From: Lama glama
Taxonomy: Eukaryota
Assembly: GCA_028534125.1 (NCBI GenBank)
Contig: CM052816.1
Span: 8,248,001-8,312,000, forward strand
DNA length: 64,000 nt
Direction: 5' to 3'
The position numbers and the translations under genes are program-made. The notes beneath the pieces were generated by a model. It was given only the letters and a program-made list of their open reading frames with translations, did not search any database and was not told the origin of the DNA. Of the stretch, positions 1 through 64,000 are shown one piece after another (within the stretch, counting starts at the first letter, position 1; the number at the start of each line of letters is the position of its first letter).

Positions 1-208
1 AGAAAAGAGACCTACCTCTAAGGGACTTAGGGCAAAGCCAGAGTTAGGGCCGGGCCTCCCGCCATACCAGGACCAGCTCCTGGAAGGGGTGGGGAGTGGG
101 CAAGGATTCAGCTCAGCCTGGAGCTGACAGGCAAGGACAGTTCATCTCAAGGGCCCCGAGCAATTAATGGGTATTGGCTGCTGGGAAGGCTGTGCTAGAA
201 GTTTGTGA

Positions 209-895
<687 letters not shown>

Positions 896-1194
896 TGAGG
901 GTATTTCCCTCCTGCCCTCCTCACCCATTTAGGCCTCCTCCCACTCTCTAGGTATGGGGTGGGGGTAAACATCAGGTGAAGCTCGAGGGCTGACCGGGGC
1001 CGGGCAGTGAGCTGGCTATGGGGCCGTCTAAGTGATGGGATTTGGTCCATAGGGTCCTAGATGGTAGAAGCAGCACTAAAATGGGGCAAGAGTTTGGGTG
1101 ATAGGCAGGCCCCAGGAGCCAGGTTCTCTCTTTATAGATATATACATACACACACATATTATATATTGTATATACAAATAGTAATAATAACTAC

Positions 1195-1390
1195 CACATA
1201 TTTTTACAGTTAATCCTCACACCAATCCTGACATAGGTACTGTTATTAACCCCATTGTACAGATAGGGAGGCTGAGGCACAGAGAGGTTAAATAACTGCT
1301 GAGACCACTTAGCTAAGAAATGGTAGAGCTGGGATTTGTACCCAGGCAGTCTGGCTCTAGTGTCTTTGCTTCTAACTACCAAGCTGTACT
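1195..1390 (-). mobile_element. MIR SINE
   Basis: Reverse complement of the MIR core (ccattgtacagatagggaggctgaggcacagagaggttaa ... cccaggcagtctggctctag). Confidence 0.8.
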
Positions 1391-1760
1391 GCTTTTCTGC
1401 ACAGCAGATATCTCTGGAGCTATGTCATATGTTTTATATCATATTTAATCCTCACAACATCTAGGGACAGCTCAGGGGTCACATGACTTGCCCAGGAGGC
1501 AGAGTTCAGACTTGAACCCAACCTTCCAATTCTGAAGTCTGGGCTATAACCACTGGCCTGCTGCTCCCCAGATAAGGCACAGCTCAGAAGAGCAGAGAGA
1601 GGCCTCCTTTCCCCCGACCATTGTTCTGATTTGTCTTGGGGTCAGGAAATCCTATCCCCGGTCCTCCTGGTTGTGGACGCCCGAGTGGACGGGTAGCAGG
1701 ACCCCTGCCTGCTCCCCTGCCAGTCAGGGGCTGGGGGATCGCAGGGGTGGCCTGGGGTAG

Positions 1761-1931
<171 letters not shown>

Positions 1932-2256
1932 TAAGACCCTTCACAGGAGCCCCTCCAGACTTCAGGATTAAGGCCCTCAAGGAGTCCCAGCCCTGCCCCT
2001 GGCCCCTCAGGCCCACCATGGGGTCAAGGGGGATTAATCCAACAGACACTGATCCTGCGGTGATTCTCATAGGGAAAGTGTCAGTGGGAGGTATTCTGGG
2101 TTGGCACCACGACTGGGGGTGCTACTGGCACCCGACGTCCAGTGCCGGGAATGCTAAGCCCCTGCAATGTTTATAACATCCCCTAGAACAAAGACTCATT
2201 CCCCCAAAGATGCCAGCCACATTCATAGGATGCTCTGCAGGGGGGCCCTTGGGTAG

Positions 2257-2484
<228 letters not shown>

Positions 2485-3895
2485 TGAGTCAACAAGCATT
2501 TATTGAACACCAGCTGTCTGGGCTGGGCAGTGAGCGGTGGCGAGGACAGACAAGTGACCGGGACATTACGGGGCAGTGGTGAGTGCTGTGACTGCACACC
2601 CTGAGGTTGTGGGAGTGCATAGCAGGGCCACGAAGCAGGTCTCGAAGCACCAGGGGAGGATCCCAGAAGGCTTCCTGGGCAAGTGGCCTTTGAGCTAAGA
2701 TCCCAGAGGATAAGCAGGTGTTAGCAGTATGGAGACAGATCGGGCAGGTGTTCCAGACACAGAGAAAAGCCTCTGCAGAAGTCTGGAAGCAGGAGCTTGA
2801 CCCCTTAGGGGGACTGCAAGTGTTTCAACATGGCTGGGAGAGGTTGCAGAGGGTGATGTGTGACTGGACAGGAGGCCATGGTAAGGGTGAGAGGTCCCAG
2901 ATGCCAAGTTCTGGAGAGGAATGGCTGAGGGACTTGGACAGGACTTGTGGCCCCAAGGAAGTGACCCTGATGGATCCTGAGCCTCTGGCCTCTTGGCAGC
3001 TCTGTGTATTCTCAGGGAATATAGCAGCTCTGGGCCTAGACCTTGCCAGGGGACCCCGTAAGCAGGTAGGAAGAGCAACTGAGGGATCCCCAGCTGGTTG
3101 AAACAGAGAGGCCATCAGCATGCTAAGTGACAGCTGCTGAGGCCTCCAGCTCCTTCAGAACCAACTGCTCCCAGGTCTGGCATGGTGGCTTGGGATAGGG
3201 ACATGGGCCAAGGGGGTGGTAGCCAGCATGATGCCAGAACTGAGTCTAACCCTTAACCCCCAGCGGGAGCTTGCCCAGAAGTCTCAAAATGTCAGAATCA
3301 GTGATTCTTAAAATCACGGACTGGCGGGCCCAGATAGTGTCCAGATCAGACAGCGTCAGAACTGGAAGGGCTATTGGTCCCCGCCCCCATGGACAGAGGA
3401 GGCTTATTCCTCATGAACCCTCCAGGGTTCTGAGCCCAGGAGCCACAGAAGAATGAACTAGTGCTGGAGTGAGGAGCTGGGTGTCCCAGGCAGAAGATGG
3501 AGGCAGGGAGGGGCCGAGGGGTGCAGGGTCTACTGTCTTTGCTCTGGCAGGAGATTTCCTTGGTGTTTAGGAGCCACCACTGACAGGTATCCCCAAGTTC
3601 ATCCACCAGGTGTGGCCAGGCTGATGGAACCTATTAATATCTGCTTCTTGGATGACCCTGCCCCTGGAACTGTGCCAGCTAAGACCTAGATCATCCTGAC
3701 TTCTCCAGGGAGGCAGGGATGGATGGTCTCTGGGCTGTGGGTGGGAGAAATGGAGGCCCGAGGCAGAAGGCTTTGGCCTTGTGTCTGAATGGAGCCCCTG
3801 CCTCCCCTTCCCCACTCCCCTCCCATTTCTGTTTCTCCTCTCCCCCCGATTTCCTGCCTCCTCTCCCCCACATCCCCTCCTCTTGTCTGTTTCAG

Positions 3896-3938
3896 GGAGC
3901 CATCCTCACCACTATGCTGGCCACCAGGAACTTCTCTG
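3896..3938 (+). CDS. CAMK2A: CaMKII alpha exon 12, calmodulin-binding segment with Thr305/306 (GAILTTMLATRNFS)
   Basis: tttcag|GGAGCC ... TTCTCTG|gtaggt; 43 nt. Confidence 0.97.
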
Positions 3939-4106
3939 GTAGGTGGTAGGACCTTAGAGTCCCAAATACATCCTGCAGGAGGTGGACACGTTGCCAAATG
4001 GGCTATCTGGGTGCCCTCAGGCCAGAGGGCCTGGGGAGAGTAGGAGCTACAGAGGACCCCGTGACTAGAGGCTTAGCTCACCTGATGCAAACCTGTGGAA
4101 GTGGGT

Positions 4107-4121
4107 AAAGGTCAAAGGTCA
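4107..4121 (+). promoter_or_regulatory. Perfect nuclear-receptor DR1 (AGGTCA-A-AGGTCA) with two overlapping NBRE octamers
   Basis: AAAGGTCAAAGGTCA. Confidence 0.5.
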
Positions 4122-6034
4122 GCAAGCCAAGGGCCCACCAGGAAGGGTTAGAGGTTAAGTGTGGCTTCCCCAGCTCACAGCAGTGCTGGGTTTCTCAGGC
4201 TGGGCCAGCCAGAGGAGAAGGCCTCCTGAATGCTAGTGGACAAGTCCAGGAGGGACTGAGCCAGGCCCAGGAAGTACCAGTATTCCTGTTTCCCACAGTT
4301 ACTAAGCCATCCCCATGCTTTCACTCAGGTGGCCTTTATGACAAGACGGTTGCCATCCCTGTTTACTGAATGGGGAAACGGAGGCTTAGGGAGGTAGACT
4401 TGCCTCGGGTCACACTGCTAGAGGCAGGCTTTCAGTGCAGGTCTGACCCACCCCAGAGCAAGTGCCCTTACCAGGCTGGGTCACCAAGGAGTCCAGGGTA
4501 GAAGCCTTTGGCCTTGGCCAAAGCCAGGCTGGTTAAGGCAGGGAGTGCCCAATGACTGGCGGCATGTGGACCCGAAGACAGAAGGGAAAGGGATTAGTGT
4601 CAGGGCTTAGCAAGAAGCTCCCCTTGGCACGCTGGGGAGGGCTGCGGCCAGCGCCCGCCAGAGGCTTCTCTCTGGGGAGCCCGGGATGGCTGACGGGGCA
4701 ACTGAGCAGATACAGCAAAGCTCACCTGAGGGGCCCTCGGTCTAGGGCTGGGGCTGGGGCCAGCCAGAGAGGGCTGCTGTGCACACATGGCTGCTCCCAC
4801 CACAAGCGGTTGGCTCTGGGAAGCTACACCCCTGGCTTTGCTGAAGGAGGGTCCACCTGCCCATTTAACCAGCCAGGAGGATGAGACCTGGCGGTGGGAT
4901 GGGGTAAGACCCTGGAACTTCAGATGTGGGCTTTCCCCAGCACACTGAACTGCTTTCCAACTCTCTTCCAGCCCAGACAAGGATCCTGTAGTTCCTTAAA
5001 CTGAAAGATGAGCCACCCAGGCAGTCAGAGTCTTTTTTTAACAACTGAAGTGCCCTTAGGGAACTCTAGTCCAGAGCTCACAAAATGGGGGAGGGCATGG
5101 CTTAGTTCTCCTCTCTTGATGTTCTTGCGGGGGGGGGGGGGCAATGATGTTTAAAAAAATTTTTTTTTCTTAGAGTTTCCAGCACTTAAAACCCAGGAGA
5201 TTTCATAGAAAATCCCAGATTTCTGACTTCTCTCAAAAATCACGATATGTGACCTCACTTGACCCAGAGTCCTGGAGTAGTGGGCTGGAGCTGAGAGGGT
5301 CCCCCTTTGAGGCTTGAGGGGAGCCCACAAAGCCCATGGAGGATGGGCATCTGTTTCTTTCTTTCAGCTTTGGGATCCAGGGGTACTCAACCCACCTCCC
5401 TTACTTTGCAAGAGGGAAATTTTCCATCAGAGCCTGAGAGGGTCATAGGTACCAATGTGAGGATGACTGGGGAGCTGGACCAGCCATGAGCCCCATCCAT
5501 CCAAGCCTCTGGGTTGTTGGTGTCCTGTACCTCCCCTCCCCTCCCTCGCAGCTCGCCCTCTCTGGGCCACCAGGAGAAGGACTTTGAGTGGCTGTCATTT
5601 ACCAAACATCTACTACATACACGTCAAGTGCTGTGCTGAGCACCTTCTAGATACTGTCTCCTTTAACTTTAGGCCGTTTGCTTGAGGTTTGAAGCAGTCG
5701 GATGTCAGGCTGCACAGAGCTGGGCATTTATGCCATTTCCTGGCTGGTGCCCTCTCCAAGGGCTCTGGCCAGGAGGTGAGAAGGGAGGGAAAGGGGAATG
5801 ACAGCTGGGGCCTCCCTGAGAGTCATTGCTTTGCTTTTCCCAGACACCCAGGACACAGCCAGCCCCAGCATGGGGCTCTGGGGTTTGAGGGTGGGGAGGC
5901 CTCTGCCAGGGATGGGTGCTCTGGCAGGGATGGGCCCAGAGGAGTGGGCATCTGCTTCTTGTCACAGGCAAAACACAGCTCGCAGCTGTCCAGAGTAGGC
6001 AGGGCTGACACATGACCTCCGCAGCAGCATGGGG

Positions 6035-6044
6035 CTAAAATTAG
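6035..6044. promoter_or_regulatory. MEF2 consensus site CTAAAATTAG upstream of the alphaKAP ATG
   Basis: Exact match to CTA(A/T)4TAG; AT-rich island in GC-rich flanks; E-box CAGCTG at 5983-5988. Confidence 0.6.
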
Positions 6045-6369
6045 AGCAGGCTGGGGTGGGGAGGGAGCGTCCAGCCCCGGGCTGGGCAGCCAGGCCTCTG
6101 GGTTGGCCACCACCAGCACGGGTGGTGACCGGGATCTAGAGGGAATCCCCGGACTAAAACAGCAACCACACGGTCCTGGGACACATTGGGCACCTCTCTC
6201 AACCCATGGGGCCAGAGGGTCACACTTGAGATTGCTGAGAACTGGGGGGAGCCCAGGCCCAGTTAGTGGGCCACCGGCAGCCCCGGGGCCGCCCAGGAAG
6301 GAAGAGGAGCACGGGGAGGAGGTCTCCCCCAGATCGCTGCTCTGCTCTGTGCCCGCCAGCTGCCCGTGG

Positions 6370-6486
6370 ATGCTGCTCTTCCTCGCCCTGTGGGCCCTGG
6401 TGCCCTGCCTGGTGTTGGTAACCCTCTACTTTTTCTCCTCCGCAGGGGGGAAGAGTGGAGGAAACAAGAAGAACGATGGTGTGAAG
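6370..6486 (+). CDS. CAMK2A: alphaKAP alternative first coding exon: hydrophobic membrane anchor MLLFLALWALVPCLVLVTLYFFSSA fused in frame to exon 13
   Basis: ATG at 6370 is in frame with GGKSGGNKK; the 25-aa hydrophobic leader matches the known alphaKAP N-terminus; splicing to downstream exons including the 33-nt exon gives 603 nt = 200 aa + stop. Confidence 0.92.
6446..6486 (+). CDS. CAMK2A: CaMKII alpha exon 13, linker (GGKSGGNKKNDGVK)
   Basis: ccgcag|GGGGGAAG ... GTGAAG|gtaagc; 41 nt; alpha-type linker peptide. Confidence 0.96.
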
Positions 6487-9400
6487 GTAAGCCCCTGAGG
6501 GCCTGGCACGGCCAGCCTCCGGCAGCGTCCCAGCCAGCACGGCCCGGCTTGCAGGGCTGGGGCGAGAGCCAGGCCTTGCTAACAGTGTTCTGGGCGGATG
6601 TGCTCACCCAGGCAGCCTGGCGTCCCCAGACCCAGAGATCTGAGCTTCGGTGCCCACCCTCCTGCCACAATTGGTGGGCGGGGTGCAGGTGGGGGAAGGG
6701 AGGGTTGGTTAAAAGAAGGTGGGAGAGGCAGGTGGCCTGGGTGAGGGTGGGCATTAGGGCAGATCAAAGGAGATTTCTGTGGTGTTCCCGGACTGGGGGA
6801 CTGGTGAGCGAAAGGGTGCAAAGAAGGGACAGAGATGTCATGAGGGGCGACCTCCTTCCTGAACGTGGGCTGGCTGGAACGGGCCCCTGACCCAGTGCGT
6901 GCCCCAGTCCAACCTACAAAGCCTGTGGGGGATGGACAGCCATTCCTCTCAGCTTTGGGATCCAGATGTACCCACCCCATCAAGGCCTGCTGGTTCAGTG
7001 CCAAGAATCCCCTCCTCCCCCGACCCAGGCCTACCCTGTCCCCATCCCTGATGCCCGAGCTACTTCCCTCTACACCCTGCTGACCCGTCTCTCCCTCCTC
7101 TCTCTTCTCCCTCTGCTCTCTGGGGCCTGGTCCCCTGCTCTCTGCAGCCCCTTCCTCCGCTGCCACTGGCTCGCCTTGTGGGTTCTCCTCTTTTGAGACC
7201 CTGCCTTTTTCTGGGCTCAGAGTCCTGCCTGGCCAGGGCCCCAGGGCTGGGCTGTGCCCAGGAGACTAGAAGAGATGAGATGCTGTCCAAACACAGCCAC
7301 CCAGGTGGGCTGATGGCTTCTGGCTTGATCTGTAGTGGCATTTACAGTCTCAGGCCCCTGGCTTCAGTCTGTCAGGGGTTGCATGGGAGAGGATCTGGGT
7401 GTCGCTTGCGGCCAGGTTACGGGCCTCCCCTCTGCTTTCAGTCCCCTGGCGGCTTGAGTTACCCCATAGGTGCACTGGGTGAGGCAGGAAGGGTGTGAAC
7501 TTGATGATTTCCAAGATTTCAGCTTTAAAAACAAAGAAGAAAAAAGAAGCAATCAAAAGACGCACCCTTCTTATCTTGGGTGCTTGAGGAATATGTCATT
7601 ATTTGGTTATCAGCCAAAGCCAGTGGTTTTCAAACAGAACTCCTTGGAGTCCAGAAGTTCTGGGGAGGCACCTCTGGCAGCAGGTGGCGAGGGATTGGAA
7701 GAGGAGAGGCTGAGCAGGGAGGGGTTTAGGCTGCTTTCAGCCAGAGTAGCCGTGGACCAGCCATTGCCACGGCTGAGAGAGCCTGGGTGGGTGTACCGTC
7801 GTTATTTGAATCCCCCGAGCCTATTTCCTCATTCAAGCAATGGAGGGAAAGGATCTCCCACCTCCCAGGGCTGTTTGTGAAGATGAAGCAAGATGCTGCA
7901 CACTGGGGACTTAACATGGGACTGGCGTGTAACTCGTGCTCATTGGATGCTCATCGGTAGTGGTACCTTTCCTGCTTTATGTGCTGGACTTGCGAGTAAA
8001 GATTTCTCTGGAAAACAAAGGTTGCTAAAGAAAATGTTTGGAAACCAGAGATCTGAAGCCAGCCCAATTTATAAAGTTAAAATGCATCCATCCCAAATGC
8101 TGTAACAGAATCCAGAATTGAGTTTCGGCTTACCTGCTGTTTTAGGTTACTCATGAGTCAGTCCCCCTCCCCTCCCAATTTGAAAGAGTGATGGAGGGAT
8201 GTGCAAGGTTGGGGGTCTATTCTGGCCCTAGTGTGTACACACTGGAGGTACTGGGTTCTCTGGGGAAAGTCATATTTGGAGGGATATGGGGCAGAAGCCA
8301 TAGGCACTGGTGGGCTGTGGTCCAGGTCGGTGGAGAAGGAGGGGCAGAGGTGGGGTGGTTGTCGTCTGTTTGGCACTTGGGTGTGCTATGGCCAGGCTGC
8401 TGGCGGTGAGGTCAGGGCCTCCCTCAGGCCAGGTCTTGGGTCAAAGCTCCAGTATGGCTCCTCTCCAGGCAAGGCCAGGAGGCAGAGGCAGTCTGAGGGC
8501 AAGGACATGTCACAGCGCGGCGGGGCTCTGGCTGGTCACTGCACCGCTGAAGAAAGTGCCGTAGCCTCCAGTGGTGCAGGACAGACCCAGAGTGACTTCT
8601 CAGAGTGGCCGGGGTGTGGAGAAAGAGATGCTCAAAGGCTATTCCTGATGTGACCCTCTCTCTGCAGTTCAGCCTCCTCCTCTTCCTTGGGATGGAGGAC
8701 GGGGGACATCCAGCAGGAAGATGGGAGTAACCCCGGGGGCCTTGCCCAGGATTTGGGGAGCCTGGCCTCCAAGATGTCATTCTGGGGTTCCAATCACATT
8801 TTCACAATGATTGAAATGGGACCTCAAGTCAAGAAGCCAGGCGGTTGAGCCCGGGCCCCACAGCTCCCTCCCTTGGGGGCCTGGGCCATTGGTTCTGTCA
8901 TCTCTGCAGAGGTAGAAAGAGCTGTTTGTGGGGGCTGGTGAGAGACTCCCACCAGGGTGGGCCTGGTGGAGTCACTCCTGTCACCCACACACGCTCAGCC
9001 AGAGTGGGAAATAGACATTCTTCCTACAACTTGGTTTCTAGAGACAAACCACTGTTTCCATCTGGAGCTTAGCTGAAGAAGCAGTGACTGGTCCCAGTGC
9101 TGGAGGAAAAACTGTCCTGCTGGAGTTAGAGATATGACATGATCCTGTATTTATGGGCTTTTAAGGACTTTTCAAGGCTAATTTTGACCATAATTCATTT
9201 TTATCATTCTTGCCAACCTTAGGACCATGTTTCTACACATGGCTCTAAGAGATGTGAATACTTGTGGTGGCCACTTGCAAATTAAACTAACGTGCTGGTC
9301 AGTGTGGGAATATTATTAGTATCATCATCATTCTGTGATTCAGGAAAATTGAATCTTTCTAGCACCAAGAAGCAATGCCCCTGTCCCCACCACCACCACT

Positions 9401-11088
9401 CCTAGGCCTCTACTTCAACCAAGAGGGGCTGACTGACCCTCAGCTCCACTCACTGCCCCCTGTTGGTGTCCCATCCGTCCGTCATGACTCCTCTCCCCCA
9501 TGTCCCATCCTGTCACTGTACGTCCAAATCTGATGCAGTCTCTGCTCTGTGTTCCCTCCTCGTGTCCCGCCTGGAACCTCCTGGCCCCCACGCCACTCCT
9601 CAGGTTTCTGCTGACAGCCAGGCTGTGTGGGCCTGTCCCCTCTGACACATGCTGTGCCTGGCCCAGCTCCAGCCAGGAGTGAGGCCGGCACTGGGAGGAC
9701 AGGGAAGAAGAGGAGCGGAGAAGGGAGGGGAGGAGGGGCTGGCTGTAGACATCCAGCTATGAAAGTCACACTGTCCAGGCCAGCTGGGGCAGAGGCAGGG
9801 GCATTGATGCTCGAAGTGCCCAGTGAGCCACCGCAGCCACGTCTGCGGAGGCCCTGGATGGAGAGGACAGGCTCTAAGGCTCCTGGCACTCAGAGGCCCC
9901 TGGATCCTGGAGTCAGAAAGCCTAGAATTAGACCCGAGGACCCTCAGAGTATATCCAGTGCCTCCCCCAGCAAAGGCTTACCCTGAGATCATCTCAAGTG
10001 CTTCCTCTGGTCCCACATGGAGCAGCAAGGGGGGCAGCCTCCTGGCCTCTCACATGTGGGTGCTTCCAGGGAGGGTGAGCCTTTGAAGAGCCGTCAGGCT
10101 GCAGGGACCTGGACACCTGGACAGAGGAGCGGCCTGCATCAGGGGTTCCAGCCTCTGCTTTGCTAGTAGCTGGCTGAGCAGCCTTGGGCGGATCACCCCG
10201 GTTTTCCACATGTGCAATGCAAGTGTCAGTCTTGACCTGCAACCTTCTATGAGTGCAAGTGTTTAAGACTCCTGGCTTAGAGCTGAAAGGAGAAGATAAT
10301 CTACACTTTCCTCTCTCCTTCTCGTCTTCCCTTGGGTCCATAGCCAATAATACAGGGGAAGCTACAAATCCCCCCGAAGCTTGAATAGGTGGATGGCAGG
10401 GCCCAAAGACTCGAATTCTGGGCTCAGCTCTGTGTCTGCCAGGATTTCTGAGGCCTCTTAGAGGACTGGTTCCCACACCTGTCCCTGCCTTGGAATCACC
10501 TGGGGATATTGTTTAAAATAAAGATGCCCAGGCCCCAGCACAGACCTAGTTATCAGACTCCTCAAGAGGCCTGGTTATGCGTATTTTTGACAAGTTTCCT
10601 AAGTGACTATGACACTCAACCAAACCAGGACATTCATCCGTTCCTCAGAGATGCTTGGGGAGTCTAGGAGGAGACATTGGGCCTTATCTCCAGAACTGAG
10701 GGCCTTTTTGTCCAAGAGTTTTGGATTCTGGAGGCCTTAGGCATCTGGCACCCCAGACCCAAGATTTGCTTCCCGCATCAGAGCTCGGCGTAGGGGCAGC
10801 CCTGGTCCAAGAAAGGCTTGGCCTGGAGCTTGGAGGTTGGATGGTTGAGGCCCAGGCAGCTGTGCGTGAGGCCCTAGAACTCCAGGCTGAGAGAGGACTG
10901 GCCCTGCCAGGTCAGCTGCTGCTAGTGGCCCTGACTCCTTGTCCCGATGCTGTTGCTGGCAAGGGACCACCGAGGATGACCCCGAGGCCCATCCTCCTTC
11001 CAACCCCTCTTTGTCGTTTGTTCCTCTGCTCCCTGCCGTTTTCATGCTGTGTCTTTTCCTGTCCCATCTCTTCTCCTTGTTTTTCCAG

Positions 11089-11121
11089 AAAAGAAAGTCC
11101 AGTTCCAGCGTTCAGTTAATG
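11089..11121 (+). CDS. CAMK2A: CaMKII alphaB/alphaKAP cassette exon (KRKSSSSVQLM); forms the KKRK nuclear localisation signal with the preceding K
   Basis: long polypyrimidine tract, ccag|AAAAGA ... TTAATG|gtgagt; 33 nt, frame-preserving; known 11-aa insert. Confidence 0.95.
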
Positions 11122-12113
11122 GTGAGTGTCTGCCGTCTCCCAAACGCCGGTAAATCCTGGGCCTCGAACCCTCGCTCCTGCCTCCCTCCTGCAGGCTGCA
11201 CTGGGAACCCGGGGCGGGGAGAGGGTGCTCAGGGCGTGCTTGGTACGTGTGCCTCGTGTGACAATATGTGTGTTGTGTGTGCGTGTTGTTGGCGTGTTTC
11301 TGTTGACACCTCCAACTCCATGGCCCAGACCAGCAGCCTGACGGTAGACCTGAGAACTCCCTGGGATGCAAAGGTTGATTTGAAGCCCATCCCACATCCA
11401 GTCCTTGGCTTCTCGCTTCTCCCCGCCCTCTGCTCTGGAACTCATCTCGGGGCTTGGTTTGTGCCAGTTGTGGCCTCTAGGGGGCTTGATTTGGCCAAAG
11501 GAGTGGGCGCCATAGGGGCCCTTCTTGAGCTTCTGCGAGGCTACCCAGGGCCCGCCGGTGGCAGAGGAGCCACCAGCCCCTGCCTCTGTCTAGGGGTTCC
11601 TGCGGTGGCATGGTGGCCCACATCCCTCTTCTTCTGACTCCATTGCTGTCTCCTCAACTGTGTGATTTTTCTCCCCCTGAAAAGCCCAGCTTCTCTCACG
11701 CTGGGCCTCCCCACTCCCCTCTCTTCTTCTCCTGCCAGTGTGTGCATTCCTTCCCCATTCTGCGGCCACCATGTGCCTCTCTGATCCTCCAGGCTCCCTC
11801 TCTGCTCCCTCAAGCAGATAGGGCCCAGGACCCTCTCCCAGCCCTTTCAGAAAGGCCAGGGCTCTCCATGCATCCATCCCTTCAGCCACGCCCCCGCCCC
11901 ACTCCTCCCACCCCCACCAGCCACCAGCTTAGCAGGGGCCCTTCTTTAGGCTTGAAGTCTGATAGGGTTTTCAGTACAGCATCTGGATGGCAGAGCCGAT
12001 GAGATTTACAGACACCGGGCCGCAGCATCAGGCCGCCGGGGCAGCCCCCAACTGACCACACCTCTTCCTGCTGGTCAGGTGGGCCTCACCACCTCCTGTG
12101 TTCTCTTTGGCAG

Positions 12114-12162
12114 GAATCTTCCGAGAGCACCAACACGACCATTGAGGATGAAGACACCAAAG
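12114..12162 (+). CDS. CAMK2A: CaMKII alpha exon 15 (ESSESTNTTIEDEDTK)
   Basis: ggcag|GAATCT ... CCAAAG|gtagga; 49 nt. Confidence 0.96.
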
Positions 12163-12724
12163 GTAGGAGGGGCCTGGCCTTCAGCTCCTGGGCCTCCTGG
12201 CAGGCCCCCTTCATGGACAGCCCCTGGCCTGAAAGGGCCCCAAGGCCAACCTTGTGTCCTGTTTCTCTACAAAGAGCCACACTTTGGCTCCTTATAGACT
12301 GGGTGTACTGCGGGGCCTTTGCCCACACGAGGGACCTGGCCCACCAGCGGTCCCAGATGGACTTTTCTTCTTGTAGGGGTTATGTGTTTAATTTAACATG
12401 TATCAGAAAACATTAATTTAACACAGTCAAGTCGTAGATGTATCAGAGCAGTATAAATTTTCCTTTTGAAGTGTTCCTGAATTTTTAAAAAATGAATTGA
12501 TTTAAAAAACTTGAAGGAATCATAGTAAAGGAAGGGAAAGCAAAAATTCAGAAAGTTCAGCCAACTGGAACATGGGAAATACTGCCCCAGAGCAACTCCA
12601 AGTGCTGGGGTTGCTGTGGCCAGTGGCTAACAGTTTTCACAAGCCCTCAGACGAAAGGGAGCAAAACCCCAGATAACCATGGTCTGATAGCAGGAGAGGA
12701 AATACCAGGATGGTACTAGGAGTA

Positions 12725-12950
12725 ATGGCTGCCTTTCATGGGGCCCTCACTGTGTGCTAGACCTGCTTTCAAGTGCTTTACATTCACCTGAGCTTCACAA
12801 CAAACCTAGGAGGTAGGGACTGTGATCAACCCCATTCTACAGCCCAGAAACTGAGGGTTGGGTAAGCTGGCCTAAGGTCCCAGAGCTCCTGTAGGGTAGG
12901 GTTAGGATATGAATCCAGGCAGCGTGGCTCCAGGGCCGGGCTCACAACCT
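12725..12950 (-). mobile_element. MIR SINE
   Basis: cccattctacagcccagaaactgagg ... tatgaatccaggcagcgtggctccag; boundaries approximate. Confidence 0.7.
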
Positions 12951-13758
12951 TGACTAGGGTGGCTGGGGTATGTGGAAAGTATGCTTGGAGCTTGGAGGAG
13001 GGAGGAGGGAGCGTCGATTTCTGCCCATGGGACACCAAGTCCTTGGATGTGTTAGTGACGTCCTGCTGCTCTTTCTATACCCAGCTCTCCTTGTTCCCCC
13101 GGGACAGGGACCGGCGAGGGTGGGAGTTTCACACTGGGGTGTGTGTCAGAGACACCTGGGGAGCCTCTGAAGTGTAGAAAAACAGCGTTGACCTGGAGAG
13201 ATCACAGCTGTGCCAGTTTAGAGATGTCCAGGTGTTTAGATGATTTGCCTCTAAAGGCTTTCAATGACGTGGGAAAGAACATTTTATTATGTAATATTTT
13301 TGCACAATTGCCATTTAGGCTTATTTAAGGCAGTTTTAACACACCAAACGCCATGACTGCCTCCTAACTCTGTCGGGATGTTTGGAAGCCCAGCCCCACC
13401 CTGTGGGTGTCCCTCTCTGGTCATTCCCGGATGGAGGGGGACGAGGGTGGCTGGAGACAGTCACTTCATCACCACAGCCTGATGCTAGAGCAAATCAAGC
13501 TTCTATAATGGCACTAGGGACAACCTTTAAAAACACATTATCGTGAAGACTTCCCTTGGGATCAGGTCAGCATTTTGAGTATGACTTTCTAACTGCATTC
13601 TTAGCCTGCCCCTGTGGATTCCAATTCCACAGGTTTCAAGTGGGTTGAAACATTCCCCATATTTGAGGCATGCTGTCCCAATGGTAAGAGTTAGGTGCTG
13701 GAATTTTGAGGAGACTCGTTGTGACCCCATCATTCTAGTCTCAGAACAGACAGGGACT

Positions 13759-14161
13759 AGCTACCATCTGTGGGATTATGACTGAACGCCTCTAAGTCAG
13801 AATCCCGCCCAGGCTGAACGATACGGCAGCGCCATGAGAGCCTCGGTTGGCCTCAGAAAGCCGGTCTCCATCCGTCCCCGCCGTAGGGCCCTCGCCCGCG
13901 TGCCCGCGCGGCGCAGCATGCCCGGCCACGTGTGGGGACCAGGGTCCGGTGCAGAGAGGCCTTCGTTCTGGGACACGGGGCGCGGCCGGAAAGGCGGCCG
14001 CCCTCTTGCCCATCGCGCACCGCACGTTTGTGGGGAACCTGGTGCTAAACCATTCGTAGATGACCTGCTTCTGAGTCAGGGTTTCGTAAATAGCAGAGCA
14101 GCTCCCTCGCTGCGATCTATTGAAAGTCAGCCCTCGACACAAGGGTTTGTTAAAAAAAAGA
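13759..14161 (+). pseudogene. Retrotransposed 3' fragment of 28S rRNA with A-rich tail and 16-bp target-site duplication
   Basis: AGCTACCATCTGTGGGATTATGACTGAACGCCTCTAAGTCAGAATCC ... GATCTATTGAAAGTCAGCCCTCGACACAAGGGTTTGT matches the 28S terminus; A-tail at 14152-14161; AGAACAGACAGGGACT at 13743-13758 and 14162-14177. Confidence 0.95.
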
Positions 14162-14229
14162 AGAACAGACAGGGACTGTGGAGACAAACTGGCTCTGTGC
14201 TTCTTCCCTGGAGTCCATTTGCTGGGCAA

Positions 14230-14395
14230 CCTTAGACAACTCACTCAACTTCTCTGAGCCTCAGTTTCATTGACAGTAAAGACATGATGATAATAGTATC
14301 AATCTCAGAGGATTGTTGTGCAGATCGAATGAGAGGCTGCATATAAAGTGCTTACACAGTGTTTGGCACATGGTCATTGCTGAATAAATCTTAAT
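14230..14395 (+). mobile_element. MIR SINE
   Basis: cttctctgagcctcagtttc ... gattgttgtg ... aaagtgcttacacagtgtttggcacat. Confidence 0.7.
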
Positions 14396-16274
14396 TTCTT
14401 TTTTTTTCCCCCAAACTGGATCTTATGGTTGAATGACAGGAAGCCACATGACATTTTGTTGGAGCATCAGTTTTACTCAGAATGATTTTAAGACAAATAT
14501 TTATATGTTAAACAGACAGAGAAATATTTGTAATAGAATGTAAAATTTGTATGCACTATTAACGTGGAATGTGACCCATTAAAGACATTTTGCCCCTGGG
14601 GTAATGGCTCTGGGTTGCATCCCTGAGGTCTGACATTACCCTCTGCTTTAGAGACATCAGAATGGGACCATGTGGAGTGCTGAATTTTAATTCACATGTG
14701 CCCCTTTTAAAAGAGATGAATCTGAGGCCCAGAAAAGAGAAAGGGCACATCCAGGTTATTAATGGCAGAACTGGGTCCCCGTTTCCTGCCTCAGTTTCCC
14801 CACATGTAAAATGTCTTGTCTGATGAAAGATGCTGGCTCAGCCAGGAGCTTCTACCCCTTTTTGGCAGGAGAGAGGAGCCCTGTGCCTCCCTTAGCTTCT
14901 CCAGGCCTCAGAGAGAGTTTCCAGAGAACTATTTTCTGGTGTTAATTCGTTAAGTCTTCTTACTAAGTGAGAATAGCAGCTGGCTGGTGGATTCTGACCT
15001 AACATTAAAGTTAATTAGAAATGTCATCCTCCAGGGAACATTTTCCCCTGAGCAAAGAAAGGGACATTAATATTTCAGAACACCTTAGGCTTAATACACA
15101 GGCCTCTCACCTTCTGAATGGCACAGGGCTCTACCAGGCCTCCTCCCCACTGCCCTACCTCCGCCTAGTCAGCCCCTTGAAAGTTTAATTTCCTCTCCGA
15201 CCCAAAGTGTTGTCTCAGAATCTGGGCAGAGACATTCTGAGAAGTATTAGTTAGGAATGCTGATCCCATTTCAGCTTTGGCATGGTGTGTGACCTAGAGA
15301 GAGTGTCTTAACCTCTCTGGGGCTTCAGCTTTCCCATCGATAGGGGAGCACTCTTGGTTGGGTGAACACTTGGTACGTGAGAAATGCCAGAAGTTGTTAC
15401 TGAGTAGCTGCTGAATGAATCTTTCGTATAGCAATGGGACTGCTGAGGGCAGGGGAGGGGCTCAGAACCAGAATGAATTTCTCCAGCTCTAAGGAGCACC
15501 ACAACCCCAGATCTTTGGTCCCAGGGAATGAAGCTAGGGAGATTCCTGGCCACTAGGCTTTGACTGTTGGCAAACTTGGTGTCCTGAGTGGCTGGAGGCC
15601 AAGTTAGGCACTGTCTCAGGCTGCATTAATAGTGGTATTGTGCCCAGAACTGAGGAGGGCATAAAGTGCTACCCTAGATCTGATATTCTGCAATATTCAA
15701 GTCTCACTAGGGATTGTGTGCTCACACTCACAGAAGCAGCTAAACAGCTCAAGTACCCCTGAAGAGTAGATGGCCAGCCTGAGTCAGATCCTGCAAACCA
15801 CATCCTGGAGGCCTTCAGCCCTGAGAAGAAAAGACTGGTAGCAGGGACAGCATAGAGCCTGGGGGAGCAGGTGCATGCTGCAGGGCCCTAGAAGGCAGAA
15901 AGGGGACCAGAACTATCACCAGGGGCTTTTAGGGGGAGATTTCAACTTGAAAGAAGGAGGTGAGTGCAAATGGCGTAAGCTGTCCAGCAGGCTGCAAGCC
16001 CCAAGGTTCCAACCAAGACTGAACCGTCACGTATCAGGCTGCTGGGAAGTGTCCCTGCCTGGGCCAGAGGGTAGAGGATGTCCTCGGGGAAAACTTCCAA
16101 TTCAGAGCCTTCCAGTGATAACAAGCAGAGTTCTAACTTTGGGGGTACCAGGCGCTGCTCTCAAGCTTTACATAATGCATCATTATTTACAGAAATGAGT
16201 TGATATAAAGGGCTTGGAACAGTAGCTCGTTCTGAGTAAGGACCATATGTGTGTTAGTTATTTTTATTGATTTA

Positions 16275-16455
16275 TTCTTAACTCCATCCTCAGAACCACT
16301 CTATGAGGTAAGTACTATTAGTAGCTCCATTATACATATGGGAAACTGAGGTCCCGGGCAGTACCTTGCCCCAGGGCACGCAGTTATTAAATAGCAGAAC
16401 CCGGATCCAAACTCGGGATCTGGCTCTAGAATCCATGCCCTTCACCACTTTGCCA
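16275..16455 (-). mobile_element. MIR SINE
   Basis: ctatgaggtaagtactatta ... gggaaactgagg ... tctggctctagaatccatgccctt. Confidence 0.7.
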
Positions 16456-18330
16456 GCCCCTCTGAGGTGGCAGAGAGAAGCAGCCCACAGGAGACAGGAC
16501 ATTAAGCACAGGCTCGTGGAATGTCAAGCTGGAAGGGCTCCTAACGTTGTGCAGAGCAGGCAAGGGAGGGGCACGGGCCCCATAGCCTGCCAGAAGCACG
16601 GGGATTCTCACTGGGTCGTCACCCTGATTCTGTGTTGGAGAGGCTGGAATGAGGTGTCTCCTGGTGGAGGTGGGTTTCTCCCCATCCTCAGTCTCTAGCA
16701 TCTATGAAGGAGGGCAGAGGTGACCAGGAGGTCAGGCTGTTGGGCTCCTAGGGACAGAGACCACCGGGCAACTTGGGCAGTTCCAGGGAACAGGGCAAAG
16801 CAGCAGCGCCAGACCCTGATCTGGTCCATCTCTTGTTCATTCATTCATGCCGCCTATGTCCCTGCCCCAGGCAAGGCCCCAGACCGACCCGGCAGAGCTC
16901 ATGGTCTAAGACAGACTCATTCCCAGCCCTGGTGATTCTTAGCGGAGCCAGGAGATAAAGAATTGGTGGCTCACTGCAGTGACTGGCTTTGAAAATGGTA
17001 ACTTCGATGACGTTACGTCTACCGAGCACCCACCGTGTGCCAAGAGCTGTGTGCCAAGAGCTATGCAGGGCACGGGGCCCTGCCCTGAGGGGCAGGTGGT
17101 GTGGGGGAGAGGGGGATGGGCTTGGGAGCTGCATGGTCTGCTGGGGAGGGGTGGTCCACTGGAGCAGACTCTTTAACCTGTTGCCTCCAGTGTGACTGGA
17201 GTTCACCTCTGACTCCGAGGTGAAAATCACATGAGATTGTGCCGAGAGGCTGTAAGATTTGCAGGTTGAGCACACAGCACCGAGCGTACACACTCAGTAA
17301 CAAATGCCTGTGGGGCCAGGCCTGCTGCAGGCTCCAGGGATCAGTGAGCCTCCACGGAGCTCGTATTTGAGCTGGGAAATAGACAAGGACAGAGGCCCAA
17401 CATGACAGGGAGCGTGTTGGATCTCCTGGGTCCTGTTGAAAAGGCCTTGGGCTGGAGCCACACACTGCACTCAAAATGTTATGTGTCCTTGGGCAAGTCA
17501 TAGCCCTTACCAGGCTTTTGTTTCTCCAGTAGTTTGATAAGGAGTCTGAGTCCCTGGTCTCCAAGGGTTCTTGCAGCCTGAGTGTCCTGTGATTCTGTGT
17601 CCTCTGGGCCTGGGGTGAGCTCCCTGGTGTGAGGTGAGACAGGCGGGCACTGGTCATTGGTGAGGAAAGGGTGGGGACTGGGCCTCCACCAGGGGTGGTC
17701 GCCCTCCCACGCTTCCAGCCTGAGATGGACAATGTGTCACCTATGTCCACCTACCTCACCTGAGGCTGCTCCAGCGCACCAGCTAGCTGACCAGGTTTGA
17801 GGATAAGCTTGAGCCTGGGGGAGCAGGGGAGGAGGGCCTGCCCCTGGGAAACCACGTGAGGCTTCTGATAGGACGGTCCCACTGGGGTCGGGACACTTGG
17901 CTTCAAATTCCCTCATCGCTGAGGCTGAATCTCCTCATGTGTCAGAGCAGGGGAAACTGGCCTTGCCTGCTCCCCACTCCCAGGGTGTCTGTGGGGAGCA
18001 GATGCAGTAACGCGTGTGGGAGGATGCAGGAAATGGCACTTACAATGTGGACCTACTACGTGCTAGGCACATCTCATCCCACGCTAATGACAAACCTGGG
18101 AGAAGGGCACTGTTATCTCCATCTGATGGACTAGGAGACAACCTTGTGGCCCACAGTTGCACAGCTCATGAGGACCTGGGCTGGGGTTTAGATAAAACCC
18201 TTCTGGTACTGAAGTCTGGGTTCTATTCCTAGCATGTTTGGCATTGAATGTATGAGAGGTGATGGTGTCCCCATTATACGGATGGGAAAACTGGGGCTCA
18301 GAACATCATTCACCTAATATGAAAGCTGAC

Positions 18331-18463
18331 AGGGGAGGGTACAGGGCATGCTTGGCTTGCATGAGGTCCTGGGTTCAACCCCCAGTACCTCCATTAAAAT
18401 AAATAAACCTGATTACCTCCCCCCACAACCCCCTAAATTATAAGGGTTTAAAGAAAAAGAAAA
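18331..18463 (+). mobile_element. tRNA-derived SINE, camelid Vic-1-like (internally deleted head)
   Basis: GGGGAGGGTA...CATGCTT...GAGGTCCTGGGTTCAACCCCCAGTACCTCCA (B-box), AAATAAACCTGATTACCTCCCC body, A-rich tail. Confidence 0.75.
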
Positions 18464-18936
18464 TATGTCTAATCCTGTGCCAGAAAGACAGCAGCTGTTT
18501 GTGGTGTGACAGTGGCAGACGGGGGAGGCCAGGGCTTAGCAACTGGGATTCATTATGCCTAGGAAGTTCTGGAAAGCTCAGTGCCTGATTCCTACAGGCA
18601 CCCAAATAGCGCAAAAACTCACCCAGACCTAAGGGATGAGTAAGTCCCAAGCCCTTCCTTAGTGGCCCCAGTTTGGGCAATGGGGGAGTCCCTGGTTTGT
18701 GGCTGTTGGTGACAATGACCACAGATGACCTTGCTAGGATTCAGGTGGCCAAGCAAGGTGATGGGGAAGCATGTTTTGGAGTCAAGACCTGAGTTCAAAT
18801 CAGCCTAGAGTCAGAATGTCCAGCATGCATGCTGTTGGGAGGCAGAGGCGCCAACTGCGGCACTGGCTCTGCCCTTTGTGGTTGAGGGCACTTGCGCACC
18901 GTTTCACCTTTCTGGGCCTCATTTCTTCTTCCATGA

Positions 18937-19179
<243 letters not shown>

Positions 19180-19761
19180 TGAGTCGGCTGGGCCCATTCT
19201 GCATGTCCTGCCTGGATTGTTGATCAGGGGTCACTGATGGCTAATTTGGGGGTCCTCATCTCTGACCCTCATTCACTCACTCTGCATGTGCTGTGAATCA
19301 GGCTGAACTCATATTTCTGGTTTGCATTCAGACTTTATGCTTTTATTAAGCTTTCAGCTCACACCACTTTATATCTCAGTCCTGCTCCTCCTCCTTCTCC
19401 TATCTTGTTCCCCAGGAGGAATGCCGACAAAACACTTTTGCTTCCCCAAGCATGAGCCTCCTCAGGAGATGAGCTGGGCAGGAGGGAGGCAGGCCCCTCC
19501 TCAGTCCTGCCTCATGGGCCTGAGTCCTCACCCTGGACCTCTTCAGTTCTCTGACCTCACATGGGCAGGAGTGGGCAGGAATCCATAGGGTGTGACCTCC
19601 AGTGAGCAGGGGTGAGCAAAAGAACCCCTAAGAGTAACCTTACATCCTCTGGAGGATAAGGCAGAGCGCACAAAAATAACATAAAATGAAACAGGTGGCA
19701 TGAGACATCCCTACACACCTGGACCAGCCTTGGAGGGGCGGCTGTATGCAAAGGCTTGGCT

Positions 19762-19781
19762 GGAGCGCCCCCTGGTGGTCA
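19762..19781 (-). promoter_or_regulatory. CTCF core motif (TGACCACCAGGGGGCGCTCC on -)
   Basis: Near-exact match to the CCAC(C/T)AG(A/G)(G/T)GGCGC consensus with the CpG retained. Confidence 0.75.
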
Positions 19782-21776
19782 CCATCACCCTTGCTGGTCT
19801 GGCCCCAAACCGGCCCTCAGCTGCTCCAAACAGGCCCTCAGCTGGCCCCAGGGTGATCTCGCTAGGATTCTGGGCTGAGGCCTCATCGTCTTGGCCAGAG
19901 CTGGCAAGGCCTGGGCCTGGAGACCCAACATGTACTTTCTGGCGGACAAAAGCTGCCAACTAAGGGCCTATTGGGATCAGATAAAGTGGGACTAACCTGG
20001 CCAGGCTTTGCTCTTTGGGCTTCCTGTTCCTGGTTTCCATTATGCCCAGGAGCTAAAATTTGTCTCCCAGAGGCTTGGCAGGCCAGGTGCATTCTAACTG
20101 TGGGAGGGTCTCAGCAGCAGCGGGTGGCAAAGCCCCAGCAATCGGATTATCTCTGGAGGAACAAGGACTTTGGAAGGTGCAGGTGTGAGACCGAGGCCGC
20201 ATGTACATGTAAGTGTGATGCACTTGGCCACACGTGCACGTTTGTGACTATGTGCACAAGGGGTGTGCGTGGGTGTGTGTGCACGTGTGCTCCTGGGGGT
20301 TGCATAAAAACATGGAAATGCGTTGTTGAACGGGTCTTGCATTCAGCCCTAGAAAGAGTTAAGTCAGCCATGGGAGATCCGGAAAGTGGGTCTGGAGGAC
20401 ACAGACAAGGCGGGAGGGATGAGAGATGGCTCCTCTGGACCCCAAGCCTCCCGCCTCTGTGATGTCACTTCCTCTGGCACCTGCAGCCTACTCTAGGTTC
20501 TGACCTTTTGCCCTGACCTCTGGGGCCTGTGGTACCCTGAGTCTGGCCCTGCTAAGCCTCTGCTTCCCAGCATGTGGTACGGAGTTGGAGCAGACGGTCT
20601 CTGAGTCCCTTCAGAGGCTGGGAAGCCCAGAGACTTCCTGGAGAGGGGTTCCGCTGGGGAAGTGGTTGGGGGTGCTTAGTCTCCCAGACAATCAGGACTA
20701 AGACCCCCAGCTTTGGATGATTCTGGAGCTGGAAGAGCCCCAAGCATCCATGTGGTCTGAGCACAACCCCCCGGCCCCTAGCTAATCCATCTGGAGAAAC
20801 TGAGGTCCTGAGTAGAGAAGCAAGTTGTTTGGAGTCACAAAGACCAGACAGCATAGAGCAAGGACGGAGCGCCCTGCACTCACCACGGAGTCCGGCTTAG
20901 ATGATGCTGGGCCTGGCACTCTCCTCCAGTATCTTCAGTCCCTCCCCAAGTCCGGATCTTTGCTTATCCTGGAGGACTTCCTGTCCGTGGCTTCACTGTT
21001 GTCATCACAGGGATCCATGTTGGGCCACAACAATCCCAGAGACCTGGGGGTGGAGGAGACAGTTTTTTCCTGCCTTAGTCTGGCTGTCAGGGCCTCCCAG
21101 AAAACAGACCTGGGAAGGAGCACTGAGCTGAAAATACACGGCAGAGGGCCTCCTCGGCCAGGCCCTGGGCTCCTTCCTCCCAGGCACTACTTCTTGGAGT
21201 GATGTTTTCCTCAACTTACAGAAGAGGGAACGATAGGAAGGCTGCTGCCAACAATAGGGCGCCTTTGTTTAACGTAGCAAAATGCTGTTCCTTCCAGGGA
21301 CACACCTGCTTGGTGAACAGAAGTTACTTTAAAGTGAAGGAAAAGGTGTCTCTGCCCTAGGAAGGCAAATTAGGAAAAGCCCCCTCTGGATGGATCTGCT
21401 GTCCTGAGCAGGGGATGCAATTTCGGGAGTGGTGTACAGGCTGAATTATCCCCGTTGGTGCCCTAGTGCAGTGCGCAACTGCACGACATTCACGTTGCTG
21501 TTGCTTAGAGAGGTTAAGCCACTTGTTGAGGGTCTCATAACCTGTAAGTGGCAGGGCCACGACCTGGCCCCAGGCTTCCCAGTTCTGAATGGCACTGGCC
21601 AGTCCGCTGTGCCCCATACGGTCACTGTACAAGCCCTTTCCCATCCGCCAACCTCAGTGACCCTGTGAGGTGGGTGCAGTCACTCTAATTTCACAGGCGC
21701 AGCCTCCTGGGGTCCAGGCCCCTGGAATTGGAGGAGGGGGGCTCCGAGAGGCCATCCCAGCCCCTCTCTCCTCTGA

Positions 21777-22082
<306 letters not shown>

Positions 22083-23450
22083 TGAGGATGGGGACCTGGG
22101 ATAAGTGTGACAAGCTCTCCCAGCCCTCTCCTGCCGATGACCCTGGGAGGGCCTAGGGGAGGCCTTTACTCCCACTCCACAGATCAGGGAGCCTTCCCAC
22201 CAGGGTGCACCCCCAAGTTACAGTCACCTTAATGCCTGTGGCCACCCCAGCTGCCCAGCTGGTTACAAACTGGCGTGTGGGTGGGCAGTCTGGGGAAGAG
22301 AGGACCAAGCTCACACTGCTGTGCCCTGCCTGTTTGTCTAGGTCTCTGTCCGCATGTCTGTCCTTCCCGGGTTTCTCCTTTGCAGGAGAGACCTTGGCAG
22401 CTTTGCAACCAGGGGCTGTCCGGGGGCTGAGGCTGCGCCTGACCTAGGGCACTTTCTGCCTGTGTCCGCATCTCACCTTGGCCAGGGGTCAGATAAGGAC
22501 AAACCAAAGCACATGCAGGTTAGACTCACGCAGCTCAGGACCCATAGGAAGGCCCTGGCGGTGGTCCAGGGTCCTCCAGAGGGAAGGCACGTATCACTGA
22601 GGCTACACTAGGTGATTTCTGGTGCTTTGGGGCACCAATGGAAAAAGCACTGGTTCACACAGTGAGAAAGTTGGTGCCTTTCTAAATTCTCCTCAATACA
22701 TCTGGCTCCTTCAAGAGGAAAGGCTCAGTTTGGTGCTAGTCTGTCTTAAACATCCAGTGCTTTATAATTCACCTTGTTACCAAAAAGAGAGCAGTCTCAG
22801 GCTCAGATCCCTTGCAGGCGAAAGCATGGAGCTCGGATTACATAACTTGATTTCATTTTCGCTGGACTTACTATTAAAATTGTATTCTGTGGGACTGGTT
22901 GTTCATTAATGATTGTGGTAGGAATTTTTCTTTTAAAATAAATTTTTATAAATTAATGAAGTGAATTGATTTAAGGAAATAGGTTCAGGAAGTAAGTACA
23001 GGTGGCACTCGTAGATGGTAAAAATATAGGTGGTACTTAAGCGACTGATGTTGGACCTAGTCCAACTCTACCATACAGAAGGGGAAACTGAGGTCCAGAG
23101 AGGGGAAGTGACTTGTCCAAAGGAACCCAGAAAGCGGGTGGTAGAACCCCATCCTGACTCCCTCCAGTGCCCCCTTCTTTCCCTTGCTCCCCTCTCACCT
23201 GGGCATTAACGTCCCCTAACTGGATACCCCTCTCCTGCCTACACGCGGTCTGACTGCATCTTAGTATAAGGGCTCAAGAGCACCCCCAAAATAGCTGTGA
23301 AGAAGGAAGCGGCATTTTCCTTTGACAAATCAAACTCTGATTTTCTAAGGCTAGCAATGCAGGTTGAATGTGAAGAGAGGTGGCTGGCCCCACTGTCCCC
23401 ATCACCCTGGAGCTCCCTAGCTGATCATGGTGGCCATCTCTATACTGGCC

Positions 23451-23469
23451 TGTCCTCTAGGGGGCGCTG
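23451..23469 (+). promoter_or_regulatory. CTCF core motif (TGTCCTCTAGGGGGCGCTG)
   Basis: Near-exact match to the consensus with the CpG retained. Confidence 0.7.
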
Positions 23470-25420
23470 GTTCCCCAGAGTGAACGCAATCCCCACAGAG
23501 CAGAGACCAAACAGAGCTGGCTCTAAAGGCTCCGGGATGGCAAAAGGGGAAAAACAGGGGACGCCGTGCCAGCCCGTGGCCTGTATTCAGGCAGCAGGCC
23601 CATCATAGCACCGGCCCCCTGCACTCTGGGCTTGGACGTCTAGTCACATCAAAGGACCCACGAGAGCAAGACCCAGCGTAACTGCATGCCCTCAGCCAAG
23701 TCCCACCCTCCTGTCAGCTTTTTCCAGCTGGAGGACCCTTCTCCCACCCTAGCCACGAAGGTGGATGTGGGAAGCCTACAGTCTGTTCAAAAGTTACCAC
23801 ATGAGGGTGGCCATCTCTCAGGACCCCAGCTCTTGCTGACAGTAGCAAGGCCCAGTGCCCTCAACAGCGCTAAGTTCTGTTTGTCCCTTTTGGGATTGTT
23901 CTAGATTGTCCTAATTCAGTCCCACCTGGAGACTGACTTCTTTTAGGTTCTACTGCATTTCTTTCAGAAACTGGCCCAGCTTTGGATAAGTCTGATTGCT
24001 TCTCTGGACCTCAGTTTCCAGGTCTGCTCAGGGATACAGTGAACCAGACGGTGTTGAGTGCCTCCAGCCCTGGATGCTGTCAAGGATGCTTATGGAGGCC
24101 TCCTTGCACTCTGTGGGAGGGCCCCTGGGTGACCTCTGAGGTCACTCCCAAGCCTATAAAGCAAAAGCTCTGCGCTCTCTCTGTCCAAGAGACCAGAATT
24201 GTAAAAGTCTGTTAGTCAACGTATTCAAGGCTAAGTGATTTTGAGTCATTTATCCAAGGCCTACGCATAGTTGACTGTAATATTTTGGAGTGGATATTAT
24301 TGGATGCTTTCTGTAGTCCAAAAAAAAAATAACAATTTTACGTTTTTCAGGAAATCATTGGCTTACAGACTTGGCTGGGCATCAGAACCAGAGGATGAGA
24401 AAGGGGAGGGAGCTTTTTAATATTATAGATTCTTGAACTGGCTTCACCAAGGGTGGGGCTGGGCAGTCTATATTTAATGTCAGCTCTCCATGGGGTTCAG
24501 ACCTACATTTGGGCTACTCTAAAGGGAGGCACGAGGGTTCCTCTGAAGCCCAAGACCCTGGTGACCCCTGTCCAGCCCCTCCCTAGGCTGTTGTCTTTCT
24601 ATGCTTTTGGTTTTTATCTTGCTGAAGAAACTGAGAGTTCCTAGAACCAAGGTGATGATGATGATGGTAGTAATAACAGCTCCTGTTTCACGTAGAGAGA
24701 GCTGGCTTCCAGTCCTTTTGTCGGTTCTCTCGTGGTTACAAGAGCCAAGCATTTCCCCTCTGGAAAGCTCCATGACCTCACCCCATGACCGCCAGCACCA
24801 TCCTTATAATTCCAAGCTTCTAAGATTCTACCATTTTAATATTCTCCAAGTTTCCATAATGCTATACGTTGAGAACAGAGGTGGCAAATGAGGGGCCCAC
24901 AAGCCACATCGGGACTACATGTATGTTTCGTGTGGTCTACATGATGCTTTAAATTTGAACTAGAGGCTAATAATTTAAAATGAGGCATTTACATGTAAAA
25001 ATCCAGATTTCTGGATTCTCTTGAAAAATCAGAAAGTGTGGCAACATGGGTCCCACTTATTCACATAGCAAATACCAGGGAAGCTGCGCACAGGGCACCT
25101 CTGTAGAAGGGACGTGGTGCCCTGTCTCCACCACTCCCTATTGCTCCCTGACCCAGAGACAAAAGGTCAGTTGTCATTTAGCATCTTAGACCCAGCTCAG
25201 CTCCCTTGCTTATGTACTCACCAGGCCTCTGTAGGGATCTGGGTTGAGACTCTGGTCTAAGTTCATCTGATTCTACGTTCATCTGTGTGTGTGGTGAGAT
25301 GCTGTGATTCTAAAATTCCATTTCCCTGTGTTTGAAGAATTCAGCTTGTCTTGCAGTCCACTGTAGCTAAGCTGGGATATGCTCTAGTCAACTACAGGTT
25401 CTGCCTTGACTCCCAGGTAG

Positions 25421-25804
<384 letters not shown>

Positions 25805-26095
25805 TAAGAGCCCCTCCTTCCTGCCACCTGTCATTTAGGACCATCTAAAAGAATGGGGTGGTGTCAGTCTGGAGGTGGTACACCTTGGGGAACCTGGCTG
25901 CTGGATGGCTGTGAGGTGGGGGTGGGAGGACCACAGTGGGGAGATCAGGCCTGCAGGTCTGGGAGCAGGGGCGGGGGGCGGTGCATGAGGTGGGTGGGAC
26001 CCACAGAAGGCAGCGTGAACTCCCTCTAAGGAGGTGCGGGAGGGTGGTTGCTCAAGGAAGCACCACATCACCACTGCACATACCATGTCTTACAG

Positions 26096-26099
26096 CTGA
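26096..26099 (+). CDS. CAMK2A: CaMKII alpha last exon coding part: completes the His codon (CA|C) and supplies the TGA stop
   Basis: ttacag|CTGAAGGACCAGG; gives the known C-terminus ...SVLPH*; in-window coding exons without the 33-nt exon sum to 923 nt, consistent with a 478-aa protein if exons 1-7 supply 514 nt. Confidence 0.9.
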
Positions 26100-29000
26100 A
26101 GGACCAGGCTGGGGGCACCGTACCGCAGAGATCCACTCTTTGTCCGTGGAATGTGGCTGCTGGTTCTCCCACTTGGATTTTGCTGGAATTCCCTCAATCA
26201 CACCATCCCGCTGCCATCACTATCACCTTCATACCTGTGTCAAGAAAACCTGCCTGTTTGCAAAAGCTATCACGACTTCAGAGCAAATGGCCACATCTCC
26301 CCATCCCCACCTGTCACTCTCGCTCTCTGTCCTCGGCCAGGGAGGGGCTTCCTCAGGCCCAGGTGCCCGGGGTGCCAGCCCCTGGACCCCCTCCCAGCTG
26401 CCGTTGGCCTGGTCTTGCCTTGGCTGTAGGCCTGAGCGCCCAGCTGTGTGTTCCCTCAGGGGCTGGGGAGGAGGGGCGCAGTCAGGAGGAATGTGGCATC
26501 TGCCTGGCCGTCTCCCTGATCTCTCCTCTTCTGAGGCCTCCCAGGGAAGGGCAGATGAAGCCCCAACTCCCCGAGCCAACCTCCCCTGTGGGAGAGGGCG
26601 AGAGAGGAGCAGACGCCAGGAGCCTCCTGCCTCAAACTGCCTTCCTAGCTCTTCTCCCGTCCTGTCCTGCCTTCCTGGTCTGCAGCTGACCCTCCTCCCT
26701 CAGTGTGGGGGGGCGCGATCCTCTCAGGGTGCCCCCATTTCTTTCCTCCTTCTGCTGATGTCCCCTCCAGCACTAACCGCCCCTTCCACCCTTCCATCAG
26801 GCCCGGGGAATTCCAGCTTCGTCACATCCGAGGAGAGAATCTGATTGCTTTTTGGGGGCAAAAGAAAACAACGTTTAGGTATCACTTCTACTTGGACCGC
26901 ATGCCTTTTTATAGCCAAACTTCTGTGTGTTTCGTAAATGGATTTCGCGTTAATGGATATTTATGTAATAACTAGACCTCTCAGATTATTGTGAGAATGG
27001 TTGGGTTGGGAAGGAAAGTGGGAAGAGGTTGAGGGGTAGTTTTTTCTGTTCAAGGTCTTTTTGTTTTTTTCTTTCTTTCTTTCTTTCCTTTTTTTTTTTT
27101 TTTTTTGGTCATCTCTGAGATGGACTTTGTCACTTGTGGTTATCTGGGGCGGAGGTGGACTCAGCCCCGGGGAAAGGATCTCTCTGACATTTCAGACCCA
27201 AGTTTCCCTTCAGGACTGGAGAAGCATCACATGGTAGTGCTGACGAAGAAACAGCAAATCAGGGCAGAGAGAGTAGGGGAGGTTGTCAGGATGGCAGTGT
27301 CTAGGCTTTTCCTTGCTTGCCTCCCAAACCGGGGTCCTTACTACCATGCTTCCCAGGATTTCCTCCCACCACATCTGTGTACCACCCCTGGCGCCCCCCA
27401 CCCACCCACCTCTGAGGGGTTCACGAGCATGTGTCTTCATGCGGGTCCAAAAAGAACGCTGCAATTTCTACTCTTCACACCTCCTCCTGCAGTCGTGGGT
27501 TCATATCTTTCTTTTCCTTTCTCTTTCCCTCTTCCCTTGGGAATTGACTCTGATGTGGAATGCCTTGGCACGTCCACTAGGATCTACTGTCTGCACTGTT
27601 TTCTTTGCATGACTTTATATGCAGTAAGTATGTTGAAAAAAAAAGAAAAGAGGAAAAAACACTCAGCAAAATCAATCTACATGTTTTGGACAAAAAAAAA
27701 AAAGAGGTTGTATTCTCAGTGTCCGACTCGGAATTATGTTGCTGCCTCTCTGTGCTTTTGGCCTCTGTGTGGCCGTGTTTTGCCAGCATGAGATACTGTC
27801 CCCTCTTGGAGGATTTTAGGGGAGGAAGAGCCACATCCCCAGGGATTTAGAGGAGGCTCTGGTTCCCCCAAACCCCTGGGGAATCCTGGGTGTTGAGTGG
27901 AGCAGGACTGATGTGGGTGTTTGACCCAGGACTTCTGAGTTTTTCCCGATCACAAGCTGTCTGCTGGGCTCATTCTGTCGGCAAGGGCTGCTGCCCCCGG
28001 TACAGGTGAGGCAGGCTGGACGGGGGCTACAGGCCAGGAGAGAGGCTGCCCAGCCCTCCTGGTCTCCAAACTGGTCGATCACTGGCCTCCACCCTTGGCA
28101 GAGACCCTACTGCCGAGGCCCAGGGTGGGCACTTGACCTGCCCCAGGTCCAGAGGGCTTCCCAGTAAGGCCCAGTGATCCCAGCATCCCAGCAGCAAAAC
28201 CACCTGCCTCCCTTGTGAACTGCCAGCTCCCACAGCCATCCCCAAGCCAAAGGTGAGGGGCTGCTGCTATTACCAAGGCAAAGTCTGGTCCTTCTTCAGC
28301 CTCAGTTTCCCTCCCCTCTGTTCAAAGGGTTAAATGTTCCCGCCCAGCCTATGTTGCAGGGGTGCTGGGGTGGGGATCAAATAAGATGGTGAGGTGAAGC
28401 CCAGTACGCCCATGAGAACCAACAGGGTGAGTCACTGGCTGGTCTTCCATTCCTCTCTGGGCCTGTCCAGTCCCCCTGCCCTCCCCCGCCCACCCCTCAT
28501 CCCCCTCTTTGGTGCCTGTCTGCTGCTGATTCGCAGTGGACTGTGGGGGAAAGAGCCATGGTTTGGGGGTTATTAGGATTCCATTCGCATCTCTGATCAG
28601 ACTCACTCTGTGACTTTGGGCAGGTCCTTTCCTTGCTCTGGCCCTCGGTTCCCCACCAGAGGAAGCTGAGCTAGAGGACACCAAAGTCCTGCCTTTTACC
28701 TGCTGACACACTTCCTGTCCACTGTGCCCCTCTCTGGGTACCAGAGAAGGAGAGGCCAGTCCCTACCCCAGGCCAAGATGGCCCCACTGCAAAGGCCACA
28801 CCTGTGGGTGGGCAGTCAGCTGGTGTAGACGCCAGGGCACCAGCGTGATCCTGAGGCAGCCGGCAGGGAAGACTGGCAGACAAAGTGGCCCAGAGCCGAC
28901 CCCCCACCAGACAGTCAGACATCCTATAGATGCAAAAAATCCAGCCCTAAGACAAGTCCCAGGCTCCAGCATGCAAACGCGTTAACGGGAAAGCATTCTC

Positions 29001-29295
29001 CCGGACGTGCGCCCAGCGAGCGCTGACCCTGACCCCTGGCCTCCTGTCTCCCTTCAAGGGGAGACCCCTTAGGGGATGTATTTGCCAGACTCCCCGTGCT
29101 GGTTTCTTTGTTACTATTTGTTTGGGGGTTTGTTTCAATTCTCTCTTTTCTTTTTTTAAAAAATCTGTGGCTGTGAACTTGAATGACCACTGCTCAAACT
29201 TTCTGCTATTGTGGGCTTGGGGGTGGGAAGAAGGGGTGTCTGTTTTATTCTTGGTGTTTTCAGTGCAATAAATAGCTACAAACTTCTGTGCCCTC
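26100..29295 (+). other. CAMK2A: CAMK2A long 3'UTR (~3.2 kb)
   Basis: Follows the stop codon; U-rich tract at ~27050-27106; ends with AATAAA at 29267-29272 just before the gap; a long dendritically localised 3'UTR is established for this gene. Confidence 0.85.
29267..29272 (+). terminator. CAMK2A distal polyadenylation signal AATAAA
   Basis: Canonical hexamer at the end of the 3'UTR, followed by TAGCTACAAACTTCTGTGC. Confidence 0.88.
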
Positions 29296-29795
29296 NNNNN
29301 NNNNNNNNNNNNNNNNNNNNNNNNNNNNNNNNNNNNNNNNNNNNNNNNNNNNNNNNNNNNNNNNNNNNNNNNNNNNNNNNNNNNNNNNNNNNNNNNNNNN
29401 NNNNNNNNNNNNNNNNNNNNNNNNNNNNNNNNNNNNNNNNNNNNNNNNNNNNNNNNNNNNNNNNNNNNNNNNNNNNNNNNNNNNNNNNNNNNNNNNNNNN
29501 NNNNNNNNNNNNNNNNNNNNNNNNNNNNNNNNNNNNNNNNNNNNNNNNNNNNNNNNNNNNNNNNNNNNNNNNNNNNNNNNNNNNNNNNNNNNNNNNNNNN
29601 NNNNNNNNNNNNNNNNNNNNNNNNNNNNNNNNNNNNNNNNNNNNNNNNNNNNNNNNNNNNNNNNNNNNNNNNNNNNNNNNNNNNNNNNNNNNNNNNNNNN
29701 NNNNNNNNNNNNNNNNNNNNNNNNNNNNNNNNNNNNNNNNNNNNNNNNNNNNNNNNNNNNNNNNNNNNNNNNNNNNNNNNNNNNNNNNNNNNNNN
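29296..29795. other. Assembly gap (exactly 500 N)
   Basis: Run of N characters; the round length suggests a placeholder. Confidence 0.99.
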
Positions 29796-30509
29796 TAAGC
29801 GTGGACATTCGAGGGCCGTCTTCCTCAAACCACGTTGCCAAAGCCCTCTGCCTGCCCTGCCAGGGAGAAGAGCCCCAGACTCTTCAGTGAAGGGAGACAA
29901 CCAACATGGAGTAGAGCCTGCTGAGTGTAGATTCCATGGGAGATACTGTGAGCAGTACCCTAGTCCAGGGCGTAGCACAGCCTCATACTCAGAGCACAGT
30001 GATACCCACTAAAATGCATTGAGAGTATGCTACCCCGCTGCTCAGAAGCCTACCAAAGTCTTCTCGTCTCATTTGAAATCCAAAATACTCCTGCCCCCGT
30101 CTATCTTCATGATCTTGGCTCTGGTCACTCCTTCTCCGCCCTCTCTGATCCAGTCTCACTGACCTCCTTGCTGGCCTTAAAACGGCCAGCCCTTCCTGCC
30201 TCAGGGCCTTTGCACTGACTGTCCTTCTGCCTGGAATGCTCTCCCCTTAGACGTCTAAACCAATCATCTTGGCTATTTAGTCAGGTCTCTGACACCTCCT
30301 CAGAGGTCTCCCCCACCGTCAGCCTGGCGGGAACACCATCTTCCATCACTCTCTGTTCTTATACTCTGGTTTTGTCATATTTTGTTTGCTTTTAAGTACT
30401 GCACTTACCACTGCCTTCATGTGTTTACTTGTTTATTGTCTGTCTCTTGCATGAAAATCCCTGAGGGCAAGGGCTTAAAGATTTGTTTCCTGCTGAACAC
30501 TGGTGCCTA

Positions 30510-30740
30510 CCAAGGTTTCTCAATCCGAGAGCACTGCTGACACTTTGACCTGGAGGGCTCCCCGCTGTGGGAGCTGCTCTGTACCATGAAGGGTGTTTAG
30601 TGGGATCCCTGACCTCTAGATGCCAGTAGCATTCCCCCTCCAACCCTATCCCCTTGTGACAAACAAAACTGTCTTTAGACAGTGCCAAATGTCCTCTAAG
30701 GGCAAAATCACCCCCTGATTTTGAAGTGAGAACCCATGGC
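30510..30740 (-). mobile_element. MER20-like hAT-Charlie non-autonomous DNA transposon
   Basis: ggtttctcaa ... tagatgccagtagca ... tgccaaatgtcctctaagggcaaaatcaccccc ... gagaacc matches the recalled MER20 reverse complement. Confidence 0.75.
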
Positions 30741-30749
30741 CTAAAACCG

Positions 30750-31165
30750 AGCACTTACCACGTCCCAGCTCTGTGCTAAGTATGGGCTCATTTAATCCTT
30801 ACAGCATTTTTATGAGAGGGATGTTATTACTTTTATTATTATTACCTCCACCCCTATGGATATTATCTGAAAGTAAGATTCAGAGACATTAAGTTGGCCA
30901 AGGTCACACAGGTGGGAAATGGTGGTGCTGGCATTTGAATCTAGGCTGTCTGACCCCATTCTGAAAATTCAAAAATACTCTGCTTTTCTGCCTCTCACAG
31001 TACTATGTTGATGAGTTTTTCTTCTCACAGCAACCCTATGGGCAGGTATCACTGTCCTCGCTTTAAGAACAGGAGAAAGCAAGGTTCAGAGAGGTACATT
31101 CACTTGCTTAAGGTCACAGAGCTAGCAAGTGGCAGACCCAGGATTCCGATCCCAGTGTGTCCATG
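30750..31165 (-). mobile_element. Two adjacent MIR SINE fragments
   Basis: ctcatttaatcct ... aaggtcacacag ... tttgaatctaggctgtctgac, followed by a second core at ~31025-31165. Confidence 0.65.
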
Positions 31166-31796
31166 CCGGAACCCTGGTTTCTGAAGGTGGCACTCCTGAG
31201 CTGGGCAATGACTCCTCTGACAGGCTCACCAGTCCCCCCAAAACCTGCCCCCTCAGCCTGGCTGTGGGCGATGGTGACAGGAGGGTGGGAGGGAGGCAAA
31301 GCAAGGCTTGGGAACCATGAGCTTCCTGGGGGCTGGAGCCTCCACCCTGAGCAACATCCCTCCCTTCTTCCTTTCTCAGACACCGTGGCTCACATGCAAG
31401 GAGACGAGTTTCCTTTAGTAGCACAGTTGGGGCTCTTAAGGTTCAGAGAAGGCAAGGGGTTTGCCTCAAGTCACACAGCACTTGGAGGCAGAGCAGCGGC
31501 TGGACTCCAGGATTCCCCTGTGGTCTGTGCTGTGTGAACACAGCCCACTTCTGCCAAGGAAGGGCTCTGAGCCCCTCTCCAGAAGCTGAAGGACAGCCGA
31601 GGAACCGTGGGGTGTAGAGGAGTCGGGGCAGTAGTGTGCTGGTGAGCAGGCTGGGGAGGAGGGTGAAGGGGCACAAGAGGCCTGACGTCAATTTCAAGCC
31701 AACAATGGTTTAACAGCTGGCTCAGAACATTCCTGAATATTTAACAATGAGCTCTGATAAAGCAGTACTAGTGGTCCTGTACACCCCTGAAGGAGA

Positions 31797-31846
31797 GTGT
31801 GTGTGTGTGTGTCCGTCCTTCCGCCCGTCCGTCCGTCCGTCCGTCC
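31797..31846. repeat. Compound microsatellite: (GT)n followed by imperfect (CCGT)n
   Basis: gtgtgtgtgtgtgtgtccgtccttccgcccgtccgtccgtccgtccgtcc. Confidence 0.85.
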
Positions 31847-32602
31847 CAAGGCTGTCTTTGGGCCCCTAGCAGGCTCGCTCAGCTCCGCTCACTATGATAG
31901 CCTCTTGCTACCAGAGGACTCCACACCCAGGCCTCAGAAGTGGACGGCTCAGTGTGCAGAGGGCACTTGAGGCTCAGAGAGGGGCGGGATCTCCAGTGGC
32001 CACACAGTATCACAGCATGTCCACGGGCCCATAAAAGGTCCCTCTTCCCCTCTTCCGAGCCTGCAGATCCCCATGCCAAACAGCTTGCATGCTCGATGCT
32101 TTCTGGATCTCTCCACAAAGCCCTGGCTGTGGGGCAGGGCTCCTGCTCACAGGAGAGTGACAGCCCACCTTTTGGGGTCCCTCAATATTGTCTCTGACCC
32201 TGAGTTCCACAGGGAAGCCAGGGGCCTGAGTTCAATTCCTGAGCCCTGCCCAACTCATGGGGCACTGGATAAGCCCCTTGGCCTTTTAGGTTCCCCCGAG
32301 ACATGTGGGCATCGGCCAACATCAGTGGTCTTTGGATTGTGCAACCCGCCCCCCTGCAGGCCCCGAAGGTTGTAAGGGGCCTCAGGGCAGGACTCTAGCC
32401 CCCAGGGCTGCCACAGTCCCAGCAGATCTGAATTGATTCATAGTTCAGGCTACTCGTTAGGAAAACATGCTTTTTGGGTAAAAAGAACCCTGCAGTTTCT
32501 GGAAAAGGTGTTGGTGCAGACATTTTGTGTCCTAGGGGGTGGGCCCAGGGCAGGGCCACAGGCCGGGGAGGCTGAGGGCAGGCAGGGGTCGGGCAGACTC
32601 AC

Positions 32603-32770
32603 CTCCCAGAGCGAGCCCTCCTCTCGCAGCACAGCCACCAGCATGCCGGCCGGGATCATGAGGCAGGACAGCAGGCCCATCAGGATGCCCAGCAGCTCCG
32701 CCCAGGCTGGGAAGCGGTAGCTGCCATACTCTGAGGGCTGGTACTTGACAATGCTATACACCAGCAGGGC
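32603..32770 (-). CDS. SLC6A7: SLC6A7 exon 13 (ALLVYSIVKYQPSEYGSYRFPAWAELLGILMGLLSCLMIPAGMLVAVLREEGSLWE); ends at a splice donor without a stop
   Basis: AG/GT boundaries; 168 nt; exons 1-13 sum to 1701 nt (567 codons) in one open frame. Confidence 0.96.
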
Positions 32771-33342
32771 CTGTGGGGGGGGGGGGCTCCCAGCATCACA
32801 GTGGGCCTCGGGCAGGCCCCGGGGCTTGGGCTAGCCCAGGTCTCAGCTACCTCAAGCTGCCTCGAGCTGCCAGAGATAGCTCGGCCCGGGGCCATCCCAA
32901 GGCCTGAGAGAGCCCAGCCCAGAGCCACCCGTCTCAGAGGTAGGCCAGTCCCAAGCTGTAGCAGAACCTGAGCTGGTCCCGAGACAGCCCTGCCCCAGGC
33001 TGACCCACTGCCAAGGCCTGAGACAGCCCAGCTCTGGAACACCCTAATTCCTAAGATGGCCTATCCCTGAGCTGCTCCAACCCTAAGGCCGAGAAGCATA
33101 GCCTCAAGGCCCCTGCCCTGAGGCCCGAGAAAGGCCCAGTCATTTTGCCAACCAAACGCAGGGCCGGGCCCAGCACAACTGCAGAAGCCAGAGGCCTCAG
33201 GGAGGAGGGGAGCAGACCTGGGTCCTGGTGCCCAACCCACCCCTCTGCCCCCACAGAGGTCCTACCAGACTGAATGCCCAGAGAGGCCCTGCTCTCAGCC
33301 CCGAGCCCCCAGCCAGCAGCCCTCCCTTCCACCCCCGGTTAC

Positions 33343-33443
33343 CAGGAGCGTGGCTGGGGACAGGAACAGCCAGCAGGCCCTGAAGTAGAGGCCCGGCTTG
33401 AAGCCCAGCATCATGTGGATGTCCCGGCAGAACCTCTGGATGC
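33343..33443 (-). CDS. SLC6A7: SLC6A7 exon 12 ([34 protein letters not shown])
   Basis: AG/GT boundaries; 101 nt. Confidence 0.97.
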
Positions 33444-33635
33444 CTGCACAGGGAAGGGAGGAGAATGGCCCCACCCACAGGCCCCACAAGCACCAGCGGT
33501 GCCCCCTCCACCCCAGTTGCCCCCGCCAGAAACCCTGGCCCTTGGGACCAGGGACCCAGCACAGGGGGAATCCAGGGTAGACGCCCATTCTCCCACTGTG
33601 GGGAGCCTGACTCTGCCTCCCACAGCCCCTCTCAC

Positions 33636-33735
33636 CATACACCCGGGTGACAGCGAGGCACGTGGTGATCACCACCACCATTAGTCCGAAGCTGGCGCTG
33701 TAGTCGTCCAGAAGGACCAGCCAGTACATGCCGCC
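33636..33735 (-). CDS. SLC6A7: SLC6A7 exon 11 ([33 protein letters not shown])
   Basis: AG/GT boundaries; 100 nt. Confidence 0.97.
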
Positions 33736-34218
33736 CTGGAATACAAGTCACAGCTCTGGGGTCCCCTCATCTCAGCCTCACTCCCCAATGCAACCCCTTC
33801 TCCAGGTAGAAAGCGAGCAGGAAGCAGCCAGGCTGGCGGGGAGGGCAAGATGATGACAGTGTGACCGCTGTCCTCCTGCCAAGCCCCTTATCATCTGACT
33901 TGAGTCTCAAAACCAGCCTAGACATAGACCCCATTTTATCAGTGGGAAAACAGGTTTAGAGAGGTGAAGCCACTTGTCCTGCGGTCACTCAGCAAGTGCA
34001 GGATCGAGGCTTGAACCTAGGTCTTTTAGACTCCAAAGCCAAGATTCTGGGTCATAGGCCAAGCTGCCCCCTGGGAGAGAGGGCCTGGGGTGGACTAGGT
34101 TCCTCCCAAGAGGAAGAAGCAGGGAGTCCGGGGAGCGCACAGCCTGGCCACAGACAGTGCTGCAGGTGCCTGCCCCAGCCGTCCGCGCTGGCTGCCCCCA
34201 CCCTGCAGCGCCACTCAC

Positions 34219-34350
34219 GTCGGTGGTGAGGACCAGCCCCATCAGGTACATGGCCACGCAGATGAGCCCCGAGAACACAGCCTTCTTGGGCCGCAGGTAG
34301 TAGGGGAACTCGTCTGTCACAGCTGTCACAATGGTCTCCAGGAAGGCAAA
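34219..34350 (-). CDS. SLC6A7: SLC6A7 exon 10 (FAFLETIVTAVTDEFPYYLRPKKAVFSGLICVAMYLMGLVLTTD)
   Basis: AG/GT boundaries; 132 nt. Confidence 0.97.
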
Positions 34351-34390
34351 CTGGGGGGAGGAGAGGAGGAGGGTCAGAGTTCTGCCTCCA

Positions 34391-34572
34391 GCACACACGT
34401 ACACACACAGAGAACACCACACAGACACAGAGACACATACGCGTCACACACAAACACACACACACACAGAGATACACATCACCCACATATCATGCACACA
34501 GACATATCACACATAGACACCCACAGATACACACAGAGAGACACAGACACACACACATCACAGACACACACC
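34391..34572. repeat. Degenerate (CA)n/(CAGA)n low-complexity tract in SLC6A7 intron 9
   Basis: About 180 nt dominated by ACAC and AGAC units. Confidence 0.85.
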
Positions 34573-34605
34573 ACGAGGCGCACCCACTGGCAGAGACAAG
34601 CTCAC

Positions 34606-34718
34606 CTGGCTGTCCAAGCCGAGGGTCAGCAACATGAAGAAGAAGAGGAAGGACCAGAAGGGTGAGAGGGGCAGCATGGTCATGGCCTGTGGGTAGACGA
34701 CAAAGGCCAGGCCGGGGC
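34606..34718 (-). CDS. SLC6A7: SLC6A7 exon 9 ([38 protein letters not shown])
   Basis: AG/GT boundaries; 113 nt. Confidence 0.96.
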
Positions 34719-35407
34719 CTGGGCCCAGGGCACACGGGGTCAGCAGCCTGGGGAACTCGGGGGCCCCACACTCATACTCAAACGCACACGGTCGCTTACA
34801 CCCACTGGGCACGCTAGTTTGGCCAAATGCAGAAACGTACACTCACTGCCTAGTTCCAACACTCACTCCAGACAGGCCCGCACACTGTCAGTGATCTACA
34901 AACACAGGCTGATAAATTAAATGAATTAATGAGCAATGAGTAAACAGAAAATCAAATAGAAAGCCTCATTTGAATATGCTTATGTACACAATCACTTGCA
35001 CAAACAATTCCATGAACACACATACTCAGGCACTTCCACTGACAAAAGACACTGACTCACAACACCATTCAAACCCTCAATTCACTAGCAAAGGCATCTC
35101 CACACAGGATGTGACTCATTCGGACAATTAGGGCAAGCTTCTAAGGCTTGACAAAACAGAAGACCACCTCCTACAGAGAGTCGCTTATCTCCAGACCCAG
35201 ATAGACACATACTCATTCGCACCCCCATCCCTTTGCACTTGGACACCCAGACAGCAGCTAAGACACATTCATTCGTGTGTCCACACACCCACATGCACAC
35301 TCAACACACCCACCCACAACCTTGCTGGCCCACACATACACCCTCTTGCCCAGCCCATCTGGGCTCGACACATACCCTCACCCGCCAGGGCCGAGCAGCC
35401 TGCCCAC

Positions 35408-35532
35408 CTGCTTTGGCTACTTGGTCCACAGGCACACCCAGCTCCTGAGACATGTAGCCCAGCACGGAGAAGATGGCAAAGCCAGCCAGGATGCTGGTGA
35501 TGGCGTTGCCCAGAGTAACAATGAAGGTGTCT
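35408..35532 (-). CDS. SLC6A7: SLC6A7 exon 8 (DTFIVTLGNAITSILAGFAIFSVLGYMSQELGVPVDQVAKA)
   Basis: AG/GT boundaries; 125 nt. Confidence 0.96.
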
Positions 35533-35634
35533 CTGCCGGGGAAGTCCAGACACAGGCCAGCGTGAGCAGGCCCCACCCTCACCCTGCGAGGCCCTCCCGA
35601 CTCCGGGCCCACAGGTCTGGGAGGCAGCACTGAC

Positions 35635-35738
35635 CTATAGATGTTCTGGTGAAATGTGTTGTAGGAAGCAAAGGTGAGGAGCCCTCCGAAGCCCACACCC
35701 AGGGAGTAGAAGATCTGAAGAGCAGCTTCGATCCACAC
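35635..35738 (-). CDS. SLC6A7: SLC6A7 exon 7 (VWIEAALQIFYSLGVGFGGLLTFASYNTFHQNIY)
   Basis: AG/GT boundaries; 104 nt. Confidence 0.97.
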
Positions 35739-36064
35739 CTGTGGCAGGGAGGGGTGCAGATGGAGGGCAGAGAGAAGGGGCTGGCACACCGTGGTGTCCC
35801 GAGGAGGAAGGAGATGGGGCACGAGCCAGTTGACAGGTCCAGGGATGCTGCGGTGAAGAGCCTGGCTCACAAGTGACACGGGCCCTGCTCCATCACTTGG
35901 GCAAGTTCCTTCCCCTCTCTGAGCCTCATTTCCCCATCCAGGGTGTAGCAGATGCTTTCTAAGCTTGATCCAATTCTGAAGGAAGCAGCGCCTTGTGTAA
36001 ATTTTTAGTAGATGCACACTGACAATAAGCCCACATAACCCCTTTACTTCCCTGGAGTTGGAGG

Positions 36065-36510
36065 GGCCTGGCTTCGACTCCCAGCTCCACCACTTTCTAG
36101 CTGTGTAGCCTGGGGAGGCCACATCGCCTCTCTGGGCCTCTGGACCTTCATCTGTACTGAGGGGATAGGAACAGTACCTCCCTCAGAGGGCAGTGGTAAG
36201 GATTACGTGACTTACCGATATGCCAAGTGCTAGAGCAGGCTCAGGCACAGTCATCCGTTAGTAAATAAGAAACGTTAGCTGTCAGTACCATTGTTGGTTC
36301 TGTTATGCCCTCCTTGGGGTTTGGAGTCAGACAGATCTCAGTGGGAATCCCAACTCTGCCACTCCCTAGCCATGTGACCTTAAGCTCATCACTAACGCTT
36401 TAGGGCCTTGGGTTCTTCATCTGTAAAATGGGAGAATAAAGTCTACTTCATAGGATTGTGAATAATAATGAAGGAAAAAGACACAGTGCCAAGCACAGTG
36501 CCTGGTACAG
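36065..36510 (+). mobile_element. Two adjacent MIR SINE fragments
   Basis: tggagtcagacag ... atcccaactctgccact ... tgtgacctt ... catctgtaaaatggg ... cataggattgtg. Confidence 0.7.
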
Positions 36511-36630
36511 GGGGCTCACCACGTGGAGGATTCCTCCACCCCCCGCCCCTCTTTTCCCCAGGAAGCTCTCTTTCCACCCCCCAACTCAGGCCTGACCCCT
36601 CCCTCCGCATGCCGGCTTCGAGGGCCTCAC

Positions 36631-36765
36631 CTTGGAAGACAACAGGTGGTGGAACTGAGGGGTGAGATAGAACTGGATGCCCTTCCAGGCCCCTGGGAGG
36701 GTGACTCCGCGGACCAGCAACATGAGCAGAATGAGGTAGGGGAACGTGGCCGTGAAATACACCAC
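36631..36765 (-). CDS. SLC6A7: SLC6A7 exon 6 ([45 protein letters not shown])
   Basis: AG/GT boundaries; 135 nt. Confidence 0.97.
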
Positions 36766-38134
36766 CTGAGAGACAGCAAGTGGGGATGGAAGGGGGTGAC
36801 CCTCTCTCTTCCCTGCTCCTCTCAGAAATTCCCATCTCACTAACGTGCCTCCCCAACCTTCAGGGAGCCCAAGCTGGGGACAGCCATCATCCGGGATGCT
36901 CTCTTTTCATCTTCCTTCCCTCCCTCCACACATCATCCCATCAGCAAGGTCCCAACACTGCTTCCCAAGGCTGTCCCTATCCAACCACTCTCTCTAGCTC
37001 CACTGCGCCCTGGTCCACGCCCCCCTTCAAGCCCAGCCCACATGGTCATCAGACAATGGACATGCCCAGACTCCTCCCGGCCCCATCTCCGTCTGATCCC
37101 AAACTTCCAGCCCCTCCCTCAGCAACCACTACCAAGTGTCAGGCTCCTCACTGCCTTCGCTTGCACCCCGCTTACTCTCCTGTCTTTCTAAATGGTTCCT
37201 ACACTGTCTTTCTAGCCTTTCTTTTAGTGGTTCTCTTCCTCCAGGACAACATCTCTCAGCACTTTGCAGAGGGACACGTTCTAATTTATAAATGATTGAG
37301 TAAACCACTCAGAGGGTTTCCAAGTCCCTCTGAAACAGCTTTATGGCCCTTCCTAACCCAAACAGGCATCTGCGCCTTTGTCTCCCCAGCATCCAGTTGG
37401 CCTCTGCAGATAACAGTAGCCTGACTTCTCCACCTGGGGCTGACTCCATTCCCAGCTCCAGGGGTGGGCATGTGACCCTGGCCCAGCCAAGGAGAGGACT
37501 CCACCCTCCTGCCCACAGTGACTGGTTCAGGGATGGGAATAAGAGCCATCTATCCAGAAAGGCTTAATTCTAGGATTTCTGAAACCTGGGGCAAGAGAGA
37601 CCCAGTCACTAAGCAGGTAAGATGGAAGCCTAGATTTGCTAGGGGCAGCCCCACAAAGAATGAAGCATAAGGAGGAAGCCAATCTAGAGGAAAGCATTGT
37701 TGAGAGACCAAGAGAATGACAGTCGTGATAACTCCAACTGAGCCCCTAGATCCAGCCATGCCTGAAGTAGACACTTTGGACTTCCCAACTGAATGTGAAG
37801 TAACCCTGACTCATACCCACCCTCCAAGCATTCAACAAACACCTGCTGAGCTTCTTCAAAGTGCCAAGCACTGAACTGGGATATAAACTTGAATAACAGA
37901 TAAGTTCTGCCCTTGGCATGTTTCTAGTCTAGTGAGGGAGCCTAGCCACCATCCAGCCTCACCTCCACATCTTTCTTCGGGCAGTGCCTGCCTCCCCCAG
38001 TCTCAATGTCCTCTCCCATCCCCTCTTCCCAGTTAAAGTCCATTCAACCTCTTAGGCTCAGTTCACACCCCGCCTCCTCCAGGAAGCCCTCATCCTTCCC
38101 AGTCCCTCAGGCCTCCAAGGCCTCCCAGCTTCAC

Positions 38135-38273
38135 CTTGCCCGAGGACTTCACACCCTTGAGGATACAGAGGAACACGATGAGCCAGGCAAGTAGCAGGCA
38201 GAGGCAGAGATTCCAGCGGATCTGCCCGGGACTTCCGATGCCCCGGCTGCCTTGGATGTGGAGAACATAGCGG
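38135..38273 (-). CDS. SLC6A7: SLC6A7 exon 5 ([46 protein letters not shown])
   Basis: AG/GT boundaries; 139 nt. Confidence 0.96.
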
Positions 38274-39951
38274 CTGTGGGAGAGAAGGTCTGAGTGTCCT
38301 CTGGTCACCCTGCCATGCTCCATAGACATGGAGTAAAGCTGCGGCCAGCCGGCAAGGCTCTCCTGCCTATTGTCTATTTGACTCCTCTCTGTCCTTTGCT
38401 GCCCAGCTCTGCACCCAGGAGGTGGGCCTCTGCAGACCCCATCACCCAGGCTGCCTTCCTCTTCAGTTTCTATTTGGGTCTAGCTAATGGGAAGGAACAG
38501 CAGGAGACTGGGTGATGGGTTGAGGTATTTGCACACACGTCTACATGCACACACATACTCACACGCATGCACGCGCGCATGCCACCAAAGGGTCTGACTG
38601 TGACTGCCGTCTCCTTTAGCACAGCTCTTGTTGGGCAGCCTTTCCTCCAAGGCTTCAAGTCTCCCCTGGTTCTGGTGACACTAGTCCCTCCACTCGCCTC
38701 CTTGGCTCAGGGGTGGCTGTCCCTCCTGCTGGTCCCCAGTGCCTGATCCTTCCACGTGGGTTCCCTCACCTCTGTGAAGTCCCTCCACTAAACTCCCTTC
38801 AGCGAAGCCCTGTGAGATTGCCATCTGCTTCCTGCCCGCTCCCCAACTGATGCAGTGGGCCTGGTGTTTCCATGGAGACCCCTGGCAGCTGCCAGTGACC
38901 ACGTCATGTTCTTTGGCTTTTAGCTGCAGACCCAAGCCTGTCTCTACCCACCAGTCAGCAGGTGCAGACACTTTGGATGGCCTTTAAATGGACAAATGAA
39001 TGAACTGTGTAATAAATGCAGGTTGGAGACCAAAACATTTGAAGACACGGGGCTCATTTAGGGGAAAATTTCTAAGAGCAGCCTTTTGCAGGGAAACTGT
39101 TGGAAGTGTACGATCTGTGTTCTCTGGTCAGCCAAGGCTCCCTACCTAGGGACCAGGCTACTCTGGAATGTTCCAGAACAGGATCAGGGATCAGGATTCC
39201 TTGGTGCCAGTGCTGCCTCTGCCAGTTAGTCCTGAGCAAGCCTCTGAGCCTTGTTTTCTCAACCATAAACTGGGGCTTTGGGACAGGCCAATGGGCAGCA
39301 GTGCCCCCCTGACACCCACCATTCACAGGGGCTCACAGCGTGCCTGTCACCATGGTCAGGGTTTTACCTGCATTACCTGTGCAATTCTCCCAGCAACCCC
39401 TTCCTCTACTGTAGTCTCCCGTCCTGTTACACTAACCTGAGATGATCCCTGCTATGTATGATCGTGGCCTCTGCTAAGTGCTTTACCTACTGATCTAGTC
39501 CGTGCTCAGTAAAATCTGACTGAAAGAATGAATGAATGAGTCACTGGCTGATAACATCCTATGAAGCAGAGATTATTATTACCCCCTTGTACAGAGGAGG
39601 AAACTGAGGCTCCAAAAGATGACTATTACTGTCATCATCAGCATCATTATTACCAGCTAGCATTTATTGAGCGCCCACTACCTACCAGGCTGGATGGCAC
39701 ACTTTATATGCCTTCTTTCCTTTAATCCTCACAGTAACCTTCAAATACTATTAACATACCCACTTCGAAGATAAAGCATCAGCAGCCAAATAAATTGTTC
39801 AAAGTCACACAGCTGGTCAGGTGAAGAGCTGGGATTAGAACCTAGAGTCCACCTAACACTGGCACTTGAACTCGGCCTTTGAGGTGCACGCTGAGCCCCC
39901 TGGGGACTCATTCCTGCCCTCTGTCCCTCCCTGGCCTCTGCGGGGCCTGAC

Positions 39952-40186
39952 CTCCAGTACTCCTCGCTGGGGCTGACGGTGCTGGTGAGGTTGAGGGGCA
40001 GGGCCCCATTGCCATTCTTGGAGCCTCTGTGCTCAAGACAGAGGTCTGTGTTCCACCAGTTGCCGCAGTGCTCCCAGGGCAGGTCGCTGGTGAGGGAGGC
40101 GAAGAGGTAGAAGAGGACGTAGGCGATGATCATGTTGTAGTAGATGGCCACCAGGCCCACGATGAGCAGCATGGCGGCGCCGGCAC
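39952..40186 (-). CDS. SLC6A7: SLC6A7 exon 4 ([23 protein letters not shown]...[15 protein letters not shown]...SPSEEYW)
   Basis: AG/GT boundaries; 235 nt; TM3 plus the large extracellular loop with the conserved Cys pair. Confidence 0.97.
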
Positions 40187-40348
40187 CTGGGCGAGGCGGG
40201 GGTGGGGGGGCAGGGGGCGGCCCTCAGGCCAAGGAAGCTACCCTCTTTCTGGGTTCCCCTTCCCTCTCTGCCCAGAGGTTTCCAGCTGGGGGACAACCTC
40301 TATGCCTCCCACAGGCTCAAAACACCCCGGGGACCACTGAGGCCTCAC

Positions 40349-40480
40349 CTTTGAAGAGGGGGCTGATTTTCCAGACGGCCAGGGGTCCCAGGCTAGAGAA
40401 CTGGCCCAGAGAGAGCTCGAGGAAGAAGAGGGGGATGCCACAGATGGCCAGCATCAGGAAGTAGGGCACGAGGAAGGCGC
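40349..40480 (-). CDS. SLC6A7: SLC6A7 exon 3 ([44 protein letters not shown])
   Basis: AG/GT boundaries; 132 nt; phase 1-1. Confidence 0.97.
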
Positions 40481-42000
40481 CTGCGAGAAGAGGGGAAGGC
40501 AAGGAGGGTCTCAGGGGGGTCGGCTCCCACAGAGCCCAGCTCTAGCCCCGCCCTGCGCCTGACCGGCACACACACCACTTCTCCCCTGAACTGGGGCTGT
40601 GCACTGCAGGACGGCCATCTTCTACGCCAGGACATCACTGAGGGCCAAGGGGGCGGGCGGGGATTTACTCACCTCTGTAGCCCCAGTGCCCAGACCAGGG
40701 CTGGGCTCAGAGCAGACACAGAGTGAACGAATGAACAAATGAGCGAATGGATGAGTGAATTCTCTGCCTAAGAAAGTACAAACCCCTCAGAACAGAATCC
40801 AACGCCCCTCAGAACCTGGCTCCAGTCTACCTGCCTCTCCCCTCCCTGCAGTGCCACCTCAGATGCTTGTGGCTGCCACCTGTGGTCTCATGTGCCCACC
40901 ACGACGTTCCCTTTTCTTCCCATATCAGCAGCCAGCTCCTTTACAGAACTGCCCACCACCATATGGCTCTGGAAGGGCTGTCAGGCACACTGGCCAACCC
41001 CAGCCCACCTCTTCCTGGGCACCTATCCCAAACCAGGCCAATTAGAGACCTTTCCTGTGATTCTATATAGATGCCTTCAGAGAGAGCAGTTCTGAGGAGG
41101 AAGTCATTCCAGAGCTGTCTGTGGCCACCCCCGACCCACCTGCAAGGAGGAAGCCTGGCCCAGGGAAAAATGAGGTCAGCATACAGAAAAAGCATCGGGA
41201 ACCAGGAAGGGGGAGGCAGAGAGAACCGTGGACATCACTGCAGCTTCGGAGGCCAGCTCCTGCCCTATACTTCCCAGTCATCCCAATTCAGCTTGTCGCT
41301 GCTTCATCTAGTCTTATTTGGATTTCTGTTGCTCTGACAAACTGCGCTTCTGTAAGGAGTCTGGTAGAGGTGGGAGGAGACACAGAGTGCTGGTGGGAGC
41401 ACACTGGCTCTGGAGAAGACAGCCCTGGGGTGGAGTGCTGGGTTGCCGCCATGTGACCTTGGGCAAGGAACCTGACCTCTCCAAGCCCCGCTGCCTCATC
41501 AGGGAAACAGTACCCACCCAGGTGCTTGCAATCAGGGTTAAATGAGACAAGCATGGAAAGCACCAAGCCCCGGCCTGGCCAACGGTGCGTGCTCAATCCC
41601 ATGAGCACTTAGCACAGCTACGTGATGGCGAAGCAGGAACAGAGAATTTAAGATGGAAGAGATGTTGTGTTTTCAGCCTGAATGGAAGGAACCAAGAGAG
41701 GAGGCTAGATTGAAGATTCTAGAGCAGGAATAACTGATTGATGGAGCAAGGTTCCAGACGAGGTAAGGCAGGAGAGGAGGGGATGGGAGAATGTTGAGAG
41801 CGCAGTCATCACTGATAGGCAGATACAGCCCTTCATCACAAAGCAGAGGCAGCCCCCCTGCCCATCACTCGGGGCCCAGGAAGTGCCAAGGCTTAGGGAG
41901 ATAACCGTGTGAGTATCCGTGCTGGGAATGAGAGAGGGAGGGACCCTGAATCTTGGCCCACTAGCCTAGACATCCGTCAAGCAGGGCGTCAGGCGCATAC

Positions 42001-42184
42001 CTCCTCCGTTGGTGTAGGCGCGATAGGGGAAACGCCAGACGTTCCCCAGGCCTACACAGTAGCCGATGCAGGACAGCAGGAAGTCCAGCTTGCCTGTCCA
42101 GTTGCCCCGATCTGCCGTGAAGTCCGCGTCCAGGTCTACATCGCCCTGGTCACTGGGGGTCATCAGCAGGTCTGGGGTGTCGGG
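42001..42184 (-). CDS. SLC6A7: SLC6A7 exon 2 ([15 protein letters not shown]...[36 protein letters not shown])
   Basis: AG/GT boundaries; 184 nt; SLC6 signature [10 protein letters not shown]. Confidence 0.97.
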
Positions 42185-45100
42185 CTGCCAGTAAGAGAGA
42201 CCAAAGGGGTGAGGGAGAAAGGTGAGGCCAGGCTGGAACTGTGACCACCCCCCCCCAAAACAAGAATATGGAATCAATAGGGCCAAATGCAAAGAAATCC
42301 ACTGGTTCAAACAATCAACTGCTCTCACCTGGGCTGACAGGTTAATAGGCAGGAGCTTCTTGGGGTTTTAGGTGACCACAAACTTATGAGACCAGCAGGG
42401 TGGCTCAGGCACTAAGAAGGCCATCTTGGTCTTAGTCTGGCGAACACAAAGGTCAAACCAAGGGATGGTCCTATTTTGATGATGATCTTAGTAACAGTTC
42501 CCATGTATTGAGCACTTACTATGTGCTCACTGCACTAAATATTTTACCTGATTTCATTCCCAAAACAACTCTCTGAGCTAAGTACTCACCTAAGGGAAAC
42601 TGAGGCTCAAAGAGGTGTCATGATACACCCACAGCTTTTACAAGGCTAGCGAGTGAGAGAGCCAGGTCTCCAGCCCAGAGCTTCCTGGTGCTGAAGCCAA
42701 GGTATTCAACCACCCATGCTGGAGTTCGGCTACTCCATTCCGGCACCAGATTTTAAGAAAGATACAGGCAGTTTGGAGCATGCGCACAGGCCAGGGAGCA
42801 GGACTGGAGGGTGTTCAGGAAAAGTGGTTATAGGAGGACAAAAGGAAGCAGCGCGGGCCCTTAACTTAGAAAGAATGGGAAATGGAAGGAATGTGGGCTC
42901 CCCTGGGGTTAGATTTATGCTGTGTGGCTCCAGGAGGCCTACTGAGGACTGTGGATTTTAATTCACGAGCAGGAAGCAGCTATTGAAGCCCTGATGTGTC
43001 CCAGAAAGCTATCTTCCTATCACTGGAGGAGAGATGCACGCACTGAGGGGAACGGGAACCAGATGCCCCTAAGGTCCCCTCCTGGGATTGGAGGAGGGTG
43101 GGGAAGTCCAGTGGGCATTCTCTCTTAGGTTGGGGCTGGAAGATGGAGGCTTTCCTCTAGGGCTTAGAATCCTGGCCTGAGAGATGTGAGTTAGCATGTC
43201 CGTGAGCTGTCTGAGCTTAGGGCGCAGAAGGAAGCCCAGAGATACCAGGATGACTGTCTAAAATTCAGACAGCAGTTCCCAGAAGTGACTCCAGAGCAGG
43301 GAAGGCGAAAGGGGCAGCTACACTTTTCCTGCTTGTTTCTGAAAGCCATGCCCCGTGGCAGAGAAGGACGGGGCTGCAAAGAAGGCCAATTATCAAACAA
43401 CATCCACGGTTTTCAGAGAGGAGAAAGATCCCCCCACCCCCCGCCACTTCCTGCTGAGGAACGGTTGTGGGCAAACAGTGATTCCACTGGACTGGGCCTC
43501 AGGAAACCACGATCCTCGTCCCAGGTCTGTGCCAATTCACTGCGCAACTTTAGGAAACACATCCCTTAAAATGTTCGTGGGTGTTTGATTACACAAAGGA
43601 TTCTTGAATCAAAAAAGTTTGGGAAAAGCTGGGTTATCACAAGGTAAAACAGGTTTCTTTGCTGCAGGACTTGTCGGATCCTTTAATGGACCAATATACA
43701 CTGTGACTCCAAATAGGGACTAGAAAAGGCAGTATTCTCCAATTCTATTTAAGAAAAAGGCTTCAAGGAGTAGCACGTCACGACATACTTGGTGGAAACG
43801 CAGGTCTAGATAATCTTTACCTAACAGTCTTCAGGCTCTGATGGTCTGTGAGGCAAGATGTACCAAGGAGAATTCACTGCGGTGATCGAGGACCAGATCA
43901 GATCCAAGCACAGGACTCAGCAAACAGCTACTCCCAGATCTGTTTTATCCCCTAAAATTGCCCTTCCTGGCATCAGCCCAAGTAGGTATCTATACACAAA
44001 TCAGGTGGTGACAGAGGAAACTTTGCTGGGGAGTTGTCATATGAGCCTTGCTGGGATGAAGATGGTGAGAGTCCTAGTGTCACAGGACTGGAGGTGTCTG
44101 GCTGTGGTGACAGTCAGAGCAATGGGCTCAGGTGGCAGGATGTGGTGACAGCGTTGGGCTGACTCTCAGTAATGGTGACAACCATGGTGGTGATCCCACC
44201 TGAGGCTGGTTATTGGCCAGAGGAGCAGTGATGGGGGCATCCTGGCATGATTATGGGTGATGGTGACAATGGAGAGTGGAAAAAAGCTGCTTTTCAAGTA
44301 ACTCCAAGGGTTGAAACAAATATCTTATTAGTGGTTCTTTAGCTGTGATCTCAGACCTTCTGGCTTGAGGGTAGCAGCAGCTCCTAGACCTCTATGAAAC
44401 CCACCCCTTCCCCCTGATGCCCTGTCTCCAAGGCTTCCTCTCCAGCTAGTTGAGCATCAGCTCTCTGGAGCCACTCCCTCCCAGGTAAACTCCAATAGGA
44501 TGGGGTAGCCAGTTGAAACTGGCCCCTGGTATGGGGTGGGGAGGCAGGCCTGTCACCCTGTGAACCCCCCAGTCCCATTCAGGCCAGCTGGCAGGAGGGC
44601 CTGATAATGAGGTTCCTCTGATCCCCCCCTGAGAAGCTACTGCCCTTTCTGTGTTCACAGAGTGGTCCTGGCTCTCTGTTTCCATGGTGACAAAAGAGTT
44701 CCAAGAGCAGGATGCTGCCAGCTCTTCTGTCCCCCTCCACCCCAATCAGAGGGAAGCCTGCTCCTGCTCCTGCTCCAGGGACAGGGGATGGGGTCCTCCA
44801 AAGCTAAGCCAATCTGAACCCCATTGTGGGGTAAATCCCAGGAGGCTGGCATAGAGAGGAAGGAACTGAGAGACAGAGGAAAGCAACCAAATCAACAGGG
44901 AAGGGCTGGAAGCTTAATGAGTTGCTTCACACTTCTGCCTGGGTCTGAGGCTCCCACCCTGATCCTCCCACTCCCACCCAGACTCACACAGGAACACACA
45001 TCTGAGTTTGCAACACCTGCACCCCCCCCCCCCTTTTAGGGACCAGCAGATGTAGGTCACCAGCAGCAGCAGGCCTAGAATAGGTAGGACCTCTCAAGCC

Positions 45101-46639
45101 AAGGCTCTCATACTTTCTTCAGGATGAGAGAGACAATACGAATCTGGAGTCTGACTTCATCATTGTGCAGATGAGGAAAGTGAGTTTCAGAGAGGGAAGG
45201 GGTGAGCCCAAGGTCAAACGGCAAATTAAGGTCAGAGCAGAGCACAATCAGGATCCAGAGCCTCAGTTCTCAGTCTGGTGCTCATCTCTGAACAATGCTG
45301 CTCCTTTGCTGTACCTGGCACTTCCTCACTCCCTGCCCCCTTGTCCTAGAGACCGAGGGAGGGGACCCTGAGGCCAGGTGGCCCCACCCCTGCCCTGTTG
45401 GTCCTAGGTTGCTCAGCCCACCTTCAGGAGAGCAGTAAGCTGCACGCCTTTGTGCCTCCATTTCCTTGTCTATAAAGTGGGGATAATAAGACCTGGGCCC
45501 CAGAATTGTTGGAGGAATACATGAGCTAAGGCCTCACAAAACACGGCTATTGACATAAGGAGCAGCCCTGTGCCAGAGAGGGGCAGGGGCCCTTGTGGGA
45601 AGGGAGCGAAAGGGAGAGAGTAGATGGGAAAGAACAGGGATAGGACTCAAGAAGACCCAAGAGACCCACAAACGACCCCAAGAAGTCACACATGTCAGCG
45701 AATAAAAAGAACCATCACAGTGGTTCAGCTGCCCAAGGGTAGAGAGCTTGAATGAATGGCGGAGGAGGGGGTGGCAATTGGAGGGAGCTGGCCAACAACA
45801 CCAGCCCCTGTGAGTTCACAGCATCTCCCCACCTCTCAGGACTCTGGGCCTACTTTCCTGCCTCACACTGGGGATGGACCCGCCATGGCCCAGGTTAGAG
45901 AATGGACTTGCCCAAAGTCACAGGGTAAGTGGCATCTGCAGAAACAGTACCCAGGAGTTCTGACTCCTTGGCTAAGACGCGTACTTTTAAGCCAAAAGCC
46001 AGAAAACTTCCCCCAACACTCTCCCTCCCCATACAGGTGCAGCTTGGCTGGGAGGTCCAACCCCACAGGACAAGGTGGAGAGGGGCTGAGGTCTGGGCCC
46101 AGGGCCCCAAGAACACATAGACTTGGCTTCCCCTCTCATGCCAGCTTCTACCCCACCTCCATGTCCCTCAGGTCTCCCATTTCCTCCCTCCTTGCCTTTG
46201 CCTTCCTTGTGCGCGGCTGAGGGGCAGCCTGGGGTCGAGCGTGGAAGCTGAAGCTGCAGAAGGACTGAGGGGGGTGGGGAGGAAGCAGGTGGTGGGCGCA
46301 GCAGGGCAGGAGCACTGGAAGGAAACCAGCGTGCCCCTGCTGGCTCCGGAGGCTGCTTCCGTGTGGAGCCCACAGATGAGGGCTCGGTTTGCCGAAGCCC
46401 CCACTCCCATTTGTCCATCCCCATCAGTCCCGCTCATGGCTGGCGCTCAGCTATTCTAACATCCCCCACCCCCTAATCAGGCCGTGGGGGAAGTGAAGGG
46501 GGGTACTGGGCAGGGGCGGGTGCCTGGCCCCAGCACCCCTACCACGCACCTCCTGTGGCTGCCGACACCTGTTCACAGGACTTGGTTCAGTGAACCCCCG
46601 CCCCCATCACACTGCATCCCGACCCCCAGACAGGGGAGG

Positions 46640-47240
46640 CCTCCCCCAACCCCGCGCAGACCGTGACCCCGCCCCTCCCTGCAATCCAGCTCAGCCGGCC
46701 TACCCTAGAGCCCCGAGCCCGGAGCAGGTGCCCTCTCCAGCCTTCCCAGGGGTCTCCAGGGGGCGGGCTTCTGCACCCCCTCCCTCGGGTGTGCCCCCGC
46801 CCTCGCGTCCTACCTTGCGGAGGTGAGCTCCCTGGAGCTTCTTCATCTTGGAGGGCGGGTTGCTGAGGTTTCCGGGCTTGGCTTTTCCTGATCGCGGAGA
46901 GCGAACGAAGGAGCAAGAGACGGTGCCGCCGGGCGGCCGCCGCTCCTTGGCCCCGGCGACTCCCGCGCGCTGGCTCGGGGGCCACGGGCGCAGGCGCTGC
47001 CGTCTGTCGGCTGCGGGCGTGGGGCGCGGGCCGGGCGCTGCGAACGCCCTGCCTCTCCGTGCGCAGCGCCCGAGGCTGGGGAGGGGTGCACGGCTGCGGC
47101 CGCGTAGACACCCAGACGGACGGGCTGACTGACGGACAGTGGAGGGGGGGCGGGGGATGTGCGCCCCCGCACGCAGAGCTGCGGATTGGAGGGGCCCGAG
47201 CGCGTGGGGAGGGGGTTCCGCGACGGAAACCCTCGGAGGT
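46640..47240 (-). promoter_or_regulatory. SLC6A7: CpG island / GC-rich promoter and 5'UTR of SLC6A7
   Basis: Dense CpG and GC-box-like sequence (GGGGGCGGGG near 47145-47155) spanning exon 1, in an otherwise CpG-depleted background; boundaries approximate. Confidence 0.85.
46814..46846 (-). CDS. SLC6A7: Sodium-dependent proline transporter PROT exon 1 (MKKLQGAHLRK)
   Basis: ATG at 46846-46844 in the context CCAAGATGA; donor AAG|gtagga; lies in a CpG island. Confidence 0.95.
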
Positions 47241-50200
47241 CTGGAGGCCTCCCCCACAGTCTCCTGCGTGACCTTGGGGAAGTAACCTGCCCTCTCTGGG
47301 CCTCCGTTTTTCCAGGGAGGCAGTGAGGGAGGCAGGCCATGCACAGGGGCACTAACAGCCCCTGCTTGGGTTCCAGCATCCCTGTGCTTCCTCTTTATCT
47401 GGAGAACCCTTCCCGCGTTACTTAAACTCCCTGTGCTGCCGCTTCTTTATCTGGAAAATGGGGACAAGAATCTTACCTCTGCTTAAGGATGTGAGGAATC
47501 CAAGGGGACAGAAAACATTTAGCACAGGAACCTGGCACTTGGCTGGGGCTCAGTTAACATTTGTTGACCCACTGTGGGTTGCCCACTCCTACCATCACAT
47601 GAACAGCCCATAGTCAGGTATTTATTCAGTTATTCAAACCACCAATATTTATTGAGCAGCTAAATTGTGCCGGATCCTGCGCTGGATGTTACTTTCTCAA
47701 CAGTGACCTGGAGATGTTATTATCCTTATTTTACAGAGGAGGAAACTGAAGCACAGAAGGGTTAAATTCTCACTCAAGGTTGCAGCGCTGATGAGTAACA
47801 CCAGTGACAGAGTCAGGCCTCATGGATCTTCCAGGCCAGTAGTGGTCCTGAACACACCTCCTTTGCTTGGGAAGAAAGCAAGACAGGGAAGTTTGGGTAA
47901 GGAGAAGGGACAGGGCAAGAGGGACTGTTGTTGTGATGGTTTGTGACTTAGATTATGAGCACCTGGATTTCTGTCCACCAGCAGTATGACCTTGGGAAGT
48001 TATGATTTCATATCTGTAAAGTGGGCCATCAGCCAGTTTGGGCCTGGCTGACCTCACAGAGTGTTGTGAGGGTCCAGTGAGCCCATAGCTAGGATGTGAA
48101 ATTATTAGCTAGTGACTGTGTGCACTGGTTTGTGGGACTGAACCAGAATATGCTAGTGGACCCAGCATATACATTACAAGTCATGCTCCTTTCACTCTCG
48201 GAAGTGTCCCAGTTCAAATACTCATAGGCTTGCCTACCATCAGCCAACATGGTGAGGCCTTTGGAGAGAGTGAGGTTGAGTGACTGCTGCCTCTTCCATC
48301 CCTGGAGCAGGAGGCAGGAAGGGTTTAAACCAGAGCACGGGCTTGGGTAAAGGGCCTGGCCAGGTCCCAGTCCCACCTCTCCTCCCCAGGTCCCACCAAG
48401 CTTCTCCTCCCTTTAAGCCTGGCCTCACAGAACAGGTCAGGGTTTCTCCAGACTCAGGAGGATCCCCTTGGCGATGAATGTGAAGGGAAGGGGCATCCAC
48501 TGAGCCCTACTGTGTGTCTTAGATGAACTCATAGCCAATATCTACATTTTAGTTCTTTCCAACAGCCTGGAAAGACAAGTTTGTGCATCCCCATTTTGTA
48601 CCTGAGGAAACTGTCTTGGAGGAGTGAAGTTGTGTGCCCAAGGACACACAGCACTGAATCTCTGGGCTTTGGAGATAAAGCCAAGAGGGCCATGGGCTGT
48701 TCCTGGAGAGAGGCAAAAGCCAGTGGCTCCTGAATCCAAGGAGGTCCAGGCAGGACCCACCCCTGCCCTCTCCCAGGGCCTGTCACTGTACCTCTTACAG
48801 AACAGGTGGCAGCTTTGCTGAACTACTCCCTCCCATTGGCTGGTAGGCTTCATTAGACTCTATGGAAGGCACAGAGAACCACGGGAACAGAGAGTAGAGG
48901 TGAGGCATTGGCTCAGGAGTCCTGGAAGATGAGCTTCTTTATGGCCTCTTCCCAGCAGTAACTGCTCCCCCCAGGTCCAGCCCTGGAAGGAGCCAGCCCT
49001 AGGAAAGGGGAAGGGAACGGGGCTGGGACTTCAGCCTTTCTCAAACACATAATAGGGTGACCACTGAACATCAGCAGCAGTCACTGGGGCTGTGAGTGCA
49101 AATGGGTCTAGTCCCATGCCTTTCAGTTGGGGAAACTGAGGCCCAGAGGAGGCAGGAATTGTGAAATCACTCTTGAAGTAGAGGCAGGATGAAGCCTGGA
49201 ATCTAGGACTCTGACCCTACCTAGGCTCTGCTCTCCCTGTCCCACCTTTCTGCCATCCTCTCCCCCATTACCACAGCCCTTGTTGGAAAAATCTGTGTTT
49301 CATACAACAAACAAACCCTGAAGATTTTTTAGAAGACACTGTCCACATAAGGCAGTCTATTCTCTGAAGCCCCAGTTTTATGATCACATTACTGGCCATG
49401 AGTTTATCTACCAAACATACTTGACAATTGCTGACCACTATCCCCTCTCTCCCATCCCAGAGGAGGTTTGGGTACCACTTGGCAAAATAATTACTTGAGA
49501 ATCCAAATCCAATAAATACTCAATCTATCTCCCTTTCCCCCTTCCCTCCCCCTACCTTTTCTGTTTCTCCTGGTCTCACATCAAACCAGAAGTGAAATAG
49601 AGATGTGTCCTAATTTAAAGAAAATGTTAGATGAAAATGTACTTCCTTTTATTATATAGGGAGCTATTTTTAAATGTATATAAATAAACATTTTTAATTT
49701 GCTCAAACGTTCAGACTTTATCGCTGAAGAGCATGTGTTTTGTTACACCAGCAAGTGGTGACTGTGAAAAACGAGGTTCCAGACTGCGAGTCCATCTGGT
49801 GTGATTCAGAGAAAGTGGTTCTGGAGCAGCCACGCTGGGACAGGGGTTGCCCTCCAAAGCCGCCCTGTCCTACACCTGCTCTGCTCCCAGGTTCTGCATC
49901 CCATGGGCTGGGCATCTCATCCGCTCACAGCCAGGCTGCTTTCCTTGCTGGAGACTTCCTCTATGAGGACGCTCCACTCCCAGCCTTCCCTTGAGCTGTG
50001 GCCCTCTCCGCTCAGCCCACACCAATCTCTTGGCAATCAGTGGTGGGACTGGCTCCTCAAGTCAAGTTCTCAACGCGGTCTTAGAGGTCTATAGAAACAT
50101 AGGGCGGATGTGCATATTTCTGATTGGCTAGAGACCATGACCAGGCCCGGGCCTTCCACAGCCAGGCCAGGCCAGATCTAACTTTTGCCTGGAGCCCTGG

Positions 50201-52269
50201 TCACCAGCACCAGTGCAGGACCTGTCACCCAGCAGAGGGGAAGCCTAATATCACTATGTGCAAAGCTGAAGCAGCATTGGCCATCCCTGATAGGAAAGCT
50301 GGAACACCTCTTGGCATTGGGTGGCTGCAGGGTCTGACAGGACATCAGGGGTCCCTTTCCTGAGCCATTATAGCACCCATCCTCTGGTGGGATTCTCTGC
50401 GTGACAGGGAAAGCACTACCTCACAAGACAGCCCAAGGCACTGCTTGGAAGTTGTCTTAGATAAAAGTTTCCTTTTCCATGGAGCTCAAACACCAATTGA
50501 CAGGTGATGGCCAACCCAACCTGGGGGCCCCACCCAAACCCCTGACCGCCTGTGTAGGTGGCAGCTGCAGCTCACCCAGCCTGCCAGGCCTGGCTACTGA
50601 CCTCCTACTGGGCAGAGGTCTTCCTGTGGCTGGTGACAGGCTTGTTCTGCCTCAGATCTTCCCAGCCACCATCTGTCCTCAGCACTGGGGGTGGGGGTAG
50701 TTACAACATCAGTCAGGCCTGCCAGCATCTCACACTAGGATGCAGCAGCCTGTGAGCAGGTGGCTACAACACAGCTCTTACTGTGTGCTGGGCCCTGTGC
50801 TAAACACAATTCTGAGCCAGGTTAGAGTATTTCATTTCTATTTGACAAATGGGGAAGCTGAGGCTCAGAGAAGTTAAGTAACTTGCCTGAAGTCTCACAG
50901 CTTGGAAGAAATCAAGCTGGAGTCCAGGCCATGTGACAGCAAATCTGCTACTGATCACTGAGTCACAGCTGAAGCGTGGCCCTCCAGCCCACAGCATCCC
51001 CACGCTCCAGAGTGCACAGTGTTCAGTGGGGGTTCTGGTAGGTGTAGGGGAATCCTGGGTAGTGAAGTATGGGGAATGCTGGATTAAAGAAAATTCAAGG
51101 GGTTTCTTTGCTGTGGGACTTGTCAGAGCCTTTGATGTGCTAATGCAACGCTGTGACTCTCCCACTAGGGTTGAATCTGTAGGACTTAGTTGACCAGATC
51201 CATTTCTTCTTGGTAAACAAGCTCCCCAGTTTTCCAGAGGGGGAAATGAAGCTCAGAGAGGGGAAGTAATTAACCCAGGGGCACACAGCAAATGTTTTTA
51301 AAGATCAGAAAACTATATTCATTCACTGCCAGCCACCTTGCTCCCAACCCTCATCCTCTGCTCCTGGAATCCTGGTTCTTTTCCCGGATACTACCTGGTT
51401 CCCATGCCCACCATCCTCAGTGCAGCCATGATGTCTCCCAGGCCACCTACAGGAGGAGAAAGAAGAGCCTTTGCTCTTCAGGGGCTCGAGTGGGGACTGG
51501 ATCCACCTTGTGCACTGCTGTCATGTGCCCCAGGAGCAAAGGGCAGGCAGGCAGGCTGCACACACTTTTTATGGCTGGGCCACCTCCCAGAACAGTAAAC
51601 AGAGGGGCAGGCAGCTGGCACCAGAGCCCTCTAGGGAGTGAAAGCCCCCAGTAGCAGACTCCTGCCCGCCTCTGGACAGGAGTTGAAAATAGCAGCTTTT
51701 CTCAGGAGATTTTAAAAATTATACTTTAAGTTCATAGTGCTTGTAATCTATTTTATCATTCCTCTTTCTTAACCTGACAGCAACCATTAGTCTTTTAGGC
51801 CTCAGTTCAAACATCACCTCCTCCAGGAAGCCTTCCAGATTCTCCAGAATAAGCTGGGAGCTCACTCTGGACTCCCTGGGTGCTCTGCCCCCCTGATATC
51901 TAAAGCTCAGACTGGGAACTTCTGAGGGGCAAGGTCTGTGCATTCCCCAGGCCCAGCCATGCCTGGGACATGGAGTGCCCAGCAGATGTCATCTGTTTAA
52001 AGAAAAAGCTGAGTTGAAAGTATTTGAAAAAGTCAAAAGACTGATAGATTGAAGCTGATGATTCTGCTTACAAAATGAACTTAAAATTTTACAGTCTCAT
52101 AAACTCACTCTGTGTCCTGTTTTGATCTTTCAAATGTATTTTAAAGGTGACCTTGTTAAAGGGCCTACAGAGACCGGAAGGGACTATGCAGTTGTTGAGA
52201 AGGGTAAGGATGAGTTACACTTCTTTAACATTTTCTTTTCATGCTACGTATAATGATTTTTATACATTT

Positions 52270-53076
52270 TTAAAAAGAGGAAAAAAATTTATTCTTGAAG
52301 CTGCATCCAAGAGATTCCACTCTCTGTGTAACACTTGCCTAGCTGTGAGGTCTGCTTGGTCCAGAAAGTCCTTTGGGGGCTCCCTGGGGACTGGGCCCTC
52401 AGGAACAGCCTGGTGGGGTGGTAGAAACTTGGCAGAGTGGACTTTGCCCCCTGCCCCCCTTCCGGGGCCTCTCCCCAATCTGGAGCCCCCACTAAGAATG
52501 CTAGTGAGGGGACATGGCTCTGCTACCCAGAAGGGATGGTCATCAGAGCCTATTGCTCAGGTCCAGTCCTGCAGGCTGTGTGCTTTGCATCCCACCTGGG
52601 GAGGGTTCAGGGCATGTCATTATGGGGGCAGGTAAAGGTGAGGCTGCAGGAAAAGGCAGATGTGAGCTGACACCCTCCCCCCACTCAGGGCATGGTCTGC
52701 AAGCCTTCCATTTTCTTTCTCCAGGAGTCTTGTCCCTATAGCAGCCTCCCACCTTTGAGCCTATGGAGGAGGAGGTAGGGCCTGGTGATTTATCTTGGCT
52801 CCTTCACTCAGCCCCCTGGGAATTGAGACCTCCCACCCCAGGCTCCCTATCCCCCTGAGGCCTAGAGCACCGCAGCTGGAAAAGGTCCTTATCCAACAAG
52901 CTCACTGCATGGACGGGCCCAGGGGATGCAGGGGCTGGGTGGGTGATTTGTCCAGGGTTACTCAGAAGGTCAGTGGCAAGGCTGGGACTCAGACCAGGCC
53001 TCCTGAGTCCCAATAGGAGCCACGTTCCCAGCACCTGAGTCCCCGAGGCCCCCAGCCTGCAAAGCTAGTTGGGGGG
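52270..53076 (-). other. CDX1: CDX1 3'UTR
   Basis: Lies between the stop codon and an AATAAA on the - strand; 3' end approximate. Confidence 0.75.
52288..52293 (-). terminator. CDX1 polyadenylation signal AATAAA
   Basis: TTTATT on the + strand, ~790 nt after the stop, in an AT-rich context. Confidence 0.75.
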
Positions 53077-53212
53077 CTATGAAAGATACTCCTCCTTGAC
53101 AGGCATCGGGGAGGAGGTGCCCAGGAGGCTGGCGGAGCTGGGGCACAGGGCCCCCAGGGACGGCCCAGCTGGAGTTGGGGTGACATCATGGGCTGGCGGG
53201 GGTGGCTGTGGG

Positions 53213-53244
<32 letters not shown>

Positions 53245-53298
53245 CTTCTTGTTCACTTTGCGCTCCTTTGCCCGCCGGTTTTGGAACCAGATCTTCAC
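53077..53298 (-). CDS. CDX1: CDX1 exon 3 coding part ([20 protein letters not shown]9[13 protein letters not shown]...MPVKEEYLS*)
   Basis: cccacag|GTGAAG; homeodomain helix 3 WFQNRR; TAG at 53079-53077. Confidence 0.97.
53215..53241 (-). repeat. Pure (CAG)9 coding microsatellite (polyQ) in CDX1
   Basis: Nine uninterrupted CTG units on the + strand. Confidence 0.95.
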
Positions 53299-53487
53299 CT
53301 GTGGGATCAGAGGACAGAGATGGAGTAGGTGTTGCGGAGACCAAATGACAGAGGAAAAGGAAGACCCAGGGGACAGTGAAGCTCTTATTTCCCGATGTGG
53401 CGTTTGGGGCCTCGCTCCTGCTCCAGCTACCCTGACTGGAATGGACTTTGAACCCATTCTCCCCCTCTAAAACTTGCTCTTCTACTC

Positions 53488-53600
53488 TTTTTTTCGGGGG
53501 GGGGGTGGTAATTAGTTTTATTTATTTGAGATACTGGGGATCGAACCCAGGACCTCGTGCATGCTACACATGCACTCTACCACTGAGCTGTACCTTCCCC
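53488..53600 (-). mobile_element. tRNA-derived SINE, camelid Vic-1-like, in CDX1 intron 2
   Basis: Reverse complement reads GGGGAAGGTACAGCTCAGTGGTAGAGTGCATGTGTAGCATGCACGAGGTCCTGGGTTCGATCCCCAGTA (A and B boxes), then an A-rich tail. Confidence 0.85.
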
Positions 53601-54009
53601 ACCTCCCCTACTCTTAAGACAACTTTCTCTATAACCCTCTTCCTCCCCGTCTTCCAAAGCCATGTTCTGACACCCCTCCTCCAGGAAGCCTTCCCTGTTC
53701 TCCCTGACTGTTCCTTCCTCTGGATTTAACCAGCGTTGATCAAAGCCTGCTGTAGCCTATAGCTAATCAGGTCCCCTATCCTCTTATTGGTGGTCAGGGA
53801 TACTGGGTTTTATTGGCCAGGGTGGGGAGGCACGGGGTTGGGGGCTAGATGGGATTTGGCAGGAGCTCAGTTTCTGTTGTGTTGTGTGACATGGCCAGGA
53901 GACTCAACCTCTCTGTTCTCCTCCCCTAACCGAGCTCCACAATCTGCCTGGCAGCCTGGAGGCCAGACTCCCAGTACTGCTCTGTGGATGAGGTGAGGGT
54001 CCTACACAC

Positions 54010-54155
54010 CTGGCGTTCAGTAAGGCCCAGATTGGCGGCCAGCTCCGACTTCCGCCGGATGGTGATATACCGGCTATAGTGGAATTCCTTCTCAAGCTCC
54101 AGGCGCTGGTGGTCGGTGTAGACCACGCGGTATTTGTCCTTGGTCCGGGTCTTAC
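54010..54155 (-). CDS. CDX1: Caudal-type homeobox 1 exon 2 ([49 protein letters not shown])
   Basis: ctcag|GTAAGACC ... CGCCAG|gtgtgt; 146 nt; caudal homeodomain with CDX1-type residues; synteny with SLC6A7 and CAMK2A. Confidence 0.97.
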
Positions 54156-54474
54156 CTGAGAAGCAGAGGAGCCAGGAGGAGCGGTGAGTAGGAGCTTGCA
54201 AAAGGCCATAGTAGGGCACCCAGGAGGAAGAGTAGTCCAGGCCCCCCCCAAGAAGGACCTTAAGTGAGTAACAAGCATTCCCTCAGGCTCAGGCTTGGGG
54301 ACTCCCAACCTGGGAGGCGAGCGCTGCTCTCATGCCCATTGGGGCGGGGGTGGGGGGCCTAAGGCTCAGAGAGGGGAAGCAACTTGCCCAGGGTTACCCA
54401 GAAAGCCACTGGTGGAGTCGGGGTGTCAGTCCAGGTCTCCTGACCCAGAGCCTTACTCTGATTTCCAACCCCGC

Positions 54475-54625
54475 CAGCTTTCAGGCAACGATCCCCAGGT
54501 GCAGCTGCGCAACAGACCCTCGGGGAGCTTGCGAAAAATAGATTCCAGGGCGTCACTGCGCATGCGAAGCAGAACGCTCTGGGGTGAAATCTGCATTTTT
54601 CATGAGCTCCCCAGGTGGTTCTGAT
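54475..54625. mobile_element. MER5-like hAT-Charlie fragment, unusually CpG-rich
   Basis: ggggagcttg..aaaaatagattccaggg ... aatctgcattttt...agctccccaggtggttctgat resembles MER5A. Confidence 0.6.
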
Positions 54626-55019
54626 TCAGTGGCCCTCAGACCACACACATGAGCACCAGAGACTTGCAGGATCACCTGGCAGGCAAGGGTAGACTGAGGC
54701 TAACGAGACATCAGCTGCTTCTCTCTCCTGTGCACGAGGAGAGCAGGAAGGGCCGCCACAGGCAGAGGCGGGCAGGAAGCTTGCAGGAACTGTCCTGGGG
54801 TGGTGTATGCACCTCAATTCCTGTCCGATCCTGGAGGTTGCTGGCCCCAAAATCAAACAAAAAAGGACTGGGGCTGCTGGTGGTTCCCCAGGACCTGTCA
54901 GGTTCCTCAAAAGGCCTTGGTTCTAGACACCAAGCCATGAGTTCGAGCTGCTCCAGGAGCTGGGGGCTGGTCTGCCTGGGGCCATCCACACGCCAGCCTG
55001 TGCCCAGGCATAGAGCAGG

Positions 55020-55700
55020 AGTACTTTGCTCAGCCCACAAATATTTACTGAGCTCCTGCTGTGGGCCAAGCACAGTGAGAAAAAAAATCTGCCCTTGGAG
55101 GGAGATGGGCAAAAATAAATATAGAAATTATTTGCTACGTTAATTGATGATAAATATTTCAGAGAAAGGGAAGGAGGACTGGGAATTTAGGGAGGAGAGA
55201 GGTTGTGATTTTAAATAGAGTGATCTATGATCTAAGACCTATGATGGTCTTACCTTGAAGCAGTATTTAAGCAAAGATTTAAAGGAGGTGAGGGATAGGG
55301 CCATGCAGGTGTCTGGAAAAGAGGTCTGCAGGTGGAGGGACTATCAGGTGCAAGGGCCCTGTGGTAGGAATGTATGCCTGCTCTGAGGAGGCTGGTGCCT
55401 GGGGTGGGGGAGGGGGCTGGTGGGTACAGTGAGCAAGGGGAGGGGGCAGGTCATGCAGGGCCTCCGGGCCATGGAAAGAGGTCTGAGTTTTACTCTGCCT
55501 GGGATAGGAGCCATAAGGTCTGATGTCAGTTTTCGGATTGTTCTGGCTACTGCATGGGGAACAGACTGGCGAGAAGAAGGAAAAGCAGGGAGACCTGCCA
55601 TAACCCAGGAGAGAGAAGGCGGTGGCTTGGCTTCCACACAGGGCTCAGCCTGGGGCCAGGAACTAGATTTGAGGACCGACTGGGGTTAATATCAGAATCG
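55020..55700 (-). mobile_element. LINE-2 3' fragment (degenerate)
   Basis: caaatatttactgagctcctgctgtgggccaagcacag ... tgcaagggccctgtggtagga ... ggggcaggtcatgcagggcct is typical of the L2 3' end read antisense; boundaries approximate. Confidence 0.6.
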
Positions 55701-58700
55701 CTTTCGGGCTGGGATCAGAGGTCTGTCTGGAGAGAATATTAAGAGTCATGCTTGGCTTGCGCTAGTGTGGGGGCCTGACTAAACACCAGTTTCCTTTGGT
55801 AAGAAGCCGAGCACGTGGCTATAAACAGGAGGCACGCGCAGGCACTTTTAGACCCACCCATGTGTCCCACCAGGGCGTGGCAGGTCTGAGTAACCATGAA
55901 CCCCATCCCACTTCACCCCCACAACAGCCTGACCTTCACTCTCCTAGTCCCAGCTCTGGCGCTGCTGGTCCTTCAGCACCCCTGTACTAACTACCCCCAC
56001 CCCTAACTATGTACCAGCCCACGCTGCTTGGCAGGACCGCCACTGGGCTCCCCAGGAGCCAAATGGTTTGTGGAGAACAGGAGACAGCAGATGTTCCTGG
56101 GCTGTTTTCCTTGGGTTTCCTGCCAGAGCAGCAGAACCGCACTGGACTCTTCCACATCCACTGACCTCAGCCCATTGCCCGACATAGCACGGGACAGCCT
56201 CGGCCCTCAGCCAGGCCTAGCCCAGGAGAGGGACAAGGGAGTGGCTGCTAAGGCCTTGGCTCCAGATGGGGCCCCTCCTTGACCTAGAAAATTCAACGCC
56301 GGCTCAAAAACAGTTTTGCTTAATGTCACCACCACTGGAACCCAGCAGAGCTCTGAACCCGTAGCCCCACTGGGTTCACTAGGCTAAAGCCAGAAGGGGT
56401 CATAGGAGCTTAGTCTCCTCCAACTTTATAGATGAAGAGACCGAGGGTCAGGATGGTTATACGGCAGCCAGAGGTCCAAAGAGTGGCCTTGTGAGTCCTT
56501 CTAGTCCAACCTCCCTGTGCAGTCAGGGTCACTGAAGCCCCAGGCAGGCGTGAACTTGCCCAAGGCCATGTCACTGGGCCTAGAGCGCTTGCTCCTGCTC
56601 TAGTGCACAGCTCCTCACGCCACCAGATTTAGGGTCCACAGAGCCTGCTATGAGGTTCTAGGCACTGGCAGCAGATGCTCAAACAGCAGACCACTCATCT
56701 ACTTGTATTTCTTGGAAGGGAGGGCCCGGACCATGGTGAGGGCAGGTCCCTGAGAGCCCTGGGCTGGGGCTGGATGGCCCAAGGTAAAAAATGCCCAGAA
56801 GATCACAGCCTGAAGTAGGGGGATGAGACTCCCTACCCACCCAAACTTCAGCCTGAGAGATTTTAAACAGAGGTAACAAAGACACCCTCAGGCATCCAGC
56901 ACTCACTCCCACCCTTTCTGGTGAGTAAGTGAGGGTCCATCACACCCGTTTCATAGATGGGGAAAATTGAGGCTCAGAAAGGTGCACTTGCTGACAGCCA
57001 TCCTGCCTGGTAGTGGTATAAACCCAGGCTCATGTGTTTCCTGACCTCCAACCCAGGGTCCTCCCCTTCAACCTTGGTGGCTGGTGGGGGGTTGAGGGGG
57101 TGGGGAACTAGATGGGAGATGAGGCTCTAGCTCCTCTCTGTTCTAGCAAGGCTGCCAGTGAAGGCCCAGCCCACAGGCCCTGTCACCCCACCTCTGGGCC
57201 CAGGAGAGGGGCTGGTGGGCTCAGGAACCCACTGGCCAACTTTTATCTGGTGGAGCTGCTCAAAGCATAGTTTTATTGCTAAGAAAATGGCTCTGTCAGA
57301 GAACCAAATGTTTGACATCGCACTGTGTGGTCCAGGAACCAGGGAGTCCCATCTGCTGTCTGGGGAATGATAACTGGAACATGCTCCTTGGAGCCCAGCT
57401 TGGTGATCTCAGCCTCACTTAACATGCACATGCCCTTTGACCCATTAATCCCACTTGCAGGGACTGATCCCACAGAAAAATGACCAAAGCGCTAACTGTT
57501 CCAAATAGCACAAAATTAAGGACAATGCACATGCCTATGAGTCGAGACTGGTTAATTAGATAAGAGATGGTACATCCAGACAGGAGCATTATGCAGTCAT
57601 TCAAAAGAAATTATAAAGCTCCAATATGTGCCAATATGGAGCAATTTCTAAAAATCTATTGTTTAAAAATGCAAGACAGAATGTTGTGAATATTAATGTT
57701 ACTATTTTTGGATAAAAATAGAATACACATACACTCAAACATGTTTGCACACCCAGAGAGTTCTTTCTGAAAGAATATACAATAAGCCAACAATAGAGGC
57801 TGCCTGGAGAGGGGACTGGAGACTGGAGAGCCACAGGTCGGAGGGAGTCTTTGGGATGTTTAAATTTTTACCATGTGCTGATGTGAATCTATATTTTTAA
57901 TGACAGTCAGGAGCCTGGGCTCCAGTCCCAGCTCTGGGCCAGAACTCCCCACTGCCCCAAGCAACTCCCTTCCCTTCCTGTGAACACCTGTGCCACCCTG
58001 CGAGCCCAGGAGGGAGGAGGCAGGGAGGTGCGTGACAGCGGTGGGGCGGGGAGAGGGCCTGGGATGAATGATTTACAGGCCCCTGGGACACTGGGACTAA
58101 GAGGGAAGTCCGGGCTCCTGTAACAGGTGTCTGATGGGGGCCAGGCCGCTCCCAGCCACCTAATGAATAACGCTCTGGGCCGGATGCCAGTGCAAGTGGG
58201 TGGGAGGGAGGGTCGGAGCCCTCCCCCCTCCCCAGATCTTCAGGGGTGAGCATGGCGGGAGAAGAGCCTTGAATAACTCTCCCAATGGGAGGCTTTCTCT
58301 CTGCTCTGGTTTTGGGATGTGAGGAAAGGCCCATCCATACGCATCAGGCAGTGATGGAGGTAGCAAACTCCCCATCCCCTAAAGAGGACTTGGGAAGCTC
58401 CTGGCTAATGGTTCCAAATGCACGACCAGGAGCCTCAGGGTTGCCTAAGGAGCTTCTAAAAAGCAGAGATTCTGGCCCAGAAATTCATACTCAGTGGGGT
58501 TGAAGTGGGGCCCTGAAATTTGATACTCCAGGTGACCCTGACATATGGTTGTTTGGGCAAGCAGACCTCCAGGGCCGGGCTGTGTAGCTTCTCACTGGTT
58601 GGGTGACCTAGGACAGTCACCTCACCATTCTAAGTCTCATTTTCTGTATCTATAAAATGGGGATAATTATTATTCCAATAGTGGCCAATATGTCCATGTG

Positions 58701-59744
58701 TCAGGCACTCTGCATACATCTCTCAGCAGCCTCTGAAGCTATGCAACTGTTATTGCTATTTTACAGATGAGAAAACTGAGGTACACACATCGGGCAGGTA
58801 GGTATTTAAACCCAGGTCTCTCTAGCCTCAGAAATAGCACCAGAACCTATCATCCAGTGTAAGGTCTCCCATAATTATCTCCACACCTTGGGTGTACAGG
58901 GGGTCACTTGAGATGGATGGATGATGTGTGGCACAGTACCTGCCACGTAGGGATGCAGGGAAGGGTATATCTTACTCATTTCCAATAGTAGTGGGATAAC
59001 CATATGGCAGGGATGCTGGAAAATGGATCTGAGCAATGGGTTGCGTTTTGAACGAAACTGTTTATTTATAAGGTCCCTTCCAACTTGGAAACATGAAGCT
59101 CCCAATGTTTGTTGATTCTCTGATTATGTTTGTTACTACTGCTGAAAGAATTCTAAGACTGATTTCCCTGTCTGAGAGTTTAGAAACTGGGCCCGCCCAG
59201 CTGGAGGATAGCGGGCAGGAGCCTGTTGGTCTGCAGTGGGGCCTCCCCATCCAACTGGGCCAGGCAAGGACAGAGTTTAGCCTCTGCCCCCAGGGCGGGG
59301 CAAGTGGCTCCAGGAAAATCAAGTGGCCTCTGGGTCAGCACTTCCTTTGTCCTCTTCCTGCTGGGTTTGTGGCCCTGGGGGATGAGACTGCCAGCTCTGG
59401 CTCTCAGGGCCTGAGACGTTAAGTCCATGACCCCTCTTTGTGTGGTCCAGCCTCACTGGCTGTACACAAAATTCCCCTCCCACCCCAACTCACACATACA
59501 TACACACACACACACAGATGCATACATGCATGCATGGATGCTTATTAAAAATACAGATTCCCAGACTCCCAGACCTACTGCGTCCTAGTCTCCCTGCCAT
59601 CTTCAACAAGCCCACCAGAGGGGATTCTGAACCACCAGCTGGAGTCAGTAGGTCCTGGTCCCAGTTCAGTACCATCTGTGTGGCCTTAAATAAGTCTCTT
59701 CTCCTCTCTGGGCCTCAGATTCTCCTGTGCATCAGAACAGGGTT

Positions 59745-59855
59745 GGGCGGGTGGGTATAGCTCAGTGGTAGTACACATGCTTAGCAGGCACGATGTTCTG
59801 GGTTCAATCCTCAGTACCTCCATTTAAAAAAATTTGTCTTTAAACATAAATAAAG
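59745..59855 (+). mobile_element. tRNA-derived SINE, camelid Vic-1-like
   Basis: GGGTATAGCTCAGTGGTAG...CATGCTTAGCAGGCACGATGTTCTGGGTTCAATCCTCAGTACCTCCA, then an A-rich tail. Confidence 0.8.
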
Positions 59856-60994
59856 AGGATTGAGCGTCAGCTCCTAGGGCCCCGTAGATTTCGGAACTTC
59901 TCTGCAGCTCTAAGCCTCCCTTAAGGACCTGGGCCCAGGTCTGCATCTTTAGCTGAAGGATTTGACAAATGACTAAACTTCTTTGGGCTTTCCTCTCACC
60001 CTGGGGAGCAAAATGGATGTGAAAGCAGTCTGCAAAGGACAAAGAGCTATGGAGGCAACAAGGAGAACTGAGCTATTTGCAGAAGTGGATGTTGGAGGGA
60101 TCCCTTGGGAGAGGGAGGAATGCCACCTGATAGGGAGCTGCAGGGCAAAGAACACACCGGTCTGGGAGTGGGAGGTCTGGCTGGGCCACCAGCTGGACAT
60201 GTGATGTTTAGCTTGGACCTGTTTCCCCATCTGTACCACCAGTGGGTGGGACTTCTGCTGCAGCAGCCCTGATTCGCCCAATTAGATGATGGACTGACCA
60301 ATGTCCTCCCTGCGCTGTGAGGCTCTCTATTGGGTCCATGACTGGTCCTTGTTCCAGCTGGTTTGCCTGTTCCAGACTGCTCTAACACATTTCCTCATTC
60401 AACCCTGCTCATCCCTGGAGCTGGCAGAGAGTGGGGGTGAGGTGAAGGGAGGATGGCCAGGCCAGCCATACTCAGGAGTCCTGTAGCTTTAGGAAGGCTT
60501 CACCCCACTGTCACCCTCCCTCCTAGTCACAGAGCTCAGTCAGCACCACACCCTCTTCCTCCCAGGCCACCTTTGCATCTTCCTCTCCCCTATCTTCTTC
60601 AAGGAGGTCCACGATCTGACTTGACTATGGGAGGCAGTGAAGAGGATAGGGACGTCAGAGTCAGATAGGCCCAATGGTTCCAACCCAGCCCGGCCACGTG
60701 CCAGCAGCGTGAACTCAGGGAAGTCACTGAACCTCTCTGAATCCCAGTTTATTCATCCATGAAATGGGGACGTGAATGCCTCCTTTAGACACGGTGGCTG
60801 TGGAGATTAGACGTGATCATCTAGTTAACCAGGTAATTATTAATAAAAGCTAACTGTGACAAAGATGTGATGATGATGATGAAGATGATGACGATGACTG
60901 CAGACACAAAAGGGGCAGGAAAGAGTCCTTGCTGGAGTGTAAGAAGCCCGTCTGGAATGGATTGCCATTCTAGGAACTCTTGAGAGAGATTTTC

Positions 60995-61195
60995 TTGCAC
61001 TGTCCCATATGACAGCTACTAGCCACATGTGGCTATTTAAATTAAAACTAATTACACAGAATTAAAAATTCAGTTCTTTAGTCACACTAGCCATGTATTA
61101 AGTGCTCAATAGACACATGTCACTAGTGGCCAGCACACTGGACGGCACAGACATAGAGCCATCATCACGGAAAGTTCCATTGGATAACACAGCTA
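60995..61195. mobile_element. MER3-like hAT-Charlie DNA transposon
   Basis: ctgtcc.atat...gctactagccacatgtggctatttaaatt ... aaaattcagttc..tagtcacactagcca ... gaaagttccattgga; quasi-palindromic. Confidence 0.75.
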
Positions 61196-63154
61196 GACCA
61201 AACTAGATGCCCACACCTGCAGTGCACATCTAACCAGACTGCTTGGGCTACCTGTATAGCAGCCTATTCTTGCATCCATCACCCCTTTATATTCTTCCTA
61301 GGATTTTCCACAAGGGGCACCAGAAATAAGGGGCCTAGAACAGCCCTTCTAAGTGTTGGAAGCAGCATCTGCATCCCTTCAAGTCTTCTTCTGGGCTGAA
61401 CACCTGCGTCCTCTCAGCTGTTTCCTGGTGGCGTTTCTAGGCCTCTGCCCTCCCCTGGCCATCCTCCTCTGGTCTGGAGCTGAAGTCCTTGCAAACCATC
61501 CGCAGGCATGGGTCTTGAAGAGTCACATATGGGGCGGAGGTGTAGGAAGAGGCTCTGGACTCTAGCCTTTTTCTAGCTCGCTGCGGGACCTTGACACACC
61601 CCCTCCCCTCAGTGCCTGGCTCTCTGTACGCTCTGTGAGGGTAGGGACCACGTCTTCTTGCTCATCCTGTCCCACAGCAGTGCCTGACACACAGGGTGAG
61701 CCCACGATGAGTCCTTGTTGAATGTAACACAGATCTACAGCTTCCTGGTCTTCCTCATCACAGTAAATAGCTCCCATTCTCCAGCCACTCACGCCAAAAG
61801 CCTAGGTGGTGCTTCCTCCACCCCTCACATCCAATCCGTCAGCTGATTGGCTCAACCTCCAAAGGACAGCCTTCCATCCAGCTCCACTGCTCCCACAGCC
61901 TTAGTCAAAACCACTAATCTAATGGAGAAATGTGTTGTTCTGGGGTCAAAAATACCTGCATTTGAAAAAATACTAAGCACTCAGTAGATGCTAGTTCATA
62001 TCACTACTGTGGGAGGTGCTCCGTACTTACATGTTAAAACAGTTCATTCCCCCTTACATGGGTGGGTGGGGGCAGACGAAAAACAAAAAATTACTAACTG
62101 TGATTAGTGTGAAGGAAAGCAGTCATGGAGCTGAGAGCTAGACTGAGTGGTCAGGGTGGAGTGGGGAGCCTACTTTATTTAGCTTGGGGGAGGTCTCCTG
62201 GAGGAGGCTACATTTAAGCCAAGATCTGAAGGTTGAGAAGGAAGTTTCCATGTCACCAATTGGGAAGAATATTCCAGGAAGAGTGAACAGCATGTGCACA
62301 GGTCCTAAGGCAGAGAGGAGCAGCAGAGTACTGGCCCCCTGATGGACCCTGCCTGCCTTGTTCTGGCCGGAATCCCCAGCACCTAACAGCATGTTTAGCA
62401 TAGAGACTCAGACTGTTATCGCCTGCCTGCCTGTATGAATGAATGGATGAGAGAGGCACGTGATGCAGCTGGAGAGGCTAGCAGAGCTTTGAGCCCTGGG
62501 GTGAGGCCTTTGGATTTGACTTTTAGAGCAATGGGAAGTGACTGGAGGGGGATGAGCCTGGAGTGTCAGCCTCAGCTTTCACTAAGTTCTGTTCCCTTTC
62601 ACTGCTGATGCCAGGGGATCTATGTGGGTCACCCCTACAAGCTTGATGGGCGATTATGGCATGGGGGGGTGCTTAGCATGTTACTGTGGTGATGGATCTG
62701 ACTCGAGATGTAAATGTTTCCAGATCCCAGAAGCTCCAGGACAGGAACTTGAGGGGCCATCCCATTAAGATAACTTCCCACTGACAAGCCAGCCTTGCTG
62801 CTAACAAAGCTGTTCTGGACCTTCAGAACAACTCCCCAAGCTCTCAACAGCAGTATCTGCCAAAGTGGGGGGAAAAACACCCAACCAAAAAAAGCCTTCT
62901 GCCACCTTCTAACTGGGTCATTCCCCCCTTCCCAGCTGCATCTGAGAGATGAGGTGTCAGATGGAGCTTCTGCCTTGAGAACCAGCTTTAAACAGCCTGG
63001 CCCCTGCTGTGCGCTCCCCCCCCCCCGCCCCCAGCCTCTTATGGCTCATCTCTGACTGGCCTCCTTTTCCCCACCTGGGCTGGAATGAACATGGGAGGGG
63101 GCCGGGCTCCCACTCCAAGTGTGTTGTTTTATTTGATAGACGCTCATTAGCCTA

Positions 63155-63375
63155 TAGGGTCTGGATTTGAACCCTGTGCTGCCACCTCCCAGCTATGTGA
63201 CCTTGGGCAAAACGTGTTACCCTCTCCGAGTCTCATAAAAAAAAAAAATGAAGCAAATAATAGAACCTCACACTTCTTAGGGTTGTTATGAGACTTAAGT
63301 GAGATCACCATGCAAAGTCCTTGGCACAGTGCCTAGCAAATGGTAAAGGCTCAGTTGATGCCAGAGTTATTAGCT
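63155..63375 (+). mobile_element. MIR SINE
   Basis: ctggatttgaaccc ... agctatgtgaccttgggcaa ... tagggttgttatgag ... ttggcacagtgcctagca. Confidence 0.75.
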
Positions 63376-63503
63376 GTATCACGAGCTCCTACTATGTGTA
63401 AGGCATGGTGAGAAGGATGGGACTGATTAGGACTGGTCCTTCATGGGATAACAGACAGTAGACGGCAGGGCTAAACAAGACAGCCAGTGATAAGTGTTGT
63501 TAA

Positions 63504-63643
63504 TTGTTATTTTAAGGGGGAAGGTAATTAGGTTTATTTATTCACCTTTAGTTTTTAAAAAAAAAATGGTGATAGTGGGGATTGAACCTAGGACCTTGTG
63601 GATGCTTAGCACATACTCTACCACTGCACTATACCCTCCCCCT
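63504..63643 (-). mobile_element. tRNA-derived SINE, camelid Vic-1-like, with an 18-bp target-site duplication
   Basis: tRNA-like head on the - strand; AGTGATAAGTGTTGTTAA at 63486-63503 and 63644-63661. Confidence 0.88.
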
Positions 63644-64000
63644 AGTGATAAGTGTTGTTAAAACAAGGGCCTGATACAGTGCTTGGAGGGGAGGGAACCA
63701 AGGAGGGCTTCCTAGAGGAGGTGTCCTTGGAGAAGAAGCAGCATTTGGTAAAGCTGTAGGAGAGAGAAGGGAGGGCAGTTCAGGCTGAGGGAACCAGACT
63801 AGAGAGGCAGGAAGTGTGAGGTGTGTGCACCTGCTAAAGACTGGCAGAGATGGACGCAGGCATCAATGCACTGAATATCTACTATATGCCAGTCTCAGGG
63901 CTGGGCTTTACAGGCCCCGTTGCTTCGAGGTGTAATCCTGTTACTGTCTTAATGTTACAGTGGAAGAAGTTGAGGCTCAGAGAAATGATCCCGATTAACT

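What the first reader, a model, noticed from the sequence alone, without database searches (positions are those of the whole stretch)
13743..14177. Polyadenylated, TSD-flanked retrocopy of the 28S rRNA 3' end inside a CAMK2A intron
Seen: ~390 nt of GC/CpG-rich sequence running to the 28S terminus (...CCCTCGACACAAGGGTTTGT), then TAAAAAAAAGA, bracketed by an exact 16-bp duplication AGAACAGACAGGGACT (13743-13758 and 14162-14177). Established: 5' truncation, an A-tail and a TSD are the signature of LINE-1 target-primed reverse transcription, and 28S-3'-end retrocopies (SINE28-type) have been described in mammals. Inference: a polyadenylated rRNA, possibly a decay intermediate, was captured by L1. 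The perfect TSD with only partial CpG decay suggests a lineage-restricted insertion. It is sense to CAMK2A, so the pre-mRNA carries an rRNA-like structured segment that could be removed by rRNA-depletion probes or attract mis-mapped rRNA reads.
Basis: partly seen in the sequence, partly recalled or inferred. Interest (0 to 1): 0.7.

Follow-up and report, generated by a model that had tools for sequence, protein, structure and literature searches.

The report
28S rRNA retrocopy in CAMK2A intron
A 393-base reverse-transcribed copy of the tail end of 28S ribosomal RNA sits in an intron of the CAMK2A gene; it is real but is an ordinary member of a family of such copies already described in mammals.

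Summary
Window 13759-14151 matches the 3' end of eukaryotic LSU rRNA (Rfam RF02543, 61.2 bits, E 3e-13). An A8-containing tail follows at 14152-14161. An exact 16-bp direct repeat brackets the whole (13743-13758 and 14162-14177); no such repeat arose in 20 shuffles. It lies sense in a ~6.9-kb intron of CAMK2A.

It is one of at least 24 dispersed 28S-3'-end copies in this genome, by my grouping of the 41 matches; one search adds at least 8 places. By my reading, 23 of 24 end within 3 nt of the 28S terminus, 22 of 24 have A-rich tails, and 5' ends vary.

Against the one genuine rDNA contig found (L016), this copy differs at 5 of 155 non-CpG and 7 of 42 CpG positions. Only 1 of the 5 non-CpG changes is shared with another copy. 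It is therefore an independent copy of middle age, not a young one.

The best reading is LINE-1-mediated retrocopying of adenylated 28S rRNA, the SINE28 / 28S retropseudogene kind (PMC4994717).

The empty-site test in other species could not be run.

Interest is low.

The parts
13743..13758 (+). 5' target-site duplication, AGAACAGACAGGGACT. It is preceded by TC, so the inferred nick site reads TC/AGAA (pyrimidine-pyrimidine / purine run).
   Evidence: exact 16-nt repeat, spacing 419; 0 of 20 shuffles give any such repeat
13759..14150 (+). Body of the retrocopy: the last ~392 nt of 28S/LSU rRNA, including the terminal GC-rich expansion segment and ending ...GGGTTTGT. It is 5'-truncated relative to full-length 28S.
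   Evidence: RF02543, 61.2 bits, model to 3399/3401; 3'-anchored matches across the genome; alignment to genuine rDNA contig L016: 12 differences in 197 nt
14151..14161 (+). Tail T-A8-GA. The genuine rDNA has C where this copy has the first T (L016 continues CGCCC...).
   Evidence: (downstream sequences of all copies and of L016)
14162..14177 (+). 3' target-site duplication, AGAACAGACAGGGACT
12163..19102 (+). Host intron of CAMK2A (~6.9 kb), with a GT donor after the exon ending at 12162 and an AG acceptor before 19103. The retrocopy lies ~1.6 kb into it, in sense orientation.
   Evidence: exon peptides with flanking cag|...|gta and acag| splice signals; CaMKII_AD exons, best PDB match CaMKII alpha

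Best explanation
This is a processed retropseudogene of 28S rRNA. A 28S molecule, or a 3' fragment of one, that ended at or one base short of the mature 3' terminus carried a short non-templated A tail. That tail annealed to the T-rich 3' end left by a LINE-1 endonuclease nick in the CAMK2A intron.

LINE-1 reverse transcriptase copied the RNA from its 3' end and stopped after ~392 nt, giving the 5' truncation. Staggered second-strand cleavage 16 bp away produced the target-site duplication.

The copy was made directly from rRNA, not from an earlier genomic copy. It has since decayed neutrally and has no demonstrated function.

Shown: the 28S identity, the exact 3' end, the tail, the TSD, the intronic sense position, the family of like copies, the private nature of its mutations, and abundant LINE-1 in the genome. 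Inferred: that the enzyme was LINE-1, that the template was adenylated mature or decaying rRNA, and the age.
For: - Identity and ends: RF02543 over the gathering score, reaching model position 3399/3401; A8 tail, exact 16-bp TSD.
- No ETS/IGS sequence follows the 28S end here. The one genuine rDNA contig found (L016) continues into GC-rich spacer. This points to an RNA intermediate with a processed 3' end.
- Family: the 41 matches collapse, by shared flanks (my grouping), to 24 dispersed loci, 1 rDNA contig and 2 ambiguous short contigs.
- Of the 24 loci, 23 end at query position 390-393. 22 are followed by A-rich sequence. 9 have an exact flanking repeat of 12 nt or more abutting the 5' end (one of these, L002, is an A-run and ambiguous).
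- The 5' ends are scattered from query position 1 to 252, as expected for abortive reverse transcription.
- (last 120 nt as query) adds at least 8 further places. First-look candidates numbered 100-106, of which only 40 were scored each time.
- Independent derivation: of this copy's 5 non-CpG differences from rDNA, 4 are private and 1 is shared with a single other copy (L035).
- Across all rows only 10 non-CpG derived states are shared by 2-3 rows, and they show no consistent grouping.
- LINE-1 is abundant: for the ORF1 domain PF02994, 150 of 150 scored places were over the cut-off, out of 11,355 first-look candidates.
- The nick-site context TC/AGAA keeps the pyrimidine/purine pattern of the LINE-1 endonuclease consensus TT/AAAA (the consensus is recalled).
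- Literature: PMC4994717 (sections 9, 10, 12 read) describes the same anatomy in human and other mammals. bioRxiv 10.1101/2025.02.02.635956 (passages read) states that 28S rRNA integrates as pseudogenes by LINE-1 TPRT.
Against: - The tail is short (A8 within 11 nt), whereas tails run 33-98 nt up to the TSD in the other TSD-bearing copies. This fits shrinkage with age but is not explained further.
- The nick site matches the recalled hexamer at only 4 of 6 positions.
- No empty site was seen in any other genome, and no read-level check of the junctions was possible.
- The enzyme is inferred from hallmarks, not shown.
- The comparison with rDNA rests on a single 1,042-nt contig and only the last 197 nt. 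The upstream expansion segment could not be compared with genuine rDNA.
Confidence: 0.9

Rival explanations
1. The copy is a daughter of a genomic SINE28 master element transcribed by RNA polymerase III from internal promoter-like motifs, as Longo et al. proposed for human SINE28. On this reading it is not a copy of Pol I-made rRNA.
For: - PMC4994717 section 10 (read) reports A-box, B-box and IE-like motifs in human SINE28s. It also reports that nascent SINE28 transcripts fall under a Pol III inhibitor.
- The anatomy here (3'-LSU head, tail, TSD) meets that paper's structural description.
Against: - 4 of this copy's 5 non-CpG differences from rDNA are private, and no subfamily-defining shared substitutions appear among the 30 aligned rows.
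- The 5' ends of the 24 loci are scattered over 250 nt, unlike a SINE with a fixed promoter-bearing 5' end.
- The tails differ between copies and begin at the rRNA terminus rather than repeating a parental tail or flank.
- The paper itself says the elements are frequently re-derived from LSU rRNA (abstract, section 12).
- The motif definitions are in a supplementary table I did not open, so the motifs were not scanned here.
Confidence: 0.06
2. The segment is a DNA-level fragment of rDNA (an 'orphon') moved by recombination, repair capture or segmental duplication. The flanking repeat would be incidental.
For: - PMC4994717 section 9 (read) found that 8 of 37 human 3'-LSU fragments arose by segmental duplication.
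- In this genome C106841 holds two inverted matches, and several loci are represented by multiple short contigs, so duplication of such copies does occur.
Against: - The segment stops at the rRNA 3' terminus and is followed by A8, not by the GC-rich spacer seen in L016.
- An exact 16-bp duplication abuts both ends (0 of 20 shuffles).
- No second copy with the same flanks was returned by the own-genome searches. The only 100% match is the window itself, and the next best is 82% over 384 nt.
Confidence: 0.02
3. The segment is an assembly artefact: rRNA or rDNA reads wrongly joined into the CAMK2A intron.
For: - The assembly is fragmented (1,072,352 contigs), and rDNA is almost unassembled: only one short contig showed 28S followed by spacer.
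- A 500-N gap lies in the window.
Against: - A chimeric join would not create an A tail plus an exact 16-bp duplication of the intron sequence.
- The insert differs from the rDNA contig at 12 of 197 positions, mostly CpG transitions, so it is not made of rDNA reads.
- Weak extra point: three coded runs from two organism labels and two studies hold 0.82-0.83 of the sampled words of a 1,501-nt stretch of which the insert is 28%. The best holder may be the source sample, and nothing was laid.
Confidence: 0.01

Closest known systems
SINE28 (Longo et al. 2015, Genome Biol Evol 7:775; PMC4994717; abstract and sections 9, 10, 12 read)
   Same: - The head is derived from the terminal ~500 nt or less of 28S (human elements are 65-437 bp; this one is 392 bp).
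- It has an A-rich tail, a TSD (human 5-28 bp; here 16 bp) and a LINE-1-type nick-site context.
- It is low in copy number (27 loci in human; at least 24-32 here).
- It is dispersed, and the paper describes the elements as frequently re-derived from rRNA.
   Different: - The Pol III promoter motifs and Pol III-dependent transcription, which justify the name 'SINE', were not tested here.
- The scattered 5' ends and private mutations in this genome fit passive retropseudogene formation better than a self-propagating SINE lineage.
- Neither 'alpaca' nor 'camel' occurs in the paper's main text. Its genome table is a figure I could not see.
Human 28S rRNA retropseudogene (Wang, Pirtle & Pirtle 1997, Gene 196:105). 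I saw it only as reference 99 of bioRxiv 10.1101/2025.02.02.635956; the paper itself was not read.
   Same: The concept is the same: a reverse-transcribed 28S fragment integrated as a pseudogene. The citing preprint says such pseudogenes integrate through LINE-1-mediated TPRT.
   Different: It is in a different species and at a different locus. Details of that element are known to me only from the citing text.
[quoted passage not shown]
   Same: 28S fragments of 50-482 nt are carried into the genome by LINE-1 reverse transcription.
   Different: - Those chimeras are fused to LINE-1 sequence and often start near position 3636 of 28S.
- Here only 11 nt of tail lie between the 28S terminus and the TSD, with no LINE-1 part, and the fragment is anchored at the 3' terminus.
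- That anchoring is the pattern the preprint's supplementary legend gives for non-chimeric genomic 28S insertions.
LINE-1-mediated processed pseudogenes of mRNAs and small RNAs (general class; from established knowledge)
   Same: Shared hallmarks are 5' truncation, a 3' A tail, a TSD of about 7-20 bp, the absence of the parent gene's flanking DNA, and insertion at A-rich nick sites.
   Different: The template is a Pol I product that normally has no poly(A) tail. A short adenylation, as in nuclear surveillance or decay, must be assumed; it is inferred, not shown.

Membership tests
Eukaryotic LSU rRNA-derived sequence (Rfam RF02543) | Covariance-model score at or above the family's gathering score | tested here: met
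   61.2 bits against 50, E 3.1e-13, reaching model position 3399/3401
SINE28 (structural definition of PMC4994717) | Head derived from the 3' terminal part of 28S, of SINE-like length (about 500 bp or less) | tested here: met
   392-393 nt ending at the 28S terminus
SINE28 (structural definition of PMC4994717) | A-rich or simple-repeat tail directly 3' of the LSU part | tested here: met
   T-A8-GA at 14151-14161. It is short compared with the other copies.
SINE28 (structural definition of PMC4994717) | Target-site duplication bounding the element | tested here: met
   Exact 16 bp; 0 of 20 shuffles give any repeat of 16 nt or more
SINE28 (structural definition of PMC4994717) | LINE-1 endonuclease hexamer at the nick site | tested here: inconclusive
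   TC/AGAA matches 4 of 6 positions of the recalled TT/AAAA consensus, and the pyrimidine/purine pattern is kept. The paper's hexamer list (Jurka 1997) was not available to me.
SINE28 (functional definition of PMC4994717) | Internal Pol III promoter-like motifs (A-box, B-box, IE) and Pol III-dependent transcription | not tested
   The motif definitions are in supplementary table S2, which I did not open. Transcription cannot be assayed here, and read laying did not run.
SINE in the strict sense (amplifying lineage from genomic source copies) | Copies share diagnostic substitutions inherited from a master copy | tested here: not met
   4 of this copy's 5 non-CpG differences from rDNA are private. 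No consistent shared states appear among the 30 aligned rows (last 197 nt only).
LINE-1-mediated processed retropseudogene | The copy ends at the RNA's 3' end, lacks the gene's flanking DNA, is 5'-truncated, has an A tail and a TSD, and an autonomous LINE-1 is present in the genome | tested here: met
   (the rDNA contig L016 continues into spacer; this copy does not). (LINE-1 ORF1 domain: 150 of 150 scored places over the cut-off).
LINE-1-mediated processed retropseudogene | An empty (pre-integration) site exists in a related lineage | not testable with these tools
   No other mammalian genome is held (one search says the genome has no relatives here). Read laying did not run. Earlier-findings look-ups were empty.

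The most novel reading that the evidence does not exclude
The retrocopy has been kept as an orphan CpG island inside the CAMK2A intron. At 392 bp, GC 62.8% and CpG o/e 0.93 it still meets the usual CpG-island criteria (recalled).

It has lost only 7 of 42 CpG positions. Family members of equal or lower non-CpG divergence have lost 21-45% (L006, L026, L027, L005, L018).

That would fit germline hypomethylation, and possibly a lineage-specific regulatory or promoter-like element seeded by rRNA sequence in a neuronal gene. The numbers are small (my rough binomial estimate against a 28% expectation is p about 0.07), so this is a lead only.
Probability: 0.07. Interest if true: 0.4.

Novelty: new member of a known kind. 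Interest (0 to 1): 0.12.

Why it matters
It matters little beyond annotation.

- The segment should be masked as rRNA-derived. Over its conserved part, 185 of 197 nt are identical to the rDNA contig, including a run of 59 identical nt at the 3' end by my count on the alignment. This was not tested.
- As a homoplasy-free insertion it could serve as a presence/absence marker for the host lineage.
- The family as a whole gives dated snapshots of the terminal 28S expansion segment and of the 3' end at which rRNA was adenylated.

Tried and rejected
No read-level view of the junctions, of polymorphism or of relatives was obtained, and I did not resend any part.

2. Word shares from the look-up of sequencing runs cannot settle presence or absence. 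By my estimate, shares of 0.74-0.77 are what an empty site with identical flanks plus rDNA-shared words could give. Shares vary as much within one organism label (0.74-0.83) as between labels.

3. The own-genome search with Rfam RF02543 failed once. On repeat it scored only 4 of 2,389 candidates. It gave other 28S fragments (C14, C3) but no full rDNA unit, so the copy's upstream 196 nt could not be compared with genuine rDNA.

4. The cmscan alignment start at 13671 is rejected as the 5' end, because it has low posterior probability and crosses the TSD.

5. Long ORFs over the insert (149 aa on + and 150 aa on -) are rejected as GC-rich chance frames inside rRNA-derived sequence. They were not pursued.

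6. A chimeric LINE-1/28S insertion is rejected, because only 11 nt lie between the 28S end and the TSD.

7. Earlier-findings look-ups by place, relatives, sequence and words gave nothing on 28S 3' copies.

Full report
**The observation.**
- AGAACAGACAGGGACT stands at 13743-13758 and again at 14162-14177. The repeat finder lists the pair as an exact 16-nt direct repeat with spacing 419.
- Between the two copies, 13759-14150 matches the eukaryotic LSU rRNA covariance model (RF02543): 61.2 bits against a gathering score of 50, E 3.1e-13, ending at model position 3399 of 3401.
- The cmscan alignment nominally begins at 13671. That part has low posterior probability and runs across the 5' repeat, so I place the true 5' end at 13759 (AGCTACC...).
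- After ...GGGTTTGT come T, eight A, and GA (14151-14161).
- The insert has GC 62.8% and CpG o/e 0.93, against 0.26 and 0.11 in the 1-kb flanks.
- None of 20 block shuffles of the window produced an exact direct repeat of 16 nt or more at 100-1000 nt spacing.

**Host gene.**
- A search of the assembly with the CaMKII association-domain family found exons on the + strand at window 21792-21884 and 25574-25789.
- The last exon's best PDB matches are CaMKII alpha chains (8.6e-48). Delta, beta and gamma score at 4e-37 or weaker.
- Exon peptides from the ORF listing were located with their splice signals at 12114-12162 and 19103-19179.
- The retrocopy therefore lies about 1.6 kb into a ~6.9-kb intron, in sense orientation.

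**The family in the same genome.** The window is part of a 2.35-Gb assembly in 1,072,352 contigs.

The 393-nt query gave 41 matches; 106 first-look candidates were found and 40 scored, so counts are lower bounds. I read the flanks of all of them and grouped contigs with the same flanks. The result was 24 dispersed loci, one genuine rDNA contig, and two short contigs that cannot be assigned. The genuine contig is L016, where the 28S end runs on into GC-rich spacer.

Of the 24 dispersed loci:
- 23 end at query position 390-393. L029 is cut at 349.
- 22 are followed by A-rich sequence. L029 and L043 are not.
- 9 have an exact flanking repeat of 12 nt or more abutting the 5' end. One of these, L002, is an ambiguous A-run.
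- For two more loci (L004, L014) the contig examined was too short, but sister contigs show 9-10-nt repeats by eye.
- The 5' ends lie at query positions 1, 8, 46, 80, 85, 114, 117, 132, 135, 140, 172-204 (ten loci), 245 and 252.

L005 extends further 5', to about 445 nt. A second search with the last 120 nt returned at least 8 further places. LINE-1 is abundant: 150 of 150 scored ORF1-domain places were over the Pfam cut-off, out of 11,355 first-look candidates.

**Source and age.** I aligned 30 rows with L016, which covers the last 197 nt and carries 21 CpG.
- The window copy differs at 5 of 155 non-CpG positions (3.2%) and 7 of 42 CpG positions (6 of them transitions).
- Eleven rows are identical to L016 at all non-CpG positions, so L016 represents the recent source well.
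- Four of the window copy's five non-CpG changes are private. One is shared with a single other copy (L035).
- Across all rows only ten non-CpG derived states are shared by two or three rows, with no consistent grouping.

This is the pattern of repeated independent copying of rRNA, not of a lineage descending from a genomic master copy.

By non-CpG divergence, 13 of the other 23 loci are younger, 3 are equal and 7 are older. With recalled mammalian neutral rates of 1-2.2e-9 per site per year, 3.2% corresponds to roughly 15-32 million years. The Poisson interval on five events widens this to roughly 5-75 million years. A perfect 16-bp TSD has a probability of about 0.35 at that divergence (my calculation), so it does not argue for youth.

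**Mechanism.** The copy ends at the rRNA terminus with no spacer, carries an A tail and a 16-bp TSD, is 5'-truncated, and sits at a pyrimidine/purine junction (TC/AGAA). These are the hallmarks of LINE-1 target-primed reverse transcription acting in trans on an adenylated RNA.

None of the 24 dispersed copies keeps the C that follows GGGTTTGT in the rDNA contig. Three have T there (this one included), one has G, and most of the rest go straight into A. The template therefore ended at or one base short of the annotated terminus before adenylation. That points to processed or trimmed 28S rather than a read-through precursor. This last step is inference.

**Known relatives.**
- Longo et al. 2015 (PMC4994717; abstract and sections 9, 10, 12 read) describe the same anatomy as SINE28. 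They report 27 human loci of 65-437 bp with tails, TSDs of 5-28 bp and LINE-1 nick-site hexamers. They find the elements in all mammalian genomes examined and describe them as frequently re-derived from LSU rRNA.
- A 2025 preprint (10.1101/2025.02.02.635956; passages read) states that 28S rRNA integrates as pseudogenes by LINE-1 TPRT and cites a 1997 human 28S retropseudogene paper, which I did not read.
- A 2024 review lists SINE28 (PMC10946416; two passages read).

Structurally this element passes the SINE28 definition. The Pol III features were not tested. The strict-SINE criterion of shared diagnostic mutations was tested and not met.

**What could not be done.** No other mammalian genome is held. 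The empty site, polymorphism and read support at the junctions therefore remain untested. Word shares of public runs do not settle it. The scan's earlier notes hold nothing on 28S 3' copies, only an 18S-SINE chimeric retrocopy in another genome.

**Verdict.** The insertion is of middle age rather than recent. It is an ordinary new instance of a known kind, and interest is low.

Noticed in passing
L003 1758-1832 (G000:C353261), also L002, L006 and L040; compare window 13830-13860: Younger 28S retrocopies carry a tandem array of a ~10-nt unit (7.3 copies in L003) in the terminal expansion segment. The window copy and the older copies L005, L018 and L029 have a single unit, and TRF finds no array in the window copy. 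The dated copies appear to record a recent tandem expansion in this lineage's rDNA.
   Followed up: partly
3' junctions of all 24 dispersed copies; window 14150-14152: None of the 24 copies keeps the C that follows GGGTTTGT in the genuine rDNA contig L016. Three have T, one has G, most of the rest start the A tail at once, and six end 1-2 nt earlier. This suggests adenylation of a 28S end at or one base short of that C.
   Followed up: partly
5' ends of the family, query positions 172-204 (window 13930-13962): 10 of 24 copies begin within a 33-nt stretch at the 3' edge of the GC-rich expansion segment. This is as if reverse transcription often stalls on entering it. One of the ten (L019) abuts an N gap.
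   Followed up: no
window 13759-14150: CpG is retained unusually well (o/e 0.93; 7 of 42 CpG positions changed). Copies of similar or lower non-CpG divergence have lost 21-45%. L037, in a GC-rich context, shows the same pattern (17 of 153 non-CpG but 6 of 42 CpG positions changed).
   Followed up: partly
G000:C497458 (L016) and the assembly at large: Genuine rDNA is almost absent from the assembly. Only one 1,042-nt contig showed the 28S 3' end followed by spacer. The RF02543 search returned only dispersed fragments.
   Followed up: partly
L032 1113-2041 (G000:C3:8200671-8201599) and L031 1256-1662 (G000:C14): There are larger 28S-derived fragments elsewhere. L032 spans model positions 1889-3399 in only ~930 nt, so it has internal deletions. 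L031 spans 2412-2987. Their flanks were not examined.
   Followed up: no
G000:C106841:291952-292069 (+) and 490533-490650 (-); also the L014 locus, represented by eight short contigs: Some 28S-3' copies sit in duplicated DNA. There are two identical-scoring matches in opposite orientation on one contig. One locus also recurs on many small contigs with slightly different flanks.
   Followed up: no
window 14225-14395: Directly downstream of the 3' TSD is a stretch that, from memory, resembles the core of a MIR-type ancient SINE. It was not tested with any tool.
   Followed up: no
window 29296-29795: There is a run of 500 N (an assembly gap) downstream of the last CAMK2A coding exon.
   Followed up: no
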